Shown here: positions 1 through 64,000 of the stretch, piece by piece
How the letters are laid out: the number at the start of each line of letters is the position of its first letter
How positions within the stretch are numbered: the stretch's first letter is position 1
Origin: a virus
Lineage: Duplodnaviria > Caudoviricetes
Length of the DNA stretch: 64,000 nucleotides
Reading direction: 5' to 3' (one strand)
Virus record (IMG/VR): IMGVR_UViG_3300031673_000001
Made by a program: the position numbers and the translations under genes
The notes under the pieces: generated by a model
The model's input: the letters and a program-made list of their open reading frames with translations, nothing else
The model's database searches: none
Told to the model about the DNA's origin: nothing

Positions 1-1
1 T

Positions 2-271
2 TAAGAGAGAAACGGTTTCATTAAAATGTCTTTCTACTGTTGGTTCCCCTCCTGTTACTAAAATTCCAGCATTTCTTTCAAATATTGTATTTTGAATATC
101 TTTTAATTTATGTGGAGCTTCAGCAGAAATTCTCATTTTGACAGATGTATCACACCAGGGACATTTAAGATTACACGTTTTAAATCTAAGTATAATCATT
201 GTTTTCCCTGAATCTGGTCCTTCACCTTGCCAACTTACAAAATTTTCAATTAATCTAACTTCACCTTCCAT
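2..271 (-). CDS. queE: 7-carboxy-7-deazaguanine synthase, radical SAM (5' part only; runs off the window edge)
   Basis: Not in the ORF track. Manual translation from ATG at 271: MEGEVRLIENFVSWQGEGPDSGKTMIILRFKTCNLKCPWCDT...LVTGGEPT. Shows the QueE SxQGEG, CxxxCxxC and TGGEP motifs; SD GAAGGAG upstream. Confidence 0.85.
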   Translation of the reverse strand, partial: MEGEVRLIENFVSWQGEGPDSGKTMIILRFKTCNLKCPWCDTSVKMRISAEAPHKLKDIQNTIFERNAGILVTGGEPTVERHFNETVSLL

Positions 272-305
272 ATTATATTCTCCTTCATGTTTATTTGTTC
301 TAAAT

Positions 306-3300
306 TTAAAATAAAATAACCTCATTTTTCTTTTCTTCTATTGCTTTGAATAATGGTTTTAAGAATAATGCATGTCTATCTTCAAATGTAAATTTTAATG
401 TTGACTGAACATCTGGAATAAAATAATGTGGTAATTTTTCTTCTTCATCTGGAATTGCTATTACTTCCAATTTTTTACCTCCAGATATAAATTTATGATA
501 CTTTTCTAAAACATCTTTTGGCGCTTTATCAATATCTATTCCTTTCACCCAGTATAAATAACCCTTTGCACCTGTGCGATGAATATCATACATTATACTA
601 TTCCATGCCTGCATACTTCTTACTCCCTGTGGAACCATTTTATAATCCTCTAATTTTTTACCCCATGATACAGGTCTACCAATTTTCTTATCCCCATTTC
701 TTATCATTTCTACAAAATCTCTTTTGCTTCTATTAATAAAATCCATAATTTTAGGAGGTGACATCTTTTCAGATTTTGACTTTAATAAAAGTTCAGATAA
801 CTCTATTAAAAATTCTTTTGATTTACTTGGATAATCAGATCTTTTAATTTCAACTCCCATAAAATTAGTTTTATCAACTTCCTTCCCTTCATTATTTACA
901 ACATGAATTGCATATCGTTTTTTAGCAAGAAATAATCCTCTTGAAATAATTAACTCATTTTTTAATTTCAATCTGTTATACTCTAAATTAACATTATATC
1001 TCTTTACAACTTCAGCAATTTTATCATTATTTAAAAAATCTTCTATTTTATCACACCATTTACGAATATTATCAATCGTTTTCTCTTCCACAAAATTTTC
1101 AAACTTACAAAAAATTGAATCTGTATCTCCAGTTATAATGAAATCGTTTGATCTGTCAGGTAATGTATATAACTCTGGTTCTGCCTTTGGATCTGCAAAC
1201 ATTTCTTCTTTTGTTAAAGTCTTTGGTTTTATATACTCTATTCCTGTTGCCATACTTCTCATTAAAGCATCGCCTTCAATAATTGAAGTTTTCAATGCTT
1301 CTTGACCAGTCAATGTGATTGCTGATGCTAGTGATAGATCATAAAATCTAAATGACTTGTTTGCAACAACCCCATATAAAGTATTTGCTAAAACCTTATA
1401 AACAAGTTGTCTTGTATAAAAGAATTTTTCTGCATTCTTATCTTTCTTTTCAATAGCATCAAACATCTGACTTTTATATGTATCACGAGATGACATTAAC
1501 ATCTCGACTACTTCTCCAAACACAGAAAACTTTTTCTTATGCGAGTTAAAAAAGCATCCATTAACTGTATAAACTAACTCTTTTTCTTTTATCAATTTCA
1601 ATAACCCATTTTTATCAATTTCTACAAGTTCTTTCTTATATAGAGGATCAACAACTACACTTATTTTATCTGGCAACTTTTCTGGATTATATGCAATATC
1701 ATATCCAAGATGCGGATTGGTTGTTTTCATTACAAAACTATTAATACCAATATTATAAGTAATCATTAAACTTGGATACAGAGACTTAAAATCAAAATCT
1801 GTTATCCAACTATAAAGTCCAGGTATTGGTTCATAGACATAAGCTCCAGGATAACTTTCTTTTGAAATGTGTGGATCAGAATTTTTAGAAGCTATTCCCT
1901 TACTTCTTAAATATGAAACCATCAATGAATCAATCTGCCCCATAGATGTGACAGAATCAAAACTTGTATTACAAATAATTCTCAATTCATTTAACAAATT
2001 AATATGACCTAATTTATCATCTAATTCTTTTAACAATTCTGTATCTCGAATATTATACTTAATCGTCATATTTAACTTCTGCCAATACATCTCATTGAAG
2101 GACAACGGCAATTGAATTTTTGTACGCCCCAGCTCACTCTCTGCAATAAATCCAAGTTTATAATTTTCCATTTTTGTAAATGTAAATGTTCTATATAAAA
2201 AATCTTGATCAATAGCAACACATCCAGGAATTAAACAAATCCATCTTGCACCATCAACAAAAAATTCCCCAAATTTTGTCATTAAAGTATCAGGTATTTT
2301 TAAATTTCTAATTCTATTAAAAATGTATTGCATATCAAAACTAATTAAATTCCATCCAGAAATAAAATCAGGATCAGTATCTCTAAAATCTTTCATAAAT
2401 GTACGCAACATCTTATTTTCATCTTTTATATCAAAAATCTTATAAACAACACCATCAACTTTTTCTATTGGTTCAGTTTTATTATCAAGAACATAAGTGG
2501 TTGTAACACCATTATAAATTGATGTAAACATATTTATTGAAAACTCTGCTTCTATTGGACTTGGAAAGATCTTTTCTTTTCCAGTATCAATTTCAATATC
2601 AAAAAACATAACATTAGATTCTACCTTTGGAGCATCCCCTTTGTTAAAATGATAATAATCCATAGCATGTTTAGTTGTTATTCTAATATCCCCTTCATAC
2701 GTTATATCTGGATCTAATTGATTTCTATCTCTATATGATAAAGAAATTTGTTTAAGATCTTCATAAGGAATAATCTTTCTTGCTTCAACTCCATCTTTTA
2801 TCTGATAACAAATATATTCATCACTTTCTGTATGATAAATTTTTTTATTATTTCTATCTCTAAAAATATAAAGAACCTCTTGCTTTTTACTAATAAATTG
2901 AACATCAATGAGTCTGTAATCGTCTGTATAAAACTTCTCTGGAATCTTATATCTGTATATGCCTTCTCCAATTTTCTTCTCATTAACTTTAAATGATACG
3001 TCTGAAACAACGCCATTTAACAAATCTGAAATTTTTAACATATCTTCTTCAAATTTTGGTTCCCATACCTTTAAATTTCTATTAGCAAAAGAAGGATGGA
3101 TTGTTAAAAAAACTTTAAATCCTTCCCATTCAAACGTTTTACCATGAAGATTAGTTATACCCGATTTAGCAATGCCAAATGCACTCATAGGAGTTGCACC
3201 CATCAAAACAATCAACTTTGGTTTACATTGTCTAATAATTTCCATACAATTCATTTTACATCTTTCAATAACATCTGGTTCTGGATTGCCAGTTGTTTTA

Positions 3301-3581
3301 TCTGGATTTATTGTCTGACATAAAACTGTATTTGTTAGAAGATATTTTACTTTATTTAATTCATATTTTGCAAAATATTTTCTAAACATTCTGCCTGACT
3401 TACCAACCAACGGTGCTGGTTCTGGTTTTTTGGCAACCTCATTCTTACCAGGATTCTCTGCTACAAATACAATTTCAACCTGTGTAAGATCAACTTTTGA
3501 ATTTGTTTCTAGAATACAAGAAGGAGCATCTAATAATTGACAAGTTGAGCAATCAGCAAAAGAATCTTTAATTGAAATCAT
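306..3581 (-). CDS. Family B DNA polymerase with N-terminal family-4 uracil-DNA glycosylase domain
   Basis: UDG4: CxxC, FVAENPG, LVGKSG, LTNTVLC, LMGA, TIHPS. PolB: ExoI FDIEID, ExoII GWNLISFD, ExoIII YNIRD, motif A DFDFKSLYPS, motif B KVLANTLYG, motif C GDTDS, and AKKRYA. Confidence 0.95.
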   Translation of the reverse strand: MISIKDSFADCSTCQLLDAPSCILETNSKVDLTQVEIVFVAENPGKNEVAKKPEPAPLVGKSGRMFRKYFAKYELNKVKYLLTNTVLCQTINPDKTTGNPEPDVIERCKMNCMEIIRQCKPKLIVLMGATPMSAFGIAKSGITNLHGKTFEWEGFKVFLTIHPSFANRNLKVWEPKFEEDMLKISDLLNGVVSDVSFKVNEKKIGEGIYRYKIPEKFYTDDYRLIDVQFISKKQEVLYIFRDRNNKKIYHTESDEYICYQIKDGVEARKIIPYEDLKQISLSYRDRNQLDPDITYEGDIRITTKHAMDYYHFNKGDAPKVESNVMFFDIEIDTGKEKIFPSPIEAEFSINMFTSIYNGVTTTYVLDNKTEPIEKVDGVVYKIFDIKDENKMLRTFMKDFRDTDPDFISGWNLISFDMQYIFNRIRNLKIPDTLMTKFGEFFVDGARWICLIPGCVAIDQDFLYRTFTFTKMENYKLGFIAESELGRTKIQLPLSFNEMYWQKLNMTIKYNIRDTELLKELDDKLGHINLLNELRIICNTSFDSVTSMGQIDSLMVSYLRSKGIASKNSDPHISKESYPGAYVYEPIPGLYSWITDFDFKSLYPSLMITYNIGINSFVMKTTNPHLGYDIAYNPEKLPDKISVVVDPLYKKELVEIDKNGLLKLIKEKELVYTVNGCFFNSHKKKFSVFGEVVEMLMSSRDTYKSQMFDAIEKKDKNAEKFFYTRQLVYKVLANTLYGVVANKSFRFYDLSLASAITLTGQEALKTSIIEGDALMRSMATGIEYIKPKTLTKEEMFADPKAEPELYTLPDRSNDFIITGDTDSIFCKFENFVEEKTIDNIRKWCDKIEDFLNNDKIAEVVKRYNVNLEYNRLKLKNELIISRGLFLAKKRYAIHVVNNEGKEVDKTNFMGVEIKRSDYPSKSKEFLIELSELLLKSKSEKMSPPKIMDFINRSKRDFVEMIRNGDKKIGRPVSWGKKLEDYKMVPQGVRSMQAWNSIMYDIHRTGAKGYLYWVKGIDIDKAPKDVLEKYHKFISGGKKLEVIAIPDEEEKLPHYFIPDVQSTLKFTFEDRHALFLKPLFKAIEEKKNEVILF

Positions 3582-3600
3582 TTAAATCCTCCATTTCATC

Positions 3601-3616
3601 ATTTTATTTTTGTTAC
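3601..3616 (-). promoter_or_regulatory. GTAACAAA-W-ATAAAAT motif upstream of the PolB SD (motif B)
   Basis: Minus strand reads GTAACAAAAATAAAATGATGAAATGGAGG-ATG; near-identical copies at 7459 and 36287. Confidence 0.5.
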
Positions 3617-3653
3617 GCAAACAAAAATTATTTTCCCATTTAAACAAAAGTAT

Positions 3654-3674
3654 CTATATATATTAATAAGTGAA
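3654..3674 (+). promoter_or_regulatory. Conserved 21-bp motif A, putative phage promoter
   Basis: CTATATATATTAATAAGTGAA; one of five copies, each at a divergent junction. Confidence 0.65.
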
Positions 3675-3799
3675 TATTGAATTTGGTTTATTTTTTTTTA
3701 AATTAACTTTCAACAAAAGGAGGTCAATGTGGATAAAAAACTAAATAACTGACTATGGCGGAAACAAAAATTAACAAGAGTATCGAAATGATATAGGAG

Positions 3800-4702
3800 A
3801 TGTGGATGACCAAAATAGTACAGCAAGTTAGCTCCGGGAACAATTCTGAAATTGACCCAAATTCTATAAAATATTATAAGCAGTTAGATCGAATTAAAAA
3901 ATTGGCTCTTGATACCAATGTACCAGAAGATTTTCATATTAAATGGTTGCAAGCTAAAACAATAATTGGAGTTCAAGATAACCTCATTGAAGATACTGTA
4001 CATATTTTAAAATCCTTTCTAGTAAAATATGTTGATGAGGAGGAACAACAAAAATTAATTGATTTAAAAAATGCAAGAAATTTATTAATTGAAACAAACC
4101 TTCTAACCCAAATTCATACCACAGGACAATTTGAAAAATGGAAAAAACCATTTTCAAATACTTGTCAAAAATGTAAAGGTGCAGGTGAACTTCTACTTTT
4201 CAATCGTATTACAAAAGATGTAACTTGTAATAAATGTAAACATGGAATAGTCTGGTTACCTTGCCCAAAATGTGATGGAACTGGTAGAGTTATCGTTAGA
4301 TATAAAAAAGGTGGAGGAACAGATTCAATATGTGATAAATGTTTAGAATCAACTAAAGAGTATATAAAAACTGAAGAATATGGGACTCTTCTCAAACTAA
4401 ATGAAAAAAATCCAGAATCTCATCCCCTTAATATTAATAAAATAAAAGTATCTTGTAGAACATGCAAGGGAACAACAATTGCAAAAATTTTAGTTTTAGA
4501 TTATTCTTTAAAATCTACTACTCCTTGTGATTCATGTGATTCATTAGGTTATATAATTAAAACCCAAACCCCCAAGAAAAAACAAAAAGAACCAATTCCA
4601 GATAATCCAGTCTTAAATCAAGAGCTAGCACTAAAAATTAACCTCCTATTAGACAGTCAAAAAGATCTCAATTCCACAGACGAAACCAACCCTACAACAT
4701 AA
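3800..4702 (+). CDS. DnaJ-type CxxCxGxG zinc-finger protein without a J domain
   Basis: CQKCKGAG, CNKCKHG, CPKCDGTG, CDKC, CRTCKGT, CDSCDSLG; no HPD motif seen. Confidence 0.7.
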   Translation: MWMTKIVQQVSSGNNSEIDPNSIKYYKQLDRIKKLALDTNVPEDFHIKWLQAKTIIGVQDNLIEDTVHILKSFLVKYVDEEEQQKLIDLKNARNLLIETNLLTQIHTTGQFEKWKKPFSNTCQKCKGAGELLLFNRITKDVTCNKCKHGIVWLPCPKCDGTGRVIVRYKKGGGTDSICDKCLESTKEYIKTEEYGTLLKLNEKNPESHPLNINKIKVSCRTCKGTTIAKILVLDYSLKSTTPCDSCDSLGYIIKTQTPKKKQKEPIPDNPVLNQELALKINLLLDSQKDLNSTDETNPTT

Positions 4703-4711
4703 CATTTCCAA

Positions 4712-4760
4712 ATAGCTGAAAACTTTTCTACACTTCCATGATAGAGAAGTTTTCAGCTAT
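4712..4760. terminator. 19-bp inverted repeat at a convergent junction
   Basis: ATAGCTGAAAACTTTTCTA (4712-4730) / TAGAGAAGTTTTCAGCTAT (4742-4760), with one G-U pair. Confidence 0.6.
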
Positions 4761-5264
4761 AAAATCTTTCAATGATTTTTTAACTACTATTTTTTTTGTA
4801 GATTTTATTTTTTGCTTTTTAATATTCTCAAGTCCTAAAGAATTATAAAAAGTATCTCTTTTATCAGACTTATTTATTATATCACACAGAAAGTCCACTT
4901 CAAAAGATTTTAACTGTGGATATCTTTTTTCAATAACATTATAAAGTTTATCATTATACTTTCTTTTATAATAAGTTGTATCATATTTACCAACTCTAAA
5001 CTCCAATACACATTTCTTAATAAAATATAAAAGCTCTTCCCTTGGAATTGAATAAATATTTATATTATTAAAGTATTGATCTAAATATTTATTTAATGAA
5101 AGATTTCTTAAAAATACACTGATAACATATCTATTTGTTATTGGACTATTATACTTTAATATATTTGGAACAATAACTTTTCCATCTTCAGTCGTTCTTG
5201 GTGCTGGAATTTTACTATTTATATTTCCATCAAATAACCAATTGAAATACGTTTTAAATGGCAT
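4728..5264 (-). CDS. Hypothetical protein (size and context loosely fit a clamp-loader small subunit)
   Basis: 178-aa ORF in the replication block; the functional guess is weak. Confidence 0.55.
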   Translation of the reverse strand: MPFKTYFNWLFDGNINSKIPAPRTTEDGKVIVPNILKYNSPITNRYVISVFLRNLSLNKYLDQYFNNINIYSIPREELLYFIKKCVLEFRVGKYDTTYYKRKYNDKLYNVIEKRYPQLKSFEVDFLCDIINKSDKRDTFYNSLGLENIKKQKIKSTKKIVVKKSLKDFIAENFSIMEV

Positions 5265-5275
5265 TATTTCTCCTT

Positions 5276-5797
5276 TTAGAAAAGAATAATATGTTCCGCT
5301 CTATTCTTGTAAGTTCTCTCTTTAGCTTCAAAGTAATTATGTTCTGTATTAAGACATAATAACAAATTCCATTCATTATCATCCCAATAATTTCCATTCC
5401 AATGATGTATATGCCAAATAAACTCTTTTCCATACAATAACTTGCCACTTGGACCATAAACTGCCTTAACATTTCCGAATAGATCTTTATTCGGTATAAC
5501 AGGAAATTTATAATTTAATTCTGGACGAGCTTGAAAATAATACAGTGTATGCTTTCCCATTGATGGTAAATTGATCAATCCATATTTACTAAACACCTTT
5601 GAACTAGGATAAACCCTTATCCTTCTTTCATTTATTTTACTATCATAAATACTGCTAAAACAAAAAGGACAATCTATACAAACAGTATTTTTAAGATTTC
5701 TATCAACAACATTACACATCTGACAATCACCTTTTAATTCTGAATCAATGCCTGAATAATCAACTGGTATATTATTAGAAAAATCAATATTTGCCAT
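5276..5797 (-). CDS. Zn-ribbon plus HNH-like endonuclease
   Basis: CQMC/CIDCPFC, plus C-terminal HIHHWNGNYWDDNEWNLLLCLNTEH resembling the HNH signature. Confidence 0.55.
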   Translation of the reverse strand: MANIDFSNNIPVDYSGIDSELKGDCQMCNVVDRNLKNTVCIDCPFCFSSIYDSKINERRIRVYPSSKVFSKYGLINLPSMGKHTLYYFQARPELNYKFPVIPNKDLFGNVKAVYGPSGKLLYGKEFIWHIHHWNGNYWDDNEWNLLLCLNTEHNYFEAKERTYKNRAEHIILF

Positions 5798-5812
5798 TTG
5801 AACCTCCTTTCT

Positions 5813-6751
5813 CTACATCATTCTATGTATTATATTCTCGTAAAACATCTTCATTTCCCCTTCACATATAAGAGATGGAACTCTTAATCTACCTCTATCA
5901 ACTGCTTCAATTTTATCAATAAGGTCTTCTTTATCATTATAAATGTATTGTCTTGGAAGAATCTCTGGATAAGCACATCTATTAGGAGCTAGTGGAATAC
6001 AATTGTTCATAACAGCATCCACGATTTGATAACCAAATGTATCCTCATGCGCTGATATTAAAAGAATCTTACTCATACTCAAAAATTTATAATAATTTTC
6101 CCAAGTATTTTTTTCTTTATCTCGAGTTCTTCTAACAATGTCAATACCCTTCTCCAATTCTGCATCAACTTTCTGTCTTGTTGGTCTTGATGCTGAAGCA
6201 ATACCAATCGTTTTTTCAGAAACTAAATTTGATATATCTTTGAAAGGAGGAAAAGGTAATCTAACAACCACTGTATTTGCCCATTTTAACTTTTTCTGAT
6301 GATAATTTGAACCAATGAAAATTTCATCAAACATTCTTGAATGCGCTGTCTCAACTAAAAATTTACTATCACTCACACTTTCAAAATAATCAAATTTATT
6401 AATACTTGTTGCATGACAATAAGCAAACGATTTCTTTGGTTTCTTATGATATAGAACATTACAGAAGAAACCTGGAAAACTTATATCTGCGACAAATAAA
6501 ATATCATCAACTTTTAAATCCATTGCCATATATTCTTTTATCTGTTCAGATTCAAATCTAATAGCTGCCTCGATTGGAGAAAACATTCCTTTTGTCTCAA
6601 CACCTTTAATGTTATATTTAGCTGCTTTTTCTCCCAGAATATAAACTTCAAATCCTGCGTTTCTAAATTCTAGAGGAAACTTTGAGTACCACCATTCCTG
6701 ATATCTCATAGGAGTTGGATATTGAGGCACAAAAATAATTCTCTTATTCAT
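5813..6751 (-). CDS. GT-B (GT4-like) glycosyltransferase
   Basis: EDTFGYQIVDAVMNNCIPLAPNRCAYPEIL matches the ExFG...EA...P nucleotide-sugar-binding motif. Confidence 0.75.
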   Translation of the reverse strand: MNKRIIFVPQYPTPMRYQEWWYSKFPLEFRNAGFEVYILGEKAAKYNIKGVETKGMFSPIEAAIRFESEQIKEYMAMDLKVDDILFVADISFPGFFCNVLYHKKPKKSFAYCHATSINKFDYFESVSDSKFLVETAHSRMFDEIFIGSNYHQKKLKWANTVVVRLPFPPFKDISNLVSEKTIGIASASRPTRQKVDAELEKGIDIVRRTRDKEKNTWENYYKFLSMSKILLISAHEDTFGYQIVDAVMNNCIPLAPNRCAYPEILPRQYIYNDKEDLIDKIEAVDRGRLRVPSLICEGEMKMFYENIIHRMM

Positions 6752-6960
6752 TATTCTTTCTCCTTTCTGCTCCTTTTTAAAAGTTTAGGAATATCTAATG
6801 GTCTTCTATATTTACACGCCCAGCAATAATTTTCTCCAATATTATTATACATTTCACAAACAACATCATATATACACCAATCTTTCATACCTAATTTCAA
6901 ATTATAATATTTCCTATATTTTATATCTTCATCTTTTATTCCTGATGGTCCTTTACTCAT
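6751..6960 (-). CDS. Small Cys-containing hypothetical protein
   Basis: 69 aa, translationally coupled, SD GGAGG. Confidence 0.6.
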   Translation of the reverse strand: MSKGPSGIKDEDIKYRKYYNLKLGMKDWCIYDVVCEMYNNIGENYCWACKYRRPLDIPKLLKRSRKEKE

Positions 6961-6969
6961 ATTGCCTCC

Positions 6970-7440
6970 TTAAAACACCCATTTGCAATAACCTTCAAAG
7001 AGAACATACTTCTTCTCATATTTCCACATATCACGTTGACTTGCATAAACTTCATTTAATATATATTCCTTTCTAGTTGGTTCCAATGACTCGTGAATAT
7101 ATGGAGCATTCATTATAGTGCTATAAAAAGTTACATCAATTCCTGATCTAGCATATAATTCTCCAGTCATACCCAATTCTCTATGTTTTGGATGAGTCTC
7201 ATAGATTGGATCAGGAAAATAAAACTTATGATTTTTATTAATCATTGCCATAGGAATACTACTTTGAAACATTTGAACCTTAATTCCATCTATATATTCT
7301 TTTAACCTCATTGCTTCCTTTCTACGATTTGCATTTACATCTGGAGAATAAATAATTATAATAGTTTCCTCTCTTTTCAATACCTCATAACATCCAATAA
7401 TTTCATCATCAGGATGTGGTGCCACAATTACATGATTCAT
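6970..7440 (-). CDS. PIG-L/LmbE-family N-acetyl-sugar deacetylase
   Basis: IVAPHPDDEIIGC and ETHPKH motifs. Confidence 0.8.
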   Translation of the reverse strand: MNHVIVAPHPDDEIIGCYEVLKREETIIIIYSPDVNANRRKEAMRLKEYIDGIKVQMFQSSIPMAMINKNHKFYFPDPIYETHPKHRELGMTGELYARSGIDVTFYSTIMNAPYIHESLEPTRKEYILNEVYASQRDMWKYEKKYVLFEGYCKWVF

Positions 7441-7458
7441 AAATGTCTCCTTTCAATC

Positions 7459-7475
7459 ATTTTATTATTTGTTAC
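7459..7475 (-). promoter_or_regulatory. Motif B copy
   Basis: GTAACAAATAATAAAAT followed by GATTGAAAGGAGA-ATG; identical 17-mer at 36287-36303. Confidence 0.55.
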
Positions 7476-7527
7476 CATATCAAATAAAATTATCTTAATT
7501 ATTTTTTCTCAAATTTAAAAATCTGAT

Positions 7528-7548
7528 CTATATATATTAATAATTGAG
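7528..7548 (+). promoter_or_regulatory. Motif A copy at the head of the tRNA-array transcript
   Basis: CTATATATATTAATAATTGAG. Confidence 0.65.
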
Positions 7549-7608
7549 AAGGAGGTTTTTATTCATTTTTTTAAGAATAAATAATAAGAATTTAAGGAGA
7601 AACACGCC

Positions 7609-7878
7609 ATGTTAAAAACTCTTCAAAAGTGTATAGATGGAGCTCGAATAACAGCAGTTAAAGATTCCATCAAGATAGGAAAATCGTTAGACATCATTAA
7701 ATCAACTGTAGAGCATGGAGAGTGGTTACCGTTTATAAAGAAAAATTTCTCTATTAGTATTCGAAGCTGTCAAAACTTTATGTATCTTGCTAAACAACCA
7801 ATTGCTAAAAAGTATTATAAACTTGGCACTGAGGAGTTAATAATACGTCTTCGCAACGGAGAGGATTTATCTATTTAA
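7609..7878 (+). CDS. DUF3102-like protein
   Basis: IGKSLDIIKSTVEHGEWLPFIKKNFSISIRSCQNFM matches the DUF3102 pattern (HGEW..W....F..S.R.A...M). Confidence 0.65.
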   Translation: MLKTLQKCIDGARITAVKDSIKIGKSLDIIKSTVEHGEWLPFIKKNFSISIRSCQNFMYLAKQPIAKKYYKLGTEELIIRLRNGEDLSI

Positions 7879-7899
7879 AGAACAAAATATAAATTCAGT

Positions 7900-7991
7900 T
7901 TGCATGGGGCACTGGGCAGGGCGCTATTTAGGATGGTCCTGAGCAAACCACCAAAGATGGCATCTCCTCCTGATCCTGGTGTTCCATGCAA
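7900..7991 (+). ncRNA. Unassigned structured RNA candidate A
   Basis: GC-rich island; about 21-bp closing stem TTGCATGGGGCACTGGGCAGG / CCTGATCCTGGTGTTCCATGCAA with G-U pairs. Confidence 0.45.
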
Positions 7992-7999
7992 TTAAAGCT

Positions 8000-8077
8000 T
8001 GCGCACGATGTTGACATAGAACGATTAAAGGTTGCGCTCCTCGTCGTTCTAGCAATAATCCGTCTTCATCGTGCGCA
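8000..8077 (+). ncRNA. Unassigned structured RNA candidate B
   Basis: Perfect TGCGCACGATG/CATCGTGCGCA outer stem; inner TAGAACGA/TCGTTCTA stem separated by an internal loop. Confidence 0.45.
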
Positions 8078-8141
8078 TTTTAATTTAGTTCGTTTCTTAA
8101 TATTATTTTAATTTTTTTAAGAACATATTATAAATATATAT

Positions 8142-8221
8142 CGGAACGTAGCTCAGTCTGGTATTAGAGCGCGTGGTTTGGGTCCACGAAGTCGGAGGTT
8201 CGAATCCTCTCGTTCCGACCA
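8142..8221 (+). tRNA. tRNA-Pro(UGG)
   Basis: CGGAACG/CGTTCCG acceptor; CGTGG-TT TGG GT-CCACG; TTCGAAT; CCA. Confidence 0.95.
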
Positions 8222-8226
8222 TCTTT

Positions 8227-8312
8227 GCCCGAGTAGACGAATTGGCATAGTCAACAGGTTTAGGCCCTGTGCATTAAATTGCGTGGGAGTTCGACTCTCC
8301 CCTTGGGCACCA
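8227..8312 (+). tRNA. tRNA-Leu(UAG)
   Basis: ACAGG-TT TAG GC-CCTGT; long V arm; CCA. Confidence 0.93.
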
Positions 8313-8386
8313 TTCTCATATAAAAATGGTTATGTATATCTTTTGTCTCAAATTTAAATATTACAACGAAAGGTAAAAAAATTACT

Positions 8387-8734
8387 ATGCGAAAAGATGA
8401 CAAGATGAAAGCATATATCAGTAAACATGTCTATCTATCCAACGCTCGTAAAAAATTAGATAGCAGCGGAAGATATTTAGTTCCTCCTGAAGAAGGAAGA
8501 ATATTAAGATGTGGTAATTTTATCAACCAGGGAATATTTAGAACCTTTACAAACAATAATATTGAATTATGGCAAGAGATTGAGATAGAAGCTCCATATG
8601 ATGAAGAAGAATCAATAAAGAAACTTGATGAAATAACAACTTGGAATCCAGGAAGAAAATTTGCAATTTGTAAAGTATTAATACATCAAATCAAAAAAGA
8701 TATAAAAAACAAAAAATTTGATAACCAATTTTAG
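8387..8734 (+). CDS. Hypothetical protein
   Basis: 115-aa ORF between tRNAs. Confidence 0.6.
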   Translation: MRKDDKMKAYISKHVYLSNARKKLDSSGRYLVPPEEGRILRCGNFINQGIFRTFTNNNIELWQEIEIEAPYDEEESIKKLDEITTWNPGRKFAICKVLIHQIKKDIKNKKFDNQF

Positions 8735-8736
8735 AT

Positions 8737-8823
8737 GCCACCGTCGCTTAGTGGACGATAGCGCTGGATTTGTAATCCAGAGATCCTTGATCCTCGTAGG
8801 TTCGAATCCTACCGGTGGCTCCA
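8737..8823 (+). tRNA. tRNA-Thr(UGU) with atypical long variable arm
   Basis: GCCACCG/CGGTGGC acceptor; CTGGA-TT TGT AA-TCCAG; 15-nt V region AGATCCTTGATCCTC; CCA. Confidence 0.88.
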
Positions 8824-8853
8824 TTGTTAAAAGGTTACAGAGGTAACTATAAT

Positions 8854-9312
8854 ATGATATCTAATTATCTTAAATTTTTACAATCTGAAAAATACAATTA
8901 CAATGAAGAAGACTTATCCAGTCATCATGGAGTTTCTGCAATTATTTATGATAAGAATAAAAGAATTCTTATGCAGGAACATGTTAAGTTAAAATTTTGG
9001 ACAATACCAGTAGGCAAAGTCAAATCAGATGAAACTGTAATTCAAGGTTTGAAAAAAGAGATTTTGGAAGAGTGTGGAATCAAATTAATAAAATTTAAAG
9101 AAGTAGTAAAATTTAATAAAAAATATACCAGGCATGGAAAGAATGTAACAGTATTTGGTCATATTTTTGAAGTAGAAAAATATTCAGGTACTCCACGTAA
9201 TCTTGAACCCCAAAAACATAAGCAGCAAATTTTTATGAGTATTGAAGAGATTAAAAAGAAAGCAAAATTATCAGATTCGACTATTCAAGCATTAAAATAT
9301 TTAGAAAAATAA
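8854..9312 (+). CDS. NUDIX hydrolase
   Basis: Nudix box GKVKSDETVIQGLKKEILEECGI; start moved to ATG 8854 (SD GAGGT) because the track start lies inside tRNA-Thr. Confidence 0.85.
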   Translation: MISNYLKFLQSEKYNYNEEDLSSHHGVSAIIYDKNKRILMQEHVKLKFWTIPVGKVKSDETVIQGLKKEILEECGIKLIKFKEVVKFNKKYTRHGKNVTVFGHIFEVEKYSGTPRNLEPQKHKQQIFMSIEEIKKKAKLSDSTIQALKYLEK

Positions 9313-9392
9313 GACCCTGTAGCTCAGTCCGGATTTAGAGCATCTGATTACGAATCAGAAAGTCGGAGGTTCAAATCCTCTCAGGGTCTCCA
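9313..9392 (+). tRNA. tRNA-Arg(ACG)
   Basis: TCTGA-TT ACG AA-TCAGA; CCA. Confidence 0.93.
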
Positions 9393-9398
9393 ATCATT

Positions 9399-9473
9399 GC
9401 CCCCATAGCTCAACGGATAGAGTAAGGTGCTTCTACCGCCTCGACGTGCGTTCAACTCGTACTGGGGGTACCA
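9399..9473 (+). tRNA. tRNA-Arg(UCU)
   Basis: AGGTG-CT TCT AC-CGCCT; CCA. Confidence 0.9.
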
Positions 9474-9488
9474 AATGAAAGAAACACC

Positions 9489-9734
9489 ATGTACACAAAA
9501 AAAGATTATAGAGGTGCAATCAATTTTGGTCTAAATTTTCCTCCAGATTTTGATCTTGTTAAACATGATATAGAAAAGGATCTATATAGGGTTTATGTAT
9601 TTGATGGAGGTTGGTATGATATAAATCTACATGGATATTACGTTAGATCTTGTTTAAAATGGAAAGGAATTAAGAAATGGGATCATCATGGTCAGATGGA
9701 AAATGCCAAAGATGCCAAAAGGAAACAACCATAA
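9489..9734 (+). CDS. Hypothetical protein
   Basis: 81-aa ORF. Confidence 0.5.
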   Translation: MYTKKDYRGAINFGLNFPPDFDLVKHDIEKDLYRVYVFDGGWYDINLHGYYVRSCLKWKGIKKWDHHGQMENAKDAKRKQP

Positions 9735-9892
9735 CCACTATGAGTATGTTTAATACTGATCATTGCTGTCTTGAATGTATAGATAAAGAGAAGAAACATC
9801 CAGATTATAAATATGCTAAACAAATGGAATTATTAGCAATTGAAACTGGTAATTATAACTTTCCAGGAATTGGATTACCAGATGATTTATAA
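9677..9892 (+). CDS. Small Zn-finger-like hypothetical protein
   Basis: CQRC...CLEC; start uncertain. Confidence 0.55.
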   Translation: MGSSWSDGKCQRCQKETTITTMSMFNTDHCCLECIDKEKKHPDYKYAKQMELLAIETGNYNFPGIGLPDDL

Positions 9893-9896
9893 ATTT

Positions 9897-9973
9897 AGAG
9901 GCGTTGTCTAGCGGTCCAAGACACAAGACTTTGACTCTTGTATTCGTAGGTTCAAATCCTACCGCCTCTTCCA
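9897..9973 (+). tRNA. tRNA-Gln(UUG)
   Basis: CAAGA-CT TTG AC-TCTTG; CCA. Confidence 0.92.
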
Positions 9974-10030
9974 AACAAATGAAAGGAGAATTTATAAAGT
10001 GTGAAAACCTGTAAAGATGAATAATATTAA

Positions 10031-10114
10031 GGGGGAATAGACGAACTGGTCCAGTCAAGGGATTTAAAATCCCTGCTTAAGTGCGTCCGGGTTCAACTCC
10101 CGGTTCCCCTACCA
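10031..10114 (+). tRNA. tRNA-Leu(UAA)
   Basis: AGGGA-TT TAA AA-TCCCT; long V arm; CCA. Confidence 0.92.
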
Positions 10115-10135
10115 AAAGTGAAAGGACTATATTAA

Positions 10136-10483
10136 ATGAAAGTTTATACAGAAATTCATACACCATTCAGTTTTGGCGCAAAATATGCATATATCAAAAC
10201 TGAAATTGAAGAATATCAAAGAATTGATATTGGAAAAGGATATTTTGGAATCCTCTTTAAAAATCCTTCCAGAAAACTATGGCATATAGTGCAAGAGGAC
10301 TGTGGAGCTCTTATTGGAACTAATAAATCAAAATCTAAACTTATTAAATCTGTATTAAATGATGTTGCAAGTGGGGATACTAAATTAATGCAAGAACAAA
10401 TTGAAATCGGAAAAAAGCAAATGTCCCAAGCTCATTCTCTTGAAAGAGATGAATGGTTCAAACGTTTTCCAAAATCTAAGTAA
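10136..10483 (+). CDS. Hypothetical protein
   Basis: 115 aa, SD AAAGGA. Confidence 0.65.
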   Translation: MKVYTEIHTPFSFGAKYAYIKTEIEEYQRIDIGKGYFGILFKNPSRKLWHIVQEDCGALIGTNKSKSKLIKSVLNDVASGDTKLMQEQIEIGKKQMSQAHSLERDEWFKRFPKSK

Positions 10484-10494
10484 TACAGGAGCTT

Positions 10495-10941
10495 ATGAAT
10501 ATGATAAAAAAATTCTTTATAACAATTTCAATCATATCAGTATTAATATTGTCAATGATACCATCTGTATTCGCACAAGATCAAGAAATAACACTAGCTT
10601 GGGATGCTAATGTAGAACCTGATCTAAAACTTTATACCATCTACTACGGAACAGCTAGTGGAGACTATAGTCATGTTATTAATACAGAAACAGATACTTC
10701 TGGAAGACCTCCAGCATGCACCACTTATGATCCATTTGATGCCAACTGCTGCGAATACACAGTAAAAGGATTGAGTATAGGAACATATTATTTTGCAGCT
10801 ACAGCATCTGATCAAGATGGAAATCAAAGTGAATTTTCAATAGAATTGACTCACACATTTATAGATGATAGCACTACTGAAAAGTTACCTAAACAACTAG
10901 AACAACCATCTAAAATTCAAAGCATTCCACCAATAGAATAA
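10495..10941 (+). CDS. Secreted fibronectin type III domain protein
   Basis: Signal peptide ending VFA-Q; ITLAWDANVEPDL..YTIYYG...YYFAATASD..GNQSEFS. Confidence 0.75.
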   Translation: MNMIKKFFITISIISVLILSMIPSVFAQDQEITLAWDANVEPDLKLYTIYYGTASGDYSHVINTETDTSGRPPACTTYDPFDANCCEYTVKGLSIGTYYFAATASDQDGNQSEFSIELTHTFIDDSTTEKLPKQLEQPSKIQSIPPIE

Positions 10942-10995
10942 AACGAAAATCAGAAAAAGATTTCTATCAACCACTAACTGCAAAGGAGACAATAT

Positions 10996-11526
10996 GTGGA
11001 ACGAAACCCGAACCATACCGAAACTACAATTGGATTGTTTGGAACATGTGATAACAGTCAATGGAGACTCCCATTTATTAAAAAGTATGACGAGTTGGGA
11101 ATAGCTTGGTTCAACCCTGATGCTGGAGATAACTGGCATCCTGGATTAATTGAGCTTGAGAATTATTATCTCAATTATGCAGAGATTATATTATTTCCAA
11201 TTTTGAAAGAGTCTCTTGGTTCAGGAAGTTTAGGAGAAATTGGATTCAGTGTTCAAAATGTTATTAGAAATATTCAAAATGGAAGGCAACAAACCCTGAT
11301 TGCTCTCATCGACAATGATTGTACAGATGAAAGAAAATCAGAAGAAGAAAGAAAACGTTCTATTAAAGACAGAAAACTTGTAAAAACAAAATTCTTAAAA
11401 AACGTTTCCTGTCCTGTGATTACATTAGTCAATACATTAGATGAAATGCTGATAATGAGTCTTGAATTATATGACTTCTTTACTAAAGGTTGTCCAGTAG
11501 AAGAAACAGCACCAAGATCAGCATAA
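10996..11526 (+). CDS. Nucleoside 2-deoxyribosyltransferase-like protein
   Basis: IGLFGTC...WR..FI.......WFNP....W......E...L..A.IILF...ESLGSGSLGEIG. Confidence 0.65.
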   Translation: MERNPNHTETTIGLFGTCDNSQWRLPFIKKYDELGIAWFNPDAGDNWHPGLIELENYYLNYAEIILFPILKESLGSGSLGEIGFSVQNVIRNIQNGRQQTLIALIDNDCTDERKSEEERKRSIKDRKLVKTKFLKNVSCPVITLVNTLDEMLIMSLELYDFFTKGCPVEETAPRSA

Positions 11527-11533
11527 CATCAAT

Positions 11534-11611
11534 AGCTCTGTGGTGGAACGGTATACACGATTGATTCAAAATCAATTAGGATTAAGGGTTCAAATCCCTT
11601 CAGAGCTACCA
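11534..11611 (+). tRNA. tRNA-Leu(CAA) with shortened variable region
   Basis: ATTGA-TT CAA AA-TCAAT; V region only 7 nt (TAGGATT); CCA. Confidence 0.82.
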
Positions 11612-11620
11612 ACAGAACAA

Positions 11621-11709
11621 TGCGGGGTAGAGTAGTCCGGTCCAACTCGCTGGTCTCATAAGCCAGATCTCGAAAGAGAACGTGGGTTCAAATCCCACCC
11701 CCGCTACCA
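11621..11709 (+). tRNA. Initiator-type tRNA-Met(CAU) with long GAAA-capped variable arm
   Basis: U1-U72 mismatch, C3-G70, A11-U24; CTGGT-CT CAT AA-GCCAG; V arm TCTC-GAAA-GAGA; CCA. Confidence 0.88.
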
Positions 11710-11750
11710 TTCATATAGAGAGATCATATTAAAATGAAAGGATATTAAAA

Positions 11751-12029
11751 ATGGAAGATGTAGATGATTTAGAAGAAACTGGATATATAAAACTAAAAAA
11801 ATCAAAGAATATAATATACGCCCATTGTAGAAACTGTATTCACGACATGGAACCAGGTTATAATCCAGCAAAATGGGCTGATCTCGAAGCAATCATTGAT
11901 CTTAAAACTGGGATATTAACTCTTGGTTGTAGAAGATGTAACCTTCCTATTTTATGCGCCATGGTCCCAAGTGACATGGTAAAGCATGTAGACCATTGTG
12001 GATGCGAAATGTGTAAAACTGAACAATAG
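11751..12029 (+). CDS. Cys-rich hypothetical protein
   Basis: Three CxxC pairs. Confidence 0.65.
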   Translation: MEDVDDLEETGYIKLKKSKNIIYAHCRNCIHDMEPGYNPAKWADLEAIIDLKTGILTLGCRRCNLPILCAMVPSDMVKHVDHCGCEMCKTEQ

Positions 12030-12053
12030 ACCAAACTCATCTGGGAGCGAATC

Positions 12054-12866
12054 ATGACCAAAACATTCAAAGGTGGTGAGATACCTAAATCTCCAAGTGC
12101 TAGTGGAATTTTAATTGGAGGTAAAGTAACACTCGAAGAACATGTTTTTCTTGAAGAAGCAAAAGAACTTGGTGAAGAACTGACTCCTGATAATGTAAAA
12201 CCATATCACAAAACAAAAATAAAATATAAAGATCATAAGGAGTCAAATAAACCTGGAAGAATACTCACCAGACGTGAAATTAACAAAGAACAATGGGAGA
12301 AAATTATTATGGCACAAACAACAATTGATAGCGTAATTATTGGTGCACTATTATCAGGAAGAGAAATAGCTGGAACCGAATTAATGAATATCGTATTAGA
12401 AAAAGTTCCTGAAAAATTAAAAACAGACTATTCCTGCAGAAGCTCATACATGTTCCATAAAACCGATTTTGGCAAATTTGTTACAGATAGACAAGTAGGA
12501 AATGGAAAGATGTTTAAACTTGTAACTGCTGCACTTGATTGTACAGTAGATGAACTGCTTCCTTTCCTTTATAAAGAAAAGGTAGATGAAAGGTTAGCAA
12601 CTTTGGATAAGCATATAGCTCTCCGTCCTTTTCTGGAACAAACCAAACCAGAAAAACAGATTGAAGTTGAATCCGTAGAATTTAAACCAGATGAACCAAA
12701 AGTTGAACCAGAAATTGTCAATCTGAAAGATTTCGAAAATATCAAAAAGACAAACGAAAAGGTAAATACCGCCATTGAATCTGCCATATCAAAAGTAATA
12801 AATGAACTTGGAATCAATGTCACCGTGAATGGTAAAGTAGAGTTCGTATTCAAATGGGGAAATTAA
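12054..12866 (+). CDS. Hypothetical protein
   Basis: 270-aa ORF. Confidence 0.75.
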   Translation: MTKTFKGGEIPKSPSASGILIGGKVTLEEHVFLEEAKELGEELTPDNVKPYHKTKIKYKDHKESNKPGRILTRREINKEQWEKIIMAQTTIDSVIIGALLSGREIAGTELMNIVLEKVPEKLKTDYSCRSSYMFHKTDFGKFVTDRQVGNGKMFKLVTAALDCTVDELLPFLYKEKVDERLATLDKHIALRPFLEQTKPEKQIEVESVEFKPDEPKVEPEIVNLKDFENIKKTNEKVNTAIESAISKVINELGINVTVNGKVEFVFKWGN

Positions 12867-12869
12867 TAA

Positions 12870-12930
12870 AAAACGAAGAGATTCTCTTTCTGTAATATTA
12901 AAAAATCAGACAAGAGAATCTCTTCGTTTT
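12870..12930. terminator. Long inverted repeat, terminator-like
   Basis: AAAACGAAGAGATTCTCTT / AAGAGAATCTCTTCGTTTT, 19 bp perfect. Confidence 0.6.
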
Positions 12931-12951
12931 AAATGTGAATAAGGAATTGAA

Positions 12952-13491
12952 ATGATAATACACTCAATTAGCACACATAATATGATTACCGTTGCAACAG
13001 ATAAACGTTCAATTGCAGAATTGTCAGCGATCATTCCAATTAAAGATATACCAGGAAAAGTTTTTTATTTTCATAGAATTAAAGTTCTTCCCAAATATGA
13101 AGGAACAGGAGAAGGAAGAGAACTGATAATTGAAGTATGCAAACTTATAGATAAACAAAATGCAACAATTTATAATGAACTAAATCCTTATGGTAAAAGA
13201 GATTTGAAAGGTTTAATAAGTTTCTTTAAAGCTTCTAGATTTGAGATGTACAAAGAACCAAATATTATGATACGAAAACCAAAAGATACAACACGGGAAT
13301 ACCCATATATAATTAAAGAGAAAATAATTAAAGAAAGAAATTATAACATAAATTATGGGGATGATAGAATATGTGAATGTGGACATCCTTATCATAGACA
13401 CTTTGACCCATATGAAAATATGAATCCTTGTGGTTGTAAATATTGCAACTGTTATATATTCATAGAGAAAAAAGAGAAAGGAAAAAAATGA
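12952..13491 (+). CDS. GNAT acetyltransferase with C-terminal Cys/His-rich tail
   Basis: HRIKVLPKYEGTGEGRELI (GNAT motif A); tail CECGHPYHRH...CGCKYCNC. Confidence 0.7.
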   Translation: MIIHSISTHNMITVATDKRSIAELSAIIPIKDIPGKVFYFHRIKVLPKYEGTGEGRELIIEVCKLIDKQNATIYNELNPYGKRDLKGLISFFKASRFEMYKEPNIMIRKPKDTTREYPYIIKEKIIKERNYNINYGDDRICECGHPYHRHFDPYENMNPCGCKYCNCYIFIEKKEKGKK

Positions 13492-13838
13492 GAATAAAAC
13501 TTCCAACAAATATAACACTAACAAACTTTATATCTATACAATGGTTAAAAAATTTGAAAGATTCATCGTTTATCAAATCTATCAAAAGATTTGGTAGAAG
13601 CAATAAAGTTTCTAACTTTATTATAACAACCATTGCATCTATTATCATTCTACTATTTGCTCTTATTCCCACTTGGTTTTATTTTGGAATAAGATTTCTT
13701 ATTGAACCAGAAGGATTTTGGCAAGAATTTGCTCTTGTCACCATATGTATGATTGTAATAGGATGGTTACAAGCAATTATGCTCATTATTGCAGTAGGTT
13801 TAATTTTTCACATCATCTTAGATGATTCCCCATACTAA
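13488..13838 (+). CDS. Two-TM membrane protein
   Basis: Two hydrophobic segments; start adjusted to the ATG with SD. Confidence 0.65.
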   Translation: MRIKLPTNITLTNFISIQWLKNLKDSSFIKSIKRFGRSNKVSNFIITTIASIIILLFALIPTWFYFGIRFLIEPEGFWQEFALVTICMIVIGWLQAIMLIIAVGLIFHIILDDSPY

Positions 13839-13848
13839 AGGAGAAACA

Positions 13849-14304
13849 ATGAATACGCCCGAAACTGAAAATACAATATCATATAAAACAATGAAATTAG
13901 ACGAAATTGGCAACTCAATTTATTATAGAGTAGCTTGCCAATGTGGAAGTCAAGATTGTGATTTAGTTTTAGAATTAGAATATGATAAAGATTTTGATTC
14001 CATCAACATTAGAATGTATAAAAAATTACACGCTTCTGCACACTGGGGTGAATCCTGGGATCATTTTGACTTTATCAGAGTTCTGTGGAACAAAATCAAA
14101 ATGTGCAGTATAGTTATGACAAAAGGTTATGTTGAAATTACCGAAGAAACAATGATTCAGGGGGAAGAACATATTGACAGTTTTATTTCAGCTTTACAAC
14201 AAGGCAAGAGATTTATTGTTGGAAAGGAGAAGGAATGGCAGAAATTCCTAGAATTACAAAAACAAGAACCAAAAAACTTGTCCAATGCAGAGAAGGACAA
14301 ATAG
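13849..14304 (+). CDS. Hypothetical protein
   Basis: SD AAGGAG; CQC...C motif. Confidence 0.7.
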   Translation: MNTPETENTISYKTMKLDEIGNSIYYRVACQCGSQDCDLVLELEYDKDFDSINIRMYKKLHASAHWGESWDHFDFIRVLWNKIKMCSIVMTKGYVEITEETMIQGEEHIDSFISALQQGKRFIVGKEKEWQKFLELQKQEPKNLSNAEKDK

Positions 14305-14441
14305 TAAAATTTCCAACCGCTATGGCACAAATGGATGTTGAAGAAATTGCAACTGAATATGGATTTAGAGTTTGGTTCTTTGAACCAGGCGATATGGAAT
14401 ATAACAAACATGGACGGAATGTTGTTAAACTTATAAAATAA
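14235..14441 (+). CDS. Hypothetical protein (start uncertain)
   Basis: The stop codon abuts tRNA-Ser. Confidence 0.4.
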   Translation: MAEIPRITKTRTKKLVQCREGQIVKFPTAMAQMDVEEIATEYGFRVWFFEPGDMEYNKHGRNVVKLIK

Positions 14442-14531
14442 GGCGAGTTACCCAAGTCAGGTTTAAGGGAGCTGTTTGCTAAACAGTCGGGGATAAAACC
14501 TCCACAGGTTCGAATCCTGTACTCGCCGCCA
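14442..14531 (+). tRNA. tRNA-Ser(GCU)
   Basis: GCTGT-TT GCT AA-ACAGT; long V arm; G73; CCA. Confidence 0.92.
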
Positions 14532-14637
14532 GTCAGGGATACGTGGGAGGTCCAGTAGGACGGCACAATCAGGGGTGGGCACTTGTGCAACAGAAAGAGA
14601 AAATGAATCTATTACTAAAACATAGAGGAGAGATACA

Positions 14638-15723
14638 ATGAAAAAAAGTCTTTTACTAATTACAATTTTATTATTAACGCTGTATGGAGTTGCTCAAGCT
14701 GCCAGAGTAACTAATAATTTAGTTTTATTATATGATTTTACTGAAACAACCGGTGAAGTTATAACAGACAAAGCAACCGGAACACCAATGCTCAATTTAG
14801 ATATTACTGAACCCGCAGATGTAACATTTTTAAATCCAGGATTGAGGGTGACAGCAGCAACTATTATTAAGACAAGTGCTGCACGTACCAAATTAGGTGC
14901 TAGCGTCTTTTTCACCAATGGTATCACAATAGAGGCATGGTTAAAACCTCTTAACAATACTCAAGGTGGACCTGCACGCATCATTTCTTTTTCTTCAGAT
15001 AGTGGAAATCGTAATTTCACTCTTGGACAAGTAAATGATAAATGGGACGTAAGATTCAGAACTAGTGTCAATCCTGGTAATGGAACTGCTCCAAGCACCA
15101 CAACTCTCGCTGGTAGTATTGCTGCAACTCCTGCACTTCAGCATGTTGTCTACACTAGAGATTCAGCAGGTAATGCAAAAATTTATATTGATAAAGTTGA
15201 AGTAGCAACACAGTCTATTCCAGGAGATGGAAGCAATTGGGATATCTCGTATGGATTTGGATTGTTCAATGAGTTATCTTATCCTGCTATCCCTGATGAT
15301 GAAAGAACATGGTTGGGAGATATATTCATAGCTGCAATTTATGGTAAGAATTTGACTATAGCTGAAATAACCCAGAATTTTGATGCCGGTCCTAATGCAA
15401 CACCAGCTCCACCTGTATTACCAGTAACAAGATCTTATAAAATTACTACAACTTTATGTGATTCAACAACAAAGGTTACTAACTCAAAATTTGATCCCGG
15501 CATGACTTGGGCAACATTCATGGCACAAAATAAAGGTACAGATAACTTTGTTGATGCCCCAAATACAAATCCTGCTACTAAAGGAGAAGTAGCTGGAATG
15601 TATATGCCTGCTGATCCAACAGAAGTTGTTGCTGCAAATCTTAGATCAACAATAGTATCAGCAGATGAAACAAGAACAATTAGAATATATAAAGCTATAT
15701 GTTCTTCTGTCTTTTTAGAATGA
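14638..15723 (+). CDS. Secreted LamG/concanavalin A-like domain protein
   Basis: Signal peptide; LVLLYDF, ITIEAWLKP, HVVYTRD..G....YID, FIAAIY.K.LT..EI.QNF. Confidence 0.8.
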   Translation: MKKSLLLITILLLTLYGVAQAARVTNNLVLLYDFTETTGEVITDKATGTPMLNLDITEPADVTFLNPGLRVTAATIIKTSAARTKLGASVFFTNGITIEAWLKPLNNTQGGPARIISFSSDSGNRNFTLGQVNDKWDVRFRTSVNPGNGTAPSTTTLAGSIAATPALQHVVYTRDSAGNAKIYIDKVEVATQSIPGDGSNWDISYGFGLFNELSYPAIPDDERTWLGDIFIAAIYGKNLTIAEITQNFDAGPNATPAPPVLPVTRSYKITTTLCDSTTKVTNSKFDPGMTWATFMAQNKGTDNFVDAPNTNPATKGEVAGMYMPADPTEVVAANLRSTIVSADETRTIRIYKAICSSVFLE

Positions 15724-15730
15724 GGTATAA

Positions 15731-15982
15731 ATGGAAGAACCAACAGTCGCAAAAGCAATAATGGGAAGGAGATTCCTAGTTACAGATTCACAACTAAGTA
15801 CTCTTTTTGAATATATTAGAAGAAATGATACAAAAAGAGCATCCATATTAATTAAATCCATAAGAAAATTACAATATGTTTTTGAGTCTCAAAATATTAT
15901 TTCTGAGGATGTTGATAGAGTACAAGGAAGAGCTGGTAGTATTCTAACTGATATATTGGAGGGGTGGTCAAGTATGGTGTGA
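15731..15982 (+). CDS. Hypothetical protein; stop codon lies inside tRNA-Ser(UGA)
   Basis: 83 aa, SD GAGGT. Confidence 0.55.
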   Translation: MEEPTVAKAIMGRRFLVTDSQLSTLFEYIRRNDTKRASILIKSIRKLQYVFESQNIISEDVDRVQGRAGSILTDILEGWSSMV

Positions 15983-16046
15983 CAGCAGTCTTGAAAACTG
16001 TCGGGTGTAAAAAGCTTTGCAGGTTCGAATCCTGTCCCCTCCGCCA
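15958..16046 (+). tRNA. tRNA-Ser(UGA)
   Basis: GGAGGGG/CCCCTCC acceptor; GCAGT-CT TGA AA-ACTGT; long V arm; CCA. Confidence 0.93.
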
Positions 16047-16062
16047 ACAAAAAGGGTTTCTA

Positions 16063-16338
16063 ATGGTAAAATACAATACATCGAAATATAACATTGGTGA
16101 TCTTGTTACTATTGTAAGCACCAAAAACTCTAGTCCTAATCATTTAATGATAAATATGATTGGACATGTATATCCAATACAAGGAATTCCAGATCATACT
16201 TCTTGTATTATTAATAACTTTTACTGGTCCTCTAAGGATATTAAAAAATTTCATCCAGACAAAGAAAACAAAGAAAATATGAAACCAAAAAAATTTAATG
16301 TGAATAACTTGCTTATTGAGGAACAATATGAAAAATAA
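16063..16338 (+). CDS. Hypothetical protein (SH3-like start KYNIGDLV)
   Basis: Start moved outside the tRNA. Confidence 0.55.
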   Translation: MVKYNTSKYNIGDLVTIVSTKNSSPNHLMINMIGHVYPIQGIPDHTSCIINNFYWSSKDIKKFHPDKENKENMKPKKFNVNNLLIEEQYEK

Positions 16339-16654
16339 TTGGGATCTAGAACAAATCAGAATTCATATTCACTGGACTGATAAGTTATTAGCTTTAGGAG
16401 CTTGTGGTGGCAATTTAAGAGTTGAAATGATAAATCCTTTAAAAGGACATACAAGACAAAAATTACTCACCGCAAGAGTCAAAGTGGAAAGATTTAACAG
16501 TGGTTATAATAACATTGAATGGTACAACAATTTAACACAAAAAGAGTTTGAAGAACATCTTAAAGATACCATAGATGTAATGATAAAATCATATCATAGA
16601 GGAATGCTTTTACTAGATGAAGATTATAACTGGATTGAAAACTGGCAATTATGA
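16328..16654 (+). CDS. Hypothetical protein
   Basis: Coupled ORF; SD GAGGA. Confidence 0.6.
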   Translation: MKNNWDLEQIRIHIHWTDKLLALGACGGNLRVEMINPLKGHTRQKLLTARVKVERFNSGYNNIEWYNNLTQKEFEEHLKDTIDVMIKSYHRGMLLLDEDYNWIENWQL

Positions 16655-16938
16655 CAATCTCTGATATGGTATCAAAAGTATTTGAGAAACAATTATTACC
16701 TTGTAAAAACTGTTTCGTTCAACCAATATGTCAAACTAAAACTCCATGGAATCATAGATTTAGAATCTGTAGCAGATATATAAAATATAGACAAAATATT
16801 AATACATACAAAAATATATTAGAAACTCTTCGCACGTGTATAACACTTTTTATAATCTTCTTAATTTTTCTTTATATAATAGTAACATTTTTTATGGGTC
16901 TAATTCATCAATATCTTTTAATTTTTGAGGGCGTATAG
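16651..16938 (+). CDS. PCxxC-family small protein with C-terminal TM helix
   Basis: PCKNCFVQPIC; the TAG stop lies inside the downstream tRNA-like RNA. Confidence 0.6.
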   Translation: MTISDMVSKVFEKQLLPCKNCFVQPICQTKTPWNHRFRICSRYIKYRQNINTYKNILETLRTCITLFIIFLIFLYIIVTFFMGLIHQYLLIFEGV

Positions 16939-17011
16939 CTCAGTGGTAGAGCACCTTGGTCAATTGCTATCACCTTGGAGGTCGATGGTTCGAATCCATC
17001 TACGCCTAACA
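16929..17011 (+). tRNA. tRNA-like RNA with expanded anticodon arm and no CCA (pseudo-tRNA; Val-like body)
   Basis: Canonical acceptor GGGCGTA/TACGCCT, D arm GCTC-AGTGGTA-GAGC, AGGTC and T arm; anticodon arm about 8 nt too long; ends AACA. Confidence 0.6.
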
Positions 17012-17032
17012 TTTATAAGGAGGTACCAAATT

Positions 17033-17199
17033 ATGGGGAAGCAAAGAGAAAGTATCACATAGTAGAATTTAATGATCATTGGAAGGTTGAAAAAAGAATT
17101 ATATTTGATCTTTGGTTCTACGTTAGAGACAAAAAATTAAAAAAGATAAAGTTTAATAATTTTCAAGAAGTTGTGAAATATGTCAACAAAAGAAAATAA
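17033..17199 (+). pseudogene. Small gene with apparent frameshift at codon 2
   Basis: SD AAGGAGGT and ATG 17033 are in a frame that stops after 9 codons; the protein-like frame (EAKRKYHIVEF...) is -1 across a GGGG run. Confidence 0.4.
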
Positions 17200-17207
17200 T
17201 CTAAGAT

Positions 17208-17296
17208 GGGGGGTGTTCCTGTTGCTGGGCTGTAAACTCAGTGTCATAAAACATATAGGAGGGTGACGAGAGGTTCAATTCCTTCGCCCCCCACCA
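17208..17296 (+). tRNA. Atypical tRNA-Tyr(GUA)-like RNA lacking a conventional D arm
   Basis: GGGGGGT/GCCCCCC acceptor; CTGGG-CT GTA AA-CTCAG; T arm TTCAATT; A73-CCA; only 10 nt between acceptor and anticodon stems. Confidence 0.75.
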
Positions 17297-17317
17297 TTTG
17301 AGAAGGAATTCTAATGT

Positions 17318-17560
17318 ATGAAAAACCCATGTGACATATGCATTTGTAAGGTAATATGTACTGAAATATGTCCAGAAAAAGAAAACTATCTAACATTAAT
17401 TAAAAATGCTATTATCCAAAATTCTTATTCAAAAAGAGGAATTCGAATACCAAAAAATGATAATTTTAGAAAATATCTTGAAATGCAACAACAACATTTC
17501 AAAGATACAGCGAAAATCAATGTGAGAAATTATAAGAAGAGGGGAGGAATGATTTCATGA
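17318..17560 (+). CDS. PCxxC-family small protein
   Basis: NPCDICICKVICTEICP. Confidence 0.65.
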   Translation: MKNPCDICICKVICTEICPEKENYLTLIKNAIIQNSYSKRGIRIPKNDNFRKYLEMQQQHFKDTAKINVRNYKKRGGMIS

Positions 17561-18756
17561 TCCCGTATCAAGGAAAATATGGAAAAGCTTCTGTAATGCT
17601 TAACGAACTAAACGATCAGAATACTATTAGTCAGATATATGAATTTTTAAATCATCCAGCATTTACAAATCCAATTGCTATCATGCCAGATTGTCATTAT
17701 GGAAAGGGTGCTGTAATTGGATTTACAATGGAAATGACTGATATGATTATTCCAAATATAGTCGGGGTCGATATTAATTGTGGTATGCTTTCTCTATTTC
17801 TTGGACCCAATGCTTTAGAAAAATTAACTATCGAACAAATTGATCAGAAAATAAGACAAAAGATTCCCTTATCAAAACATGTCCATCAAGAAGTAACATT
17901 ATCTCATCATATGCTAGACAATTATTTTTGGAAACATGCAAGCTATAATCACAAACATTTTACCTTACAATATAATAAACGATATGGAACCAAATATGAT
18001 CCATTTAAATTTGATATTGATTGGTTTGAAGATAAATGCAAACAAATCAAAATGGATTTTACAAGAGCTTTATCATCTATTGGAACCTTGGGAGGCGGAA
18101 ACCATTTTTTAGAACTGGGTAAATTAGTCAATCGAAAAGAATACCTTTTCACAATCCATTCAGGATCAAGACAATTTGGATTGAAAGTTTGTGATTACTG
18201 GCAACGAAAAGCTGGAAAAGGTCATTTAGCATATTTGACCGGAGATGATATGTTTGGTTATCTTACAGATATGGTATTTACCCAAATATATGCACAAACA
18301 AATAGAGAAGCAATGGCAACGATCATTGAACGTATTTTTGATATTCAATCTTATAAGACGATTGAAACATGCCATAACTTTATAAGTATTCAAGATTTTA
18401 TTATTCGCAAAGGTGCAATAGCTTCTTATAAGGAACATCAGATGATCATTCCATTAAACATGGAAGATGGTTTATTAATATGTGAAGGAAAATCAAATCC
18501 AGAATGGAATTATTCAGCTCCCCACGGAGCAGGAAGAATTAGTTCAAGATCTAGTATTAAAAGAAAAATGAAAGAAAAATCATCCGCTGAAATTGTTCAA
18601 GAACGAATGAAAGAGAAAGGAATATACATATCAGTAGTTCCATTGGATGAAACAAAAGAAGCATATAAAGATCCAAAACTAATTGAAGATACTATTGACC
18701 CAACTGCATCAATTATTGATCGTGTAATGCCTGTGCTCAATATTAAAGCAATTTAA
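17557..18756 (+). CDS. rtcB: RNA 2',3'-cyclic-phosphate/3'-phosphate ligase RtcB
   Basis: MPDCHYGKG, GVDINCG, GTLGGGNHF, HSGSR, HN, RKGA, SAPHGAGR, EAYKD. Confidence 0.95.
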   Translation: MIPYQGKYGKASVMLNELNDQNTISQIYEFLNHPAFTNPIAIMPDCHYGKGAVIGFTMEMTDMIIPNIVGVDINCGMLSLFLGPNALEKLTIEQIDQKIRQKIPLSKHVHQEVTLSHHMLDNYFWKHASYNHKHFTLQYNKRYGTKYDPFKFDIDWFEDKCKQIKMDFTRALSSIGTLGGGNHFLELGKLVNRKEYLFTIHSGSRQFGLKVCDYWQRKAGKGHLAYLTGDDMFGYLTDMVFTQIYAQTNREAMATIIERIFDIQSYKTIETCHNFISIQDFIIRKGAIASYKEHQMIIPLNMEDGLLICEGKSNPEWNYSAPHGAGRISSRSSIKRKMKEKSSAEIVQERMKEKGIYISVVPLDETKEAYKDPKLIEDTIDPTASIIDRVMPVLNIKAI

Positions 18757-19203
18757 TTGAATGTTAAATCGAAAGGAGATAACCATTCATTGGATATAGA
18801 TGGTTTTAAAAAATATATTCATACGGGAAGATCGTATATACCCAAAGTAACTATTAGAAAAAATGGAGTACTCGCTTTCAATAGTGGTGCTGTTCAAAAG
18901 TATGATCTATATGCATATAAATATGCTATACTTTATATCTCGGATGATAGGAATAGAATAGCAGTCAGATTTACAAATAGTGAAAAGGAATCTGGTATTC
19001 TTCAAATACAAAGTAGACCAGGAAATTTTCAAATATCTGCTAGAACCTTTTTTGGTCTATATGATATTGATTGGTCTGAAAATCGTAACTATGATTTCCT
19101 ATGGAATGAAAGAGATAAAACAGCAATTTTAAAAGTAAAGGACTCAAAACCAGAAATTATTAAACAACAAAGAGAGACTCTTCTTGCTATTAAGAACAAA
19201 TAA
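18757..19203 (+). CDS. Hypothetical protein
   Basis: 148 aa, directly after rtcB; start uncertain. Confidence 0.65.
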   Translation: MNVKSKGDNHSLDIDGFKKYIHTGRSYIPKVTIRKNGVLAFNSGAVQKYDLYAYKYAILYISDDRNRIAVRFTNSEKESGILQIQSRPGNFQISARTFFGLYDIDWSENRNYDFLWNERDKTAILKVKDSKPEIIKQQRETLLAIKNK

Positions 19204-19232
19204 CAAATTTGCTTATACAAAGGAGAATAGCT

Positions 19233-19370
19233 ATGAATGATAAAGCTGTAAATCTAATTCATTAGGTTTACACCAATCCACCGTAGAGTTGTAGAGGTCC
19301 CCCCAGTTGTTTTCATTCAAATAATAACTTTAACTTTGAACTGAAAACAAAAAGGGGAATAAAACAATGA
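19233..19370 (+). promoter_or_regulatory. Leader ORF with two in-frame UAG codons and an SD-sequestering hairpin
   Basis: SD AGGAG, ATG 19233; MNDKAVNLIH*(TAG 19263)VYTNPP*(TAG 19284)SCRGPPSCFHSNNNFNFELKTKRGIKQ-TGA 19368-70 overlapping ATG 19367. Confidence 0.65.
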
Positions 19371-19738
19371 CACGAAAAGAATTGAAGAATAAAATAAAAG
19401 AAGAACAAAAATTATTAGCAATCAAAATTAAAAGAGGAAAGTTTCTTAATAAACCTAGTCATAGAGAAAATATGACTGAGGAAGAAAAAGAATTCTATAT
19501 CTCAATTTATGATGGAATATCACATTTCAAAGATTGGAAAGTTGGACAATTAAGTCATGAGTATCGTCATAAACATATCATCTATTGTCAAATGTTTAAC
19601 AATACTCCTTATGAAAAAATTGAACACCCAAGAGTCAGTAATAAACCCACTCCCCAACATCTAAAACTTTATAAAGAACGATGGGAAGTGATACTTTGGG
19701 AAGCACAACGTGATGAAGCTTTACATAATAATACGTAA
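19367..19738 (+). CDS. Conserved phage hypothetical protein upstream of Pth2
   Basis: 123 aa; ..EYRHKHIIYCQM...PYEKIE..; overlaps the Pth2 start. Confidence 0.7.
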   Translation: MTRKELKNKIKEEQKLLAIKIKRGKFLNKPSHRENMTEEEKEFYISIYDGISHFKDWKVGQLSHEYRHKHIIYCQMFNNTPYEKIEHPRVSNKPTPQHLKLYKERWEVILWEAQRDEALHNNT

Positions 19739-20003
19739 AGATTTATCAATTTCACAAAGGGCAGTGCAGGCAGGACATGCTGTAGCGGAGTTTTGTCTGC
19801 GCGGTCCTATCTCGAGTTGGTCTAATGGAACTCTAATCTACTTGGGGGTTAGAAACTTAAATCAACTTGAAAAATTAATGTATCAACTTAATAATGAAAA
19901 TATTAGATATATCGAATTTCGTGAACCTGACTTATATAATCAAGTAACAGCAATAGCAACTGATCAACACTGTGAAATTTTTGAAAGGATAAGATTATTA
20001 TGA
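19710..20003 (+). CDS. Peptidyl-tRNA hydrolase type 2 (Pth2)-like
   Basis: KLYIIIRKDL....RAVQAGHA..EF.......W....LI.L..........F.EPDL..QVTAIA. Confidence 0.8.
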   Translation: MMKLYIIIRKDLSISQRAVQAGHAVAEFCLRGPISSWSNGTLIYLGVRNLNQLEKLMYQLNNENIRYIEFREPDLYNQVTAIATDQHCEIFERIRLL

Positions 20004-20278
20004 TTAAACTTGGAGAAAAAAGAATCAATCCTAACAATATAATTAAATATTATCCAGAACTAGAAAACTCTATTAAATTTGAATTAGTTAATGGCAAATC
20101 TGAAAGTATCTTTTTTAGACATCAGCAAGAACGAGATGAAATGTTAAAAATGCTAGATGATTATCTGGTATTTTTTGACAACGGAATACTGAAGGGAATA
20201 CGAGATCAAAATTTGCCATCATTTATTATTAATGATACAGACAAAGGATACGGTCCAGGCGGAATACCAATGCAATAA
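20000..20278 (+). CDS. Hypothetical protein
   Basis: Coupled by an ATGA overlap to Pth2; ends 8 nt before tRNA(CUA). Confidence 0.65.
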   Translation: MIKLGEKRINPNNIIKYYPELENSIKFELVNGKSESIFFRHQQERDEMLKMLDDYLVFFDNGILKGIRDQNLPSFIINDTDKGYGPGGIPMQ

Positions 20279-20286
20279 AATTTAGT

Positions 20287-20364
20287 GGTCCAGTAGCTCC
20301 AGTGGTTAGAGCAGGAAACTCTAAATTTCCGTTTGCGAGGGTTCGAATCCCTCCTGGACCACCA
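20287..20364 (+). tRNA. Amber suppressor tRNA (anticodon CUA)
   Basis: GGTCCAG/CTGGACC acceptor; GCTC/GAGC D stem; GGAAA-CT CTA AA-TTTCC; GAGGG-TTCGAAT-CCCTC; A73-CCA. Fully canonical fold. Confidence 0.92.
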
Positions 20365-20385
20365 AAGTAAAAGAAAGGATATAGA

Positions 20386-20592
20386 ATGCAAACAATAAAG
20401 TGTATTAGCGATTATTCTATAGAAGCAGAGGGGACAATAAAATTTGGAACAATTTTAACTGAAATGCCTGAATCTGACACGGGATTTGCTCAATATAGAA
20501 ATGAGAAAGGAGAAATATTCTATTTCGATGCTGAAGAAATTATGTTTTCTGATGAATTCTCGCAATCATTTAGATTAATTTCAAATGAATAA
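20386..20592 (+). CDS. Hypothetical protein
   Basis: SD AAGGA. Confidence 0.6.
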   Translation: MQTIKCISDYSIEAEGTIKFGTILTEMPESDTGFAQYRNEKGEIFYFDAEEIMFSDEFSQSFRLISNE

Positions 20593-20619
20593 TCATGTGT
20601 CAGTATCGAAAGGATAACA

Positions 20620-20865
20620 ATGATAACTCAAGTGATTGGAAAAGGAACAACAATATTAGATCAACAAGAATTTGATGAAATTCCAACATTAATTGCTAAT
20701 GAACTTCCAAATGCTGATATGTATCCTACTATATTACAATTTAAAATGATTGGCATGGATGGAAATTGGCTCTTATTTGATATTATTCATGTAAACGGAA
20801 AGGATGAAATTCAACAAGGTATTAATATATTTGCTACCAAAATTCAAGTTGAAACAGATGATTAG
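20620..20865 (+). CDS. Hypothetical protein
   Basis: SD AAGGA. Confidence 0.6.
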   Translation: MITQVIGKGTTILDQQEFDEIPTLIANELPNADMYPTILQFKMIGMDGNWLLFDIIHVNGKDEIQQGINIFATKIQVETDD

Positions 20866-20882
20866 AAAGGATAAAAAAAATA

Positions 20883-21074
20883 ATGTCAGCAACTGTTAAA
20901 CAGGATGAATCTAAATTAGTTTTCTGTTCATTCTGTTCTAAAAGCAATCAAATGATATATATTTATTGTGGTGAAACCGCTTCAATTTGTGACGAATGTT
21001 TGAATATAGTAAATCAGATAAAGATTATGCGTGACAAGAATGTTATCAAATTTATTGGAAAAATCCCAGAATGA
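20883..21074 (+). CDS. Stand-alone ClpX C4-type zinc-finger protein
   Basis: CSFCSKS...IYCGETASICDECL. Confidence 0.75.
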   Translation: MSATVKQDESKLVFCSFCSKSNQMIYIYCGETASICDECLNIVNQIKIMRDKNVIKFIGKIPE

Positions 21075-21151
21075 TCCTGTAGTCCAAATAGGCATAAGGA
21101 TATGAGACTTTCAATCTCAACACGAGGGTTCGAGTCCCTCCAGGATCACCA
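21073..21151 (+). tRNA. tRNA-Glu(UUC)
   Basis: TGAGA-CT TTC AA-TCTCA; CCA. Confidence 0.92.
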
Positions 21152-21172
21152 ACTTTAAGAAAGGATAAAATC

Positions 21173-21439
21173 ATGCCATTTTTTGTTTTAAGACTTATTC
21201 TTGTTCTTGGATCTATAGTTGGAGGAGTTTTTGGATTTAAAAAATTAACTGAAATTGCTGAAAAAAAATACTTCAATAATGGAAGCTGTAAGAAATGCGG
21301 TGGGCACTTTAAAATAATTGAAGGGGATGTTGGTAATGATCCAAAAGGATACAAATGCGATGTCTGTGATAATTGTGTTTGGATTTCTTATGGTTCAGAT
21401 ATAGGATATAAATACACACCAAGCAAACATTCTCAATAA
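21173..21439 (+). CDS. N-terminal TM plus Zn-ribbon hypothetical protein
   Basis: CKKCGGHF...GYKCDVCD. Confidence 0.65.
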   Translation: MPFFVLRLILVLGSIVGGVFGFKKLTEIAEKKYFNNGSCKKCGGHFKIIEGDVGNDPKGYKCDVCDNCVWISYGSDIGYKYTPSKHSQ

Positions 21440-21461
21440 CAATTTGGTTTGTAGTCCAGAT

Positions 21462-21536
21462 CCTGACCAGTGAAGGACGACGTTTCCAAGGGTGAAATTA
21501 ATCGAAACAGGTCGGGTTGGTCCCCTTCAATGTCGT
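21462..21536 (+). ncRNA. Unassigned structured RNA candidate C (possible pseudoknots)
   Basis: CCTGACC/GGTCGGG and GTTTC/GAAAC stems, with loop pairings TGAAGG/CCTTCA and ACGAC/GTCGT. Confidence 0.45.
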
Positions 21537-21620
21537 GATAAAGTAACCCAAAAACATACTATACGTATAAGGAAAAATTATATAATGATTAAAATAAAAA
21601 ATCGACAATAGGAGAAAATT

Positions 21621-22994
21621 ATGTTCATCCCCAACAACATAAATCTTCTATATATAGAAGATGATGAGGAAAATGCAAATCTTATTCTGTCATTTTTAAA
21701 ATTATCTGAATATACAAAATTTAATACAACTCATAAAAGTACATTAGAACAAGGTTTAGACTATATTACAGATAACTGTATTTCTACTTGTAATAACACT
21801 TGTAAAACTCAAAATATTGAAAACTGTGGAACAGATGTTATTTTATTAGATCTAGTTTTACAAAATAGTCGAGGAGTTGATACATATAAATCAGTTTTAG
21901 AAAAATGCCCCTGTATTCCAATTGTTATCATATCTGGATATGAACAAATGGCATATGAATGTGTTAAACTAGGAGCTCAAGACTATTTAGTAAAACCCCA
22001 TATTAATCCAGGTTTAATTATCAGATCATTGGTATATGCAATTGAAAGAAATAATCTAGAAAACTCAAAAATACAAGCTGAAAAGAAATTTAGAGAAGTT
22101 ATTTATGCAACTCCAATTGGTTTTCATAATTATGAACTAAAAGAAGAAGATCTAATATTTATAGGTTATAATCCAGCAGCAGATCGAATACTAAAAATTG
22201 ATCATAAACAATTATTAGGAAAAACAATTGATCAAGCATTTCCCTCTCTAACTAAAATGAAAATTCCTGAAAAATATAAAATAGTTGCAAAAACAGGCAA
22301 ACCATGGGAATCACAAATTTTAGAATACGAAGACCATAATATTAAAAAAGCTTATTTTAAAATACATGCATTTAGAACATACCCTGGTTCTATAACCTCT
22401 TCATTTGAGGATATTACAGAGCAAATAATAGCAACAGAAAAACTAGAATATAGTGAAAAAAGATTTAGAAACCTAGTTGAAATAACAGGTGCAGGAATAT
22501 ATGAAATAGATCTCACTAATGGAAAATTTACTTATGTAAATCATGTTATGTGTAAACAAACTGGATATACTAAAGAAGAACTTTTTGAAATTGGACCTTC
22601 TGGACTTTTAACTCAAAAAAGCTATCTTGACTGGGTTGATAGATGGGAAAGATTTACTGATCCAGAATATATTAATGGAGGAGCTTATGATGGTCCATTT
22701 CAATATGAAGCTATTGCAAAAGATGGTTCTCATCTTTGGTCATTAGTTATAGCAGAATTTGTAATGGATAAAAATAAAAATATAACCAAAGCAAATGTTG
22801 TTGCTATTGATATAACGAAACAAAAATTAATAGAATCTCAATTAAAGAAAAAAGAAGATATTATATTCAATCAATTAGAAGATAAAATACATCAATGGAG
22901 GGATGAAATAACCGAAAGATCTTCAGTTGAATTTCAAAAATTAAAAGACATGGACAATAAAATAATATCCATTAGTAATCAAATTGTGGAGTAA
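21621..22994 (+). CDS. Receiver (REC)-PAS-PAS protein with no kinase or output domain
   Basis: YIEDD, LLDL (phosphoacceptor Asp), IISG, AQDYLVKP; two PAS repeats (IGYNPAADRIL; TYVNHVMCKQTGYTKEEL). Confidence 0.85.
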   Translation: MFIPNNINLLYIEDDEENANLILSFLKLSEYTKFNTTHKSTLEQGLDYITDNCISTCNNTCKTQNIENCGTDVILLDLVLQNSRGVDTYKSVLEKCPCIPIVIISGYEQMAYECVKLGAQDYLVKPHINPGLIIRSLVYAIERNNLENSKIQAEKKFREVIYATPIGFHNYELKEEDLIFIGYNPAADRILKIDHKQLLGKTIDQAFPSLTKMKIPEKYKIVAKTGKPWESQILEYEDHNIKKAYFKIHAFRTYPGSITSSFEDITEQIIATEKLEYSEKRFRNLVEITGAGIYEIDLTNGKFTYVNHVMCKQTGYTKEELFEIGPSGLLTQKSYLDWVDRWERFTDPEYINGGAYDGPFQYEAIAKDGSHLWSLVIAEFVMDKNKNITKANVVAIDITKQKLIESQLKKKEDIIFNQLEDKIHQWRDEITERSSVEFQKLKDMDNKIISISNQIVE

Positions 22995-22997
22995 CTT

Positions 22998-23525
22998 ATG
23001 CCAGAAAATATAGATCTGATGGTTAAATTATTTGATACTTTAAAGCAATCATCAGATAAAAATGAAGCAACTCTTCAAAAATTAATAGAGCAGCAACGAT
23101 CTCTAATTGGTCATATAGAGTATCTACCGATTAAAGATTTACAGCAAGCTCTAAAAGAACACAATGCTCATTCATCCTCCGAAATTAACTCATGTACAGA
23201 AACTGTTAATACAACAACTAATAACATATTGGATAAAGTAAAGAATATCGAATCTAAAATAGCAAGGATGATTGTAGTTGTCCTTGTTGCATCTAGTGTT
23301 TTAGGACTTGCTTTTCTTGTAGGACGACTATCTCTTGATACAGGATCATTAGAAAAAAAAATTGAAGATAGACAACAGGCAGAACACAAAGAAATAATTG
23401 ATTCTGTTAGAAAATTAGTGCGTCAGGAATTTCAAACTATAGAAGAAAAAATAAATAAATTCCACAATTATGAAAAAAAAGAAAAAATTGAAGATACACA
23501 CAATACAGAAAAAAAATTTAAATAA
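22998..23525 (+). CDS. Coiled-coil protein with one TM helix
   Basis: MIVVVLVASSVLGLAFLVG segment. Confidence 0.7.
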   Translation: MPENIDLMVKLFDTLKQSSDKNEATLQKLIEQQRSLIGHIEYLPIKDLQQALKEHNAHSSSEINSCTETVNTTTNNILDKVKNIESKIARMIVVVLVASSVLGLAFLVGRLSLDTGSLEKKIEDRQQAEHKEIIDSVRKLVRQEFQTIEEKINKFHNYEKKEKIEDTHNTEKKFK

Positions 23526-23581
23526 AAAAAGAATTTAAATTAATATATGAATAATAATCTAACTAAAAGAAGGAGAGAAAA

Positions 23582-23860
23582 ATGAAAAATCTAATGCTAT
23601 ATTTTGAAAATCCATTAACCGTTCTCTATATTTTACTAATTTTTAATTTAGTGGTTGCTGCGATAGTTATACTAGCTTCTAACTTTATAAGAAAAGCAAT
23701 GAAAAATATTATTAAAGTTACCGAAGTACAATTTGATGCAAGCAAGCAGATGGAAAAATCATTTACAACAATGATGGAAGCAATGGTTAAAATGACAGAA
23801 TTAAGAAAACAAATAATTCTTTCTACTGATGATGAAAAAACAAAAAAGATTTCTCAATAA
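23582..23860 (+). CDS. Small membrane protein
   Basis: N-terminal TM; SD AGGAG. Confidence 0.65.
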   Translation: MKNLMLYFENPLTVLYILLIFNLVVAAIVILASNFIRKAMKNIIKVTEVQFDASKQMEKSFTTMMEAMVKMTELRKQIILSTDDEKTKKISQ

Positions 23861-23871
23861 AACCAAAATTT

Positions 23872-23945
23872 GGGGTGGGATCTGGTTATGATCAAAGAGG
23901 ACTCCAAACCCTCTTATCAGAGTTCGATTCTCTGTCACCCTGCCA
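23872..23945 (+). tRNA. tRNA-Trp(CCA), degenerate D arm
   Basis: Loop CT CCA AA; G73-CCA; no U8; short D stem. Confidence 0.78.
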
Positions 23946-23976
23946 TTTTATAAAATTTCATAAATAGAACAAATAT

Positions 23977-24480
23977 TTGAAATATATAATCGAGGAGATG
24001 ACTAGAATGAAATCTAAAAGTTTTCTTAAACTAATTTTAATTTTGACATTTTTATTTTTTTCATTAAGCGCATATGCATGGGAGGAAATAGATTACCATT
24101 TGTACTATGGAGATACTTCAAAATTTATAACTGTTGCGTGGGGAGATCCAAGAGTTACAACACCAGAGAATACAATGGATGATTATAATCCTGCAACTGA
24201 TAGCTTTGAAATTTCAATTTTTAACAAAGAAAGAAATATAGAGCAAGTTGTAGCAACTAATATCCCTGGTAATGTATTTGAATATAGTTTCCGTGCACCT
24301 AAAACAGGACATTGGATTCCTAAAATAAGAGTAGTTAGATATGAAATTGTAGATGGGGTAGAAGAAAATACAGTTACAGATTGGTCTGAATCAATTAACC
24401 CAGAAGTAGCAGAGGTCAATGGTCTTCCAAAAGCATGGTGGATATTTGCATGGATAGCACCAGTAGGACCAATTGAATAG
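23977..24480 (+). CDS. Secreted FN3/Ig-like protein (start probably the internal ATG of MKSKSF)
   Basis: Signal peptide ending AYA-W; beta-rich with TVAW..., F.AP.TGHW..KIR. Confidence 0.65.
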   Translation: MKYIIEEMTRMKSKSFLKLILILTFLFFSLSAYAWEEIDYHLYYGDTSKFITVAWGDPRVTTPENTMDDYNPATDSFEISIFNKERNIEQVVATNIPGNVFEYSFRAPKTGHWIPKIRVVRYEIVDGVEENTVTDWSESINPEVAEVNGLPKAWWIFAWIAPVGPIE

Positions 24481-24610
24481 TGTTTAGTAGTACAGAAAAT
24501 CGTGTAATAGAATATCAACAATAAATTTAAAAAATTGAATTCTCTATAAAGAGAATCTCTTATAAAATTCTCTTTATAATATAAAGAGAGTTCGGTAGGA
24601 GGAATTTAAC

Positions 24611-24928
24611 ATGGCAAAATTAGTAGGATTAAAAATTAAATTTCAAGCTTCAGCTTCACCAGATGTTGTAACAAATAAACTGTATTATGTTGAAAGTCCA
24701 GCAGTTGTAGATTATGATTCACCATTTGTAGATGTAGGAAATGTCAAAGATGAGAGCGGTTTTGTAATTGTAGATCTTGCTCAATATCTTTCAGGTTTAG
24801 AAGGTCGATATAATATAGGTGTTGCTGCAGTTGATGATGCTGGTAATGAAGCTGATATGTCTAAGGCAAATGACCTCCCTTTAAATTTCCTGGCGCCAGA
24901 AAGTGTTGGAGCTATCATCGTCCTGTAG
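24611..24928 (+). CDS. FN3-like single-domain protein
   Basis: ASASPDVV..KLYY...GRYNIGVAAVDDAGNEAD; SD AGGAGG. Confidence 0.7.
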   Translation: MAKLVGLKIKFQASASPDVVTNKLYYVESPAVVDYDSPFVDVGNVKDESGFVIVDLAQYLSGLEGRYNIGVAAVDDAGNEADMSKANDLPLNFLAPESVGAIIVL

Positions 24929-25045
24929 ACATTTTTTGGTGCCTCATAAGAGAGGCATTAGATGCTCTTGAACTTATGCAACAAGAAGCTGGTAAAAAAG
25001 CAAAAGATCTTGAAGAATAAGTTCTAGCATGTTTTATTCAATGAC

Positions 25046-25124
25046 GCCTGTGTGGTAGTAGGTGGTGAGCTACGCGAGACTGTCGATCTTGAGATAGCGG
25101 GTTCGATTCCCGTCATGGGCGCCA
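25046..25124 (+). tRNA. tRNA-Asp(GUC)
   Basis: CGAGA-CT GTC GA-TCTTG; G73-CCA. Confidence 0.88.
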
Positions 25125-25163
25125 AACAAAATTTTTAGAACAAAAAATTCTATAAAATTAAAT

Positions 25164-25239
25164 GGGGGTGTAGCTCAGTTGGGAGAGCGCTGCTTTTGCA
25201 CGGCAGAGGTCGCAGGTTCGATTCCTGTCACTTCCACCA
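25164..25239 (+). tRNA. tRNA-Ala(UGC)
   Basis: G3-U70; CTGCT-TT TGC AC-GGCAG; CCA. Confidence 0.95.
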
Positions 25240-25243
25240 ATAT

Positions 25244-25318
25244 GGGAGTGTAGCTCAATGGTAGAGCAATCAACTTATAATTGATAGAAGTGAGGTTCGA
25301 TTCCTCTCGCTCCTACCA
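25244..25318 (+). tRNA. tRNA-Ile(UAU)
   Basis: ATCAA-CT TAT AA-TTGAT; A73-CCA. Confidence 0.88.
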
Positions 25319-25352
25319 ATTTAAACTGTGAAAATGTGAAGGAAGAAAAATT

Positions 25353-25517
25353 ATGATTTTTGGAATTGTAGGTGCAATAGTTATTCTTTATTTGTTATTT
25401 GGTTGTATAATGGCGTGGTATGAAAGTTCTCAAACAGATGACCAATTTAAGTGGCAGTCAGTAATTTTATGGTTACCTAAAATGCTGGGAGTGAAAATTG
25501 GTGACGCAAGAAAATGA
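25353..25517 (+). CDS. Small membrane protein (54 aa, below the track cutoff)
   Basis: MIFGIVGAIVILYLLFGCIMAWY...; SD AAGGA. Confidence 0.55.
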   Translation: MIFGIVGAIVILYLLFGCIMAWYESSQTDDQFKWQSVILWLPKMLGVKIGDARK

Positions 25518-25531
25518 ATAGGTGAAACTCA

Positions 25532-25924
25532 ATGAGAAATCTTATGCAAGAAAGTCAAACAATTGAAAACCTAAAAATTATGCTAAAAGAACAAGATCTT
25601 GGAATGATCATTAAAAATGATTTCTTTAAAAATACTCTCGAATATCCAAATAAGAAAAATTTCAAGGTCAATAAAGTTTGTGAGCACTGTGGTTCATCAT
25701 ATACAGATAAAGAAGCATTTATTAAATATAAACAATCTAGAGATGAATACCAGGCAGAAGAAAATAGACTATATTATTTATTTAGAGATTCTCTGTTTTT
25801 GAATCACAATATAGAAATAACAGACAAAGGAAAAGTAATGTTTGAGATAGCATGGTCAAGGGGACATTCATCCGGACTATATGATGTATTTTTATGTTTT
25901 GAGGAAATGGTTGAAATATTATAA
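25532..25924 (+). CDS. Hypothetical protein
   Basis: CEHCG; AWSRGHSSG pattern. Confidence 0.65.
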   Translation: MRNLMQESQTIENLKIMLKEQDLGMIIKNDFFKNTLEYPNKKNFKVNKVCEHCGSSYTDKEAFIKYKQSRDEYQAEENRLYYLFRDSLFLNHNIEITDKGKVMFEIAWSRGHSSGLYDVFLCFEEMVEIL

Positions 25925-26121
25925 TGGAAATATTAGATTTTGAAGTTGGTTATTATTATTTACATATAAATAGTCAAATAATATGGAAACCTAGAATTGT
26001 AGTTGAATCCGATTTAGACTATTTTAATAGTCCTTTCGTTGTAAAACATTGGAAAGTCGAAAATAATTTTGAGTTTCAAAAAATGAAATCTGAAGCAAAA
26101 GCAATTGATTCAGGAGCGTAA
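25924..26121 (+). CDS. Hypothetical protein
   Basis: Coupled ORF, YYYLHIN...WK. Confidence 0.6.
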   Translation: MEILDFEVGYYYLHINSQIIWKPRIVVESDLDYFNSPFVVKHWKVENNFEFQKMKSEAKAIDSGA

Positions 26122-26122
26122 G

Positions 26123-26314
26123 ATGGGTAAGTCCAAAAATGAGCATAATAAAGGTTGGAATCCACCAAATCGTTTTCTAAAAGAAAGTTTGAAAGGAAAA
26201 AGAAGATTAGCAGAAAGAATGTATCTACATAAGTTGAAGGAAGATCCATATTACTATGAAGAAAAAGACATAGAAAAAGATGATGAGTTAGATGATATTG
26301 ATAATTGGGAATAG
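26123..26314 (+). CDS. Hypothetical protein
   Basis: SD AGGAG; acidic tail. Confidence 0.55.
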   Translation: MGKSKNEHNKGWNPPNRFLKESLKGKRRLAERMYLHKLKEDPYYYEEKDIEKDDELDDIDNWE

Positions 26315-26318
26315 TTAT

Positions 26319-26395
26319 TCCAGGGTGGCTCAATGGTGAAGCGGGTGACTGTTAATCACTGTCTTATGTGGGTTCGATTCCCACCCCTGGAGCCA
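26319..26395 (+). tRNA. tRNA-Asn(GUU)
   Basis: TCCAGGG/CCCTGGA acceptor; CT GTT AA; G73-CCA. Confidence 0.95.
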
Positions 26396-26399
26396 AAAC

Positions 26400-26948
26400 T
26401 TGTTAAGAGATTGGAGAAGAATGAAAATAATTGAAAAAATTGAAAGTTTATACTATAGAATAGATCGTATGTCTCCATTTCGGAATATTAAATATGGAGT
26501 TCGAAATCTTATCAAATGGTTTCCAGTGATATGGAATGATAGAGATTGGGACTTCTTCTTCATCTGGACTATATTACATAAAAAATTAGAACTAATGGAA
26601 AAAGAAATTAGAGTCAATGGTCATCATAAAAATAATATTAGAGACGCAAATCAAATTAAGTTATGTGTCAATCTTCTCAAAAGATTAATAGATGATCAAT
26701 ACCATGAAAATGTTTTTATACATCACGAAAAGAAATGGGGTAAATCCCATATGAAATGGGAACCAACTGAAGATCCAGAATTACAGTCTCTACATATAAT
26801 AAGAGACAATGTAAATACAGATGAAGAAAAAGAACAAGAAACAAAAGAATTTCAAAGATTAAGTCCAAAAGTTGAGGAGTTAAGACAACAAGACATCAAT
26901 CATTTATTTGACTATATGAAAAAACATATACTTGGTTGGTGGGATTAA
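26400..26948 (+). CDS. Hypothetical protein
   Basis: NLIKWFPVIWNDRDWD...GWWD, a pattern typical of phage ORFs; start probably MKII. Confidence 0.7.
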   Translation: MLRDWRRMKIIEKIESLYYRIDRMSPFRNIKYGVRNLIKWFPVIWNDRDWDFFFIWTILHKKLELMEKEIRVNGHHKNNIRDANQIKLCVNLLKRLIDDQYHENVFIHHEKKWGKSHMKWEPTEDPELQSLHIIRDNVNTDEEKEQETKEFQRLSPKVEELRQQDINHLFDYMKKHILGWWD

Positions 26949-27022
26949 AGCACCGTAGCTCAAGGGAAGAGCAAGCGACCGATAATCGCTCGACATCAGT
27001 TCAACTCTGTTCGGTGCTACCA
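26949..27022 (+). tRNA. tRNA-Ile(GAU)
   Basis: AGCGA-CC GAT AA-TCGCT; CCA. Confidence 0.88.
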
Positions 27023-27028
27023 TTTAAA

Positions 27029-27111
27029 GCGGACGTCGTCCAAGTGGTAGGACACTAGATTTCCAATCTGGCGCTTCGGCATTGCAGGTTCAAATCCTGT
27101 CGTCCGCTCCA
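27029..27111 (+). tRNA. tRNA-Gly(UCC) with extra UUCG variable arm
   Basis: GCGGACG/CGTCCGC acceptor, U73; CTAGA-TT TCC AA-TCTGG; 12-nt V region CGCTTCGGCATT. Confidence 0.9.
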
Positions 27112-27245
27112 TTCTAAAGAGGACTACAAATGAAAAAAGATCCTTTAAAAACTTCAAAGATTAAACCAGTAGGTTTAATAAAAATTGGTAAAGATTTAAA
27201 AATACCATTAAAACTAATAAAGAAATCTGATCAAAAAAGGAAAAA

Positions 27246-27458
27246 ATGAAGATTGAAATTGAAATAGGAGATAATCTTAAAGATTTTCTTATATCACAAA
27301 ATTATGATACAAAAGAAGAATTAGAAATTATAATGAAATCATTAGAAAGAATGTTTGAAAATCAAAAAGTTTACACCTGTCAATTATGTGGTGGTGCTCA
27401 TTATGTAGGAGATATATGTCCTTATCAACAAACAGAAAAATTAAATATGCGGGCGTAG
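27246..27458 (+). CDS. Hypothetical protein; TAG stop inside tRNA-Gly(CCC)
   Basis: CQLCGGAHYVGDICP. Confidence 0.55.
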   Translation: MKIEIEIGDNLKDFLISQNYDTKEELEIIMKSLERMFENQKVYTCQLCGGAHYVGDICPYQQTEKLNMRA

Positions 27459-27524
27459 CTCAGTGGTAGAGCGTCATTCTCCCCGAATGAAGATCGCAGT
27501 GTTCAAATCCTGTCGTCCGCTCCA
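27449..27524 (+). tRNA. tRNA-Gly(CCC)
   Basis: TCATT-CT CCC CG-AATGA; 1-nt insertion in the T stem; U73-CCA; 3' end identical to Gly(UCC). Confidence 0.82.
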
Positions 27525-27708
27525 TTTTTGAAAGGATGGATATATTGATACTTATAAAAAGACCAATGTTTTTTGCTAAAAAAGGTTGGTGGGGTGAACA
27601 TGGTTATATTAGAATATCTTTTTTAAAATACTTATATATAAGAAGAGAATATGTAACAAAAGTAAAATGGTTTAAATGTGGAAAGTAATTGATACAGGAT
27701 TAGACTAA

Positions 27709-28065
27709 ATGCAAATAAAAGTTAAGGATATAATATGGGAAACTTGGGGAGCTATAAGTTACACTATCATTTTTGGAGATAATGAAATTCCATGCTTTGT
27801 TATGCTGCAAGAGATACAAATTGGCGAAAGAAATAATATAGATAAAATCCCTAAAGAAGTTTATAAAATTGCAGAAGATTTTGGTTTTATGATTCAAAAT
27901 AAAATAACAAAAATTATCAAAAAGCAACTTTCTAGATATGAAGATGTTATTATTTCTCCTATTAATGATCAAAAAAAATGTCCTAAAACAATGAATTACA
28001 TTTCTTTTGTTTCCGATGAAGTTAACTGGTTAGTTAATGCTGACTCTCTAAGGTTAGTAGTTTAA
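27709..28065 (+). CDS. Hypothetical protein
   Basis: 118 aa. Confidence 0.6.
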   Translation: MQIKVKDIIWETWGAISYTIIFGDNEIPCFVMLQEIQIGERNNIDKIPKEVYKIAEDFGFMIQNKITKIIKKQLSRYEDVIISPINDQKKCPKTMNYISFVSDEVNWLVNADSLRLVV

Positions 28066-28096
28066 TATTAGAACAAATAAATACTAGAAAATATAT

Positions 28097-28173
28097 GCCA
28101 CGTGTAGCTCACCGGTAGAGCTCTAGCTTGAAGCGCTGGGTAGCAGGGAGTTCAATTCTCCTCCGTGGCACCA
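28097..28173 (+). tRNA. tRNA-Phe(GAA)
   Basis: CTAGC-TT GAA GC-GCTGG; bulged U in the acceptor stem; CCA. Confidence 0.82.
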
Positions 28174-28181
28174 AAGCTTAT

Positions 28182-28260
28182 GGTGGTCATACTCGAGTAA
28201 GGTCTCAGAGGCAAGGTTGTGGCCCTTGTTACGTGGGTTCAAATCCCACTGATCACCCCA
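28182..28260 (+). tRNA. tRNA-His(GUG)
   Basis: Encoded G-1:C73; CAAGG-TT GTG GC-CCTTG; CCA. Confidence 0.93.
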
Positions 28261-28279
28261 TTCTGAAAGGAATTGTGAA

Positions 28280-28483
28280 ATGACTAAACCATATCATTGT
28301 TTATTTTGTGGAAGAGAAAATAAAAAAGTTAAAAAAATGTTCTGTTCAGAAGAAACCAAATGTATTTGTAATGAATGTTTAGATCTTTGTAAAGAGATCG
28401 ATGAAAATGGTGAAAAGAAAATAGTTATTAATCTAAATATACCAACGTTGAAAAGAATTGATCATCCAGACATTGTAGCATGA
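28280..28483 (+). CDS. Second stand-alone ClpX C4-type zinc-finger protein
   Basis: CLFCGRENKKVKKMF....KCICNECLDLCKEI. Confidence 0.8.
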   Translation: MTKPYHCLFCGRENKKVKKMFCSEETKCICNECLDLCKEIDENGEKKIVINLNIPTLKRIDHPDIVA

Positions 28484-28863
28484 ATGAATCATGCTGGCAT
28501 TATGTAATCAAATTTATTAATGAACATGAAGATGGCGAAATATTAAATGCAACATCAATGCTTCATTACGTTAGAAAGCATAAACCAGAATATAAAAGAA
28601 AATATTATTACACGGGTATATATGACCATGTTGGAGTAGATGCTTTACCAGATCTAGTATACTCATATAGAGTTATATTAGAAAGACTAGGTTTTCTCAA
28701 ACACATAAAAAAAGGTTCGTGGATAAAAGTTAGAAGTTTTCCAGAACATATTAGTAGCTATAAAGCTAAAAAGATTGCATTTTCAAAGTTACCTTGGCAA
28801 GCATGGTTCATCCCTCCAGGATGGATAGTAGAAGGAAAAACTCAAAAATCAAAGGGGGGTTAA
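28480..28863 (+). CDS. Hypothetical protein (possibly winged-helix-like)
   Basis: Coupled ORF. Confidence 0.6.
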   Translation: MNESCWHYVIKFINEHEDGEILNATSMLHYVRKHKPEYKRKYYYTGIYDHVGVDALPDLVYSYRVILERLGFLKHIKKGSWIKVRSFPEHISSYKAKKIAFSKLPWQAWFIPPGWIVEGKTQKSKGG

Positions 28864-29615
28864 TGGAAGATGTAGCAGTAAATTTGCCCAATGGTGATAT
28901 TACAACAGATAAAGATAAATTAAATCAATTATTAGATTCAAGTTATCCTTTACTACAAAAATTTAGAGAGTTATGCCCTGGTTCTTATAAACACTCTCAA
29001 TCAGTATCTTCCATGGTGGAAGGAATATCACTATCACTAGGTTTAAACGTTACTTTTATGAAAGTAGCATCTCTTTATCATGATATTGGAAAAATGTTTA
29101 ATCCAAAATATTTCACTGAGAATCAGTTAGAAGATGAGAATATCCATGATAAACTAGATGCAAAAATTAGTTATCAATATATTTCAAGACATATTTCAGA
29201 TACTGCATTGATATTATTAAATGATGAAAACTTTCCAAGAGATTTGATTGAAATAATTACACAGCATCATGGTACAACTGTTATTAAATACTTCTTTGAT
29301 AAATCAGGAAGTGATATAGAAGACAACTTTAGATACAAGTCAAAGAGACCAAAAAAAATTGAATCCATGTTATTAATGATATGCGATTCTATAGAAGCTA
29401 AGTCAAGATCTCTTGTTCAAAGTGGTAACTTTGATCCAACTGAAACCATAGAAGAAACTATTAATAATCTTCTAAGTGATGGACAATTGGATGATGTTGT
29501 AATGAGACTTGGAGATTTACAAAAATTAAAAGACGGACTAGCAAAAGAACTAGAAGGAACCTACCAAAAAAGGGTTAATTATTCTAAAGCAAAAGATGAA
29601 GTAAAATCTGAATAA
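28863..29615 (+). CDS. Soluble HD-domain phosphodiesterase, 7TM-HD/PgpH-type
   Basis: PGSYKHS, YHDIGKM..PKYF.ENQ, HISD, QHHGTT, FRY...P, LMICDSIEA.SRSL; no TM region; start ATG 28863. Confidence 0.85.
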   Translation: MEDVAVNLPNGDITTDKDKLNQLLDSSYPLLQKFRELCPGSYKHSQSVSSMVEGISLSLGLNVTFMKVASLYHDIGKMFNPKYFTENQLEDENIHDKLDAKISYQYISRHISDTALILLNDENFPRDLIEIITQHHGTTVIKYFFDKSGSDIEDNFRYKSKRPKKIESMLLMICDSIEAKSRSLVQSGNFDPTETIEETINNLLSDGQLDDVVMRLGDLQKLKDGLAKELEGTYQKRVNYSKAKDEVKSE

Positions 29616-29741
29616 TAACTCATACCATCTTGTGCCAGAAGATCCAAAATCCTGGGACTCCCATTTTTGAATGGATTAAGAGTCACCAGAAAGGATTCTT
29701 CTGGCACAACTTTATTGAAAGATATTATGGAGTGGATAGAT

Positions 29742-29954
29742 ATGCAACAGAAAAGAATATTAGTCATATTAGTATTTCTTTTTTTATTTATATCTTGTGC
29801 TAAAAAATATACAATTAATCACGATCATCCATATCATCCTTCTCCTGCTATAAAATATAACTGTCCATATGATAGCTGTCCCTATCCACCATTTTTTCAT
29901 GAACACAAAGGATATGGCAGACATCAACATGAATATAAAGGCGAATATGAATAA
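29742..29954 (+). CDS. Small His-rich lipoprotein
   Basis: Lipobox FISC after a hydrophobic stretch. Confidence 0.55.
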   Translation: MQQKRILVILVFLFLFISCAKKYTINHDHPYHPSPAIKYNCPYDSCPYPPFFHEHKGYGRHQHEYKGEYE

Positions 29955-29958
29955 TAGT

Positions 29959-30033
29959 GGCGGTGTATCCAAGTGGGAAGGAAGCTGACTGCAAATCAGT
30001 TATACGGGAGTTCGATTCTCTCCACCGCCTCCA
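29959..30033 (+). tRNA. tRNA-Cys(GCA)
   Basis: GGCGGTG/CACCGCC acceptor, U73; CT GCA AA. Confidence 0.95.
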
Positions 30034-30046
30034 TTTAATTTTTAAT

Positions 30047-30125
30047 GGGATAGTAACTCAGCTAGGATTAGAGTAACTGACTTTTAATCAGTAAGTCGTG
30101 GGTTCGATTCCCACCTGTCCCACCA
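30047..30125 (+). tRNA. tRNA-Lys(UUU)
   Basis: ACTGA-CT TTT AA-TCAGT; CCA. Confidence 0.94.
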
Positions 30126-30463
30126 TTAAAACGACCCAGACACTCAGGACATCTTTCTAATAAATCCCTGAGTGCCTTATTTTTATCAACTTCCCAATAC
30201 TGTTTTTCTTGAGATAAATCTAAAATACAAGCACATTCTTCTTCACACATATCACTCTTATGATTATATCCTCTATTAATCATTTCTTCTTTCAAATCTT
30301 CATGTCTTTGATATAATACACGTGGTTCAAATAAATTATTCTTAAAATATCCATCTAATTTTTTTTGCTTCTTTAATGATCCGAGAAACATATGCATCTC
30401 TAAATGTTCCCCACATAAATGCTTCTGACACATAATCTTTGGATCACATAACCACATTCTCAT
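30068..30463 (-). CDS. Pyrimidine-dimer DNA glycosylase (T4 endonuclease V-like)
   Basis: MRMW..DP...C..HL.GEH.E.H....RH..L..EM..RGY.H.S; the 3' end runs antisense into tRNA-Lys. Confidence 0.75.
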   Translation of the reverse strand: MRMWLCDPKIMCQKHLCGEHLEMHMFLGSLKKQKKLDGYFKNNLFEPRVLYQRHEDLKEEMINRGYNHKSDMCEEECACILDLSQEKQYWEVDKNKALRDLLERCPECLGRFNGGTGGNRTHDLLIKSQLL

Positions 30464-30464
30464 C

Positions 30465-30752
30465 TTACCAAGTTCCTTTCGCCTGTCTCTTCTTCCTTTC
30501 CATAGATAATTCAAGTCTTAATTTTGTAATACAAGTGTGCTTGATCTTGCCAGTTCTAAATCCAGTTCCTGTTAGATAGTTCATTACCACTCTTATCTTA
30601 TCATTAGATGTGCTAGATATGGGACCCAAATACTTTCTCAATCGAGCACAACACCATTCAGGATCCTCTTTCCATTTTCCTAAAAGACTCTTACGAACAG
30701 CTTGCCACTCTGGACTTTTAACCAATACATTTTTTGGATTTTCATCACTCAT
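30465..30752 (-). CDS. Hypothetical protein
   Basis: 95 aa, SD AGGAG. Confidence 0.7.
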   Translation of the reverse strand: MSDENPKNVLVKSPEWQAVRKSLLGKWKEDPEWCCARLRKYLGPISSTSNDKIRVVMNYLTGTGFRTGKIKHTCITKLRLELSMERKKRQAKGTW

Positions 30753-30761
30753 TATTATCTC

Positions 30762-31352
30762 CTATACAGTTACTCTCTTAAACCATCCCCTTGCATATTT
30801 TTTTTGCTTTGAATTACCATCCATATAATCCATATAATGTTGTCCTTGAAGTGTATTAAGCATTTTAACTAATACTTTTTCATCCCCACCTTTTTCACTA
30901 AGAGAATTAAGTGCGCTCAATGTTTTTTTACCAATTTTTCCATCCACCTCAAGTTCATCAAATAACTCACCATTTCTGTTCAGATAATTTAATGACCTTT
31001 GTAAGAATTTAGCAGCTCTAAGAACACCCAAATTTACACCAGTATCAAACATTTCTTCTGCTACTTCTTGTGAAAATTCATCAAGACAATTTATGTTCCA
31101 ATATTTATCTTTAAAAAAACTTGCAACTTCATTTTTAAGTCTAAGTGAATCATCTAAACTCTTTGGAAAATAAGGATCATATCTATGAAAATCAATAATT
31201 TCCCATCCATACCAATCAGGATTAAATTTTCTTGAAATTCCTTTATATGTTTCTCCTCCTGCATCATCCATATCATTTACATAACCACCTTCATTAATCA
31301 TTGTTTTTTCAAAAGCATCAATAAAACTCGACTTACAAATAGCGCTTTCCAT
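30762..31352 (-). CDS. GH108 lysozyme with peptidoglycan-binding domain (endolysin)
   Basis: NEGGYVNDMDDAGGETYKGIS; FDTGVNLG; LQRSLN; VDGKIGKKTL; GWFKR. Confidence 0.92.
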   Translation of the reverse strand: MESAICKSSFIDAFEKTMINEGGYVNDMDDAGGETYKGISRKFNPDWYGWEIIDFHRYDPYFPKSLDDSLRLKNEVASFFKDKYWNINCLDEFSQEVAEEMFDTGVNLGVLRAAKFLQRSLNYLNRNGELFDELEVDGKIGKKTLSALNSLSEKGGDEKVLVKMLNTLQGQHYMDYMDGNSKQKKYARGWFKRVTV

Positions 31353-31618
31353 TACATAATTCCCCCAGACGGTTTAAAACTAACACCTATTCTGACCATT
31401 GAAATAATTTTTCTTGATCTCTTTAACTGATCAAACTTTTTCCAAAATTTCTGATTACCAAAAACCTTACGATAAATTGGGCAAGTTTCAGAATAATCAA
31501 TATAACCATTATCATTCACACAAACAGAACCACAAGCAAATGTACTATCTAACCAATAGTGTATCTTATTATATGTCAACCCACTTACCCTCTTCCAATT
31601 TACATCTATATGAATCAT
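31352..31618 (-). CDS. Hypothetical protein
   Basis: Coupled ORF. Confidence 0.45.
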   Translation of the reverse strand: MIHIDVNWKRVSGLTYNKIHYWLDSTFACGSVCVNDNGYIDYSETCPIYRKVFGNQKFWKKFDQLKRSRKIISMVRIGVSFKPSGGIM

Positions 31619-31952
31619 CGTCAGAATGAGTCGTTGATACTTCTATAAATACACAACCATATTCTGTTTCTGATGTAAATCTATGTCTAATATAAGGTTT
31701 TATCCTGAATAATTCTCCGGGTCCTAAGATTTCAAATGTATGCTCCTCACCTTTAACATAATCAAGATGTAGAAATCCATCTAATACATAAAATGTCTCA
31801 TCTTTAATTTTGTGATAATGAAACTCACCCTTTGAAGACCATTTTTCAAAAGCAACATATATCTTCTTTCCACAATATCCAACATTCTCTTCATTGACAT
31901 TAGCAAACCAAATCTCATGTCCCCATGTTTTCTTCACAAATTCTCCTGTCAT
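31569..31952 (-). CDS. Cupin (sugar isomerase-like)
   Basis: KTWGHEIW...YCGK...HYHKIKDETFYVLDG...HRF...EVST.HSDDD. Confidence 0.8.
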   Translation of the reverse strand: MTGEFVKKTWGHEIWFANVNEENVGYCGKKIYVAFEKWSSKGEFHYHKIKDETFYVLDGFLHLDYVKGEEHTFEILGPGELFRIKPYIRHRFTSETEYGCVFIEVSTTHSDDDSYRCKLEEGKWVDI

Positions 31953-31971
31953 ATATCCTCCTTTGGTTTAT

Positions 31972-32391
31972 TTAGAATCTTTTTTCCCCAAAACCCATAA
32001 AAGAGAAATCTTTTACATCTTTCCACCATTCGTTTATATCTTCCATTATAAGTTCGCCATCATCTTCATTTCTATCTGTTCGATCTATATTCCTATAAAA
32101 TTTTGGAGACCATTTTTTTATAAAACTTTTTGCATCTTCTAATGTTTCGCCTTTCCATGTTACTACTAAATTTTTCTCAATTGCTTTTATAAATTTTTTT
32201 TGTTTATTTGTTGGAGGAAATGGTTTATTATTTTTAATATAGTACAGTCTTTGTTCGTTTTTATGTTTCGATATAAATGCTTCTACTTCTTCTCTATCCA
32301 TCAATTTTCCAGAGTATTTAATATTAAGATCTCTACATATAGATTTTAAATATTCTCTTTGTGCTTTGGTGCTTTTTATTATATTTTTCAT
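31972..32391 (-). CDS. Hypothetical protein with a duplicated T..Q..(Y/F)I..I helical repeat
   Basis: STKAQREYLKSIC / PTNKQKKFIKAIE. Confidence 0.65.
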   Translation of the reverse strand: MKNIIKSTKAQREYLKSICRDLNIKYSGKLMDREEVEAFISKHKNEQRLYYIKNNKPFPPTNKQKKFIKAIEKNLVVTWKGETLEDAKSFIKKWSPKFYRNIDRTDRNEDDGELIMEDINEWWKDVKDFSFMGFGEKRF

Positions 32392-32588
32392 TTGTTATAC
32401 TCCTCTAAATATAAATCAGATATTTTCTTTATTGTTTCTATAATGTTTGTCTTTGATAACCATGCATCATTTGAAATATCAGTTATTAGAGAAGAAAATT
32501 TTTGTCCAAACGATTCAATGAGATCTTCAAATTCCGAAAATCTAATGTCTTCGGAGAGAGTTTTATATACAGCTTCTTCTATTTCCAT
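32388..32588 (-). CDS. Hypothetical protein
   Basis: Coupled ORF. Confidence 0.55.
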   Translation of the reverse strand: MEIEEAVYKTLSEDIRFSEFEDLIESFGQKFSSLITDISNDAWLSKTNIIETIKKISDLYLEEYNK

Positions 32589-32603
32589 TAGATTTTATCC
32601 TCC

Positions 32604-33080
32604 CTATATATGTGGCAAAGTATTTACAATCTGATAAAACTCCATAGCACATTTTTCATGAGTCATAAAATCACCATAGGCAGATGAACAGAACAACTTA
32701 TCAACATACCAACAGACAATCACACCTTCTGCAACTCCACGTTTCACTTTATTATAATGCTTTACAATTTCATCACTCAACATACCACATGTATTTCTCA
32801 CACCTTGAATTGTTCCATTTACAAAATCAAGTTCTCTTGCTCCATCCATAATATCATTTACAACGTCATCTAAATCATTGAGATTTGCGTCACATATAAT
32901 ACCAATATACATTGGCCATCCTTCCATTTGATATTTCCTGACAATTAAAGGACTCCAATTTTTATCTAATAATCTTGTAGAAGTTGAACTATCATCTCTT
33001 GTCATTCCAGCATTTGCTTCACTTCCCATATTCTTATTTCTCTCTACATGATCGGTCATTTGCTTTTCATCTCCTTCCAT
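32604..33080 (-). CDS. Hypothetical protein
   Basis: 158 aa; start probably MTDH. Confidence 0.65.
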   Translation of the reverse strand: MEGDEKQMTDHVERNKNMGSEANAGMTRDDSSTSTRLLDKNWSPLIVRKYQMEGWPMYIGIICDANLNDLDDVVNDIMDGARELDFVNGTIQGVRNTCGMLSDEIVKHYNKVKRGVAEGVIVCWYVDKLFCSSAYGDFMTHEKCAMEFYQIVNTLPHI

Positions 33081-33250
33081 TTTGTTATTACTTCTTGAAC
33101 TATTTCTTCACTTGATGCAGGTAAATAAAATACAGTATTCCCACCTTTTGAATTGCCACTATACCACCAAGCATCTGGAAATTTCATTAATATATATTGC
33201 TCTTCTTCATAGGATTCTGTAATTATTTCTATTACCAATTTATGTTTCAT
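33056..33250 (-). CDS. Hypothetical protein
   Basis: Coupled ORF. Confidence 0.55.
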   Translation of the reverse strand: MKHKLVIEIITESYEEEQYILMKFPDAWWYSGNSKGGNTVFYLPASSEEIVQEVITKWKEMKSK

Positions 33251-33737
33251 TATTATGTTCCTTTAATAGTCCATTGTATTCTTTATCTTTACCTTCCCTA
33301 ACCAACCTTCTCCACATTTCTATTCTACGATTTCTCTCCTCTTCATCCATCAAATCTAAAGTATATGGAATTCTTTCATCTTGTCCAATACCATTTCTTT
33401 CATACTCCATAAGAGCAAAACATCCCCACACAACCATCGCTAAGTGATGGCAATTACTTTCTTCGTCTAATTTCTCACCACGAATCCATTTCCATAGATG
33501 TCTCAAAAGTGGACCAATAACATCCTTTCTCCATTTTAATCCCTTCCACCAATTATAATTTTCATCATCGTATTTGGTTGTAGCATATGTATAGACCTTC
33601 GCTAATTCATGCAATGGCGAAGCAGGGATCAAATCATGGCGAGTTTTACCTTCACTGAACCTTGCACCTGTATCACATAATAACTCTTGCTCTTCCTCGA
33701 CATTTTTAATATACTCTTTAATTTTATTATCTTTCAC
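33240..33737 (-). CDS. dATP/dGTP diphosphohydrolase domain protein (DUF5664)
   Basis: GARFSEGKTRHDLIP...KY...NW.KG....RHL..W..GE..D.ES..HHLA. Confidence 0.85.
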   Translation of the reverse strand: MKDNKIKEYIKNVEEEQELLCDTGARFSEGKTRHDLIPASPLHELAKVYTYATTKYDDENYNWWKGLKWRKDVIGPLLRHLWKWIRGEKLDEESNCHHLAMVVWGCFALMEYERNGIGQDERIPYTLDLMDEEERNRRIEMWRRLVREGKDKEYNGLLKEHNNET

Positions 33738-33755
33738 TATTCTAATTCCTTTTTT

Positions 33756-34025
33756 TTACATACCAACTCTTTTATATGTCCATCCTTTTTCCAAATAAAT
33801 TAGATTAGGAACACTTATACTTTCACAAAGCATATCTTTAACAACCATATATTTACTTTCACAAAGTGCTTCTTTAATATCAGAATAAGCTTTTCTCGTA
33901 AACTCCATAGTCGTCCCATATACTACCCTATTGTGAATATCAATAATTTCTTTCTTATCACATATAGTGGAACAAGCTGGCATAACAAAACAATTTTTAC
34001 AGGGATCATCTCTAACCTTTTTCAT
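33756..34025 (-). CDS. PCxxC-family small protein
   Basis: DPCKNCFVMPACSTICDK. Confidence 0.6.
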   Translation of the reverse strand: MKKVRDDPCKNCFVMPACSTICDKKEIIDIHNRVVYGTTMEFTRKAYSDIKEALCESKYMVVKDMLCESISVPNLIYLEKGWTYKRVGM

Positions 34026-34423
34026 ACTATTTCAATTCTCCAATCATCTATATGTGATTTGACATATTTTCTCAATGTATCTTCTGTTCCGCCTGTCTTT
34101 CTTTTTAGAACTTTTTCTACTCCCTCTTGATGTCTCATAACACAAGCAATTATTAAATCTGAATTTTTAGCTATATCACTATTTCTTACAAATCCAGCAC
34201 CTTTTCCAAATTTTTTCCAATTAGCATAAAATATAATAATTGGAATGCCATGATCTTTAGCGATCATTTCAGCAAATCTATCTCCACCTTTTGAACATCC
34301 ACCAGAACAAATAAAATCTCCTTCTTCATAAATACTTAAAAACTTTTGTTCAACAAGCTTATAAGAAAATTGATCATCCCTTCCTCTAGTCCCAACTATT
34401 CCTATTACTCTTTTTATTTTCAT
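34022..34423 (-). CDS. SLOG-superfamily (YspA/DUF2493-like) protein
   Basis: IGIVGTRG; SGGCSKGGDRFAE; GKGAGFVRNSDI; GGTEDT. Confidence 0.8.
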   Translation of the reverse strand: MKIKRVIGIVGTRGRDDQFSYKLVEQKFLSIYEEGDFICSGGCSKGGDRFAEMIAKDHGIPIIIFYANWKKFGKGAGFVRNSDIAKNSDLIIACVMRHQEGVEKVLKRKTGGTEDTLRKYVKSHIDDWRIEIV

Positions 34424-34425
34424 TT

Positions 34426-34791
34426 CTATTCCTTAAACTTACCTTCAACTCCTCTTCTTTGTCTATCTTGTGTTCTAGAATCTAACCAGTGTAAAGCTTC
34501 TTCTAATTTTGTCAAAGCTAAAGCATTTTCACGACAAGGAAAATTACCACTCTGAAATCCACGTAATCTATCAATAACAACTGCAATTAAATCTTCATTG
34601 AAGCAACCATTGGCCACTGTCTCTTCAACTGGTCCTTTTTGAAATTTAATCCTTGTGACCATTTGCCTACCTTCTTTTCTAATAATGTCATACTCATGAC
34701 AAGCTCCTCCCATACCAGGTTCATCAAAAGCATAAATAGTGGTAAATCTTTCTGATCCAATTTCTACTTTTCTCATTTTATTTCTCCTCAA
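34426..34791 (-). CDS. tad1: Thoeris anti-defence 1 (Tad1/Acb2-family) nucleotide-signal sponge
   Basis: GGACHEY, IKFQKGP, EDLIAVVIDRL..FQSG.F.CRENALALTKLEEALHWL..RT.DR..RGVEG; closely follows the Tad1 sequence as recalled. Confidence 0.88.
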   Translation of the reverse strand: MRRNKMRKVEIGSERFTTIYAFDEPGMGGACHEYDIIRKEGRQMVTRIKFQKGPVEETVANGCFNEDLIAVVIDRLRGFQSGNFPCRENALALTKLEEALHWLDSRTQDRQRRGVEGKFKE

Positions 34792-35357
34792 TATTCTTCA
34801 TTTTCATTAATATTTAAATGATTATAAACCCTATATTTTATTCCTGATTCTTTAAGCAAATATTGAGATGAGTAATCATAGTAACTTATCTTCGTAACTA
34901 TGATCTCATCTATTCCAGCATTTATAATTTCCACCATACATTGAGAACAAGGAATGCCACAATTCATATACAACTTTGCACCATTGGTAGCAATTCCATG
35001 TCTTGCAGCATTAATCAATACATTTCGTTCCGCGTGTCCTGCTAAACACCATTCAAGACCTTCACCTGATTTAAATCCCATCTCGGGAATATGTCTTGGA
35101 CATTTTCCTTCTAGATTTTCTTCATAAAATTCTTTAGTAACAAACTTAAAATTTGCCGCCTCTTGCATCTTCACATCATAATTCCATCTTTCATCACAAG
35201 TTCTTATTCCCCTTGGAGGTCCATTATATCCCTGACATATAATTGTTTTATCTCTAACTAATATAGCTCCAATTTGTCTAGATAGACATTGACTCTTTTT
35301 TGCCACAGTTCTACACATCTCATGATACCAAGGATCCCATTCCATCCCTTTTCTCAT
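34788..35357 (-). CDS. dCMP deaminase
   Basis: CLSRQIGA, GYNGPPRG, HAERN, PCSQC. Confidence 0.92.
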   Translation of the reverse strand: MRKGMEWDPWYHEMCRTVAKKSQCLSRQIGAILVRDKTIICQGYNGPPRGIRTCDERWNYDVKMQEAANFKFVTKEFYEENLEGKCPRHIPEMGFKSGEGLEWCLAGHAERNVLINAARHGIATNGAKLYMNCGIPCSQCMVEIINAGIDEIIVTKISYYDYSSQYLLKESGIKYRVYNHLNINENEEY

Positions 35358-35695
35358 CTATCATCTCCTTCTCCCTTTATTTTATTTCTTTCTTTCCTAT
35401 CTAATAATTTTTTCAAATTCTCTTCTGCAACTTCATCAAAATCTATTCCAAGAGTATCCATAAGTCTAGCAAGATACCACATAATATCTCCAGCTTCTTT
35501 GATAATCTCATCCATCCTTTTAGGAGTCATTTGACCATAATCATCTCTAAAATGTTTCTTTACCTTTTCAATAAGTTCTCCAGTTTCACCTCCAATTCCC
35601 AAAACATAATACAACCATGCTGGACTAATTCCATGCTCAGGTCCAGTTCCTCTATCCGTAATTCTAGTACTCATCTGATATTCTCTTAATTCCAT
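35354..35695 (-). CDS. MazG-like NTP pyrophosphohydrolase
   Basis: LGIGGETGELIEKVKK..RD; EAGDIMWY; N..KL.DR..R..IKG.GD.R. Confidence 0.9.
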   Translation of the reverse strand: MELREYQMSTRITDRGTGPEHGISPAWLYYVLGIGGETGELIEKVKKHFRDDYGQMTPKRMDEIIKEAGDIMWYLARLMDTLGIDFDEVAEENLKKLLDRKERNKIKGEGDDR

Positions 35696-36265
35696 TTATA
35701 AATCTCCATATCCACTAAAGATTTCACTTTTATCAATCTTCTTTTTTCTTAAAATTAAATTTACAATCCTCTTTGACATTCCGCTCAATGGAGCTTCTAA
35801 CCTTATTCGTTTTGATCCATTAACTTTGAGGACCTTATTTACACGACCCAACCATTCTTGTTTACAATCTGCAAATTGATTTAAATAATCATCCCAATCT
35901 GCTCCTAACCAAATAGTCTCTATTCCCTTACTTTCTGCTATAGATGCTGCAATTGATACAAACATCAAGTTACGACTAGGAACATGCATCTCATTGACTC
36001 CTTCATATGTTCCCTTAACACCATCCCCTGTTAAACCGCTATTGATATTAAGTCCATTAATCTTTACTGTATCCCAAGGAATTTGCTTCTTTGCTAAATA
36101 CTCACATGCTTTATCAAGTTCCTCAATATGAAGTTGTCCATATTCAATCAAAACACAATGCGGTTTCATATCTAAACCAAGTGCCAACTCCAACATCAAT
36201 ACGCTATCCGCACCACCACTAAATAAAATTACTACATCATCATCTCTCTTATTCCTCTTTCCCAT
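35696..36265 (-). CDS. queC: QueC-like PP-loop ATPase lacking the C-terminal Zn-binding segment
   Basis: LFSGGADS, YGQ.H..EL, VPSRN..F.SIAA..AE, D(C)..EW, APL; no CxxCxxC; start at MGKR (SD AAAGGAG). Confidence 0.8.
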   Translation of the reverse strand: MGKRNKRDDDVVILFSGGADSVLMLELALGLDMKPHCVLIEYGQLHIEELDKACEYLAKKQIPWDTVKINGLNINSGLTGDGVKGTYEGVNEMHVPSRNLMFVSIAASIAESKGIETIWLGADWDDYLNQFADCKQEWLGRVNKVLKVNGSKRIRLEAPLSGMSKRIVNLILRKKKIDKSEIFSGYGDL

Positions 36266-36286
36266 TTTTAAATCTCCTTTCAATCA

Positions 36287-36303
36287 ATTTTATTATTTGT
36301 TAC
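36287..36303 (-). promoter_or_regulatory. Motif B copy
   Basis: GTAACAAATAATAAAAT upstream of the queC SD. Confidence 0.55.
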
Positions 36304-36352
36304 CTTTAATAATTAAAACATCTCATAAATAAATTAGATATTAATCTCATTA

Positions 36353-36373
36353 CTATATATATAAATAATTGAA
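36353..36373 (+). promoter_or_regulatory. Motif A copy
   Basis: CTATATATATAAATAATTGAA. Confidence 0.65.
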
Positions 36374-36409
36374 TATAAACTGTCACCCCTCTAAAAAGGA
36401 GATTAATAT

Positions 36410-36577
36410 ATGGAAAAATTAACAAAATCCATATTAATTATTCTGCAACTTGGAGTAATTGTCATGACCATATTTATGAAAATATTTTCAAACCTAGTTG
36501 GAAAATTTTCTGGAGCAATAGAAACATCAGACCCAAATGGGAATGGAAATGAGAATAATGGAAAGGATACAGTATGA
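36410..36577 (+). CDS. Small membrane protein (55 aa, below the track cutoff)
   Basis: SD AAGGAG; MEKLTKSILIILQLGVIVMTIF...; TGA overlaps the next ATG. Confidence 0.5.
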   Translation: MEKLTKSILIILQLGVIVMTIFMKIFSNLVGKFSGAIETSDPNGNGNENNGKDTV

Positions 36578-36783
36578 AAAACAAATTTGTAGGTTTAGAC
36601 ATAGCATACTCTTCATTTGCATCGTTTCTGCATATGTTATTTCTAATATTAAATGGAATATCATATGTAGGTTTGTTGATGTTAAAATCTAACATCAACA
36701 AATTAAAACCAAAATCAGACGATACAAAGAAAAAAAAGAAACAATCAATCAGAGAAGAAATTAAAAAATTTCTAACAGTCTAA
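36574..36783 (+). CDS. Small membrane protein
   Basis: One hydrophobic segment and a basic tail. Confidence 0.55.
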   Translation: MKNKFVGLDIAYSSFASFLHMLFLILNGISYVGLLMLKSNINKLKPKSDDTKKKKKQSIREEIKKFLTV

Positions 36784-36801
36784 AGAAAAGGAGAAATTAT
36801 C

Positions 36802-37569
36802 ATGGAAAAAGAAAAAGCAGAAAAAATCTTGAAAATTGCTAAAACCGCAGGTAAGATTGTAACAACTCTTTCAAAAATCCTGTTGGTATTATTGGTAATA
36901 GCTGGCAGCGGATTCATTGGTGCTGGAGCTCACATGATCTTCAGAGTTCCGGAACCTCTTCCTATTATTCCCCCATGTCCAACGTGTGAAACCTGTCCCG
37001 AGGTTGCGGAAGTTGCGGAATGTCCCGAAGTTGCAGAAACTCCAAAGTCTGAATCTGCCTGGTATGCCCAGTTATGGGATGCAGTAACTCCAGGTAACGC
37101 AACAGCTGAAATTCCTCCTGCTGTTGTTACGAAATATCAAAAACTTACTCCTACCATTGTTCCTGCTACCAAAATTACTATTACTCCTCCTGTTGCTGCT
37201 CCTCCCCCGGAACCAAGATCACTATTTAAAATCTGGTGGGAAGATACCTTTCAAACCTGGTTGAGTAAGACGTTTGGTTGGAAAGAACAAATAACTACAA
37301 TTACCAAAGAAACAACAGTGGTTGTTCAAACAACATTGTCCAATGATACAAAAGAATTATTGAACAAAAACATGGCAAGAATAGTTGAACTGACAGCTAA
37401 GATGACCGATAAAAAGATGAACGTTAAAAATAGAAAGGGAATTCAGAAAAGAATAAACTTTCATATTGAGACTATTGTTGCCCTAATCGAAAAAGATGAT
37501 GGGAAAAAAGTTGCTCCTATTATCGACTTAGATTCAAAACCTAAAAAACCAGTCGCTCCCAAAGGATAA
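36802..37569 (+). CDS. Membrane-anchored Pro/Thr-rich protein
   Basis: TM at residues ~20-45; short CPEVAE repeats; higher GC than the surroundings. Confidence 0.75.
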   Translation: MEKEKAEKILKIAKTAGKIVTTLSKILLVLLVIAGSGFIGAGAHMIFRVPEPLPIIPPCPTCETCPEVAEVAECPEVAETPKSESAWYAQLWDAVTPGNATAEIPPAVVTKYQKLTPTIVPATKITITPPVAAPPPEPRSLFKIWWEDTFQTWLSKTFGWKEQITTITKETTVVVQTTLSNDTKELLNKNMARIVELTAKMTDKKMNVKNRKGIQKRINFHIETIVALIEKDDGKKVAPIIDLDSKPKKPVAPKG

Positions 37570-37587
37570 TGGTTCAGCATACGATTC

Positions 37588-37632
37588 AAAAAAAATATAA
37601 GTGGATTTCTATAACCCACTTATATTTTTTTC
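37588..37632. terminator. Bidirectional intrinsic terminator
   Basis: A-run ATATAAGTGG / CCACTTATAT T-run between convergent genes. Confidence 0.75.
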
Positions 37633-38639
37633 CAAATATCATAATTTTTTTTGTTGACATTTTCAAAAGAATAAATTTTCTCTCTTCCATCCAATGCATT
37701 TTTCTTAAATCTATCTCTGGATTTTATCCCATCCCTTAATCTTCTCATAGCTGTATTTGCATTACATTCTATCACCCCTTGTTGTTTAAAAAATGGCAAT
37801 AATCTAACTGTATCTCTAACAATCAATGGAGTTCCAGACATTAATATTTCTGTTGATACTCTCGGGCAACCATCATTTTGATTACTCATATTTATTCCAA
37901 AGAAACTTCTATTTAAAATTTCATTCAACTTTTCTCTAACAACTGATCCCATAAAATGGATATTCTTTAATCCCCTATCTTTTGCCATTTGATGTCCAAC
38001 TTCTGGTTTATTACCGCAATGAACAATTTTCATTTTTCTTAAACTACTACAACTACCAATTACATCCATAAAAAATGCTTGACCTTTATATGATGACTGA
38101 CTAAAATTGGATGGCCAGCAGAAGTGCCAGTCTTTTGTAACATTCTCTAATGGTTTAAATATTTCTGGAGAAGCTGTTTTGTAGAAAGGCATTGAATTCT
38201 TTGCTTTTTCAATATCTCTCTCATCTTCTATCAAATAGATATCATATTTACCACCCCATTGAGATGTTATTCTACGACCAGCACCTAAATACAATTTAAG
38301 ACCAAATTGTTTTGGTTTTTCTTTTGTGATCTTATCGTATTCCAGAAACCCGCCTCTAAAAAATGATATTTCTGGTTTTTCATAATCATATGTTTCATTA
38401 AAATTACGAACCCATCTCTGTATAAACTGTTTTCCATTAACGTCAAATATAATATCTGGTCTATCTCTTTTAGTCAATCTCCAGATAATTACTTCATCAA
38501 AAAAATTATTTTTCAGCAACCATAGAGGTAGGAGTAAATAATAATCGTGACACTTCTTTTCAAATGTTTCAAGATCTTTAAATTTATGATAATATTCTAA
38601 ACTCTTTATATCTGATCTAAACAACCAAAAGCTTCTCAT
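37620..38639 (-). CDS. GT-B glycosyltransferase-like protein
   Basis: GSVVREKLNEILN..FFGINMS..DGCPRVSTEILMSGTPLIV. Confidence 0.7.
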   Translation of the reverse strand: MRSFWLFRSDIKSLEYYHKFKDLETFEKKCHDYYLLLPLWLLKNNFFDEVIIWRLTKRDRPDIIFDVNGKQFIQRWVRNFNETYDYEKPEISFFRGGFLEYDKITKEKPKQFGLKLYLGAGRRITSQWGGKYDIYLIEDERDIEKAKNSMPFYKTASPEIFKPLENVTKDWHFCWPSNFSQSSYKGQAFFMDVIGSCSSLRKMKIVHCGNKPEVGHQMAKDRGLKNIHFMGSVVREKLNEILNRSFFGINMSNQNDGCPRVSTEILMSGTPLIVRDTVRLLPFFKQQGVIECNANTAMRRLRDGIKSRDRFKKNALDGREKIYSFENVNKKNYDIWKKI

Positions 38640-39292
38640 AATCTATATTCCAATCTTTCAGTAAATTGATCGTAGTCTATTTCTAGATTAGAATTACTTC
38701 TAACTCTATATGCATATGCTCTTTCAGGATTTATTTTTCCAAACTTTAATGTAGTGTTCATAACACTCTTAACTATCTTTTTATCATCTTTTAAATTTAA
38801 AAATTTAAAAATTTTAGATAAATATAATTCAGGTTCTAAAACTAAATCTTCATAAACAATAGTAGCGCATCTTCTATCTGTATTAATAAAATCAATATAC
38901 TTGGGGAGAGAATTAAAAATTAAATCTAATGCATTTTTACCAGGAGAACCATTCAAACTTCCTGATGATGCTACATCAATAGGGTGTCGTAATATATGAA
39001 TTATTCTAGCTTTCTTTCCAAAAAACTTCAACCACTTTTTTGAAAATCCTATTACTCTCTCCCCATGTTTATCACTTGGTCTATTACCCCAAGGGATCTT
39101 TTCTCCCCAAGCATATTTCTTTAAATTAGGGACTCTCTTTTTCGCCATCATCACAATCCAGTCTTTCGGTTTATCAAATTCGATATATCCCTCTTCGGAC
39201 TCAATCCAACCAACTTCAGGATGACAATTAATTAATTGTTGTAGCAACGTTGTACCACTATGTTGAAATCCTGTTATCAATATTTTATTCAT
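38636..39292 (-). CDS. Sulfotransferase family protein
   Basis: PAPS loop ITGFQHSGTTLL..LIN.HP; WGEK.P; IHILRHPIDVASS; IVYEDLV..PE. Confidence 0.88.
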   Translation of the reverse strand: MNKILITGFQHSGTTLLQQLINCHPEVGWIESEEGYIEFDKPKDWIVMMAKKRVPNLKKYAWGEKIPWGNRPSDKHGERVIGFSKKWLKFFGKKARIIHILRHPIDVASSGSLNGSPGKNALDLIFNSLPKYIDFINTDRRCATIVYEDLVLEPELYLSKIFKFLNLKDDKKIVKSVMNTTLKFGKINPERAYAYRVRSNSNLEIDYDQFTERLEYRL

Positions 39293-39630
39293 TTTGCAGT
39301 AGTATCTTCTGATGGATCTTGTTCAGAAGCTTGATATGGTTCATAAGAAGGTTCTGGATTCCTATAATACATATAATCTATCATACTTTCCGAATACCAT
39401 TTTTCAACACTACCATTATCAAGCAAACAAATATTTCCTCCTGTCTGATTAACACCCAACGCTGTAATATTTCCTACAAAACCAATATTTCTAACCTGAA
39501 CATAATCTCCAATATAATGTTCGAAAACAACAATATTCTCTATTGGAGGTGGTGGTGGCATTGGTCCAGGCATAATATTAGGATCTGGAATCATTCTTGC
39601 CTCTTTACTTTCACCAGTTTTCTTACTCAT
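39289..39630 (-). CDS. Hypothetical protein with a polyproline tract
   Basis: MPGPMPPPPP; SD AAGGAGG. Confidence 0.6.
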   Translation of the reverse strand: MSKKTGESKEARMIPDPNIMPGPMPPPPPIENIVVFEHYIGDYVQVRNIGFVGNITALGVNQTGGNICLLDNGSVEKWYSESMIDYMYYRNPEPSYEPYQASEQDPSEDTTAK

Positions 39631-39697
39631 TTTGTATTCCTCCTTGCTAGTTTATTAGTTTGTACAACACTTATAAATAACTTTATATTATTTACAA

Positions 39698-39718
39698 CTA
39701 TATATATAAATAAATGAA
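39698..39718 (+). promoter_or_regulatory. Motif A copy
   Basis: CTATATATATAAATAAATGAA. Confidence 0.65.
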
Positions 39719-39759
39719 TAGGGAACTTTTATACTAAAAATTTAATAAGGGGGTTTTAC

Positions 39760-39999
39760 ATGGATCGACGTAGTTATGAAGACACTAATTATCCAGAGAC
39801 ACCAGAAATAGTTGGCAGAGGAAGTGATATATCATTTACCTCATCAACACAAGGTGGCATGTGGTGTCCTCTTTGCTTCTTCTTAGAGAGAAAATATCAC
39901 TGGATAGAAAATGTATCAGAAAATAAATTTGCACTATGTAACAAACAAAACAAAAAATTTCAAGTGACTAGAGAACATATTAATAGAAAGCATTTATAA
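39760..39999 (+). CDS. Hypothetical protein
   Basis: CPLC motif; single gene downstream of motif A. Confidence 0.6.
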   Translation: MDRRSYEDTNYPETPEIVGRGSDISFTSSTQGGMWCPLCFFLERKYHWIENVSENKFALCNKQNKKFQVTREHINRKHL

Positions 40000-40872
40000 T
40001 AAACTCCGTGCTCCTGCCAACATATCTCTCGTAACACTCAAATCTCTACATGTCCAGGCATCCCATGCAAAATTACGAACATAGTAATAACTTACATAAC
40101 CATATCCTTTTTGTCCCCACTTATCTGACCAACTATTTTTAAATTTGATGAGTTTTTTATTATCATCATAACCTACAGCACAGACAGCATGACCGCCATA
40201 ACAAAATTGTGGATACTTCGGATCTTCAACTATACCATCATCTCCAACAGACAACATCTCTTCATACACTCCCATTCCAAGAACAACGGGACCATCTTTT
40301 AAAGCATCCCTTAGTTCTTCTAATGATGTAACCCTCCAGTATGAATCAATCAATGCCCACCTGGCAACAAGATGCGCCCACTTCTCTGGAGAACCCTTGA
40401 CTACATCATCATATGGCCAAGCTTTCTCAGTTGGAGATCCAATTCTATGTAAAACTTTCATAGCACATCTAATTGATGTTCCTTCGATGCCTGGCCACGG
40501 ATCAATCTTTTTACTCATCCAATAAATCCAAGCTTCTGAAAGATCATAATACTTATCACTTCTATGATCAAATTTTCCAGATTCAACCTCTGCTCGATGT
40601 TCCTTTTGCTCTTGCCATTCTTTTAAAGCAGCAACTGAAAAACCAACGCAACTCCCCAATCTCATTTGATCTTTAACAGGAGACATAGAATCTGTCCAAT
40701 CAACTGAATTTGGAGATAATAATCTAGCATCAGCTATACTAGCATATGGAGCTCTTGGTTCATATAGATAATCTCTTTCATCATAACTATCTTTTCTATA
40801 AGTAAAACTGTATTGTTTTTCTGTTGGTCTTTTCATTCCTGGCATTTTTATATCCTCGCTTAATATCTCCAA
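39994..40872 (-). CDS. Papain-like C1A cysteine protease
   Basis: VDWT..MSPVKDQ..LGSCVGF; GHAV.AVGYD; KNSW...WG..GYG. Confidence 0.93.
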   Translation of the reverse strand: MEILSEDIKMPGMKRPTEKQYSFTYRKDSYDERDYLYEPRAPYASIADARLLSPNSVDWTDSMSPVKDQMRLGSCVGFSVAALKEWQEQKEHRAEVESGKFDHRSDKYYDLSEAWIYWMSKKIDPWPGIEGTSIRCAMKVLHRIGSPTEKAWPYDDVVKGSPEKWAHLVARWALIDSYWRVTSLEELRDALKDGPVVLGMGVYEEMLSVGDDGIVEDPKYPQFCYGGHAVCAVGYDDNKKLIKFKNSWSDKWGQKGYGYVSYYYVRNFAWDAWTCRDLSVTRDMLAGARSLL

Positions 40873-41873
40873 TCTGGAATCTGTTCTAATCTAGTATCAA
40901 ATATATTTGCTTTTTTATCAGATCTGATTCTCTTAAAAGATGGATGTGAAAAGGTAATGGATTGTTTATATCCAATTTTTTCATATTTTTTATTTTTAAA
41001 TCTATATGTTGGAGTATCAGTAAATCTAAATCTAAAAAATTTCATCTCAATAACCAATAACGGTTTGATAAAAACTTCTCCACCTTCTCTATATAATTCA
41101 TTATCAATTATAAATTTATACATTGAAGATCTACTCTGATCTGTAAAACCGGTTCCTACCTTTGAACTCGATCTAATCAAATCATTCTTATCAATAAAAC
41201 CTGTTAATAAATATGAAACTTGACTCTTTTCCCAAGCAGGTAATTTTTCTCTACCTGCACCTATGACTAATAAATCAACAGTATTGGAAAATTTAATCTT
41301 ATAATTTTTACCTTTTAGATCTCGAGCTACTATGCCATCAAATCCCTCTTTTGAACTTGCTTCGCTGTATAATTCCCTAAATTTTTCTATTCCTCCAATA
41401 GCTATTTTTGGATTTGAAATATGTTTAGATTTAAATCTATTTTTAATCAATGGAAGTATCTGTCTGAAATTCAAACTTTTATTATCTATAGAATAAACAT
41501 CCAATGGATAATGATAAATTAAATCTTTATTCTCCGGTTTGTGATATGTTTTAACAATACTCATGGTTTCATTGAATGGAAGAATTTCTTTATTTTTCTT
41601 TGCAACCAGTTCCCCTGGAATTTTAGCTTCCTTAATCCCAAGATCTTGTAGAATTTTCATATACTCATCAACCAAAGGAATCTCATTAATTATTCCACCC
41701 CAAGATGTTTGAAAGAATCCACTATTACCATCATAGATAAACATCCCCAACATTCCATCAACCTTTTCCATATATATTACATTCGATTCTGAAGGGAAGT
41801 CAGTAACAAAATCATCATATGAATATTGTATCAACTTCGTTTTCTTTTTCCATTCATACGCATAATTTATCAT
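40860..41873 (-). CDS. ATP-dependent DNA ligase (LigD/LigC-like ligase domain)
   Basis: EKVDG (motif I), GELVA, DGIVAR, YKIK, DLLVIG, VGTGF, HPSFKRIRSDK. Confidence 0.88.
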   Translation of the reverse strand: MINYAYEWKKKTKLIQYSYDDFVTDFPSESNVIYMEKVDGMLGMFIYDGNSGFFQTSWGGIINEIPLVDEYMKILQDLGIKEAKIPGELVAKKNKEILPFNETMSIVKTYHKPENKDLIYHYPLDVYSIDNKSLNFRQILPLIKNRFKSKHISNPKIAIGGIEKFRELYSEASSKEGFDGIVARDLKGKNYKIKFSNTVDLLVIGAGREKLPAWEKSQVSYLLTGFIDKNDLIRSSSKVGTGFTDQSRSSMYKFIIDNELYREGGEVFIKPLLVIEMKFFRFRFTDTPTYRFKNKKYEKIGYKQSITFSHPSFKRIRSDKKANIFDTRLEQIPDWRY

Positions 41874-42571
41874 TATGATATCCTTGCTTTATTTTGATTA
41901 AATTTAAACAGGTCATTATAAGATACCTCCATGCATTTCAATCCAACAAGAGATAATGAATGTAATGTTATATAATTACCTCGAAATTTGTTAGGAGCTA
42001 AATCTATATTTGGAACACCTGCTTTTCGTTTTCCAGATATAGTATATATTTTAGCTAATTCAGATTGTTGTAAAAATTTTTGAAGTAGAAAACGAATTGA
42101 ATCAATTTTCATCTTTCTATTAAAATAGCATATTATATGAAATGAGGTCTTCCCTGTAAATCTTATTTGAGCTTTTCTGACAATTGGCATCTTATCCATT
42201 GCAAATTCATATACATCATTAGTAGCTTTCTGCGCCCATTTGAATCCATCATAATCGGTAACATCAATATCAATAATACCAAAATCTTCATAATTTCCCA
42301 TTGATGAATATATAGTTACTGTTCTACCAGTAATAACTTCATCATAATTTTGTGGAGTTAATCTTATCCAATCTTGACCTTTAGCATGTCTTCGCAATAC
42401 TGTCTTATTCAAATCTACCATAAGTCCAAACATAAGATCCCTAGATTTTGTTTCATTTAAAATTTCACGTTTGACTTTTTGATAATACGTCCAGATATCT
42501 ATCTCTCTCAGACCTTTAGGATAATATGAATTTTTTAAAACTATAGTTTCTGGATTTTTTGGATATGCCAT
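41873..42571 (-). CDS. LigD-type primase-polymerase (AEP) domain protein
   Basis: YP.G...DIW.YY; IIDID (DxD); FTGKTSFHI; IDL..N; LHSL. Confidence 0.75.
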   Translation of the reverse strand: MAYPKNPETIVLKNSYYPKGLREIDIWTYYQKVKREILNETKSRDLMFGLMVDLNKTVLRRHAKGQDWIRLTPQNYDEVITGRTVTIYSSMGNYEDFGIIDIDVTDYDGFKWAQKATNDVYEFAMDKMPIVRKAQIRFTGKTSFHIICYFNRKMKIDSIRFLLQKFLQQSELAKIYTISGKRKAGVPNIDLAPNKFRGNYITLHSLSLVGLKCMEVSYNDLFKFNQNKARIS

Positions 42572-42610
42572 TTATTACTCCTTTTTATCTCCTATATATA
42601 TATGTTCTAA

Positions 42611-42631
42611 CTATATATATAAATAACTGAA
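42611..42631 (+). promoter_or_regulatory. Motif A copy
   Basis: CTATATATATAAATAACTGAA. Confidence 0.65.
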
Positions 42632-42668
42632 CAGAGAACGCTTACACTAAATTTTAAGGAGATGCAAA

Positions 42669-42890
42669 ATGAATACATTAGAACAACAAGAACTTCTAAA
42701 AGAACTTCTAAAAGATCTGAAAAAAGAACAAATGTTTCTAGAAGCTAAAAGAAGAAATCCGGGAAAACAAATTACACCCTGCGGAAACCGAAAAACAATA
42801 CTTCAAAGCTTTGATGAGTTTGGAGGACAACTTGGCTTATGGTATAATGTAGGCAAAGACACTAAATTAGTGCCAGAGAACGATGTATGA
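42669..42890 (+). CDS. Hypothetical protein
   Basis: SD AAGGAG. Confidence 0.65.
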   Translation: MNTLEQQELLKELLKDLKKEQMFLEAKRRNPGKQITPCGNRKTILQSFDEFGGQLGLWYNVGKDTKLVPENDV

Positions 42891-42916
42891 TTTTATATCG
42901 TCTTCTGATTTAACTC

Positions 42917-42951
42917 AAAAAAGGGGTCAATAAAGTTTCAACCCCTTTTTT
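42917..42951. terminator. Bidirectional intrinsic terminator
   Basis: AAAAAAGGGGT ... ACCCCTTTTTT between convergent genes. Confidence 0.7.
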
Positions 42952-42952
42952 T

Positions 42953-43261
42953 CTAAAAATTTAAACAAAAAGCATCAACATTATAAACATGAACTATCTC
43001 AATACGAACTCTATCACCCTTTGAAAAAGGATGGAGCAATTTTAAATTACTTAAAATTTCAACTATATAACCACAACTACAAACTTCAATAACTCGACCC
43101 CAAATTCTCTCATAACCTTGATTAAATTCAATACAGTAACCAACTTCAACATCTGATAATTTTTGTATAGGATTAGGTGACTCATTACAACTATATTCTC
43201 TTGATAATGCCCAAGCATCAACACAGTCATTACATTTATAATCATATACACTACAACCCAT
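42953..43261 (-). CDS. Cys-rich hypothetical protein
   Basis: 102 aa; ERIWGRV SH3-like segment. Confidence 0.6.
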   Translation of the reverse strand: MGCSVYDYKCNDCVDAWALSREYSCNESPNPIQKLSDVEVGYCIEFNQGYERIWGRVIEVCSCGYIVEILSNLKLLHPFSKGDRVRIEIVHVYNVDAFCLNF

Positions 43262-43291
43262 AATCTATTTCCCCCAAAGATTATTATTTTT

Positions 43292-44365
43292 TTAAAATCT
43301 ATATTTCTTAATTATCTCTGCCATTCTTTCTGATGCTTTGCCATCATTTAACCTTTTTAATTCTTCAGGAAAATCTGTATGTTTACGTTCATCATTATTC
43401 ATAGGATATATTGCTGCTTTATATATCTTATCTCTATCTGGTTCAACCAACTTATTAGTTCCATACTTAATCGTATATTCAATATTAGTTGTATCTCTAA
43501 TTGAAATACATGGTATATCTAAAACTGAAGTTTCTTGCTGTATGCCATCTGAATCTGTAATTACAACACAAGAATGAATCATATATTTCAAGAAATCAAA
43601 GTATCCCATACCATCACTACAATCAACCATATTTAAATATTTCCACAATTTAAATTCATCAATCATTTTTTTGGTTCGAGGATGGATTGAAAATACAACA
43701 TGATATGATACTGATAACTGATATAATGCAATAATAATTTCTTTTAAATTATTCTCATTATCAACATTAGCTGGTCTATGAACTTCAACCAAAATGTGTT
43801 TTTCATTAGTTGGTGGTTCTTTTAACATCCTTGAGTAATGTAATAGATTATCAATCATTACATCGCCCACTAAATGTATTTTAGATATATCAATACCCTC
43901 ACTAAAAAGATTCAATTTATCTTTAGGAGATATAGGAAATAAATAATCAGATATATGATCGGTGACAATTCGATTTATTTCCTCTGGCATTTTCATATCA
44001 CCTGATCTCATACCAGCTTCTTGATGAGCAACAGGTATATGCATTTTAGAAGCTACAAGTGCAGCTGCCATAGTAGAATTAACATCTCCAACGACACAGA
44101 CTAAACTGGGCACAGAATCAAAACAAAATCTTTCAAATCGTTCCATTATTTTTCCAGTTTGTTCTCCATGAGGACCTGAACCAACTTCTAAATGAACTAA
44201 AGGATCTTTTAAATCAAACTCTTCAAAAAATACTTTACTCATATTATATTCATAATGCTGCCCTGTATGGATAATTTCATATAAAAGATCATACTTTTCA
44301 AATGCTCTTGAGATTGCTGCAATCTTAATAAAATTTGGTCGTGTTCCACCAACTAAATAAATCAT
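43292..44365 (-). CDS. UDP-N-acetyl-hexosamine 2-epimerase, non-hydrolysing (WecB/WbpI-like)
   Basis: GTRPNFIK, HTGQHY, VGDVNST, AHQEAGMRS, PEEINR, DSDGIQQE, RDTT, DGKASER. Confidence 0.93.
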   Translation of the reverse strand: MIYLVGGTRPNFIKIAAISRAFEKYDLLYEIIHTGQHYEYNMSKVFFEEFDLKDPLVHLEVGSGPHGEQTGKIMERFERFCFDSVPSLVCVVGDVNSTMAAALVASKMHIPVAHQEAGMRSGDMKMPEEINRIVTDHISDYLFPISPKDKLNLFSEGIDISKIHLVGDVMIDNLLHYSRMLKEPPTNEKHILVEVHRPANVDNENNLKEIIIALYQLSVSYHVVFSIHPRTKKMIDEFKLWKYLNMVDCSDGMGYFDFLKYMIHSCVVITDSDGIQQETSVLDIPCISIRDTTNIEYTIKYGTNKLVEPDRDKIYKAAIYPMNNDERKHTDFPEELKRLNDGKASERMAEIIKKYRF

Positions 44366-45222
44366 GATCTCTCCCTTATTTCTTGAACTAATCTTATAGA
44401 TTTTCTTGAATCTTCAATACCAAATCCGTAACCTTTTAAGATATTTATATATGATTCTATATGAAGTTCAGAAAATACATTATCAAATTCTATCTTCTCA
44501 CGATCAACAATCATTCTTCGATAAAATTTTTGAGTTTTAATTGGAAGATCATTTCTATCAATAGATAAATACCAAATAACATTTGCTCTTTCTAATTGTA
44601 AACATCCAACAGATTTCTTTTCATCCCGACTTGTAATTTCAAATTTTTCAGCATCTCCAAATAACCATATCAATATATCGAAAAAATGAATCCCAATGTT
44701 TGTTTCAATCCCTCCAGATTCTCTTTCCCTTCCTTTCCAACTTTGAAAATACCATTGTCCTCTTGGTGTAATATATTTTAAATCAACAAGATATTTTTTA
44801 TTTGAATCAATCTTACTTTTAAGTTCCTTAACATTTGGATGTAGTCTTAACTGTAAAATTGAATATACTTTTTTATTAGTTTGTTTTTCAACTATTTCGA
44901 GTTGGTCAAGATTATCAACTGTCGTTGCTAAAGGTTTTTCACATATAACATTTGCTCCCAATCTCATTCCTAATTTACAATGGGATTCGTGTAAATAATT
45001 AGGAGAACATACAACCATATAATCCAATTGTTCATTCTTTGTGATATGTCTATCAAATGGTTCTTGTTGTGTAAAAAATTTACAGTCTGGAAAATACTTA
45101 TCAAGAATACCAACTGAATCATTTGGGTCAAGAGCAACAACCAATTCATTACCTGTATTTTTAATCGCTTCCATATGTCTTGGAGCAATATATCCACCTG
45201 CTCCGATTAATCCAAATTTCAT
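44362..45222 (-). CDS. WbpB/WlbA-type UDP-GlcNAcA 3-dehydrogenase (Gfo/Idh/MocA)
   Basis: LIGAGGYIAPRH, CSPNYLH, CEKPL, QLRLHP, YITPRG.WY..SWKG, TNIGIHFFD. Confidence 0.92.
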   Translation of the reverse strand: MKFGLIGAGGYIAPRHMEAIKNTGNELVVALDPNDSVGILDKYFPDCKFFTQQEPFDRHITKNEQLDYMVVCSPNYLHESHCKLGMRLGANVICEKPLATTVDNLDQLEIVEKQTNKKVYSILQLRLHPNVKELKSKIDSNKKYLVDLKYITPRGQWYFQSWKGRERESGGIETNIGIHFFDILIWLFGDAEKFEITSRDEKKSVGCLQLERANVIWYLSIDRNDLPIKTQKFYRRMIVDREKIEFDNVFSELHIESYINILKGYGFGIEDSRKSIRLVQEIRERS

Positions 45223-45701
45223 AGTATTTCATCCTTTTCAACTTCCTTTATATACCTAGCGGGAACACCAATATATACTCCTTTTGGATTAGTGTTTTTT
45301 GTAACAACTGATCCTGCTCCAATCAAACAATTTTCTCCAATTATAACACCAGGTAACAATGTTACACCAACCCCAATTCTTGCTGCATAACAAATTCTAG
45401 GTGGAGTATTTATATCCTTGTATGGTCTCAAATAAGCAATCTTTCTTGTATTTGAGGTCATACACCCCATTCCAATAAATACTTTATCTTCTATGACAGT
45501 GCTTTTACATATATCAGAAAATGGTCTAATTAAAACATAATTTCCTATTCTTACATCTTCACCTATGTAACAATGAGATCTTATCTGTGTATTATCTCCT
45601 ATTGTAGCTCCTTTTCTTATAAGAGTAAAGTGACCAACATAACAATTTTTTCCCATAATCACATCAGATTCAACAACTGCAGTTGATTCAATTTTATTCA
45701 T
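45219..45701 (-). CDS. Hexapeptide-repeat N-acetyltransferase (WbpD-like)
   Basis: LbH repeats; IGAGSVVTK; YIGVPAR. Confidence 0.88.
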   Translation of the reverse strand: MNKIESTAVVESDVIMGKNCYVGHFTLIRKGATIGDNTQIRSHCYIGEDVRIGNYVLIRPFSDICKSTVIEDKVFIGMGCMTSNTRKIAYLRPYKDINTPPRICYAARIGVGVTLLPGVIIGENCLIGAGSVVTKNTNPKGVYIGVPARYIKEVEKDEIL

Positions 45702-45702
45702 A

Positions 45703-46935
45703 CTATTTCCTTTTATAACTCTTAAAAAAAGATTTTTTATTCCTATGCATTTTAAGAATAGATTGTTTATGATAAGATAAAACTGATTTGCTTTTATCTA
45801 TCAAATCATTCTCAACACAATAGTTATATAACTTCGTGCCAGGAAATGGATAGAACCATGTTACTTGAACAAAATCCGGTTCAATTTCTTTATTAAAATC
45901 AGAAGTTATTTTTGTTAATTGATCATCATTATCAAATGGCCACCCTATCATATTGAATGAGATAGTATCTATATTAGCTTTTTTCAACAATTTAAAAGAT
46001 TTTCTTATTTGATCATTAGACATAAATCTATTAAGATATTTTCGTCTAAATTTCTCATCACCACATTCTATTCCCATTGCTACGACTTTACAACCAGTTC
46101 TTTTAAGAAGATCTACCATTTCTTCATTGATACATTCAACTCTACTCATGCATCCATATGGAATATTTAATTCTCTTTTCAATGATGTAAACAAATCTCT
46201 AACATAATTCATATTAGACAACACCGTATCATCACCAAAATGAAATCTTTTGAACTTATAATCATTTCTTAAATCTCCAAGTTCATCAATAACATCTTTT
46301 ACAGGTCGATATCTAACATAATCTTTACCATACATCTTTAAAAAAGTTGAGTTACAGCAGTAAGTGCATGAATATGGACATCCCCTTGTAGCTGTTACAT
46401 TCAAACTACCATTTGGATTAACAACTCTTTTGAATAATTTCCATGGAAATCTCGGAATCTTTGATAAATCCTCTGGTGGTCGTATAGGATTAGAATAAAC
46501 TTTTCCATCCTTCATATAAGCTAAATTCTCTATTTCAAATAGACTATCTTTACCATAATTATCTAAAAAATCTTTAATAAAACTTTCGCCCTCTCCTATA
46601 CACAAATAATCAATGTTTCTATTATCTTTTAAAAGTTCAGGACCAGCTACAGTAGGATGAACCCCACCCATCAAAACAGGAATATTTTTAGCATCTTTGA
46701 TATTTTTTATTAAAATACAAGCATCCAAGTATAATGTAGTAGTAGTAGATATCATAACAATGTCAACATTTTCTTTAACTAATATTTCAGGAAGTTTAGT
46801 GTATTTAGAATCCGTAGAGGGATTCATCATACAATAAAACAATAACTCATGTTCTCGTGGTATAGATGCAGCTACATAACCTGCTCCTCTGACTGGGGCA
46901 CCTTTTGGATCCATTGATACAAAAGCTATTTTCAT
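45703..46935 (-). CDS. B12-binding radical SAM enzyme (class B methyltransferase-like)
   Basis: GGVHPT, GEGE, RGCPYSCTYC, DD, GIECG, MIGWP. Confidence 0.9.
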   Translation of the reverse strand: MKIAFVSMDPKGAPVRGAGYVAASIPREHELLFYCMMNPSTDSKYTKLPEILVKENVDIVMISTTTTLYLDACILIKNIKDAKNIPVLMGGVHPTVAGPELLKDNRNIDYLCIGEGESFIKDFLDNYGKDSLFEIENLAYMKDGKVYSNPIRPPEDLSKIPRFPWKLFKRVVNPNGSLNVTATRGCPYSCTYCCNSTFLKMYGKDYVRYRPVKDVIDELGDLRNDYKFKRFHFGDDTVLSNMNYVRDLFTSLKRELNIPYGCMSRVECINEEMVDLLKRTGCKVVAMGIECGDEKFRRKYLNRFMSNDQIRKSFKLLKKANIDTISFNMIGWPFDNDDQLTKITSDFNKEIEPDFVQVTWFYPFPGTKLYNYCVENDLIDKSKSVLSYHKQSILKMHRNKKSFFKSYKRK

Positions 46936-46938
46936 ATT

Positions 46939-47496
46939 TTAAACTCCTTTCATTTCTACTACAAACACTCTTTCCTCTTTTTTTCCTTGTTTATTAAAAT
47001 CCTCAAGTTTTAAAACATTACCAAATTTACAAAGTTCTTCTTCTATCCAAATAGATCTGTGTGGACCAAATTTATTTTTGTATTTTCCATATTTTTGTTG
47101 ACTTGGATACATTGGTAAAGAAATAATAGCTTGTTTACAATGCTCTTTTATATCTTGTAATAACGTCATTCCTTGTTTCTTTTCTAAATGTTCTAACATA
47201 TCTACAGATAAAATTAAATCATATAGATCCAACGTTTTAATAATTTTTGTGGCATCTCCTATATAAATATTATCATAGATAATTTTTTGCAACTTGGTTA
47301 TATATTTTTCAAATGCTTCTATACCATCTATTTTAGTCTTCCATTCAAAATGATTTCCATAATGAATATCAGTATATTCACGAGATAGAAAACCATACTT
47401 ACCAAAACCTATTCCTATATCTAATACAGATTTAGGTTTAAATTCTATTATTTTACTACAAATATATGTAAGAGCAGCTGGAGTAGAAGTGCCCAT
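46939..47496 (-). CDS. Class I SAM-dependent methyltransferase
   Basis: VLDIGIGFGKYG; DGIEAF; DMLEH. Confidence 0.85.
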   Translation of the reverse strand: MGTSTPAALTYICSKIIEFKPKSVLDIGIGFGKYGFLSREYTDIHYGNHFEWKTKIDGIEAFEKYITKLQKIIYDNIYIGDATKIIKTLDLYDLILSVDMLEHLEKKQGMTLLQDIKEHCKQAIISLPMYPSQQKYGKYKNKFGPHRSIWIEEELCKFGNVLKLEDFNKQGKKEERVFVVEMKGV

Positions 47497-48431
47497 TATA
47501 TTATTTCCTCATATGTTTTTTTAAGTCGCAAACCAATACTTTCCAAACTATGATAATTCTCAACCCACTTTCGAGTTTTATATTTTAGTTTAAGTAATTC
47601 ATCTTTTGATTTTGATAATAATTTTATAAGAATACTTTCCATATCCTTTTCTGAATTAGCTATTTGAAGATAACATTTTCCATATTGTTTCTTATATTCA
47701 GATTCTCCTAAAAAATTAGTTAAAACAACTTTGCCCAATGCAGCAGCTTCAAGAGCAGTCATTCCCCAAACTCCAGTTTTGGACCATTTTTTATTTCTTT
47801 TACCTTTAGTTTTTAAACTCATTCTCTCAACATATATATCAACTGCAGACATCCGCTCAATCTGTTCTCTCCAACAAACTTTTTTATAACTATATCTATA
47901 CTCAAAATCAGAAACTTTATTTCTAATATTTTCTATTATTTTTATAATGTTATCTGATCCCTTTGTTATTCTACTTGATGGAAAGTGGGCCACTATTATC
48001 TTTTTACCTTTTGTTTCATAAATAGGTTTTATTGATTTTGTATCTATTGGAGGTAAAATCCATTTTTCATTTTTAGCGCCAAGTCCAAATAGATCATATG
48101 TTTGTATTAATGAACAATCAACTATAGGATTAAATATTTTACATATCCTTTCATGACCTTCTCTGAATTTTCCACCCCCATGAAAAACTACTATTTTCTT
48201 TCCTACCAAATTGATACCAAATTCTAATTTCTCACTATGCATAAATTGTATAATATCACATTCGATAGAAAACCTTTTAGCTTCATTAACACCTATTGAA
48301 GTGCATGGATGTTTATAATTGCCCAATTTAGAAACGTAAAATTTAGCATCAACTCCAACAGACAAAAGACTTTGTGTTAAAAGATTACCAACTCCTGACC
48401 AATCATTTTTAGCAAGTAATAAAATCTTCAT
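47496..48431 (-). CDS. GT-B glycosyltransferase
   Basis: HFPS...KG; GMTALEAAALGK. Confidence 0.8.
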   Translation of the reverse strand: MKILLLAKNDWSGVGNLLTQSLLSVGVDAKFYVSKLGNYKHPCTSIGVNEAKRFSIECDIIQFMHSEKLEFGINLVGKKIVVFHGGGKFREGHERICKIFNPIVDCSLIQTYDLFGLGAKNEKWILPPIDTKSIKPIYETKGKKIIVAHFPSSRITKGSDNIIKIIENIRNKVSDFEYRYSYKKVCWREQIERMSAVDIYVERMSLKTKGKRNKKWSKTGVWGMTALEAAALGKVVLTNFLGESEYKKQYGKCYLQIANSEKDMESILIKLLSKSKDELLKLKYKTRKWVENYHSLESIGLRLKKTYEEII

Positions 48432-49342
48432 TATATACTCAATTTTTCAGTAAACTGTTTAACTCTTATAATATTATTATGATTATTTCTCACAAACTCC
48501 ATTCCTTGTATAGCAATTTTTTCACGTTCCTTTTTATTATTTAAATAATATTTTATTTTATCTTTTAAGGCATTTAAATCTTTATAAATAACTAAATGCT
48601 TTCCATCTTCAAATCCTAATCTATCCATATCAGCAGGTTTATCACATAATACAAATGAACCACAACTTGTAAACTCTGTAAATTTCATATTAGGAGAGTT
48701 AAAAACATTATTACTAATTATACAAATTTTACTTTGATTGATACAAGTTATATACTGTTGGTGAACAACCTTTTTCATAACAGCTTTTAGTTTTAATTTA
48801 CCAACTAACTTATTTACTTTTACTCTATTTGGATAAACATCATTCCTTTTAGTTGAAGATGTTAAAACATCATATATTTTTTTAATATTTAATTTCTTAT
48901 AAATATTAGTATCAACTGAAAATGGAAACCAAAAAGTTGGACCAGTAAATCCAATCTCTTTTAAATACTCTGCCTGGCATCCTTGTCGATAAAATAAAAT
49001 ATCATAGTTATTTCTTTCTAAAAATTGTTTATATCTAGTATGCATTCCTCCTCTATATCCTCCAGAGTGGGGAGGAAAAAGATCAACAACAATATGAACT
49101 TTTTTAATTTTTATATCACCAACATTCTTAAATGGCAAAGTATATCTCAAACCATAAGTTAATAAAAGATCAAATGGACCATACTTATCTACTATTTGTG
49201 GTGCTGTCAATTTATTATTAAAATTTGAATAACCATTACCATAATACATAACCTCATGATGTTTACCAATCTCATTTCTAAATAACTGATGCCCCCAATT
49301 ATATCTACCAATTTGATTAGGACTTAATAAGAGTATTTTCAT
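48431..49342 (-). CDS. CgeB-like glycosyltransferase
   Basis: PFSVD..IY; NMKFTEFTSCGSF; F.DGKHLV.Y; I...G..FV..NH. Confidence 0.8.
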   Translation of the reverse strand: MKILLLSPNQIGRYNWGHQLFRNEIGKHHEVMYYGNGYSNFNNKLTAPQIVDKYGPFDLLLTYGLRYTLPFKNVGDIKIKKVHIVVDLFPPHSGGYRGGMHTRYKQFLERNNYDILFYRQGCQAEYLKEIGFTGPTFWFPFSVDTNIYKKLNIKKIYDVLTSSTKRNDVYPNRVKVNKLVGKLKLKAVMKKVVHQQYITCINQSKICIISNNVFNSPNMKFTEFTSCGSFVLCDKPADMDRLGFEDGKHLVIYKDLNALKDKIKYYLNNKKEREKIAIQGMEFVRNNHNNIIRVKQFTEKLSI

Positions 49343-49887
49343 TTCTTAATACAACATAACCATAAAAAATTTTCTAGTATATTTTCATACACGACTCTTA
49401 ATTTATATTCTTCAATATATTCACTTACTTCATAAAAAGTTATTCTTCCACTTGATTTTTCATCTTTGTGTTTATAATAATCATGACTCATCAGACAATC
49501 ATCTTTCTTTAACAATGGGGCAAATCTTTTAAATTGCGGCAATTTTAAAGCACCATCATTTAATATTAAAACTCTACTAAATGATTCTAATAACCTTTCA
49601 ATCATATTATTTTCATTAATATCTTCACAATAAAAACAACCATCTAATTTATTTAATCTACTTTTAACTTTTTCACTAATATCTTTTATATCAAATGTTA
49701 TAAATGTTGCAGACATTTCTTTAGATTTTTTAGCTAAATAAATAGAAAAATTTCCAGAACCAGTGCCAATTTCAATAATAGTTTTAAATTTTTCTTTGGC
49801 AAAAAATGAATCAAAAACATCCAAAACTCCCTTCTTTTGTTTCATTCCTTTTTCACGTTCTCTTAAATTTCCAACTTTAGATTTCAT
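49339..49887 (-). CDS. SAM-dependent methyltransferase
   Basis: IIEIGTGSG; HDY. Confidence 0.7.
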   Translation of the reverse strand: MKSKVGNLREREKGMKQKKGVLDVFDSFFAKEKFKTIIEIGTGSGNFSIYLAKKSKEMSATFITFDIKDISEKVKSRLNKLDGCFYCEDINENNMIERLLESFSRVLILNDGALKLPQFKRFAPLLKKDDCLMSHDYYKHKDEKSSGRITFYEVSEYIEEYKLRVVYENILENFLWLCCIKK

Positions 49888-50506
49888 ATATCATTCTCCT
49901 AATTATTAATCCTTCTGCGTGTGCATCTATATCATCTGAAACTAAAGTTGCCCAATATGCTTCCATCTTTTGTCTACGATCTAATTTGAGTGCGCCACAT
50001 TTAATCTGTGATTCAAAACAATTAATCATTTCCATTTTCTTTTCATAATCAATAAAACTAAATAAATTAGGATAAAATTCAATAGAAGAACCACAATAAT
50101 AAAAGATTGTAGTTATATTTCTTTTTCGCCCAACTGATTGAGCTATCTTTGAACAACGTATATGATCTTGGTGTGTATCATTATGATACGGAGTATATAT
50201 AATATCCGGTTTCATTTGATCCAACTCTGAAATAATAAAAGCAGAATCATCATTTGTTGAAAACATACAAAGATCATCTTTCATCAAACCATAAACTTCC
50301 ATTGCTTTTAGTTGTTCATTGATTCTTATTTTTGGGTCTCCTGTTCGAAACTCATCTGTACTCATGATAATAACTTTTATTCTATCTCCATTTTCGTGGT
50401 GTCTTAATAATGTGCCTCCAATACCTGTCTCAACATCATCAAAATGAGCTCCAGTTGCTAATATTAGCTTAGGGTTTCTTGTGCCACAATTCATCTTCTC
50501 TAACAT
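49877..50506 (-). CDS. PIG-L/LmbE deacetylase
   Basis: GAHFDDVETGIGG; DTHQDH. Confidence 0.88.
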   Translation of the reverse strand: MLEKMNCGTRNPKLILATGAHFDDVETGIGGTLLRHHENGDRIKVIIMSTDEFRTGDPKIRINEQLKAMEVYGLMKDDLCMFSTNDDSAFIISELDQMKPDIIYTPYHNDTHQDHIRCSKIAQSVGRKRNITTIFYYCGSSIEFYPNLFSFIDYEKKMEMINCFESQIKCGALKLDRRQKMEAYWATLVSDDIDAHAEGLIIRRMIYEI

Positions 50507-51047
50507 CTCTCAATCTCCTCGCTGGTATCCCTGCATATACTCCATTTGGTTCGGTATCCTTATTAACAAAAGCACATGCACCAATTATACAATTTTCAGC
50601 TATTGTAATTCCGCCCATAATAATTGAATTATCTCCAAAAAACGATCCTTCTTTTATATGTAATGCCTTTTGTGTTGCTTGTGCAGAATGATCCAGAAAA
50701 ATAGTTTTCACACCCGCTGTAAAGAAATTATTATCTTCAATAATAACATTTCTTGCAATAACTGTTCTGTATCTTAAAGTAACGTTATTTCCTATACTAC
50801 AAGCTCCAGAAGATAAAACATAACTATCAATATAGCAATCGTTTCCAATTTTTGTACCCGGTTTTAATAAAACATAATTTTGAATATCAACATTATCTCC
50901 CACCACAACATCTCTCATAATTGTATTAAAGCTTCCAACTTTAATATTTCTACCAAATATGAAATCTTGAGAAATATCATTATATTTTCCAAACATCTTT
51001 TGTTTTAGTATATTTTCCATTTCTTCATATCCTGATATACTTTTCAT
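50469..51047 (-). CDS. Hexapeptide-repeat acetyltransferase
   Basis: LbH repeats; IGACAFV.KD; YAGIPAR. Confidence 0.85.
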   Translation of the reverse strand: MKSISGYEEMENILKQKMFGKYNDISQDFIFGRNIKVGSFNTIMRDVVVGDNVDIQNYVLLKPGTKIGNDCYIDSYVLSSGACSIGNNVTLRYRTVIARNVIIEDNNFFTAGVKTIFLDHSAQATQKALHIKEGSFFGDNSIIMGGITIAENCIIGACAFVNKDTEPNGVYAGIPARRLRDVREDELWHKKP

Positions 51048-51059
51048 TTTTCATCTCCT

Positions 51060-51833
51060 TTATCTCAATGAACTATCATAAGGTTTCACATATTTTGCAG
51101 GACTGCCTATATAAGTTCCCGATTCTCTTATATCTTTTAATACAACAGATCCAGCTCCAATAATAACTTTATCACAAATTGAAATGTTACTTCTTGTTAT
51201 AACCCCCTGCCATATATAACAATAATCCCCTACTGTACATCCTCCTCCCAATAAAACTCCTGGTGCAATAAAAGATCTTTTTCCAATAATACAATTATGT
51301 CCTATATTACACTTAACACAAACTTTAGTTCCCTCACCAATAATTGTAGAAGTCATTCCTGCTCGATGTACAATTGATAGTGCCTCAATGTCTACATTGT
51401 CTTCGATAATAATATTACCCATATGTTTTAAATTTATCATACTTCCATCTGGGCATCGGCAATAAGTATTACCATGAACCCCAAATACAACACTTTCATG
51501 AATATTAACATTCTTTCCGATTATGTTTTCTTTTGGTTCTTTATTTTCATTTATTAGATTGTGGGCATAAGTAAAAACATATTCTATACTATCGGATTCA
51601 TCTATAACGTGAACATTAATATTTTCAGGAAGATTCTTAATAACTTCTTCATCCATATGATATGGAACTACAACATCTAAATTTAAACCTATTTTATTAA
51701 GTCTTCTAAGATAATCAGAACTTCTGGCAAATGTTAAACTATCATCAACAGGTTCTAATATTGAGCATGTTTTATCAAATTTTAATAATTTCGCATATTT
51801 TTTTTCTACTAATCCCATCATTTTTTCTCCCAT
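51060..51833 (-). CDS. LpxD-like hexapeptide-repeat acyltransferase
   Basis: GNIIIEDNVDI, T.IG.GTK, NIGHNC.IG, IGAGSVV, GSPAK. Confidence 0.8.
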   Translation of the reverse strand: MGEKMMGLVEKKYAKLLKFDKTCSILEPVDDSLTFARSSDYLRRLNKIGLNLDVVVPYHMDEEVIKNLPENINVHVIDESDSIEYVFTYAHNLINENKEPKENIIGKNVNIHESVVFGVHGNTYCRCPDGSMINLKHMGNIIIEDNVDIEALSIVHRAGMTSTIIGEGTKVCVKCNIGHNCIIGKRSFIAPGVLLGGGCTVGDYCYIWQGVITRSNISICDKVIIGAGSVVLKDIRESGTYIGSPAKYVKPYDSSLR

Positions 51834-52555
51834 TTCACAAATGTTTCTCCCTTTGGTTTTCCAAGTTTTAGTTTATTCTTCCACTCCTGTCCTTTCCTAC
51901 CATCTATCATTCTCAAATCACCTTGCTTTGTATATAAACCATATTGCCAATTCTTAATATGTTCTCTCATATAATTTTGTGAAAATCTAAATTGTTTTTC
52001 AGGATTTATATTATCAACCATACATTTAAGAGCACCATCAATAAATGCTTTTTTTATTAAAATCGGGTTCAATCCAAATTGTTTCTTCCAATCCTTAGCT
52101 AAATAAAAACCTTCCGGTTGATAAATCCATTTACAAGAAAATGTGTGTATCACTTTTACTCTTGGGGTTGAGTGTTTATACAATCTCAAGCTTGATAATT
52201 TTGGATACTTTTCATGTATAGAAATCATATCATCAATATCAATTGGTCTTAATATATTAATATCATCTTCCCAATGAAAAGCATATGGTGCCTCAACTTG
52301 TGACCAAACCCATTTAACAGCTTTAGGAAATGATGGTTCTTTAGCAATATTATATTTAACTTCATCAAAGAATTTTTTAGCTGTTTTAACCACCTTCATT
52401 GGATCTATGTCTTCCCCTATTGGATCAACATTAATAATTAAACGAAAACCTTTTTGTTTTTTGATAACATTCTTATGTATTGTTCTAAGGGTGCTGGCAA
52501 GCATTTTTGGTCTAATAACTGCAGTCATTGTAATGTCAACTTTATGATCAATCAT
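51818..52555 (-). CDS. GT-A fold glycosyltransferase-like protein
   Basis: TAVIRP..L; NVD; HWEDD. Confidence 0.6.
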   Translation of the reverse strand: MIDHKVDITMTAVIRPKMLASTLRTIHKNVIKKQKGFRLIINVDPIGEDIDPMKVVKTAKKFFDEVKYNIAKEPSFPKAVKWVWSQVEAPYAFHWEDDINILRPIDIDDMISIHEKYPKLSSLRLYKHSTPRVKVIHTFSCKWIYQPEGFYLAKDWKKQFGLNPILIKKAFIDGALKCMVDNINPEKQFRFSQNYMREHIKNWQYGLYTKQGDLRMIDGRKGQEWKNKLKLGKPKGETFVKWEKK

Positions 52556-53382
52556 ATATACCTTCCAAATAATTTACCTTTATCATACAATTTGATCTCT
52601 AAATCATTTTTTGGATTTCTTATAAGAAAAGGTTGTAATCTGGGATGTAATTCATGACCAATCCAAAACTCAACAATAAAACCAATATCAATAGTTCTGC
52701 CACCATTCTCTTTTATTAAACCAGAGTATATTCTTCCTAATTCTCCAGCTGCTACCAACCAGAAATCATATTTATTAGCAAATTCAAAAATTTTATTAGA
52801 AACATTTTTAAATGAATTTTTATATTGATTTTCATATTGACCTACAATTTCAACAATATCAACATCATAACCATAACTTTCTAATGTCTCTTTAATTTTA
52901 GGAACTGCTGTTATAATACAAACTTTCCTATCTTTCATTAAATCTAAAATATTTCTTGTATTTTTATTAAATCTAATTGTCATTAAATAATTAGATTCTG
53001 GATTACAGTAATTTTCATTATCAATCTCAAATCTACTATATAAATCTTTCCAAATAGTTAATTTTTTAGCAGTAGAATCACTAATATTTCTAATATCAGA
53101 TTTTACTCTTGGCCAAAAATATCCATCAAAATACACTTGTGCAGAATCAATAAAATCAGCTTGTCTAGCATAATACCCCCATAGATCGAGTATCTCCAAT
53201 ATTCGGTTATGTGGCATTCCTTCTTTTTTCATAATTTTAGCTAAATGACTGGCATCACCTTTTAACACAGCAGACATATATTTCAAACCGCCATCTCCAA
53301 ATCTAATATGTGAAAATGGTATATCATTTTCAATACAATTTTCTAGCTTTGAAAGAATCTCTCTAACTCTATATATTTTCAT
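52552..53382 (-). CDS. GT-D fold (DUF1792-like) protein
   Basis: PFSHIRFGDG; LVAAG..G; IDIG. Confidence 0.7.
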   Translation of the reverse strand: MKIYRVREILSKLENCIENDIPFSHIRFGDGGLKYMSAVLKGDASHLAKIMKKEGMPHNRILEILDLWGYYARQADFIDSAQVYFDGYFWPRVKSDIRNISDSTAKKLTIWKDLYSRFEIDNENYCNPESNYLMTIRFNKNTRNILDLMKDRKVCIITAVPKIKETLESYGYDVDIVEIVGQYENQYKNSFKNVSNKIFEFANKYDFWLVAAGELGRIYSGLIKENGGRTIDIGFIVEFWIGHELHPRLQPFLIRNPKNDLEIKLYDKGKLFGRYI

Positions 53383-54397
53383 CTTTTAACCTTTTCAAAA
53401 GATTAACAAATTCAATCATATTTTCTTCTCTACTACCTAGTTCAATAATTTTCTTTCTTCCTCTCTTTCCAAGTTCCTCTTGGAGCTTCAAATCATTCAT
53501 AAGATTTCTAGTTGCTTTGACAAATGATGTTAAATTATTTAAACAAATCAATCCCGTTTTCATATGAGTTAAATAATCCTTCATTCCGTTCATTTCACTG
53601 TCTGTTCCAATGACAGCACACTCTGTTAAAAGAGCTTCAGCAGGAGGCATATGTAAACCCTCAAGAGAACTAGGAGCTAACCAAATATTAACACGATTAT
53701 AAAATTCATTTTTTTCTTTTAATGATGGTTTCTGAATATAATGTTCCATTAAAAAACCTTTTGGTCTTGAATGAGTTCCAAACATCCAAAATTCAACATC
53801 ATTTCTTTTAGTTTTTATTTCAAAAGCTGTTTGATATAACCATGATGTTCTCTTCTCTTGATTTTTTCTATCTTCATTATACAAACCACCAATAATTATT
53901 TTTTGATTATTTTCTCGAATTCCTAAGGGTTTAAAACTATCAATATCATATCCAGGTCTAACAATGTGGCATTTACAATTATAAAATTCAAGTTTCTTTT
54001 GAAGTCCAATACCATTAACTAATTTAATTGTTGGAGCTCCCAAAATTTTTTTGACAATATCACGTTCAGGCATCTGCCATGTCTCCCATGCTCTCAACCA
54101 ATGCAGTTTAATACCACAACTGGAAGGAGCACTAACAGTTGGACCAACTGATTTATAACCTGTCGCAATAATAAAATCTGCATCGGGAATTCTATTACAT
54201 CTCAAATGTTCAGCTTTTAAAGGAGTCCATGTATGACAATTCTTTCCACTATCAACAATATAAACCTCATGACCCAAATCAACTAATGTATTTGCTGAAT
54301 TAATTATTGTGCTACTTCCACCATTATCCCCAAGTCCAACTCTTCTAAGATCGAAAGTAATCCTCATACTGATCAATTCCCTCATCAACTGTATCAC
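53369..54397 (-). CDS. GT4 glycosyltransferase
   Basis: GGSSTI; DFIIAT; EGLHMPPAEALL. Confidence 0.85.
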   Translation of the reverse strand: MIQLMRELISMRITFDLRRVGLGDNGGSSTIINSANTLVDLGHEVYIVDSGKNCHTWTPLKAEHLRCNRIPDADFIIATGYKSVGPTVSAPSSCGIKLHWLRAWETWQMPERDIVKKILGAPTIKLVNGIGLQKKLEFYNCKCHIVRPGYDIDSFKPLGIRENNQKIIIGGLYNEDRKNQEKRTSWLYQTAFEIKTKRNDVEFWMFGTHSRPKGFLMEHYIQKPSLKEKNEFYNRVNIWLAPSSLEGLHMPPAEALLTECAVIGTDSEMNGMKDYLTHMKTGLICLNNLTSFVKATRNLMNDLKLQEELGKRGRKKIIELGSREENMIEFVNLLKRLKDENI

Positions 54398-55154
54398 ATT
54401 TAATTACTACACTCTTCAATGGATTCATCAAATTTATAGCATCATTAGTAAATTTCTCTTTAACTGTTATTACACTAGTTCCACATAAAACTGCAAATTT
54501 TGCTAAATCATCATCAAAATTTGAAATAACAAATTTACACTTCTTTAAAAGTTCAATCAAACATCCTAATGTAGAAGAACTTTCAGTGCACATATATTTT
54601 ATCTTCTCATAAAAACTCTCACTTGTAATCACATTATAATTTTCTAATTCTATACTTTCATCATTTGTAACTACAATATTCGTTAAATCTTCATAAACTT
54701 TATTGATTATGTAAGAGTTTTCAGATCTTGGTTTATAATCATAATCCATATGTGCTCGTGGAAATTGCCATTTCACTTTATACATAAAACCTTCAATTCT
54801 AGGTGCATAATGATCTACTATCTTATATGTCTTCATATACTTTTTTTCTATAAAATTATAAATATGCACATATTCATCAACATAATATCCTTTAATCTTA
54901 AATCCATCCTCCTTATATATATTGTCATCTATTTTAAGAGGGACCAATATACTTGCGTACTGCCCATATAAATCGAAACTTCTTGATCTCGTAAAAACTA
55001 TTAGATGATAATTAGGAAATCTCTTTTTTAATGAGATAGCATATGGAGCAAATCTATACATCTCCCAATACAACTCACCAATAAAAGGACCAAATATAAA
55101 TGCTTTTTTACTTCCCTTTACCTTTCTCTGGTTTCGGATCATTAGTTTTCTCAT
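54345..55154 (-). CDS. Glycosyltransferase-like protein, paralog 1
   Basis: GPFIGELYWE.YRFAP...FDLYG..ASILVPL shared with 55337-56263. Confidence 0.6.
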   Translation of the reverse strand: MRKLMIRNQRKVKGSKKAFIFGPFIGELYWEMYRFAPYAISLKKRFPNYHLIVFTRSRSFDLYGQYASILVPLKIDDNIYKEDGFKIKGYYVDEYVHIYNFIEKKYMKTYKIVDHYAPRIEGFMYKVKWQFPRAHMDYDYKPRSENSYIINKVYEDLTNIVVTNDESIELENYNVITSESFYEKIKYMCTESSSTLGCLIELLKKCKFVISNFDDDLAKFAVLCGTSVITVKEKFTNDAINLMNPLKSVVIKCDTVDEGIDQYEDYFRS

Positions 55155-55344
55155 TCACTAATATAGTTAGTCTTTTAACCTCACCTTGTAATTTTGCAAT
55201 CTCATATTTCATACCACTTAGCATTCCTCTAATTTCTCTAATCGGAAATTCTTCATAACTTCCGCCCATCATTTCTAATTCAATAAGATGTTTATCAATC
55301 TTCTCAATCTTTCTTAAATTCGCTTCCAAAAATGCATTATCCAT
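55108..55344 (-). CDS. Small coiled-coil protein
   Basis: Coupled ORF. Confidence 0.6.
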   Translation of the reverse strand: MDNAFLEANLRKIEKIDKHLIELEMMGGSYEEFPIREIRGMLSGMKYEIAKLQGEVKRLTILVNEKTNDPKPEKGKGK

Positions 55345-56263
55345 TTTTTATTTCTCCTTTTTTTCTATTTAAAATTTTCTTAAAATTTTCATATATTTTC
55401 TTTGGTTCAATATCGTATTTACAATCATCAATAAATACGATTGAAGTATTATGAACATTATACGTTTTCGTATGCAACGATTTCTGACATCCAAATTCTA
55501 ACACTGGAACTTTATACAGCAAAGAAATATTTGGAATGGCACTTTGAGAACCAAATGTGAAAAATGCCTTTTCCATTATTACTAATAAAATACCAACCAA
55601 GGAAGAGCTTCCATTTAGTTTTATTTTATTCATATCCAAAAATCTATCATACTTATCCGGTACATATTCATTAACCTTTCCACAGATTATAAAATTATAA
55701 AATTCATTTAAATCTTTATCCTCATAAAGCATATCATAAAAACTTTGCCAGTGTATCCAATTTCTTCTAAATCCAATTCTAAATCTCGGGGAAATAACCA
55801 CAATAGGTTTGTCTTTTGGTAAATATGCGTCAACCAAATTATAATTATTTTCTCTTGGAGCAAATTTGAAAACCATACGTTGTCTATCATACTGATGTTT
55901 TCTATCAAAGAATCCCTTCTTGACATTGGGATAGATATGTTCCATTATATTATACTTAACTTCATATTTTTTTCTAAATTTTTTACTAATTTCTTCATAT
56001 TCTTCAGGATTCAAACCATTTAATCTAAAACAATTTGGTTGTTTTTTACCTACATAATCTCCATCAATTCTTAAAGGAACTAAAATACTAGCAAACTTTC
56101 CATATAAATCAAACCTTTCTTCTCTAGTATAAATAATATATTTAACATTTCTTTTTTTATATTTTTTAGATCTCATAAAAGGAAGCATTGGTGCAAATCT
56201 ACCACATTCCCAATAAAGCTCTCCAACGAAAGGTCCCATAAGAACAGCATCTTCTTTCTTCAT
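55337..56263 (-). CDS. Glycosyltransferase-like protein (GT9-like C-terminus), paralog 2
   Basis: GPFVGELYWE.GRFAP; GSQSAIPNIS..YKVP. Confidence 0.65.
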   Translation of the reverse strand: MKKEDAVLMGPFVGELYWECGRFAPMLPFMRSKKYKKRNVKYIIYTREERFDLYGKFASILVPLRIDGDYVGKKQPNCFRLNGLNPEEYEEISKKFRKKYEVKYNIMEHIYPNVKKGFFDRKHQYDRQRMVFKFAPRENNYNLVDAYLPKDKPIVVISPRFRIGFRRNWIHWQSFYDMLYEDKDLNEFYNFIICGKVNEYVPDKYDRFLDMNKIKLNGSSSLVGILLVIMEKAFFTFGSQSAIPNISLLYKVPVLEFGCQKSLHTKTYNVHNTSIVFIDDCKYDIEPKKIYENFKKILNRKKGEIKNG

Positions 56264-56264
56264 A

Positions 56265-57098
56265 TTACCAATCCTTGTTCATAGATTGATCATTAGAAAC
56301 CTTTTCATAGAAATCTTTAAATGTAAAGCTTTCAATATTCTTTTCAGCTTCTACAAATTGAATTAATTTTTCCCTTTTTGGATCATTTTTATGACTCGTT
56401 AATTTATTACAAACAGACCCCGCCATCTTTCCACAATGAACTCCTAATTTAACACCTATGCCCATTATGTAAGGTTTGTTTTCATTTTTTTGTTGCATAA
56501 GTTTCCAATAGTGTTGATCGTGCTTTTTATCTTGCTTCACTAATGGTCCCAATGCAAGAGTTCCAACATCTGAAAAAAAATTATTTCTCATACTCCAAAG
56601 ACCCGAACCTCCCAAGTGACCAACTTTTGCATCAACTCCATTAATTTTAATATTATCAGAAATTTGTTTAATTCCTCCAGGTAGCTGTCCAATAACTTTA
56701 ATATGTTTCATTTTATTTTCTTTAACATAATTCCATGCCAACTTAAGATTTTTATCCCATTCTGGAGCAACAATAATATCATTATCTAAACATACTAAAA
56801 AATCATACTTGTGTTTTATAGGATCCTCTTCATGCTGTCTACCAAAGAAATTAAATGCTGACGCTTTACTAAAAGCATTGAATGTTGAATCTTTTGTTGT
56901 AAATGTAATCTGCGCAATTTTACCTGCAATATACTGCTCACAAAAATAAGCAAAGTGTTTAGCTACCATATAATTAGTGCTATTATCATAAACATATATT
57001 TGGTGTGGTATTGTTGAATGCCTTCTTAATCCTTCAAGACACTTCTTTGTTATCTCTAATCTATTTCTTACCGAAATAAATATCTTAATCATTAGCAA
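56265..57098 (-). CDS. GT2 glycosyltransferase
   Basis: RNRLEITKKCL; VYDNST; CLDND. Confidence 0.85.
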   Translation of the reverse strand: MLMIKIFISVRNRLEITKKCLEGLRRHSTIPHQIYVYDNSTNYMVAKHFAYFCEQYIAGKIAQITFTTKDSTFNAFSKASAFNFFGRQHEEDPIKHKYDFLVCLDNDIIVAPEWDKNLKLAWNYVKENKMKHIKVIGQLPGGIKQISDNIKINGVDAKVGHLGGSGLWSMRNNFFSDVGTLALGPLVKQDKKHDQHYWKLMQQKNENKPYIMGIGVKLGVHCGKMAGSVCNKLTSHKNDPKREKLIQFVEAEKNIESFTFKDFYEKVSNDQSMNKDW

Positions 57099-58389
57099 TT
57101 AACTCCTCAATTTTTTCAACTGCTAGATCCTTATCTATTTGATCGTAACAGGGACTTGCACCATCTGATCCTGCTTTTGGACAAGGATTATGACCATGAA
57201 GAAAACAAGGAGAACAAGGCAAAACACCATCAACCCAACCTGCTTTAGGATATGTTTTTAATCTAATAAAACCTGGGAATGGACCATATATACCATAACA
57301 AGGAATATTCATTGATGCTGCAATGTGATTTAATGCTGAATCGGTTGCTACAGCACATTTTGATAAATAAGTTAGAGCAATTGTATAATCTAGAGTTTTT
57401 GAAAATTTTGAAAAGTTATAAACCTTACTTCTATCACAACTTAAATAATCCTGTATGAAATTATCCATCTGTTCTTCTTGTCTCTTCGTATCAGTTAAAA
57501 CAACATTATGCCCTTTATCTACTAATTTATTAATTAATTCTCCAAAAAACTCTGGTCGAGGTGTACGTATTGGAGAACTAGCTCGAACTTGCATAATAAT
57601 AAAATTCTTTTCTTCCAATTCCCAACCACCAAGAACATCTTTAACCTCATCAACAATATGCCATTTTGGTTCTTGCTCAGGAATTAATAATTTATCATCC
57701 AAGTCCAAACCAATCCATCTAGAAAAAAGATTATATGCATTTTGGTGTTGAGCTAACTTACATCTTTCAATAACACCTTCAAATAAAACATGATAATCAG
57801 AATCTAATAATAATCTTAATTGATAAGGTAGCTCAAGTAACTCATCAATACAATCCCAATTTTCAACCATCGCTTTATATTGCGGACCACAGGCAAATCT
57901 AATATAACAATTTGGATATTTTTCTTTTAGATATTTAAGATTTGGTTGAATAAATAAAAGATCTCCAATGCCACCTGTCCTAGAAACTAAAATTGACTTT
58001 CCATCCAATTCCTCTCCAGCATATGGACGATACACTCTTGAAAATTCAGGTTTGGTAGGTTTTAGAAGTGCTTTGCCACCTTTTTCTGGTTTGTGTAATT
58101 GCTGATAAACCCCTAATCCCATAACATACTTATTACCTTTTTTAAGAACCTGCTCCTTAAAAAAGTTTTGAACAAATGAAACTCTAGTTCTAGCTTCTGC
58201 AACAATAATATTTGGAGGACTCTTTCTCAATTCATCAAAATCAGCAACCATTTTAATATCTGCTGATTTCAAACCAAGTTCACGCATTTTTGATTTTGAT
58301 ACCTTTCGAAACTTTTTCATTTTTGGAAGATCGCTATACCAATACCCAAGATTACTTTCTGAATTCTCACCATTCAATTCAATAGACAT
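57085..58389 (-). CDS. GT9 (ADP-heptose heptosyltransferase-like) protein
   Basis: RTGGIGDLL; ASSPIRT; ATDSAL.HIAA....P..GIYGP; PCSPC..H..C..C. Confidence 0.85.
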   Translation of the reverse strand: MSIELNGENSESNLGYWYSDLPKMKKFRKVSKSKMRELGLKSADIKMVADFDELRKSPPNIIVAEARTRVSFVQNFFKEQVLKKGNKYVMGLGVYQQLHKPEKGGKALLKPTKPEFSRVYRPYAGEELDGKSILVSRTGGIGDLLFIQPNLKYLKEKYPNCYIRFACGPQYKAMVENWDCIDELLELPYQLRLLLDSDYHVLFEGVIERCKLAQHQNAYNLFSRWIGLDLDDKLLIPEQEPKWHIVDEVKDVLGGWELEEKNFIIMQVRASSPIRTPRPEFFGELINKLVDKGHNVVLTDTKRQEEQMDNFIQDYLSCDRSKVYNFSKFSKTLDYTIALTYLSKCAVATDSALNHIAASMNIPCYGIYGPFPGFIRLKTYPKAGWVDGVLPCSPCFLHGHNPCPKAGSDGASPCYDQIDKDLAVEKIEELIAND

Positions 58390-58410
58390 TATTCACTTCC
58401 TTTCTTGTAT

Positions 58411-59001
58411 TTATTTTTTCAACTCATTATCTAATTCTACACTTGCAATTGCTTTATAAATTAAAGCTTTTTCTGAAATAACTTCATCATATGCATTCTC
58501 AATAAGATACTTTACACTAAATTCTCTACCTTCAAGTTGATTTCTATCTTCTTCTTCACATCCTAATTCATCTTCAATATTACTCAAAAGCTCATCAGCA
58601 TCTTCATCTGGAACATGATCTATAGCATTAAAGACTTCAGCTACTCCTTTTTTACCTTTCCAACCTTTACTAACTGCAGCAAAAAATTGTTTTTTCTTTT
58701 CTCCTTCTAACTCATTTGGAGAATTAACACCAAATTTTTGTAGCATTCCTTTAAAATATTCTTGATATCCACTTTCTTCTCTTATATTATATTTTTCACT
58801 CATATCTAAAATAATATCAACCATGTCCATAGCTGATTCAATAAGTTTAACTTTACCATATCTTCCATCTAAAATATCGTCAACTAATGTATCTGAATCG
58901 CTCATAATTTTTTGCTCCTTAGTTGGAACTCCCATAGGACCCTGACCTTTTCCTCTGCCTTGACTTTTTTGTTCTCCCTCCGGGATACATTTTTTTCTCA
59001 T
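58411..59001 (-). CDS. Acidic hypothetical protein, putative virion/head component
   Basis: YQEYFK.ML.KFGV.SP.EL...KK.FF..V..GW; EE-rich. Confidence 0.65.
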   Translation of the reverse strand: MRKKCIPEGEQKSQGRGKGQGPMGVPTKEQKIMSDSDTLVDDILDGRYGKVKLIESAMDMVDIILDMSEKYNIREESGYQEYFKGMLQKFGVNSPNELEGEKKKQFFAAVSKGWKGKKGVAEVFNAIDHVPDEDADELLSNIEDELGCEEEDRNQLEGREFSVKYLIENAYDEVISEKALIYKAIASVELDNELKK

Positions 59002-59044
59002 TGGTCAATAAACCATCCCTTCTGGACATTTTGGATCTGCCATT

Positions 59045-59443
59045 TTATTCTCCTCCAGTGCCAGTACGCCTACGATAAGCGGCAACTTTTCTTGTTATTT
59101 GTGATATTCTATTACGTATTTCTAATCGTTTTTTTCTATATGAGTCAACAGCTGCATTGATTCCCTTTGAACATAATTTTGGATTACTTGCTTCCACACA
59201 TTGACTTCTTAATGTAATAATTCTTGCCAGAGCTTTATCAATAGCACCCATATGACAAGTTTCTTTACATAAATCTCTTACATATTTATTTTCTTCTCTC
59301 ACACATCTAGAATCATAACAATCAGTCCAATCCAAATTTTTTTGTCCTTTAATTCTAGCAATAGCTAATGTGGAACTGAATTCCTCTGATAAAAGCTCCA
59401 GCTTTTCATCTACAAGAACTTCAGCGTCATATAATTTAGACAT
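59045..59443 (-). CDS. Cys-helix family protein 1
   Basis: RSQCVEASNPKLCSKGI resembles 59454 and 62542. Confidence 0.65.
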   Translation of the reverse strand: MSKLYDAEVLVDEKLELLSEEFSSTLAIARIKGQKNLDWTDCYDSRCVREENKYVRDLCKETCHMGAIDKALARIITLRSQCVEASNPKLCSKGINAAVDSYRKKRLEIRNRISQITRKVAAYRRRTGTGGE

Positions 59444-59453
59444 TATATTTTCC

Positions 59454-60128
59454 TCAATCTTGTATATAATTTAAATATTTTAAAATCTCTTCTTCTTTTA
59501 ACTTACTTTTATATTTTTTTATCTTCGCTTTAAGTTTATTTATTTTAGAATCCATTTTCTGAATACATTGTTTAGGATTTTTTGTTTCTTTACAATCTTT
59601 TTTCTTATTTTGAATTGCAGAAATATAATGTTCAGCAGCTTTTGATTTAAAACTATTTATACAATTTTCTTTATCATTGCCACTTCTTCCTTTACACGCT
59701 TTAGCTGCTTGAGAAAAGAATTTTTTATAAGCAACAATTCCTACTGCAACAGCAGAACCAACAAGCAAAGCGACTCCAATTCCGATAGCAATATTTTGAT
59801 CTAACCCCAAAATTTTATCAGCAGATGTTGTTTTTGAATGTGACCCTAATGGTATTTTATCTGCATCTTGCCATTTTTCATATGCTCCTCTTGACTTAAA
59901 ATATTTGCTTTGAGCTGTTCGTCTGGCGTCCTTAATTTTTTCATAGTTATCTTTCACAAATTTTATTACATTCTCATCACCAGTTTTTCTAGCATCTTGT
60001 AATACATGAGCTGTATTTCTTTCCTCTCTTTTTAAACTAATAAAATATCTAAAAAGACCATTTAATTTCTTTTCAGCTTCTGGATCATAACGACTCTCTA
60101 ATATATATTCAGTGATTGGATCTATCAT
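59454..60128 (-). CDS. Cys-helix family protein 2 with TM helix
   Basis: TM, then AAKACKGRSGNDKENC...KDCKETKNPKQC..K.D.KI.KLK. Confidence 0.7.
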   Translation of the reverse strand: MIDPITEYILESRYDPEAEKKLNGLFRYFISLKREERNTAHVLQDARKTGDENVIKFVKDNYEKIKDARRTAQSKYFKSRGAYEKWQDADKIPLGSHSKTTSADKILGLDQNIAIGIGVALLVGSAVAVGIVAYKKFFSQAAKACKGRSGNDKENCINSFKSKAAEHYISAIQNKKKDCKETKNPKQCIQKMDSKINKLKAKIKKYKSKLKEEEILKYLNYIQD

Positions 60129-60141
60129 TATTTAGTTCTCC

Positions 60142-61158
60142 CTATTTTCCCATTCCTTTAACATCTGCAATAGTTCTAATAAGTAAACCATTGGCAACAG
60201 CAGTCAAAGGGTTTTTAGCTCGTCGAATCTCTGATACTTCAAATGGTAATTCTTTCTGCATAATTATTTGTCTAAATAAAGTTACAAATCCCTCTGGTAA
60301 AGAAGTTCCACCTGAAATTACAATTGGAATAGCATCATCCAATTCAATATCAGCTTTATCATTAAATTCTTTTATTATTTTTTTAATTGTATATTCAATC
60401 AATGCTTTATGATAATAAAATAAAGCTTCTAACATTCTTTTATCTTTTTTATTTTTAATGTTGACTTCGCCCTTTAACTTCATATACTTTTCTTTTTTAT
60501 TAGTAACTCTATTTACAACTACACCCATATCAGCAGCTACTTGTTCATCAATCCAATCTCCAGCTCTAGCTGTTGAAAATTTCAATACTTCAATACCTTT
60601 ATAAGCTATTGCAGCATTTGCCATACCAGCACCAAAACTAATACCAATTCCACTAAATTTTTCCTTTGCACACTCTGAAAATATAATTGCCATAGCTTCA
60701 TTTACAGATGTATGGTTAACACCCAAACTATTTAAAATTCTTGCAAATACACCTTCGTGATAAGTTATAGAACGTTCATTGTCAATGGACTCTGCTGGAA
60801 TTGAATATGAACAATACATATCTTTATCTTTTGTTTCACCAATCAAATCTTTAATAATCAATGTTAAAACATCAATAGCATTAATTTCCTTGGATGAAAT
60901 AAGACCCTTTTCCATAGGTCTTGAAACTTTTTGACCTAACATATTTGCTAACTCAAAAGCATGAGATCCAATCACATAAGTTTCACCTTCACTACTTTCA
61001 ACATAACTTATATCAGCAATATCTGGAATATCATCTTTATCTACTTCTAAAAATACATTTCTTGTCATTCTTATATCATCTGAATCAGATCTAGCACAAA
61101 CAATATTCATCGTACCAACATCGAGACCTATACAAGAAACCTTTGATTTCTCGCTCAT
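60142..61158 (-). CDS. Actin-like ATPase (MreB/ParM/FtsA superfamily)
   Basis: Phosphate-1 IGLDVGTMN; phosphate-2 ISFGAGMAN; adenosine VISGGTS; AVANGL. Confidence 0.85.
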   Translation of the reverse strand: MSEKSKVSCIGLDVGTMNIVCARSDSDDIRMTRNVFLEVDKDDIPDIADISYVESSEGETYVIGSHAFELANMLGQKVSRPMEKGLISSKEINAIDVLTLIIKDLIGETKDKDMYCSYSIPAESIDNERSITYHEGVFARILNSLGVNHTSVNEAMAIIFSECAKEKFSGIGISFGAGMANAAIAYKGIEVLKFSTARAGDWIDEQVAADMGVVVNRVTNKKEKYMKLKGEVNIKNKKDKRMLEALFYYHKALIEYTIKKIIKEFNDKADIELDDAIPIVISGGTSLPEGFVTLFRQIIMQKELPFEVSEIRRAKNPLTAVANGLLIRTIADVKGMGK

Positions 61159-61745
61159 TTACGTCCTCCCAATAATTTTGATAATGATTTTGCAGCATTA
61201 TCAATTTCTTCTTTTTGATCTTGTTTTAAAGATCTAACAGAAGATGATTTCAATTTTAAACTATCAATATCAACTTCTGGAATAAAGGCAATATCATCTT
61301 CATCATCTCTTTCTTTAATTTTTTGATAAATTAATCCATTACCTTTTTGTTTCTTTAAGATTTCTTGTGACATTCGTTCGAGTTGATTTAGCTTTTCAGT
61401 AATTTGTTCTTTATTTGAATTTTCATTTCCTTTTACTTCTCGATGAAATAGCATCGAGATCATCTTTTCTAATTTATCAAATCGACTTTCAATCTGCTTT
61501 CTATATGGATCAATCTTTTTTTTCTTCTTTTTCTCTGGTGCAAAATCTTTTTCTCTATAAACTTCTCTATGACCTTTTTCATTTACAGCAACTATTTCAT
61601 ATTGACTTATTCCACACACTTGCAAATGACCAATAACTGTTCTTATTTCAATTCTCGAAACATCAATATCAGCGGGTGTTCTAAAAGGAGCTACACCTGG
61701 AATTTCAATCAAGTGACCCTTTTCCATAACTCTTAAAGTTATCAC
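61155..61745 (-). CDS. Hypothetical protein
   Basis: Coupled to the actin-like gene. Confidence 0.7.
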   Translation of the reverse strand: MITLRVMEKGHLIEIPGVAPFRTPADIDVSRIEIRTVIGHLQVCGISQYEIVAVNEKGHREVYREKDFAPEKKKKKKIDPYRKQIESRFDKLEKMISMLFHREVKGNENSNKEQITEKLNQLERMSQEILKKQKGNGLIYQKIKERDDEDDIAFIPEVDIDSLKLKSSSVRSLKQDQKEEIDNAAKSLSKLLGGRK

Positions 61746-62533
61746 CTTAATTTTACCTTTGGAATTTTTCTCTTAAAATCGTTAATCATTCCTTTATATT
61801 TTATATCATCTTTTCTATACTTATGGTATGCTGTATATACAATCGCCAATGTTAAATTATATGCTGACTTTCCTAACCATGGAATAGATAAACCAAAAGC
61901 AGCTCCAGTTCCAAATAAAGTTATTAGCATCAATCCCTCAGGACTAGCAAACAATGTAACAAGAGAGTAACTTCCAACTAATGCTAATCCAATATCTGTA
62001 AAATTAAAATCATAATCTAAGTCACCAATAAAAGTCATATTCAACCAAAGATATAAAAGAAGACCAGCAATAACAACACCAGTAATTTTTTTAAGTATAG
62101 GATATTTATTTAAAACTTCATCAACCTTCATTACACCAGCTTCTAATTTTTGAAATACTCTAGTTTTATGAATTTCCTTAAAAACTTGTAACAAACCACC
62201 TCTTATTAATTTTGTAACCTCTCCAATACTTTTAAATATTAACTTAATATTGAATTTAAAAGCTTTAAACATACTATAAATATCTTTTTGTTTAAATGCG
62301 GAAACTAGTTCTGGAACTCCTATTTTAAAATCTTTTGCAATCTTACCAAGATTATATTTTAAATCACCAAATAGTCTCACAAGTTCCCTTGATAAACTCA
62401 TCTGTTTTATTCTATCAAAGAAACCTTCTGTTAACTGATTTGACATTACGAGATCGAACGCTTCACAATAAATCTCATAAGTTATAAAATCAAAATCTGT
62501 TTGAAGATATTCTAGATATGCTTCTGTTTCCAT
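61742..62533 (-). CDS. Multi-TM hypothetical protein
   Basis: Hydrophobic C-terminal half; N-terminus METEAYLEYLQ. Confidence 0.7.
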   Translation of the reverse strand: METEAYLEYLQTDFDFITYEIYCEAFDLVMSNQLTEGFFDRIKQMSLSRELVRLFGDLKYNLGKIAKDFKIGVPELVSAFKQKDIYSMFKAFKFNIKLIFKSIGEVTKLIRGGLLQVFKEIHKTRVFQKLEAGVMKVDEVLNKYPILKKITGVVIAGLLLYLWLNMTFIGDLDYDFNFTDIGLALVGSYSLVTLFASPEGLMLITLFGTGAAFGLSIPWLGKSAYNLTLAIVYTAYHKYRKDDIKYKGMINDFKRKIPKVKLR

Positions 62534-62541
62534 GTTGATCC

Positions 62542-63399
62542 TTATTTCATCTTTGACTTAACTTTTGAAATTTTTTCATCTAATTTGTCACTACACTTTT
62601 GTGGATTTGGTGTTTTAACACAATAACTTTTAGCTTTTTGTAACATCTCAATCTGTTTTTTTCTACCAGCATTTTTAAATTTTTCAATGCATTTTGTTTT
62701 AGCTTCTCCTTTACTACTCTTACAAGCATCAACTGCACCACTTGCTTTACTTCTATATGCTGAAAATGCTCCAGCTACTGCCCAAGCTAATAGAACTCCT
62801 AATGCTATAGCAGTACGATTACTTATCTGATAATCTGTAGTTGCACTACTATATACTGTAACCCATTCTTTTAGATTTTCTAAATGTTCATCTACAACAT
62901 CATTATCTGAAAAATTATTATCTGGATCCATTGTAATTGACCTCCCTATATTTAAAGCTTTCTCAATTATTTTTCTTTGATCAGGCATGACCAACATACC
63001 AGCTTGTCCCACTTCCAAAATAAATTTATAATCACTATGCTCTTTTGATAGTCTAATTTTTTGATCTGGATTCAACATTCGACATAAAAAATTATAGCAG
63101 GTAGTTTGTCTTTCCCCTCTATCAGCTAAATAAGTAAATTTATCAATGTATTTAATAGGAGTTACATCTAAACCAGTTTCTTCCTTAACTTCTCTTTTTA
63201 AACATTTGATTATATCTTCACCAACAGGTTTATCACATTTTCCGCGAGGAAATTCCCAATGAAGTGGCCAATGATCATCTGCAGATCTCTGTATCAATAA
63301 TATCATTGTCTCACCATTTTCGCCTTCCTTCATTACAATTCCAGCAGCTGCTTTCATAAATACTTTTGGTTTATCACTTATCATCTTCCTTTTCCTCAT
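62542..63399 (-). CDS. NUDIX hydrolase fused to a TM plus Cys-helix domain
   Basis: WEFPRGK.D..GE....CLKREVKEETGL; C-terminal AVDACKSSKGEAKTKC...YCVKTPNPQKC..K.D.KI.K.K. Confidence 0.85.
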   Translation of the reverse strand: MRKRKMISDKPKVFMKAAAGIVMKEGENGETMILLIQRSADDHWPLHWEFPRGKCDKPVGEDIIKCLKREVKEETGLDVTPIKYIDKFTYLADRGERQTTCYNFLCRMLNPDQKIRLSKEHSDYKFILEVGQAGMLVMPDQRKIIEKALNIGRSITMDPDNNFSDNDVVDEHLENLKEWVTVYSSATTDYQISNRTAIALGVLLAWAVAGAFSAYRSKASGAVDACKSSKGEAKTKCIEKFKNAGRKKQIEMLQKAKSYCVKTPNPQKCSDKLDEKISKVKSKMK

Positions 63400-63883
63400 C
63401 TAACATAAGACTTAAAACTTCCATCTGTCTCGGTGTTATTTTATTTGGATAACAACTCAAAGGAACTTTAACAAATTCAATTTTAGCTGTTTTCTCTAAT
63501 AATGCATCTAATTCTTTTTGTTTATTCTTAACTCCCTCAATATATTTAGAATGTTTTTCATCAACTATTTTCATCTCACCTATAAACAAGTTTTTATTAT
63601 TTCCAGTAAATACAAAATGACCCCGACCATCAATTGGTGACTTTTCACTTTTGAAATTTTTTTGTTCATCTCTTTCAGCATATTTTTCAATTACTGCCAT
63701 TCGATCATTTCTATATTCCTCCCCACCTTCTATGGCAGTTAAAGAAAGCTTTTTAACCTCATCAAGCTCATATAATCCAAGAGCAATATTTTTCATAACA
63801 GCAAAAGAAAACTCAGGAGTTGCTTCAACATTTTCAATCTTTTTCAACTCGTTAACAAATTCTAATATACTTTCTAACTTCAT
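63374..63883 (-). CDS. Hypothetical protein
   Basis: 169 aa, SD AAAGGA. Confidence 0.7.
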   Translation of the reverse strand: MKLESILEFVNELKKIENVEATPEFSFAVMKNIALGLYELDEVKKLSLTAIEGGEEYRNDRMAVIEKYAERDEQKNFKSEKSPIDGRGHFVFTGNNKNLFIGEMKIVDEKHSKYIEGVKNKQKELDALLEKTAKIEFVKVPLSCYPNKITPRQMEVLSLMLDEEKEDDK

Positions 63884-63899
63884 TTTTATTCCTTTCTTT

Positions 63900-64000
63900 A
63901 AAAAATCCTATAGTAGCAGGAACTCGAACAATTCAAGACCGATCAGGTGTGCATGATTCACCTGTCCTACTACCATAGGAAGATTAAATCCTATGGTAGT
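63900..64000 (-). promoter_or_regulatory. Mutually exclusive hairpins, attenuator-like (truncated by the window edge)
   Basis: Perfect 12-bp IR at 63969-63980/63989-64000; alternative partner at 63906-63920 followed by U6 on the minus strand. Confidence 0.4.

Follow-up and report, generated by a model that had tools for sequence, protein, structure and literature searches.

Coupling between a uracil-DNA glycosylase (UDG) and a viral replicase is already established, covalently with family A polymerases (PolA) of phages and non-covalently with the family B polymerases (PolB) of pox, herpes, and ASF viruses. For the SP15-like UDG-PolA, cryo-EM and assays revealed that the enzyme removes dU on the 5′ template strand before the polymerase reaches it, that the abasic site is bypassed with dA, and that PolX and ligase complete BER (PMC13697223). 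Read-ahead excision was thereby shown in 2026 for this enzyme and is inferred for poxvirus E4/D4 with PolB. The authors of that study noted an equivalent placement of the mpox E4 UDG on its B-family polymerase, and suggested, without demonstrating it, read-ahead with a B-family replicase (PMC13697223). The initial annotation of the present locus had pointed to the UDG-like N-terminal fusions of SPO1-type PolA and the non-UDG pocket through which archaeal PolB senses uracil, in agreement with the literature (PMC10201439, PMC7544198). The gene described here is the natural covalent family B version of UDG-replicase coupling, the missing fourth combination.

The window is the whole stretch of DNA that was analyzed, 64,000 nucleotides of a virus of the class Caudoviricetes. 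The ORF list and translation reveal one unbroken ORF at 306-3581 on the minus strand, encoding a single 1091-aa protein in which a family-4-type Fe-S UDG (aa 1-188) is followed by a 13-aa tether and then a complete T4/RB69-type PolB.

306-3581, minus strand: the whole UDG-PolB fusion gene, encoding 1091 aa, with its stop codon at 306-308 (ORF, Pfam, homologs)
3018-3581, minus strand: family-4-type Fe-S uracil-DNA glycosylase domain, aa 1-188 (Pfam, 1ui0 sequence match, AF2, Foldseek)
2979-3017, minus strand: linker, aa 189-201, NGVVSDVSFKVNE, variable in sequence and conserved in length
2022-2978, minus strand: PolB N-terminal and 3′-5′ exonuclease domain, aa 202-~520 (Pfam exo1, invariant residues, gp43 fold)
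309-1928, minus strand: palm, fingers, and thumb, aa 552-1091 (Pfam DNA_pol_B, invariant columns, Foldseek)

The fusion of a family-4 UDG to PolB, first proposed from the sequence of this ORF, is borne out by the Pfam domain search and by the positions of the motifs. Pfam places UDG (PF03167) on aa 34-172 (E 8.5e-16; 58.8 bits, cut-off 24.3), DNA_pol_B_exo1 on aa 313-476 (E 2.7e-17; 63.4 bits, cut-off 23), and DNA_pol_B on aa 552-964 (E 1.5e-37; 129.9 bits, cut-off 23). Homologs align over the full length at 53-83% identity, and the full-length AF2 model has a pLDDT of 89.5 and a pTM of 0.74.

The polymerase part is of the T4/RB69 gp43 type. Its best sequence matches are the T4/RB69 gp43 proteins (E 4e-34), and a full-length Foldseek search against them gives E ~1e-42 and a target-normalised TM of 0.70-0.78 over ~950-1000 columns. 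The exonuclease and PolB core had been described as intact, and every Exo and Pol motif could indeed be located.

2592-2600, minus strand: Exo I, DIE328-330, a conserved column
1773-1793, minus strand: Pol motif A, DFDFKSLYPS595-604 (D597..YP), conserved
1371-1397, minus strand: Pol motif B, KVLANTLYG729-737 (K729, N733, G737), conserved
1119-1127, minus strand: Pol motif C, DTD819-821, conserved
309-332, minus strand: extreme C-terminal peptide ...KKNEVILF, conserved, with the family pattern x-(V/I/L)-L-T-(F/I/V/M)-COOH

Further PolB motifs are Exo II NLISFD411-416 (D416), Exo III YNIRD509-513 (Y509/D513), and KKRY887-890. D328/E330, D416, and Y509/D513 are invariant, and across the relatives the exonuclease and polymerase motifs as a whole show little or no variation. 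The C-terminal tail is a candidate sliding-clamp-binding peptide, by analogy with the tail of T4/RB69 gp43.

The UDG-PolB family is large and old, and the fusion is common to a large clade of uncultured phages. The architecture is found in 120/120 of the close relatives listed, which are the best 120 of 391 matches, and in 75 of the best 150 cluster representatives at 50% identity. An assembly chimera was rejected, as the same architecture occurs in more than 100 independent metagenomic clusters. Carrier contigs of the fusion relatives are 220-306 kb in length and some sit in bins with inconsistent taxonomy; the family flags a clade of uncultured phages of this size that public MAG bins repeatedly place under inconsistent taxa. 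The fusion is absent from 50,697 GenBank phage records, none of which covers 80% of the full protein, and a megablast of the gene against GenBank phages gave no match. Where GenBank phage matches to the UDG domain are annotated as polymerases, these are family A or an unspecified 'DNA polymerase', with one DnaE; the others are stand-alone UDGs, hypothetical proteins, and unannotated records, and none is annotated as family B. The initial annotation had asked whether such fusions are already widespread and characterised. They are widespread in metagenomes, but no paper was found that describes or characterises a UDG fused to a family B polymerase.

In the polymerase tree, the UDG-bearing enzymes all lie on one side of a branch with 99% SH-aLRT support, and the UDG-less T4-like and cyanophage gp43 proteins lie opposite. 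Some lineages within the clade later eroded or lost the UDG domain, so the domain would not be indispensable; eroded remnants are present in P0143, P0146, P0166, P0190, P0200, P0206, and P0214. Some relatives have apparently split polymerases, seen as forms of 814-850 aa, and split gp43 forms also occur in some T4-like phages.

The N-terminus had been assigned to the family-4 UDGs, and both sequence and predicted fold uphold this assignment. A sequence search matches Thermus thermophilus UDGa (1ui0) at E 4e-14. The AF2 model of the domain (pLDDT 93, pTM 0.90) finds 1ui0/1ui1 as its best Foldseek matches (TM 0.77-0.81), followed by 4zbx/4zby and 1l9g/1vk2, which rank above UdgX, family 5 (2d3y), TDG, and SMUG1; phiLo PolA is also among the matches. 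The NCBIfam type-4 models score the domain below their cut-offs (NF040953, 61.7 bits against 250; TIGR00758, 54.3 bits against 125.3), and by these scores it is classed as a divergent relative of the type-4 UDGs and not as an equivalog. Stand-alone close relatives amount to just 36 short matches, mostly on short contigs; most of these look like pieces of the fusion and were rejected as stand-alone enzymes. The hallmarks of UdgX are the R-loop KRRIH with the nucleophilic His109 and a GEQPG motif A (PMC10359453). Cross-linking of the UdgX type was rejected for this domain, whose loop CQTINPDKTTGNP lacks both His and Arg and whose motif A reads AENPG instead of GEQPG; the NCBIfam UdgX model gives 51 bits against a cut-off of 190.

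Conservation of the UDG active site was counted in 122 close members and in 72 distant representatives reaching down to ~26% identity.

3540-3551, minus strand: C11-S-T-C14, the predicted first two Fe-S ligands, aligned with the Cys of T. thermophilus UDGa
3318-3320, minus strand: C88, the predicted third Fe-S ligand, aligned in the same way
3258-3260, minus strand: C108, the predicted fourth Fe-S ligand, aligned in the same way
3447-3461, minus strand: UDG motif A, AENPG, aa 41-45; in the alignment E42 is T. thermophilus E41 and N43 replaces G42
3408-3410, minus strand: L58, aligned with F54 of T. thermophilus UDGa, the Phe that stacks on the uracil
3258-3332, minus strand: motif-3 region, from N84 through the loop CQTINPDKTTGNP to C108, compared across the 72 representatives
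3090-3098, minus strand: UDG motif B, H162-P-S, then R168; in the alignment H162 is H155 of T. thermophilus UDGa

The Fe-S Cys pattern, AENPG, and HPS named at the outset were thus located at C11/C14/C88/C108, aa 41-45, and aa 162-164. C88 and C108 are present in 122/122 close members, and C11 and C14 in all 119 that cover those columns (119/119); the four Cys, predicted to be the ligands of a 4Fe-4S cluster, recur in 65-71 of the 72 distant representatives, the remainder being gaps. The uracil pocket of T. thermophilus UDGa is formed by E41, G42, E47, F54, N80, and H155, with F54 stacking on the uracil; the roles of E41, E47, N80, and H155 were established there by mutagenesis (PMC5387724). 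Four of these six residues are identical here (E42, E48, N84, and H162) and two are replaced (G42 by N43 and F54 by L58). The identical residues, like the Fe-S Cys, vary little or not at all among the close members and are kept in 64-71 of 72 representatives, and the catalytic and pocket residues are under strong purifying selection. By alignment, N84 is predicted to be the residue that hydrogen-bonds uracil N3/O4, and N99 is probably the water-positioning Asn; the roles of the T. thermophilus residues N80 and N89 are described in PMC5387724. H162 is found in 121/122 close members and 68/72 representatives, R168 in 122/122 and 59/72, and the segment H162-P-S-F-A-N-R168 fits the family-4 motif B, HPS(S/A)(L/V)(L/V)R, with its catalytic His. 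In T. thermophilus UDGa, the H155S substitution lowers k2 more than 1000-fold (PMC5387724).

Motif A of family 4 is GE(A/G)PG (PMC10359453). The motif in this protein departs from it at the first position (Gly to Ala) and the third (Ala/Gly to Asn) and retains E, P, and G; among close members E42 and N43 are invariant and A41 is present in 121/122. The initial annotation had correctly pointed to the Ala in place of Gly, yet A41 is the least important deviation. The substantive ones are N43 where Gly/Ala is usual, L58 in place of the Phe that stacks on uracil, and a motif-3 loop that exceeds canonical family 4 by 4 residues. At the L58 column, the 72 representatives carry Leu in 55 cases and Phe in 15, with Phe solely in distant canonical forms, and GEAPG persists in distant fused relatives. 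Together the representatives form a stepwise series from GEAPG/PF with a 22-residue loop, through AEAPA/PL with 25-31 residues, to AENPG/PL with 26. Since substitutions of G42 cost ~90-fold and F54A ~17-fold in T. thermophilus UDGa (PMC5387724), the activity of the UDG may be weak or re-tuned.

The best reading of the protein, which we consider moderately probable, is an active family-4-type UDG tethered at the template entry that excises dU ahead of PolB. The gene product would be the replicative PolB, of the proofreading T4/RB69 gp43 type, of an uncultured AT-rich jumbo phage, and its N-terminal Fe-S UDG would be catalytically competent and attached through a short linker with a fixed length. 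R168 and Y211 lie 42-46 residues apart in 122/122 members, and in the full-length AF2 model the linker's pLDDT falls below 50 at aa 194-199. The single-stranded template enters gp43-type polymerases through a groove bordered by their N-terminal domain, so the tether would put the UDG at the template entry. There the UDG would act on dU derived from misincorporated dUTP or deaminated cytosine, flipping it out and excising it ahead of the PolB active site. The resulting abasic site would be bypassed, or else repaired by BER enzymes of the phage or its host; the window contains an ATP-ligase-like gene. Of the functions first suggested for the fusion, the best supported is coupled uracil scanning at the fork, for which the SP15-like UDG-PolA (PMC13697223) and poxvirus E4/D4 serve as analogues. 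The three active-site departures from canonical family 4 (N43, L58, and the longer loop) count against it, as do the several lineages within the clade that eroded or lost the domain. RB69-type polymerases bypass abasic sites poorly, and template-strand excision would therefore be risky.

An active UDG may also serve without a read-ahead role, delivered to the fork to remove nascent-strand dU from the duplex behind or beside the polymerase, as a form of replication-associated BER. Conserved catalytic residues and the ATP-ligase-like gene within the window suit such a role, as does the action of family-4 UDGs on both ss and ds DNA (PMC5387724). However, the linker is short (~13 residues), fixed in length, and joined to the PolB N-terminal domain, which in the RB69 structure lies on the template-entry side, a long way from where the duplex leaves at the thumb. 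Both precedents, UDG-PolA and mpox, put the UDG on the incoming template, and we regard such a role as unlikely.

The UDG might instead be chiefly a structural DNA-binding module that confers processivity, acts as a strand-displacement wedge, or guides the template, with catalysis dispensable for replication. Vaccinia D4 is a processivity-factor subunit in the D4-A20-E9 holoenzyme (PMC4889955, PMC10253040), and N4-like PolA retains a UDG domain without catalytic residues (PMC10201439). Several lineages in the PolB clade keep an eroded UDG remnant. No gp45-type clamp C-domain was found in a 244.5-kb relative, where the single match was a sub-threshold DNA_PPF match within a 1019-aa frame, but this search covers one ~78%-complete record with Pfam models that miss divergent clamps, and the hydrophobic C-terminal tail, being conserved, suggests that the clamp is a separate partner. 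A purely structural role would also not require the catalytic His, the two Asn, the two Glu, or the Fe-S Cys, which are retained almost universally over very long divergence; such a role appears quite improbable.

The neighboring genes bear on the substrate of the proposed read-ahead UDG. Genes to the left of the window edge were inferred from the relatives L001-L003, in all of which the synteny of polB and the QueE-like gene is kept.

2-325, minus strand: QueE-like radical-SAM gene, which overlaps the polB stop by 20 nt at its start and runs past the window edge

The fragment itself has a weak radical-SAM match; its 74%-identical ortholog in L001/L002 matches phrog_2076 'QueE-like' (2.3e-37) and the NCBIfam QueE models (best E 2e-16, all sub-cut-off). 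A role for this neighbor as a thymidine-hypermodification enzyme was rejected, as the QueE-specific PHROG/NCBIfam matches and the QueC in the window favor the deazaguanine pathway. Besides QueC, the window carries a dATP/dGTP diphosphohydrolase domain, a dCMP deaminase, MazG, and the ATP-ligase-like gene, and conserved neighbors include a GT4-like glycosyltransferase and a weak PIG-L-like match. In close relatives, a ThyA-like gene lies directly downstream of polB, and its protein has kept the Cys and the Asn that a normal enzyme acting on dUMP should have. The dCMP deaminase, MazG, ATP-ligase-like, and ThyA-like genes together indicate high dUMP flux in a genome of ~30% GC, in favor of the read-ahead reading. 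The fused UDG is the sole UDG found in the 244.5-kb relative; a trimeric dUTPase and TGT/DpdA were not detected in this ~78%-complete record, which are weak negatives for such fast-diverging families. A uracil-containing (PBS2-like) genome was rejected: a fused UDG, if active, would destroy such a genome, and the relatives have the ThyA-like gene.

The altered active site may, alternatively, reflect a re-tuned enzyme or a sensor, in which N43, the lost stacking Phe, and the longer loop alter recognition. Its targets would be unmodified U/T as against hypermodified pyrimidine, or 5-substituted uracils, or it would serve as a reader with slow turnover, stalling the polymerase in a phage with modified DNA. 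The stepwise derived series from GEAPG through AEAPA to AENPG, with its loop changes, fits such a history. In UdgX, an A/G-to-Q change at the same motif-A position co-evolved with remodelling of this loop and dampened turnover (PMC10359453). N43 sits at the position of MUG N18, and the water activator of motif 1 is D64 in UNG and N18 in MUG (PMC4333384). Active UDG-PolA fusions are found in phages with T-hypermodified DNA (PMC13697223), and the GT4-like, PIG-L-like (weak), QueE, QueC, and dATP/dGTP diphosphohydrolase neighbors, with ThyA-like in relatives, would also be compatible. Plain uracil is nevertheless indicated by the invariance of E48 (T. thermophilus E47, compared with E. coli UNG Y66 in PMC5387724) and of N84, predicted to read N3/O4. 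SP15-like enzymes excise dU and not a 5-substituted dT analogue (PMC13697223), the modification genes indicate 7-deazaguanine rather than thymine, and the ThyA-like protein has the residues of an ordinary dUMP-acting enzyme. A re-tuned UDG or sensor is, on this evidence, very unlikely. The deazaguanine reader suggested in the initial annotation was likewise rejected as unlikely, as the pyrimidine-specific pocket residues N84, E48, and H162, which would read N3/O4 and O2, are conserved.

A broader conjecture, also quite improbable, is that in the clade with AENPG, Leu58, and the long loop the family-4 active site was remodelled a second time, separately from UdgX, into a modification-state discriminator that would tell, for example, unmodified U or T from a hypermodified pyrimidine, or into a slow-turnover sensor that gates the replicase. 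The context cited for modified DNA is the presence of QueC/QueE/dGTP-diphosphohydrolase, GT4-like glycosyltransferase, and ThyA-like genes around polB. If true, the replisome itself would proofread DNA modification in jumbo phages with modified DNA.

Large, old, and with its UDG-bearing members all on one side of a single branch, the UDG-PolB family provides a compact single-chain model for asking whether read-ahead uracil excision extends to a B-family replicase. The series from canonical to remodelled active sites and the eroded lineages constitute a natural experiment on whether catalysis or DNA handling is under selection.

Among known systems, T4/RB69 gp43 shares the best sequence and fold matches, all motifs, and the hydrophobic C-terminal tail; UDG-PolB differs in its ~19-27% identity, its ~200 extra N-terminal residues (UDG and linker), and its separate clade. 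The free-standing UDGa enzymes (T. thermophilus TTHA0718, Thermotoga TM0511, Sulfolobus tokodaii) have the same fold (TM 0.78-0.81), four Fe-S Cys, the motif A E, the E47 equivalent, the TN Asn, and the HPSxxxR motif B, whereas the domain described here has AENPG, Leu for the stacking Phe, a 4-residue motif-3 insertion, and a fused polymerase. In archaeal PolB, as proposed here, template uracil is sensed ahead of a family B polymerase via the N-terminal region (PMC7544198); the archaeal sensor is a non-catalytic pocket in the polymerase's own N-terminal domain that stalls synthesis, whereas here a complete glycosylase is appended.

Physical coupling of a UDG to a viral replicative polymerase of family B is likewise found in poxviruses (D4/E4-A20/A22-E9/F8), herpesviruses, and ASFV. 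There the UDG is a separate subunit that acts in trans via a bridging protein, as part of the processivity factor, in viruses of eukaryotes, whereas the UDG here is a family-4-type Fe-S domain placed in cis through a 13-aa linker in a phage. The UDG of those viruses is a family-1 enzyme without Fe-S.

The closest parallel is UDG-PolA of YerA41, phiLo, SP-15, and SPO1, in which an N-terminal UDG is also fused to a proofreading replicative polymerase with conserved catalytic motifs (PMC13697223, PMC10201439). The phiLo UDG domain belongs to family 4, and its structure, 9qhs_A, matches the present UDG at E 1.1e-7 by sequence and 1e-8 by Foldseek; phiLo keeps GEAPG and PF, whereas the present protein has AENPG, Leu instead of Phe, and a motif-3 loop of greater length. 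The polymerase here is family B, of the T4/RB69 gp43 type, without Insert 1, Insert 2, or CTD, and family B rather than family A implies that the UDG-PolB fusion arose independently of UDG-PolA. UDG-PolB would work like the UDG-PolA group (SPO1-like, SP15-like, and N4-like), yet is not a member of it.

The polymerase gene at 306-3581 (minus strand) is a single open reading frame of 1091 codons without interruption. From N- to C-terminus, Pfam profiles detect a UDG domain at residues 34-172 (E 8.5e-16), a family B exonuclease domain at 313-476 (2.7e-17), and a DNA_pol_B domain at 552-964 (1.5e-37), with all three scores well over the curated cut-offs. The polymerase part belongs to phage DNA-polymerase families in PHROGs (phrog_262, 2.3e-119), and its nearest solved structures by sequence are RB69 and T4 gp43 (E about 1e-34). 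The full-length AlphaFold2 model (mean pLDDT 89.5, pTM 0.74) aligns with RB69 and T4 gp43 at target-normalised TM scores of 0.70-0.78. The exonuclease motifs (DIE328-330, D416, and Y509/D513) and the polymerase motifs (DFDFKSLYPS595-604, KVLANTLYG729-737, DTD819-821, and KKRY887-890) vary little or not at all across an alignment of 45 sequences, and the predicted catalytic set is complete for a proofreading replicase. The domains and motifs bear out the intact 3'-5' exonuclease and PolB core described in the initial annotation. Judged from sequence, the parts of this UDG-PolB protein are ordinary and their combination is unusual, with a T4-like family B replicase that carries a family-4-type Fe-S UDG in cis.

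Residues 1-200 match free-standing family 4 UDGs, namely Thermus thermophilus UDGa (1ui0, E 4e-14), Thermotoga TM0511, and the Sulfolobus tokodaii enzyme, and the domain also matches the UDG that is part of the family A polymerase of phiLo (9qhs_A, 1.1e-7). Modeled alone, the domain reaches a pLDDT of 93 and a pTM of 0.90. The closest solved folds are family 4 enzymes (TM 0.78-0.81), next UdgX and then phiLo PolA, while structures of family 5, TDG, and SMUG1 are much weaker matches than family 4. Profile search and structure prediction both identify the N-terminus as a family-4-type UDG, and the earlier description of a UDG4 domain preceding PolB, with Fe-S cysteines, AENPG, and HPS, is right in every particular by Pfam, UDGa matches, and predicted fold.

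In T. thermophilus UDGa, the pocket for uracil is made up of E41, G42, E47, F54, N80, and H155; the water is positioned by N89, and catalysis owes a factor of more than 1000 to H155 (PMC5387724). The aligned counterparts of the pocket residues in UDG-PolB are E42, N43, E48, L58, N84, and H162, and N99 is likely the counterpart of N89. Among 122 close members, E42, N43, E48, L58, C88, and C108 never vary; N84 is found in 121 members, as is H162; and C11 and C14 are invariant in all 119 members covering those columns. Across the whole fused family, the cysteines, N84, and the HPS histidine are kept in 65-71 of 72 representatives. Conservation of active-site residues over such divergence argues for retained glycosylase chemistry, beyond mere fold, in the fused UDGs. 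Single substitutions of G42 and F54 in T. thermophilus UDGa cause losses of about 90-fold and 17-fold (PMC5387724).

The UDG active site changes stepwise across the fused family, as seen in the 72 representatives. The most distant fused members are canonical: they display GEAPG and P-F-x-G, and their segment between the TN motif and the fourth cysteine is 22 residues long, matching T. thermophilus UDGa. In an intermediate group of fusions this segment measures 25-31 residues, alongside AEAPA/S and P-L-x-G; in the window's clade it has 26 residues (CQT-L/I-NPDGTTGNP), with AENPG and P-L-x-G. The motif-1 site taken by the asparagine of AENPG is occupied by the water-activating aspartate in UNG and by asparagine in MUG (PMC4333384). 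UdgX carries an A/G to Q change at that motif-A position plus a remodeled loop, and its turnover is dampened (PMC10359453). The AENPG clade is altered at the same position and in the same loop, but with asparagine instead of glutamine.

The history of the fusion is traced in unrooted trees of the exonuclease-palm core, for which columns belonging to the UDG were left out. Every UDG-bearing polymerase lies on one side of a single branch (FastTree local support 99; IQ-TREE SH-aLRT 99), and the opposite side holds UDG-less T4-like or cyanophage-type gp43 (Cronobacter S13, Synechococcus S-T4, Pelagibacter HTVC008M, and metagenomic relatives). One strongly supported branch thus groups the fusions, and the simplest reading of these unrooted trees would be a single early fusion with later losses. 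The UDG-less proteins on the UDG-bearing side are of three kinds: evident fragments, full-length polymerases with only an eroded UDG remnant (P0143, P0146, P0166, P0190, P0200, P0206, and P0214), and polymerases without any N-terminal extension (P0182, P0187, P0199, P0161, and P0171). The eroded remnants would fit a mainly structural UDG that aids processivity, guides the template, or displaces the strand, as for vaccinia D4 and N4-like PolA, but catalytic residues are retained almost everywhere and the polymerase has a conserved C-terminal tail of candidate clamp-binding type, which make such a role quite unlikely. Many members of the intermediate clade are 814-860 aa in length (P0154, P0155, P0162, P0164, P0165, and similar); P0155 and P0162, the two scanned with Pfam, stop once polymerase motif B is complete, and the gene is therefore probably split in forms of 814-850 aa. 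Some members, including P0070 and P0202, contain intein insertions. Distant fusions of 1200-1400 aa (P0150, P0167, P0183, P0233, P0202, and similar) carry an extra 170-200 aa ahead of the UDG, a region with no Pfam match.

A large protein collection harbors 391 homologs of UDG-PolB. The best 120 share 61-83% identity and all contain PF03167, PF03104, and PF00136; they span 1053-1106 aa, apart from an intein-bearing protein of 1529 aa. When 1.84 billion 50%-identity representatives were scanned exhaustively with HMMER, 12,151 matched, and the UDG is N-terminal to the polymerase in half of the best 150 (75 representatives), at identities down to about 26%. Members reside on contigs of 222-306 kb. 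Close polymerase relatives (L010-L014) occur in MAG bins labeled Thermoplasmatales, Heimdallarchaeota, Woesearchaeota, Mycoplasmatota, and Thermoproteota; since these labels are mutually inconsistent for such similar proteins, they probably reflect mis-binning of AT-rich jumbo-phage contigs. None of 50,697 GenBank phage records contains UDG-PolB at 80% coverage. Annotated polymerase genes matching the UDG domain in those records are family A or plain 'DNA polymerase' (SPO1-like Bacillus, Pseudomonas, and Rhizobium phages), with one DnaE-type gene and no family B annotation; the remaining matches are stand-alone UDGs, hypothetical proteins, and unannotated records. A literature search found no published description of a covalent UDG-PolB, UDG does not come up in a 2020 survey covering B-family polymerases, and a 2026 study of UDG-PolA treats B-family enzymes only as partners of trans-encoded UDGs (PMC13697223). 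As far as can be told, the fusion is widespread yet apparently undescribed, so that of the initial caveat, a fusion already widespread and characterized, only the first half holds.

The surroundings of the gene are listed below, with gene content past the window edge inferred from relatives L001-L003.

Features of the window and of its relatives
3800-4702, plus strand: 300-aa protein with DnaJ-type CXXCXGXG zinc-finger repeats (3e-8), divergent, immediately upstream of polB
5813-6751, minus strand: 312-aa GT4-like protein, syntenic with polB in L001 and L003
6970-7440, minus strand: 156-aa PIG-L-like neighbor, likewise syntenic in L001 and L003
8142-30125, plus strand: array of 25 tRNA genes amid small ORFs
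33240-36283, minus strand: operon of QueC (1e-24), MazG (1.4e-10), dCMP deaminase (2.3e-16), Acb2/Tad1 hairpin-domain (3e-6), SLOG-family (1.1e-7), and PF18909 dATP/dGTP diphosphohydrolase N-domain (3.2e-24) proteins
39994-41873, minus strand: papain-family cysteine protease (PF00112, 2.5e-18) adjoining an ATP-dependent DNA ligase-like protein
L002 3415-4894 and L001 10066-11545: S21 ribosomal protein homolog (8.5e-15), Cpn10/GroES homolog (9.2e-9), and ThyA-like protein, after polB and QueE
L003 2707-5517, minus strand: 936-aa protein matching the shoulder domain of Major Vault Protein (PF11978, 7.3e-20) and, weakly, a vault repeat

Small zinc-finger ORFs resembling the 3800-4702 protein recur in L002, and the vault shoulder domain of L003 is unusual in phage. 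The ligase-like protein is detected by its C-terminal domain alone (7.3e-7), and Pfam recognizes nothing in the neighboring ORF of 232 aa (41873-42571). The ThyA-like protein of the closest relatives best matches the archaeal-type TIGR03283 (1.1e-28, under cut-off) and retains the catalytic cysteine and dUMP-type asparagine. Within the tRNA array, a CUA-anticodon tRNA at 20287-20364 (ARAGORN call: Pyl) would act as an amber suppressor. The 25 tRNA genes with this suppressor, the phage-type replication and nucleotide genes, and the bacterial S21 and Cpn10 genes beside polB in close relatives make the window look like a bacterial phage.

The 33240-36283 operon suggests 7-deazaguanine DNA modification, nucleotide-pool editing, and an anti-CBASS/Thoeris sponge. 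A QueE-like gene follows polB, with its start overlapping the polB stop. The 312-aa protein groups with viral GT4-type glycosyltransferase clusters by language-model features (Atlas, score 0.99) and has no Pfam, PHROG, or NCBIfam match; its 156-aa neighbor has only a weak PIG-L match (E 0.0036). This conserved order of PIG-L-like, GT4-like, polB, and QueE-like genes, together with QueC and the diphosphohydrolase domain, would suit a UDG of re-tuned specificity or a sensor tied to DNA modification. However, the neighborhood indicates 7-deazaguanine, and that base would go unread by a pocket built for pyrimidines; such a function is very unlikely, and the deazaguanine reader initially envisaged is unlikely too.

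In the AlphaFold2 model, the UDG terminal helix (residues 170-188) is followed by a 13-residue linker, after which comes the first strand of the N-terminal domain of the polymerase. The linker is modeled with low confidence and is variable and Lys-rich in sequence; its length is nearly fixed, with 42-46 residues between R168 and Y211 in 122/122 members. The single-stranded template of a gp43-type polymerase comes in along its N-terminal domain. Given that route and the short tether, the glycosylase would be kept beside the incoming template, where it would excise dU in a manner coupled to replication. In cryo-EM of the SP15-like UDG-PolA, the 5' template strand is led to the UDG (PMC13697223). 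The SP15-like enzymes excise dU but not a 5-substituted dT analogue, and they bypass the abasic site mainly with dA, with repair completed by phage PolX and ligase; on a B-family polymerase, according to these authors, this same place is taken by the mpox E4 UDG (PMC13697223).

On these precedents, replication-coupled excision of template dU by UDG-PolB is favored and somewhat probable. Consistent circumstantial context includes the fused UDG as the only UDG in the 244.5-kb relative L003, in which no trimeric dUTPase is detected (record estimated 78% complete), the dCMP deaminase, MazG, and ATP-ligase-like protein encoded in the window, a divergent ThyA-like gene that close relatives carry a short way downstream of polB, and a genome of about 30% GC. 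Weighing against excision are the altered pocket (N43, L58, and the longer segment) and the poor abasic-site bypass of RB69-type enzymes. That the fusion brings ordinary BER to the fork, with no read-ahead, is unlikely. UDG-PolB represents a form of the already known coupling of UDG and replicase, here in uncultured jumbo phages.

Follow-up and report, generated by a model that had tools for sequence, protein, structure and literature searches.

The tRNA-like gene at positions 17208-17296 (+) of the window, by which we mean the whole 64,000-nt stretch of viral DNA that was analysed, is a real member of a conserved and apparently undescribed class of tRNA-Tyr that does not fold into a cloverleaf. 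The structure of this class is well supported by covariation, and its function is inferred. The gene probably encodes a functional, host-charged elongator tRNA-Tyr(GUA) in which a rewired 6-bp helix takes the role of the D stem, both charging and decoding being inferred.

The gene is 89 nt long with its CCA included, as delimited from the sequence and from the covariance model R1. Read from the sequence, it has a GUA anticodon and an encoded A73-CCA, and the full RNA is 5'-GGGGGGUG UU CCUGUU G CUGGG CUGUAAA CUCAG U GUCA UAAAACAUAUAGGAGGG UGAC GA GAGG UUCAAUU CCUU CGCCCCCC A CCA-3'. As the original prediction had stated, only GUUCCUGUUG (17215-17224) lies between a 7-bp acceptor stem (GGGGGGU/GCCCCCC) and the anticodon stem, and a GUCA...UGAC stem (17243-17246 and 17264-17267) is present between the anticodon and T stems. 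ARAGORN called 25 tRNAs in the window; this gene was not among them, and a GTA anticodon is absent from all 25. The Rfam tRNA model (RF00005), which scored 24 other tRNAs of the window at 34-68 bits, had no match at 17208-17296, even at E <= 10 on 201 bases. The best Rfam match of the gene was tRNA-Sec (RF01852), with 29.6 bits, below the gathering score of 47. A nested minimum-free-energy fold gave an 8-bp acceptor stem, the anticodon arm, the extra arm and a 4-bp T stem, and left UUCCUGUU single-stranded; its stability was not significantly above that of shuffled sequences (z = -1.05), and the program used cannot model pseudoknots. When the gene was compared with R1, a covariance model built from 73 members, a full-length match of 87.5 bits was obtained (E 1.6e-24), the window sequence being itself in the training set.

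The window looks like part of a large phage. Its G+C content is 31%, the standard code reads well, and its genes encode a family B DNA polymerase fused to a UDG domain, a DNA-ligase-like protein, many glycosyltransferases, a B12-radical SAM protein, an actin-like (Volactin) protein and a PAS response regulator. Matches of the window at the DNA level were weak and only to phage RtcB genes, including that of a 735-kb uncultured phage. The 25 ARAGORN tRNAs form a same-strand array with small ORFs between them (8142-30125, +), in agreement with the Rfam scan. Seventeen amino acids are covered by this array, those missing being Tyr, Val and Trp, and one of its tRNAs is a CUA suppressor. The gene for an RtcB RNA ligase (17557-18756, +; Pfam PF01139, E 6.4e-55) is found 260 nt downstream of the rewired tRNA gene, behind an 80-aa Cys-rich ORF (17318-17560).

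An exact 26-mer of the gene had no match in IMG/VR, and neither did a back-translated scan for RtcB. Syntenic relatives were reached by a protein search with RtcB (74-89% identity) together with contig look-ups. On the four syntenic contigs (L001-L004), the odd gene was found in an identical position, preceded by a small ORF and followed by the Cys-rich ORF and RtcB. We then scanned IMG/VR with a pattern made of the 5' part, the anticodon loop and the T loop, which gave 12 contigs, and with a pattern covering the 3' half only, which gave 19 contigs, 9 of them common to both scans. The 3'-half pattern, applied to bacterial and archaeal genomes taken one per species, gave 64 loci, of which 58 were labelled Planctomycetota. 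In total, besides the four syntenic relatives, the layout is found in about 20 more phage contigs and in 58 Planctomycetota genomes. The Planctomycetota carriers belong to Pirellulales, Planctomycetales, Phycisphaerae and Kuenenia and include two Bremerella isolates, the cultured strains being Bremerella cremea JCM 17758 and Bremerella sp. JC770. Here too, ARAGORN called none of the rewired genes in the homolog loci scanned. R1 gave 75-104 bits for the relative L012, whose sequence is that of the training member L006, and for independent Planctomycetota hits. In a sample of 151 Planctomycetota genomes, an intact copy was found in six and a decayed copy in one (G103), the latter having lost the 5' helix strand and having an acceptor that no longer pairs. 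Intact copies in six of 151 genomes indicate that the class is patchy, as expected for accessory arrays. The genes flanking the Pirellulales array encode sulfatase, Ser/Thr kinase and TPR proteins, and one DDE transposase gene lies at a distance of 9.5 kb. Since no integrase or phage genes were seen beside it, we do not call this array mobile.

The members found by R1 always have a GUA anticodon, with no pattern forcing it. When IMG/VR was scanned for the same architecture with a non-G34 anticodon, no real member was found, the single match being an accidental overlap with a normal tRNA. A UAU anticodon was seen in one rewired-looking gene, in the genome G010, whose class consists of only 2 genomes. 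No relatives of this gene were found: the IMG/VR scan gave 4 chance matches, the first metagenome scan gave 0, and the 36 matches of its T-arm 19-mer were all unrelated.

The original prediction proposed that a pairing between the extra-arm loop and the truncated D region replaces the D stem. Both homologs and covariation of this replacement pairing were found. Alignment A1 holds 73 distinct sequences, and the structure counted on it comprised five helices, including the pseudoknot. Overall, 96.3% of the cells were paired, versus 81.6% in shuffles, and the covariation score was 0.436 versus 0.143; the observed values were reached by 0 of 500 shuffles, and slid-register controls gave 40-57% of cells paired. 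The GUA anticodon and an AGGWGG motif were imposed by most search patterns, and their invariance in A1 is therefore partly by construction. In the replacement helix (columns 11-16 with 51-56), 97.5% of the cells were paired, with changes on both sides at 3 of the 6 pairs. C-G is invariant at pairs 11-56 and 12-55. Pair 14-53 is CG in 58 sequences, GU in 5, GC in 4, AU in 3, UA in 2 and UG in 1, and pair 15-52 is AU in 42, GC in 23, UA in 4 and CG in 3. In the phage sequences alone, pair 14-53 occurs as five pair types and is paired in 14/14 without a mismatch. Pair 13-54 changes from U-A to C-G in Planctomycetota members that were found by R1 rather than by a fixed pattern, and the helix variants found by R1 include CCCCAU/UGGGG, CCCCCC/GGGGGG, CCCCUC/GAGGGG and CCCGCG/CGCGGG. 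Opposite halves of the helix were constrained in the searches, the 3' partner strand being left free in the phage scan and the 5' strand in the genome scan, and the replacement pairing held in both scans despite the free partner strand in each. The changes among the syntenic relatives can be recognised as compensatory by simple inspection: the helix reads CCUGU/AUAGG in the window, CCUGCU/AGUAGG in L003 and CCUACC/GGUAGG in L002.

The extra-arm stem (columns 36-38 with 63-65) behaves likewise. Among the syntenic relatives it changes from GUCA/UGAC to GUCG/CGAC and GCC/GGC. In A1, pair 36-65 is G-C in 71/73 and pair 38-63 is C-G in 73/73, with a middle pair 37-64 that is UA in 52 sequences, CG in 13 and GC in 6, with one mismatch; the fourth pair is variable and is unpaired in 32/73. 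Since the extra-arm stem and the replacement helix both covary, in phage as well as in bacterial homologs, both are under selection and together form a pseudoknot. The proposal of a pseudoknotted fold in place of the D stem is thus supported, and the place of the D arm holds just 8-10 nt in all 73 sequences, with no contiguous D stem-loop. The exact register proposed needs one correction. The 6 bp between AUAGGA (17255-17260) and UCCUGU (17217-17222) can indeed pair, but U10-A53 is not a conserved pair: it is specific to the window, being formable in 1/73, and C-A stands at this place in L001, the closest relative. The helix that is conserved consists of nt 11-16 with nt 47-52, of which the window keeps 5 conserved pairs, in addition to its private U10-A53.

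Along the RNA, the parts of the structure are as follows. The acceptor stem is formed by an 8-nt 5' strand, GGGGGGUG (17208-17215), pairing with CGCCCCCC at 17285-17292 (helix 1 of the structure count). In the 73 sequences, all 8 of its pairs change on both sides, 99.1% of the cells are paired, and pair 8-84 is G-C in 71/73. This last pair, between G8 and the C that follows the T stem, can form in 73/73, versus 5/73 for the alternative fifth T pair 68-84, which indicates that the branch is 8/4 and not 7/5. A 9-bp stem, obtained by pairing nt -1 (U) with A73, was rejected: position -1 varies (U, C, G) without compensation, and CCA follows A73. A 2-nt linker, UU (17216-17217; A1 columns 9 and 10), leads from the acceptor stem to the replacement helix; column 9 is U, C or A and column 10 is U in 64/73. 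The 5' strand of the D-replacement (pseudoknot) helix, CCUGU(U) at 17218-17223, pairs with (U)AUAGG at 17254-17259 in the extra-arm loop. In the window, the pairs are C-G, C-G, U-A, G-U and U-A, followed by a U-U mismatch.

The anticodon arm (17224-17242) is supported by covariation and consists of G17 (position-26-like), the stem CUGGG/CUCAG, the loop CUGUAAA with the GUA anticodon at 17232-17234, and U35 (position-44-like). All 6 pairs of its helix (columns 17-22 with 30-35) change on both sides, and 96.8% of the cells are paired. The extra (variable) arm follows, with the 5' strand GUCA (17243-17246) pairing with UGAC at 17264-17267 (helix 4 of the structure count). Its loop begins with an A-rich part, UAAAACA (17247-17253), the corresponding A1 columns 45-47, 49 and 50 being A in 54-66 of the 73 sequences; we infer groove contacts as the role of this segment, without any test. 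Right after the 3' strand of the pseudoknot helix, there is a conserved GG (17261-17262), recognised from column conservation (column 58 is G in 72/73 and column 59 in 73/73) and kept in 14/14 phage sequences from a search pattern that did not require it. We infer that this GG is a candidate equivalent of G18-G19, docking on the T loop. The window has A in column 57, which is U in 71/73. The T arm (17270-17284), again supported by covariation, has a 4-bp stem, GAGG/CCUU, with a closing G-U and the loop UUCAAUU; its stem (columns 69-72 with 80-83) is 96.6% paired, and the T-loop consensus is canonical (UUCRAUU). The sequence ends with the discriminator A73 and the encoded CCA (17293-17296), the discriminator A being nearly invariant across A1. 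Altogether, of the parts first taken to be normal, the anticodon arm, the T loop and A73-CCA are so, and the acceptor/T branch is not, being 8/4 and not 7/5.

To define what is particular to this class, we compared it with the known tRNAs that it resembles. The closest is the canonical class II tRNA-Tyr, as found in Bremerella (L088:1469-1551) and in a phage (L006:2122-2203). Both forms have GUA in CUGUAAA, G1-C72 and A73, and they share a long extra arm, a canonical T loop, a similar length (82-89 nt) and the same genomes, in which they are sometimes only about 40 nt from each other. In the canonical tRNA-Tyr, the D hairpin carries GG in its loop, the branch is 7/5 and the extra arm measures 13 nt, whereas the rewired form has no D hairpin, an 8/4 branch and an extra arm of about 30 nt, the loop of which supplies both the GG and the strand that pairs. 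Judged by connectivity, the retained strand replaces the 3' strand of the D arm (22-25); by sequence, the UUCC after the acceptor resembles U8-U9-C10-C11 of canonical tRNA-Tyr genes. As evolutionary routes, relocation of a strand and deletion followed by acquisition of a new partner are either possible.

The (8/4) tRNAs, or allo-tRNAs, have an 8-bp acceptor, a 4-bp T stem, a long extra arm and a 6-bp D stem (Mukai et al. 2017, PMC5389517) and occur in bacteria, phages and polycistronic tRNA clusters (PMC5389517). They are Ser, His, Cys or Sec-like species with a contiguous D stem-loop closed by a tetraloop, and neither a Tyr member nor a pseudoknot is reported (PMC5389517). The 8/4 branch is therefore common to both, and the rewired class differs by a D-type helix made from two distant strands and by its Tyr identity (GUA, A73, G1-C72). 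The tRNA-Sec has a longer acceptor stem, a 6-bp D stem, possibly a 6-bp anticodon stem and a long extra arm (PMC7609411). The rewired gene differs from it in having GUA and not UCA, a branch of 12 bp (8/4) and not 13 bp, and no D hairpin. The combination of an 8/4 branch with a D-type helix of 6 bp and a long extra arm also characterises tRNA-Sec and allo-tRNAs, in line with the weak tRNA-Sec match of the gene. Finally, D-armless mitochondrial tRNAs, such as mt-tRNA-Ser(AGY), have no D hairpin between the acceptor and anticodon stems (PMC9427863, PMC7609411). These are short organellar molecules with a connector loop, a relaxed structure and adapted partner proteins; the rewired class is of full length, bacterial or phage-borne, and has its helix rebuilt with a remote strand. 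No description of a bacterial or phage tRNA of such a kind was found in full-text searches of the literature, and the class is absent from the allo-tRNA paper (PMC5389517), from a 2020 review of non-canonical tRNAs (PMC7609411), and from a phage structured-RNA survey and a tRNA-array survey (PMC4758250). A match to a described tRNA class, which would have refuted the original prediction, was not found.

We propose the following fold for the RNA. The 8-bp acceptor stem and the 4-bp T stem still make the usual 12-bp branch. After the 2-nt linker, six nucleotides (5 of them paired in the window) pair with a strand in the extra-arm loop, and the 3-4 bp stem of the extra arm forms simultaneously, creating the pseudoknot. 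Strand 11-16 would run via G17 into the anticodon stem, with a G17-U35 pair resembling the 26-44 pair. We infer that the replacement helix may stack on the anticodon stem in the manner of the D stem of a normal L-shaped tRNA, the loop strand occupying the place of residues 10-15 of a 6-bp Sec-type D stem. The GG at the G18-G19 place is in turn inferred to dock on the unchanged T loop and to form the elbow. The linker from G8 would enter the helix at its far end, which is the end that adjoins position 8 in a normal tRNA.

Several observations bear on whether the RNA works as a tRNA-Tyr. The bacterial Tyr identity set is present, namely GUA, A73, G1-C72 (69/73) and a long, though remodelled, extra arm, and CCA is encoded in the window gene and in many phage copies. 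In the phage contig L010, the rewired gene lies between tRNA-Cys and tRNA-Phe in a 23-tRNA array without another Tyr. In the Pirellulales chromosome G003, it is 6 and 4 nt from its neighbours within an array that spans 5 kb, holds 34 ARAGORN tRNAs and lacks any other Tyr. Two phage records with a completeness rating of 100% (G157 and G160) have no GUA tRNA besides it. The hint of function drawn from its place in the window thus holds, the gene taking the Tyr slot of near-complete arrays. The class Ic synthetase domain PF00579 (TyrRS family) was absent from 5 large phage records carrying the gene, 4 of which are at least 96% complete, while 14/14 control genomes scored in the same search. In the absence of a phage TyrRS, charging would have to be by the host enzyme. 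We infer that a bacterial-type TyrRS of the host charges the RNA, since G1-C72, A73 and G34-U35-A36 are kept and these phages lack TyrRS. The rewired tRNA may in this way supply Tyr decoding for the expression of phage or tRNA-array genes.

The rewired gene is the only one with a Tyr anticodon in the window, as first claimed, but this does not hold generally. A canonical class II tRNA-Tyr, located in a Thr-Tyr-Gly-Thr cluster, was present in 5/5 Planctomycetota genomes checked, and a second tRNA-Tyr(GUA) gene was present in 3/5 phage genomes checked, at a distance of about 50-120 nt in two and of about 0.7 kb in the other. This coexistence indicates that decoding of Tyr does not always depend on the rewired form alone and that this form could have another role.

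Such a role could be that of an RNA that folds as described and does not decode, acting as a tRNA-Tyr decoy or sponge (for example against a tRNA-Tyr nuclease) or in another tRNA-dependent process outside the ribosome. The coexisting canonical tRNA-Tyr in the five Planctomycetota and in several phages would be compatible with this, as would the RtcB RNA-repair ligase that adjoins the gene in the window; moreover, an overexpressed phage tRNA-Tyr partly protects host tRNA-Tyr from Septu (PMC13096335). We nevertheless regard it as unlikely, because all decoder features are kept (the 12-bp branch, the canonical T loop, CUGUAAA, G1-C72, A73 and often CCA), a pure decoy would not need an intact acceptor end, and the gene occupies the Tyr slot of near-complete arrays and is the sole GUA tRNA in the two complete phage genomes. 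Still a little less credible to us is a working tRNA-Tyr in which the helices are alternative conformers, for example with only the 11-16/47-52 helix formed, which would leave a long internal loop in a three-way junction. In favour of this, the stem of the extra arm is short, with 3 firm pairs and a fourth that is unpaired in 32/73, and U35 can pair with either G17 or G61, the counts not separating these options. However, the middle pair of this stem covaries cleanly between two invariant pairs, which suggests that the stem is selected in the same molecules as the other helix, and the joining loops (7-13 nt and 4-5 nt) are long enough for both helices.

We consider it very improbable that a tRNA-Tyr has decayed here into a pseudogene, or that a normal D arm is missing only through an error of the tools or of the assembly. 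It is true that the tRNA finders do not call the gene and that a truly decayed copy exists (G103), but the layout and its compensatory changes recur across independent assemblies, in phages and in 58 bacterial genomes including isolates, and the keeping of covarying helices indicates that it is not a pseudogene. We retain a charged and decoding tRNA-Tyr with both helices formed as the preferred reading.

Why a tRNA-Tyr should be rewired can only be approached by hypothesis. Cleavage of tRNA-Tyr in its variable arm is the means by which retron-Eco7 PtuAB and Septu stop phages (PMC11555353, PMC13096335), and the tRNA-Tyr genes of the phages T5, T6 and SP15 overcome retron-Eco7/Septu (PMC11555353, PMC13096335). 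The T5 tRNA-Tyr resists cleavage owing to its distinctive variable loop (PMC13096335). These tRNAs are phage-borne like the rewired gene, but they are cloverleaves. The rewiring could be a design for immune evasion, in which the variable arm is locked in the pseudoknot and cannot be recognised by Septu or PtuAB, while the host TyrRS, EF-Tu and the ribosome would still accept the pseudoknotted tRNA-Tyr. We put this forward tentatively, as a possibility without any test. Evasion would explain why the architecture is restricted to Tyr in the phage and array sets examined, why it is carried by phages and accessory arrays, and why it is often positioned beside a canonical copy or replaces it.

According to a 2024 paper, all known bacterial tRNAs are cloverleaves. 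This statement would fail if the class is charged and decodes. The class would then be a natural pseudoknotted tRNA with a D-type helix made from two distant strands, and the rearrangement of the tRNA core would be tolerated while still fitting RNase P, TyrRS, EF-Tu and the ribosome. If evasion is true, no earlier natural elongator tRNA of bacteria and phages would combine a non-cloverleaf fold with a defined selective reason. Tyr was reported to be among the rarest isotypes in a survey of tRNA arrays (PMC4758250). Because the class escapes the standard finders, the number of tRNA-Tyr genes in phage genomes and bacterial tRNA arrays is systematically underestimated, with consequences for how tRNA complement and codon adaptation are estimated. 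The Planctomycetota copies found in cultured strains make direct experiments possible. The class is also a candidate as a natural scaffold for orthogonal tRNA engineering, and it offers a test case for defence nucleases shaping the architecture of tRNA.

Some further features were noted around the rewired tRNA-Tyr, in which a pairing between the 5' strand and the extra-arm loop replaces the D hairpin. Directly downstream of it, at 17318-18756 of the window, an ORF of 80 aa rich in Cys is followed by a gene for an RtcB RNA ligase, and the order rewired tRNA-Tyr, Cys-rich ORF and RtcB is retained in the four syntenic phage relatives (L001-L004). This placement of RtcB suggests that a tRNA repair function is located within the tRNA array. 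The minus strand of the window also encodes a family B DNA polymerase of 1091 aa with an N-terminal uracil-DNA-glycosylase domain (306-3581) and, in a block rich in glycosyltransferases, a protein strongly matching Volactin, an archaeal actin-like family (60142-61158, E 1.6e-74). Another phage contig carrying the rewired tRNA-Tyr, L009, also holds a tmRNA with the tag ADDYNYAVAA (9793-10140, minus strand).

Some other tRNAs of the window array were also noted. The tRNA-Met(CAU) (11621-11709, 89 nt) and the tRNA-Thr(UGU) (8737-8823, 87 nt) both fold with a long, class II-like extra arm, which is unusual for both isotypes. Comparable lengths were observed in relatives, with a tRNA-Met of 91 nt in L003, and a tRNA-Thr of 88 nt and a tRNA-Met of 90 nt in the phage contig L007. 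An 80-nt gene without an encoded CCA (16929-17008) was called tRNA-Ala(UGC) by ARAGORN; its anticodon arm is irregular and apparently longer, with CACCUUGG repeated. A normal tRNA-Val(UAC) occupies the syntenic place in L001 and L003, and the window contains a second tRNA-Ala(UGC) at 25164-25239. Finally, a well-formed amber suppressor tRNA with a CUA anticodon (20287-20364) is kept in L002-L004. Complete TAG recoding is not evident in the window, since reading TAG as sense lengthens its ORFs only slightly.

Variants were also detected in Planctomycetota. The rewired tRNA-Tyr at G103:C78:5428-5509 (locus L112), which scores 46.7 bits, is decayed, with a deleted 5' helix strand, a lost acceptor pairing and an altered T loop. 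An allo-tRNA-type tRNA-Ser(UGA) with an 8/4 branch occurs in one tRNA array (L120:4409-4492, corresponding to L114:21-104); it has a normal D hairpin of 5 bp, a discriminator U and an encoded CCA. In another array, where 27 tRNAs were called, a plus-strand gene of 84 nt that was not among them (L119:4862-4945, corresponding to G010:C24:31861-31944) lies between tRNA-Ile(GAU) and tRNA-Asn. Its layout is of the rewired type, with an 8-bp acceptor, a 4-bp T stem and a GGCGG, within a CUCC/GGAG extra arm, that pairs with CCGCC. The anticodon loop is CUUAUGA (UAU, Ile-AUA type), the T loop is UGCAAAU, and the two G's conserved after the pseudoknot helix strand in the rewired tRNA-Tyr are absent. 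It scores 38.7 bits with R1, the covariance model of the rewired class, and a canonical tRNA-Tyr is also present in the array. As searches of IMG/VR and a first metagenome scan found no relatives, this gene remains a lone sequence without covariation support. Should the gene prove genuine, rewiring would extend beyond Tyr.

What the first reader, a model, noticed from the sequence alone, without database searches (positions are those of the whole stretch)
19221..20364. Candidate amber-readthrough switch: double-UAG leader peptide controlling a Pth2 operon that ends in its own suppressor tRNA(CUA)
Seen: SD AGGAG and ATG 19233 open a frame reading MNDKAVNLIH-UAG-VYTNPP-UAG-SCRGPP...KQ-UGA. The UGA (19368-70) overlaps the ATG (19367) of the next gene, a classic ATGA coupling. 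The first UAG sits in a 10-bp stem (19247-56/19263-72). The SD of the next gene (GGGGA 19354-58) can pair with TCCCC (19298-302, the Gly-Pro codons), closing a long hairpin (TTGTTTTCA-TTCAAA / TTTGAA-TGAAAACAA). The coupled operon is ORF, then Pth2-like, then ORF, then a fully canonical tRNA with anticodon CUA 8 nt after the last stop. Established: Pro-Pro-stop and xPP motifs impede termination or elongation; RAGP-type motifs arrest ribosomes (SecM); Pth enzymes recycle dropped-off peptidyl-tRNA. Inference: only ribosomes that read through both UAGs (charged suppressor outcompeting RF1) would melt the hairpin and couple into the operon. That would make a sensor of termination efficiency which switches on peptidyl-tRNA rescue and possibly feeds back on suppressor level. 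The rest of the window is not UAG-recoded, so this may be the dedicated use of the suppressor. I know of no description of this combined architecture.
Basis: partly seen in the sequence, partly recalled or inferred. Interest (0 to 1): 0.93.

Follow-up and report, generated by a model that had tools for sequence, protein, structure and literature searches.

The report
Stop-codon-gated leader switch beside suppressor tRNA
A large phage that otherwise uses the normal genetic code has a short leader in which two UAG stop codons must be read through before a ribosome-stalling Arg-Gly-Pro-Pro motif can unmask the next gene's start site; dozens of related phages keep this design together with their own UAG-reading tRNA, so it looks like a natural sensor of whether stop-codon readthrough is working.

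Summary
The window holds SD + ATG (19233), a 24-codon core with UAG at 19263 and 19284, then Arg-Gly-Pro-Pro (19293-19304). The UCCCC of the Gly/Pro codons pairs with the GGGGA Shine-Dalgarno of the next gene across an AT-rich hairpin.

Among 69 distinct homologous loci from metagenomic huge phages:
- All have in-frame UAG(s) followed by [R/K][G/D/A]PP, 49-90 nt before the start of the next gene (here called ORF123). 59 have two UAGs.
- The leader frame holds 133 TAG, 0 TAA and 0 TGA just upstream of the Arg codon.
- 68 of 69 fold with the Pro codons paired to the SD, although the inner stems differ in sequence.
- 36 of 37 loci with enough downstream DNA carry ORF123, a Pth2-fold gene and tRNA(CUA), in that order.

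Two related phage contigs (223 and 248 kb) and the window are not TAG-recoded, and each carries the motif once.

RGPP, RAPP and RDPP are published ribosome-arrest motifs. My best reading (about 0.7) is an arrest-peptide translational attenuator gated by amber readthrough.

The functions of ORF123 and the Pth2-like protein, and the tRNA's charging, are unknown. I found no publication describing this. Earlier notes of this scan report the same design on other DNA, including an identical copy of this sequence.

The parts
19220..19225 (+). Shine-Dalgarno (AAGGAG) of the leader ORF, 7 nt before its ATG
   Evidence: Read. Most of the 66 homologous leaders whose start could be located also begin with an SD-like purine run before an ATG.
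19233..19304 (+). Conserved core of the leader ORF: MNDKAVNLIH-UAG-VYTNPP-UAG-SCRGPP (24 codons)
   Evidence: In the 45 nt before the Arg codon the leader frame holds only TAG as a stop (133 TAG, 0 TAA, 0 TGA over 69 loci).
19263..19265 (+). First in-frame UAG
   Evidence: A second-to-last UAG lies 3-8 codons before the last one in 63 of 69 loci.
19284..19286 (+). Second in-frame UAG, preceded by Pro-Pro and followed by a purine
   Evidence: In the 66 scored loci the last UAG is preceded by PP in 40 and followed by A or G in 64. It lies 1-4 codons before the Arg codon.
19293..19304 (+). Arg-Gly-Pro-Pro codons: a RAPP-like arrest motif. Its UCCCC (19298-19302) is also the anti-SD
   Evidence: Codon table, folds, and published arrest activity of RGPP/RAPP (PMC12992588; PMC10951233).
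19305..19370 (+). Non-conserved tail of the leader frame, ending in a UGA that overlaps the ORF123 ATG
   Evidence: In other loci the frame stops 0-30 codons after PP (one outlier of 121) and in any register relative to the ATG.
19307..19350 (+). AT-rich inner hairpin that brings the anti-SD and the SD together
   Evidence: Every lineage has a hairpin of different sequence here. Mean energies are own -6.9, chimeric -3.7 and shuffled -2.6 kcal/mol.
19354..19358 (+). Shine-Dalgarno (GGGGA) of ORF123, paired with UCCCC of the leader
   Evidence: The GGGG SD co-occurs with CCC CCC Pro codons only in the window and L059.
19367..19738 (+). ORF123: conserved phage protein of unknown function, the first regulated gene
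   Evidence: 114 homologues, none with a precomputed Pfam domain. The AF2 model has pLDDT 92.6 with no convincing match in PDB, AFDB or the Atlas.
19713..20003 (+). Pth2-fold protein (96 aa). Its start overlaps the end of ORF123 by 26 nt
   Evidence: Pfam PTH2 E 9e-5. The alignment profile hits PDB peptidyl-tRNA hydrolases. The AF2 model has pLDDT 93.6, and the top 13 Foldseek rows are chains of Pth2-family entries (2zv3 TM 0.75). Present in nearly all loci.
20000..20278 (+). ORF92: variable third gene, present only in close relatives
   Evidence: Homologues occur in about six distinct loci. In many loci the tRNA follows the Pth2-like gene directly.
20287..20364 (+). tRNA with anticodon CUA (amber suppressor type). 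Class I, canonical cloverleaf, CCA encoded
   Evidence: ARAGORN and Rfam. There are 56 distinct homologues with the loop CUCUAAA. It lies downstream on the same strand in 36 of 37 loci with room.

Best explanation
This is a translational attenuator whose input is amber (UAG) readthrough.
1. The leader is translated from its own SD and ATG.
2. Without an active suppressor, ribosomes terminate at the first UAG, or failing that at the second. The downstream RNA stays folded, and the Gly-Pro-Pro codons (CCUCC-like; UCCCC here) pair with the Shine-Dalgarno of ORF123. In many lineages the Arg-Gly codons also pair with its AUG. ORF123 and the overlapping Pth2-like gene are then not initiated.
3. When the phage's own tRNA(CUA), encoded at the end of the same cassette, outcompetes RF1 at both UAGs, the ribosome reaches R-(G/D/A)-P-P. 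[quoted passage not shown]
4. The stalled ribosome sits on the anti-SD and on the 5' arm of the hairpin. The SD and AUG are freed, and ORF123 and the Pth2-like protein are made.
5. Two UAGs in series make the output roughly the square of the readthrough efficiency, which gives a threshold.
Shown here: the anatomy, its conservation, the coding signature across the UAGs, the SD pairing, the link to the tRNA, and the absence of genome-wide recoding. Inferred: arrest, the ON polarity, charging of the tRNA, and what ORF123 and the Pth2-like protein do. My guess is that they handle a product or a cost of suppression, or feed back on it.
For: - Anatomy in the window.
- 69 distinct homologous upstream regions all carry in-frame UAG(s) followed by [RK][GDA]PP, 49-90 nt before the ORF123 ATG.
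- Translation across the UAGs is indicated by several signals. The leader frame in the 45 nt before Arg holds 133 TAG, 0 TAA and 0 TGA, while the other two frames hold 43 TAA and 45 TGA. UAG-to-UAG and UAG-to-Arg spacings vary, but only by whole codons. Arg uses AGA, CGT, CGG, CGC and CGA, and the Ser before Arg uses both TCN and AGT. The second position is restricted to Gly, Asp or Ala, the residues found permissive for RAPP-like arrest (PMC12992588).
- Most leaders whose start could be located begin with an SD-like purine run and ATG.
- In 68 of 69 MFE folds the G-P-P codons pair with the SD. The duplex energy is -10.9 for own partners, -9.2 for cross partners and -5.3 kcal/mol shuffled. The inner hairpin is -6.9 own, -3.7 chimeric and -2.6 shuffled.
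- Compensatory patterns: CCC/GGGG pairing, and CGN Arg codons with C before the AUG (18/22 against 8/47, Fisher p 3e-7, not corrected for phylogeny).
- Background: only 2% of 346 SD-bearing genes in these phages have CCTCC 40-98 nt upstream.
- The order ORF123, Pth2-like, tRNA(CUA) is conserved, and the tRNA is present in 36 of 37 loci with room.
- The motif occurs exactly once in the window and once in each of two relatives' contigs (223 and 248 kb).
- These genomes are not TAG-recoded.
- One locus, L044, has lost both the Pth2-like gene and the tRNA. There the first UAG has become TAA, the frame is broken and the SD is gone.
- RGPP gives the most robust, EF-P-refractory arrest in published assays. 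[quoted passage not shown]
Against: - Nothing is experimental. Arrest, readthrough, and expression and aminoacylation of the tRNA are not shown.
- The R-G-P-P codons are also constrained as RNA (anti-SD and anti-AUG). Part of their conservation is therefore not peptide selection.
- The association statistics are not corrected for shared ancestry.
- One locus with an intact leader (L034) shows no tRNA(CUA) within 2.8 kb on a 3.4-kb contig.
- TAG ends 10-15% of ordinary long ORFs in these phages, and TAG-ending genes show no enrichment of back-up stops. A strongly active suppressor would therefore have a cost that I cannot see compensated.
- The window's own genome outside the 64-kb window could not be examined.
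Confidence: 0.7

Rival explanations
1. A sensor of RF1 (termination) capacity that does not need the tRNA. When RF1 is scarce, ribosomes pause at the Pro-Pro-UAG codon, and the paused ribosome itself opens the hairpin.
For: The last UAG is preceded by PP in 40 of 66 loci. From established knowledge, C-terminal Pro-Pro slows RF-mediated release. The logic would resemble prfB autoregulation.
Against: The anti-SD starts 3-6 codons after the last UAG. That is mostly beyond the roughly 5-9 nt of mRNA that a ribosome with the UAG in its A site unwinds (established knowledge of ribosome footprints). This rival also does not explain the open frame with amino-acid-level conservation after the last UAG, the arrest motif, or the near-obligate tRNA(CUA) in cis.
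Confidence: 0.1
2. An RNA-only element. The small ORF simply ends at the first UAG. The downstream 'RGPP' is conserved only because it is the anti-SD/anti-AUG strand of a constitutive or protein-controlled hairpin. The second UAG is a tandem back-up stop.
For: The R-G-P-P codons pair with the SD and the AUG, and they co-vary with them. Pro1 is CCT in 55 of 69 loci, as expected for pairing with GGAGG.
Against: A back-up stop could be any stop codon, yet the frame holds 133 TAG and no TAA or TGA. Spacings change only by whole codons. Arg is kept through both the AGA and the CGN codon families, and only the latter pairs with the AUG. Position 2 varies at its middle base but only among Gly, Asp and Ala. 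Ser before Arg switches between TCN and AGT. No Rfam family matches the leader.
Confidence: 0.08
3. The phage reads TAG as a sense codon generally (code 15-like), so the leader is just an ordinary small gene of a recoded genome.
For: A suppressor tRNA(CUA) is present. Recoded phages with suppressor tRNAs are known (papers listed).
Against: Coding cover under the standard code is about 0.9-0.99 per 10 kb outside the tRNA-rich stretches, where it falls to 0.6-0.8, across the window and two relatives' contigs. Reading TAG as sense adds no more cover than the TGA control. TAG ends 10-15% of long ORFs. Same-frame ORF pairs split by TAG are as rare as for TGA, and the examples inspected look like ordinary gene junctions, most with an SD and ATG just after the TAG. 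In the leader the UAGs are never replaced by sense codons in 69 loci.
Confidence: 0.02

Closest known systems
RAPP-like ribosome arrest peptides (ApdA, ApdP, ApcA, SecM RAG/P, CruR, Streptomyces RAPP/RGPP uORFs)
   Same: A short upstream ORF ends near an R-(A/G/D)-P-P motif. The downstream gene's ribosome-binding site is held in a stem-loop that a stalled ribosome would open. RGPP is the strongest published core motif (PMC12992588; PMC10951233; PMC7897499 listed).
   Different: Known members are gated by secretion or insertion force, or by a small molecule, and usually carry a signal or membrane segment. Here the leader has no such segment that I could see. Access to the arrest motif is gated by one to three in-frame UAG codons, matched to a suppressor tRNA in the same cassette. 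The anti-SD lies inside the arrest codons themselves.
Leader-peptide translational attenuation of ermC, cat and cmlA (established knowledge)
   Same: A ribosome stalled in a leader ORF melts a hairpin that sequesters the SD of the next gene.
   Different: The inducer there is an antibiotic bound in the exit tunnel. Here it would be decoding of stop codons by a tRNA.
prfB (RF2) autoregulation through an in-frame UGA (established knowledge)
   Same: An in-frame stop codon near the start of a message reports the competition between a release factor and an alternative decoding event.
   Different: prfB uses a +1 frameshift, and the sensed factor is its own product. Here there is no frameshift, the alternative event is suppression by a dedicated tRNA, and the controlled products are ORF123 and a Pth2-fold protein.
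Engineered amber-codon leader switches (TAG placed in trp/tna leaders to couple expression to an orthogonal suppressor; reviewed in PMC6412442)
   Same: Expression of downstream genes requires translation of a leader past an inserted UAG by a suppressor tRNA.
   Different: Those are synthetic and act on transcription through Rho or attenuator control. This one is natural, conserved, and acts on translation initiation through an arrest motif and SD sequestration.
Stop-codon-recoded phages with suppressor tRNAs (code 15; crAss-like, Lak)
   Same: A phage-encoded tRNA(CUA), and expression that depends on reading UAG.
   Different: Those genomes carry in-frame TAG in many late genes. Here TAG is an ordinary stop everywhere examined except in this single leader. 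Suppressor tRNAs of standard-code phages have had no identified targets (PMC5852040; PMC9022506).

Membership tests
RAPP-like arrest-peptide leaders | An R-(A/G, partly D/S)-P-P motif near the C-terminus of a small upstream ORF | tested here: met
   RGPP at 19293-19304. Among 69 loci the Arg position is Arg in 66 and Lys in 3, and the next position is Gly in 47, Asp in 18 and Ala in 4. In most loci 0-13 non-conserved codons follow.
RAPP-like arrest-peptide leaders | The downstream co-directional gene has its ribosome-binding site sequestered in a stem-loop that overlaps the stall site | tested here: met
   68 of 69 MFE folds pair the G-P-P codons with the SD. The window fold has z -4.56.
RAPP-like arrest-peptide leaders | Demonstrated elongation arrest (toeprint, peptidyl-tRNA accumulation) | not testable with these tools
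   Needs in vitro translation or a reporter assay.
RAPP-like arrest-peptide leaders | An N-terminal signal or membrane segment that relieves arrest by pulling force (the monitoring-substrate subclass) | tested here: not met
   By eye only; no predictor was run. The window leader is 24 codons with no hydrophobic segment. The long-form leaders are acidic and Cys-rich.
Stop-codon-recoded phage (code 15) | Many genes with in-frame TAG, and a gain in coding density when TAG is read as sense | tested here: not met
   on the window and on two relatives' contigs of 223 and 248 kb.
Peptidyl-tRNA hydrolase 2 (PF01981) | Pth2 alpha/beta fold and sequence-profile similarity | tested here: met
   Pfam 23.1 bits against a cut-off of 23. 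PDB profile hits to Pth2 with E 1e-3 to 6e-2. Foldseek to 2zv3, 3erj, 1wn2, 1xty and 1q7s with TM 0.66-0.76 and probability 1.00.
Peptidyl-tRNA hydrolase 2 (PF01981) | Catalytic residues and hydrolase activity on peptidyl-tRNA | tested here: inconclusive
   The family keeps invariant R8, D10, Q19, H22, E71-P72-D73 and T79. The protein is about 20 residues shorter than Pth2, and I did not establish equivalence to the catalytic residues. Activity is not testable here.
T-box or other known tRNA-sensing RNA | A match to a curated RNA family | tested here: not met
   Rfam at E up to 1 over 18000-22000 finds only the two tRNAs and chance-level rows.
Pyrrolysine tRNA | Atypical tRNA-Pyl architecture (short D loop, 3-nt variable loop, no GG/TΨC elbow; established knowledge) | tested here: not met
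   The tRNA has a canonical GG D-loop and a TTCGAAT T-loop. ARAGORN's 'Pyl' label reflects the anticodon only.

The most novel reading that the evidence does not exclude
The cassette may be a self-contained feedback controller of nonsense suppression in an otherwise standard-code phage. The Pth2-fold protein, with ORF123, would act on the suppressor's own aminoacyl or peptidyl ester, or on ribosomes held at UAG or RGPP. Suppressor activity would then switch on its own antagonist (a homeostat) or its own helper (a bistable commitment switch). The leader would be the long-missing dedicated 'target' of phage suppressor tRNAs.
Probability: 0.3. Interest if true: 0.9.

Novelty: new variant of a known kind. 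Interest (0 to 1): 0.8.

Why it matters
Suppressor tRNAs are common in large phages that use the standard code, and their targets have been an open puzzle; genome papers state that none could be found. This leader gives a conserved, single-copy target that sits in cis to the tRNA. It also shows a regulatory input not described for natural leaders: passage through stop codons as the gate to a ribosome-arrest motif.

If confirmed, the finding would do three things. It would add a new sensing modality to the RAPP-type arrest family. It would tie a Pth2-fold enzyme and a protein family of unknown function to the physiology of nonsense suppression. It would also provide a compact natural part for reporting suppressor-tRNA activity, comparable to engineered amber-leader switches.

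Tried and rejected
- Whole genome: none is held for this window. An exact 42-nt leader pattern is absent from IMG/VR.
- Near-identical copies (L003-L005) are 100% identical in the leader and so uninformative.
- RNAalifold on a MAFFT alignment of 49 attenuators predicted no pairs, because the variable hairpins do not align. I used per-sequence folds and own-versus-cross controls instead.
- The stem around the first UAG is not conserved.
- The ATGA coupling is not conserved.
- Back-up stops after TAG-ending genes: the median is 17 codons to the next TAA/TGA, against 10-11 for TAA- and TGA-ending genes (Mann-Whitney p 0.17). There is no sign of adaptation to readthrough.
- TAG-split same-frame ORF pairs as further readthrough targets: the seven junctions inspected look like ordinary gene boundaries, most with an SD and ATG within a few codons of the TAG. 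One pair is a tandem duplicate.
- ORF123 function: no convincing Pfam or PHROG hit, and no convincing match in PDB by Foldseek, AFDB clusters, VIA-align wide (best Z 5.6, generic helices) or the Atlas.
- Complex prediction of ORF123 with the Pth2-like protein gave no verdict. I draw nothing from it.
- tRNA identity: it is class I with loop CUCUAAA. N73 is A or U, and pair 1-72 is G-C or U-A across 56 homologues. No amino acid could be assigned.
- Host: the genome-collection scan found only three MAG contigs with inconsistent taxonomy, probably mis-binned phage DNA.
- Expression: one RNA-library sample holds identical short contigs over 19939-20478. These are assembled contigs of a library that may contain DNA, with no strand or end information, so this is no evidence of transcription.
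- Promoter and terminator scans found nothing above the shuffle level near the leader.
Full report
**What the window is**

The window has 31% G+C. It carries 25 tRNA genes between 8.1 and 30.1 kb, an RtcB ligase gene (17557-18756) and a phage-type DNA polymerase. Its nearest DNA matches are huge uncultured phages and large Clostridioides phages, through rtcB only. No whole genome is held for it. Identical copies lie on metagenome contigs of up to about 238 kb. I therefore read it as part of a huge phage from sediment or soil metagenomes.

**Checking the observation**

Everything described is present at the stated coordinates.
- AAGGAG lies at 19220-19225 and the ATG at 19233.
- Ten codons follow, then UAG (19263), six codons ending Pro-Pro, UAG (19284), Ser-Cys-Arg-Gly-Pro-Pro (to 19304), and a further open stretch to a UGA that overlaps the ATG of the next gene (19367).
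- Next come ORF123 (19367-19738), a 96-residue Pth2-like gene that overlaps it by 26 nt (19713-20003), ORF92 (20000-20278), and 8 nt later a canonical tRNA with anticodon CUA and encoded CCA (20287-20364).
- The region 19215-19375 folds to -38.9 kcal/mol (z -4.56). UCCCC of the Gly/Pro codons pairs with the GGGGA Shine-Dalgarno around an AT-rich hairpin (19307-19350).

**Comparative test**

ORF123 has 114 homologues, all metagenomic and none with a precomputed Pfam domain. I fetched 84 loci with flanks from metagenome and IMG/VR contigs.

The leader motif:
- After removing duplicates, 69 distinct upstream regions remain. Every one has, 49-90 nt before the ORF123 start, the motif [R/K][G/D/A]-P-P preceded in the same frame by UAG.
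- 59 loci have two UAGs, 4 have three and 3 have one. Three contigs end too early to tell.
- The five loci without the motif are three contigs cut off within 70 nt of the gene, one variant (L089) and one decayed copy (L044).
- Typical leaders read ...CC.G.EC.I.W.DD-UAG-(I/L/V)A(R/Q)PP-UAG-x(C/S/H)R(G/D)PP. They are 12-72 codons long. Most of those whose start could be located begin with an SD-like purine run and ATG.

The leader is translated across the UAGs:
- In the 45 nt before the Arg codon, the leader frame of the 69 loci holds 133 TAG and no TAA or TGA. The other two frames hold 43 TAA, 45 TGA and 39 TAG.
- The distance between the last two UAGs (3-8 codons) and from the last UAG to Arg (1-4 codons) varies between lineages, but only by whole codons.
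- Arg is encoded by AGA, CGT, CGG, CGC or CGA. The Ser that often precedes it is encoded by TCA, TCT, TCG or AGT. The residue after Arg is Gly, Asp or Ala through changes at its middle base.
- The UAGs are never replaced by a sense codon.
- The last UAG is preceded by Pro-Pro in 40 of 66 loci and followed by a purine in 64 of 66. From established work on amber suppression and on C-terminal proline, such a context should favour a suppressor over RF1.

The RNA switch:
- In 68 of 69 minimum-energy folds the Gly-Pro-Pro codons pair with the SD of ORF123. They close a hairpin whose inner stem differs in sequence from lineage to lineage.
- The anti-SD/SD duplex averages -10.9 kcal/mol with its own partner, -9.2 with foreign partners and -5.3 after shuffling. 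The inner hairpin averages -6.9 for its own two arms, -3.7 for chimeras and -2.6 shuffled.
- The first Pro codon is CCT in 55 of 69 loci, which gives CCUCC opposite GGAGG. The only two loci with a GGGG SD, the window and L059, have CCC CCC.
- Arg codons of the CGN family go with a C before the AUG in 18 of 22 loci, so that CGUGG pairs with CCAUG. The figure for AGA/AAA codons is 8 of 47 (Fisher p 3e-7, not corrected for ancestry).
- As background, only 7 of 346 SD-bearing genes in these phages have CCTCC 40-98 nt upstream.
- The hairpin is followed by A-rich sequence and not by a U tract, so it is not an intrinsic terminator.

The cassette:
- The Pth2-like gene follows ORF123 in nearly every locus that extends far enough.
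- A tRNA(CUA) lies on the same strand, 549-1552 nt after the ORF123 ATG, in 36 of 37 distinct leader-bearing loci with at least 1.7 kb downstream. The exception is L034, on a 3.4-kb contig.
- The third ORF is variable or absent.
- L044 is a natural counter-example. It has lost both the Pth2-like gene and the tRNA. In it the first UAG is TAA, the frame is broken, and ORF123 has no SD.
- L089 keeps one UAG, followed by Asn-Arg-Pro-Pro-UAA, with the Pro and stop codons acting as the anti-SD.

**These phages are not recoded**

I assembled the full IMG/VR records of two relatives, of 223 and 248 kb.
- Stop-to-stop ORF cover under the standard code is about 0.9-0.99 per 10 kb, except in the tRNA-rich stretches, where it falls to 0.6-0.8.
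- Reading TAG as sense adds no more cover than reading TGA as sense.
- TAG ends 10-15% of long ORFs.
- Same-frame ORF pairs separated only by TAG are as rare as for TGA. The seven junctions inspected look like ordinary gene boundaries, most with an SD and ATG just after the TAG.
- The leader motif occurs exactly once in the window and once in each of the two contigs.

The suppressor therefore has one conserved in-frame target that I can see, which is this leader.

**The proteins and the tRNA**

The Pth2-like protein gives a confident model (pLDDT 93.6). The top 13 Foldseek rows are all chains of Pth2-family entries (2zv3 TM 0.75). Profile searches agree weakly. The family keeps invariant R8, D10, Q19, H22, E71-P72-D73 and T79. 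I could not equate these with the catalytic residues of Pth2.

ORF123 also models confidently (pLDDT 92.6) but matches nothing known.

The tRNA family has 56 distinct sequences. It is class I and canonical, with the loop CUCUAAA. It does not have tRNA-Pyl architecture, and its amino-acid identity is undetermined.

**How it most likely works**

RGPP and RAPP are the most robust, EF-P-refractory arrest cores in published assays, and RDPP is partly permissive (PMC12992588). [quoted passage not shown] In known members, the stalled ribosome frees a sequestered ribosome-binding site.

The same topology is present here, with the anti-SD inside the arrest codons. The difference is the gate: the ribosome reaches the arrest motif only if it decodes one to three UAGs. 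I therefore read the element as an arrest-peptide attenuator that reports the activity of the cassette's own suppressor tRNA relative to RF1. With two UAGs the response is roughly quadratic. It switches on ORF123 and the overlapping Pth2-fold gene.

The anatomy and its conservation are shown. Arrest, polarity and tRNA function are inferred. What the two proteins do is open. They might recycle peptidyl- or aminoacyl-tRNA(CUA), rescue ribosomes that read through, or feed back on suppression.

**What is known, and novelty**

I found no paper that describes a natural stop-codon-gated arrest leader or links it to phage suppressor tRNAs.
- Engineered amber-codon leader switches exist (PMC6412442).
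- Phage genome papers state that targets of suppressor tRNAs in standard-code phages are not identified (PMC5852040; PMC9022506).
- Earlier unpublished notes of this scan describe the same design on other DNA, including an identical copy of this sequence in another assembly. They also describe sister designs in which the UAG lies inside the Pth2-like gene itself. I used these notes as leads only. In this window the Pth2-like gene has no in-frame TAG.

**Verdict**

Two details, the ATGA coupling and the first-UAG stem, are window-specific. I class the element as a new variant of arrest-peptide translational attenuation with a new kind of input. Interest is high. The mechanism awaits a simple reporter or toeprinting test.

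Noticed in passing
L044:2000-2260 (contig Ga0129299_1002407): A decayed copy of the cassette. The ORF123 homologue remains, but the Pth2-like gene and the tRNA(CUA) are gone. In the leader the first UAG is TAA, the frame to the PP codons is broken, and ORF123 has no SD.
   Followed up: partly
L089:2370-2503 (IMGVR_UViG_3300035390_000014): A variant leader reading MKKMYWKGNWA-UAG-VNRPP-UAA: one UAG, no RGPP, and the Pro and stop codons serving as the anti-SD of a long hairpin. It may stall at Pro-Pro-stop instead of at RxPP.
   Followed up: partly
Long-form leaders, e.g. L001:4753-4893, L007, L009, L018, L040: Most lineages have a 45-55-residue N-terminal part before the first UAG, with conserved M(V/I)RI(N/S)KEEIKGI and a Cys-rich CC.G.EC.I.W.DD block. 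Termination at the first UAG would release this peptide, which may have a function of its own. The window's lineage has cut it to 10 residues.
   Followed up: no
L001:6548-6933: A phage-encoded tmRNA gene (tag ADDYYTDFAKAA) lies about 600 nt downstream of the tRNA(CUA) in a 223-kb relative. This places ribosome-rescue functions next to the suppressor cassette.
   Followed up: no
window 19939-20478: An aquatic RNA-Seq library (two runs of one sample) holds identical short contigs covering the end of the Pth2-like gene, ORF92, the tRNA(CUA) and the start of the next ORF. Contigs of an RNA library do not prove transcription.
   Followed up: partly
window 19303 onward, in run X10: A sediment strain variant matches up to 19303 and then continues with a different 5' arm of the hairpin (loose end). 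The matching 3' arm was not recovered, so compensation could not be checked.
   Followed up: no
window 21621-22994: A phage-encoded response-regulator receiver plus PAS-domain protein (457 aa) lies 1.3 kb downstream of the cassette. This is an unusual signalling protein for a phage.
   Followed up: no
window 8142-30125: Many of the 25 tRNA genes are called at 78-90 nt with the anticodon at unusual positions (37-38), which suggests extra nucleotides or expanded arms. No tRNA-Trp, Tyr or Val was called in the window.
   Followed up: no
G001 (L091-L102) 146083 and neighbours: Two adjacent 253- and 258-residue ORFs separated by a TAG are tandem paralogues (39% identity). The second has its own ATG four codons after the TAG.
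   Followed up: yes
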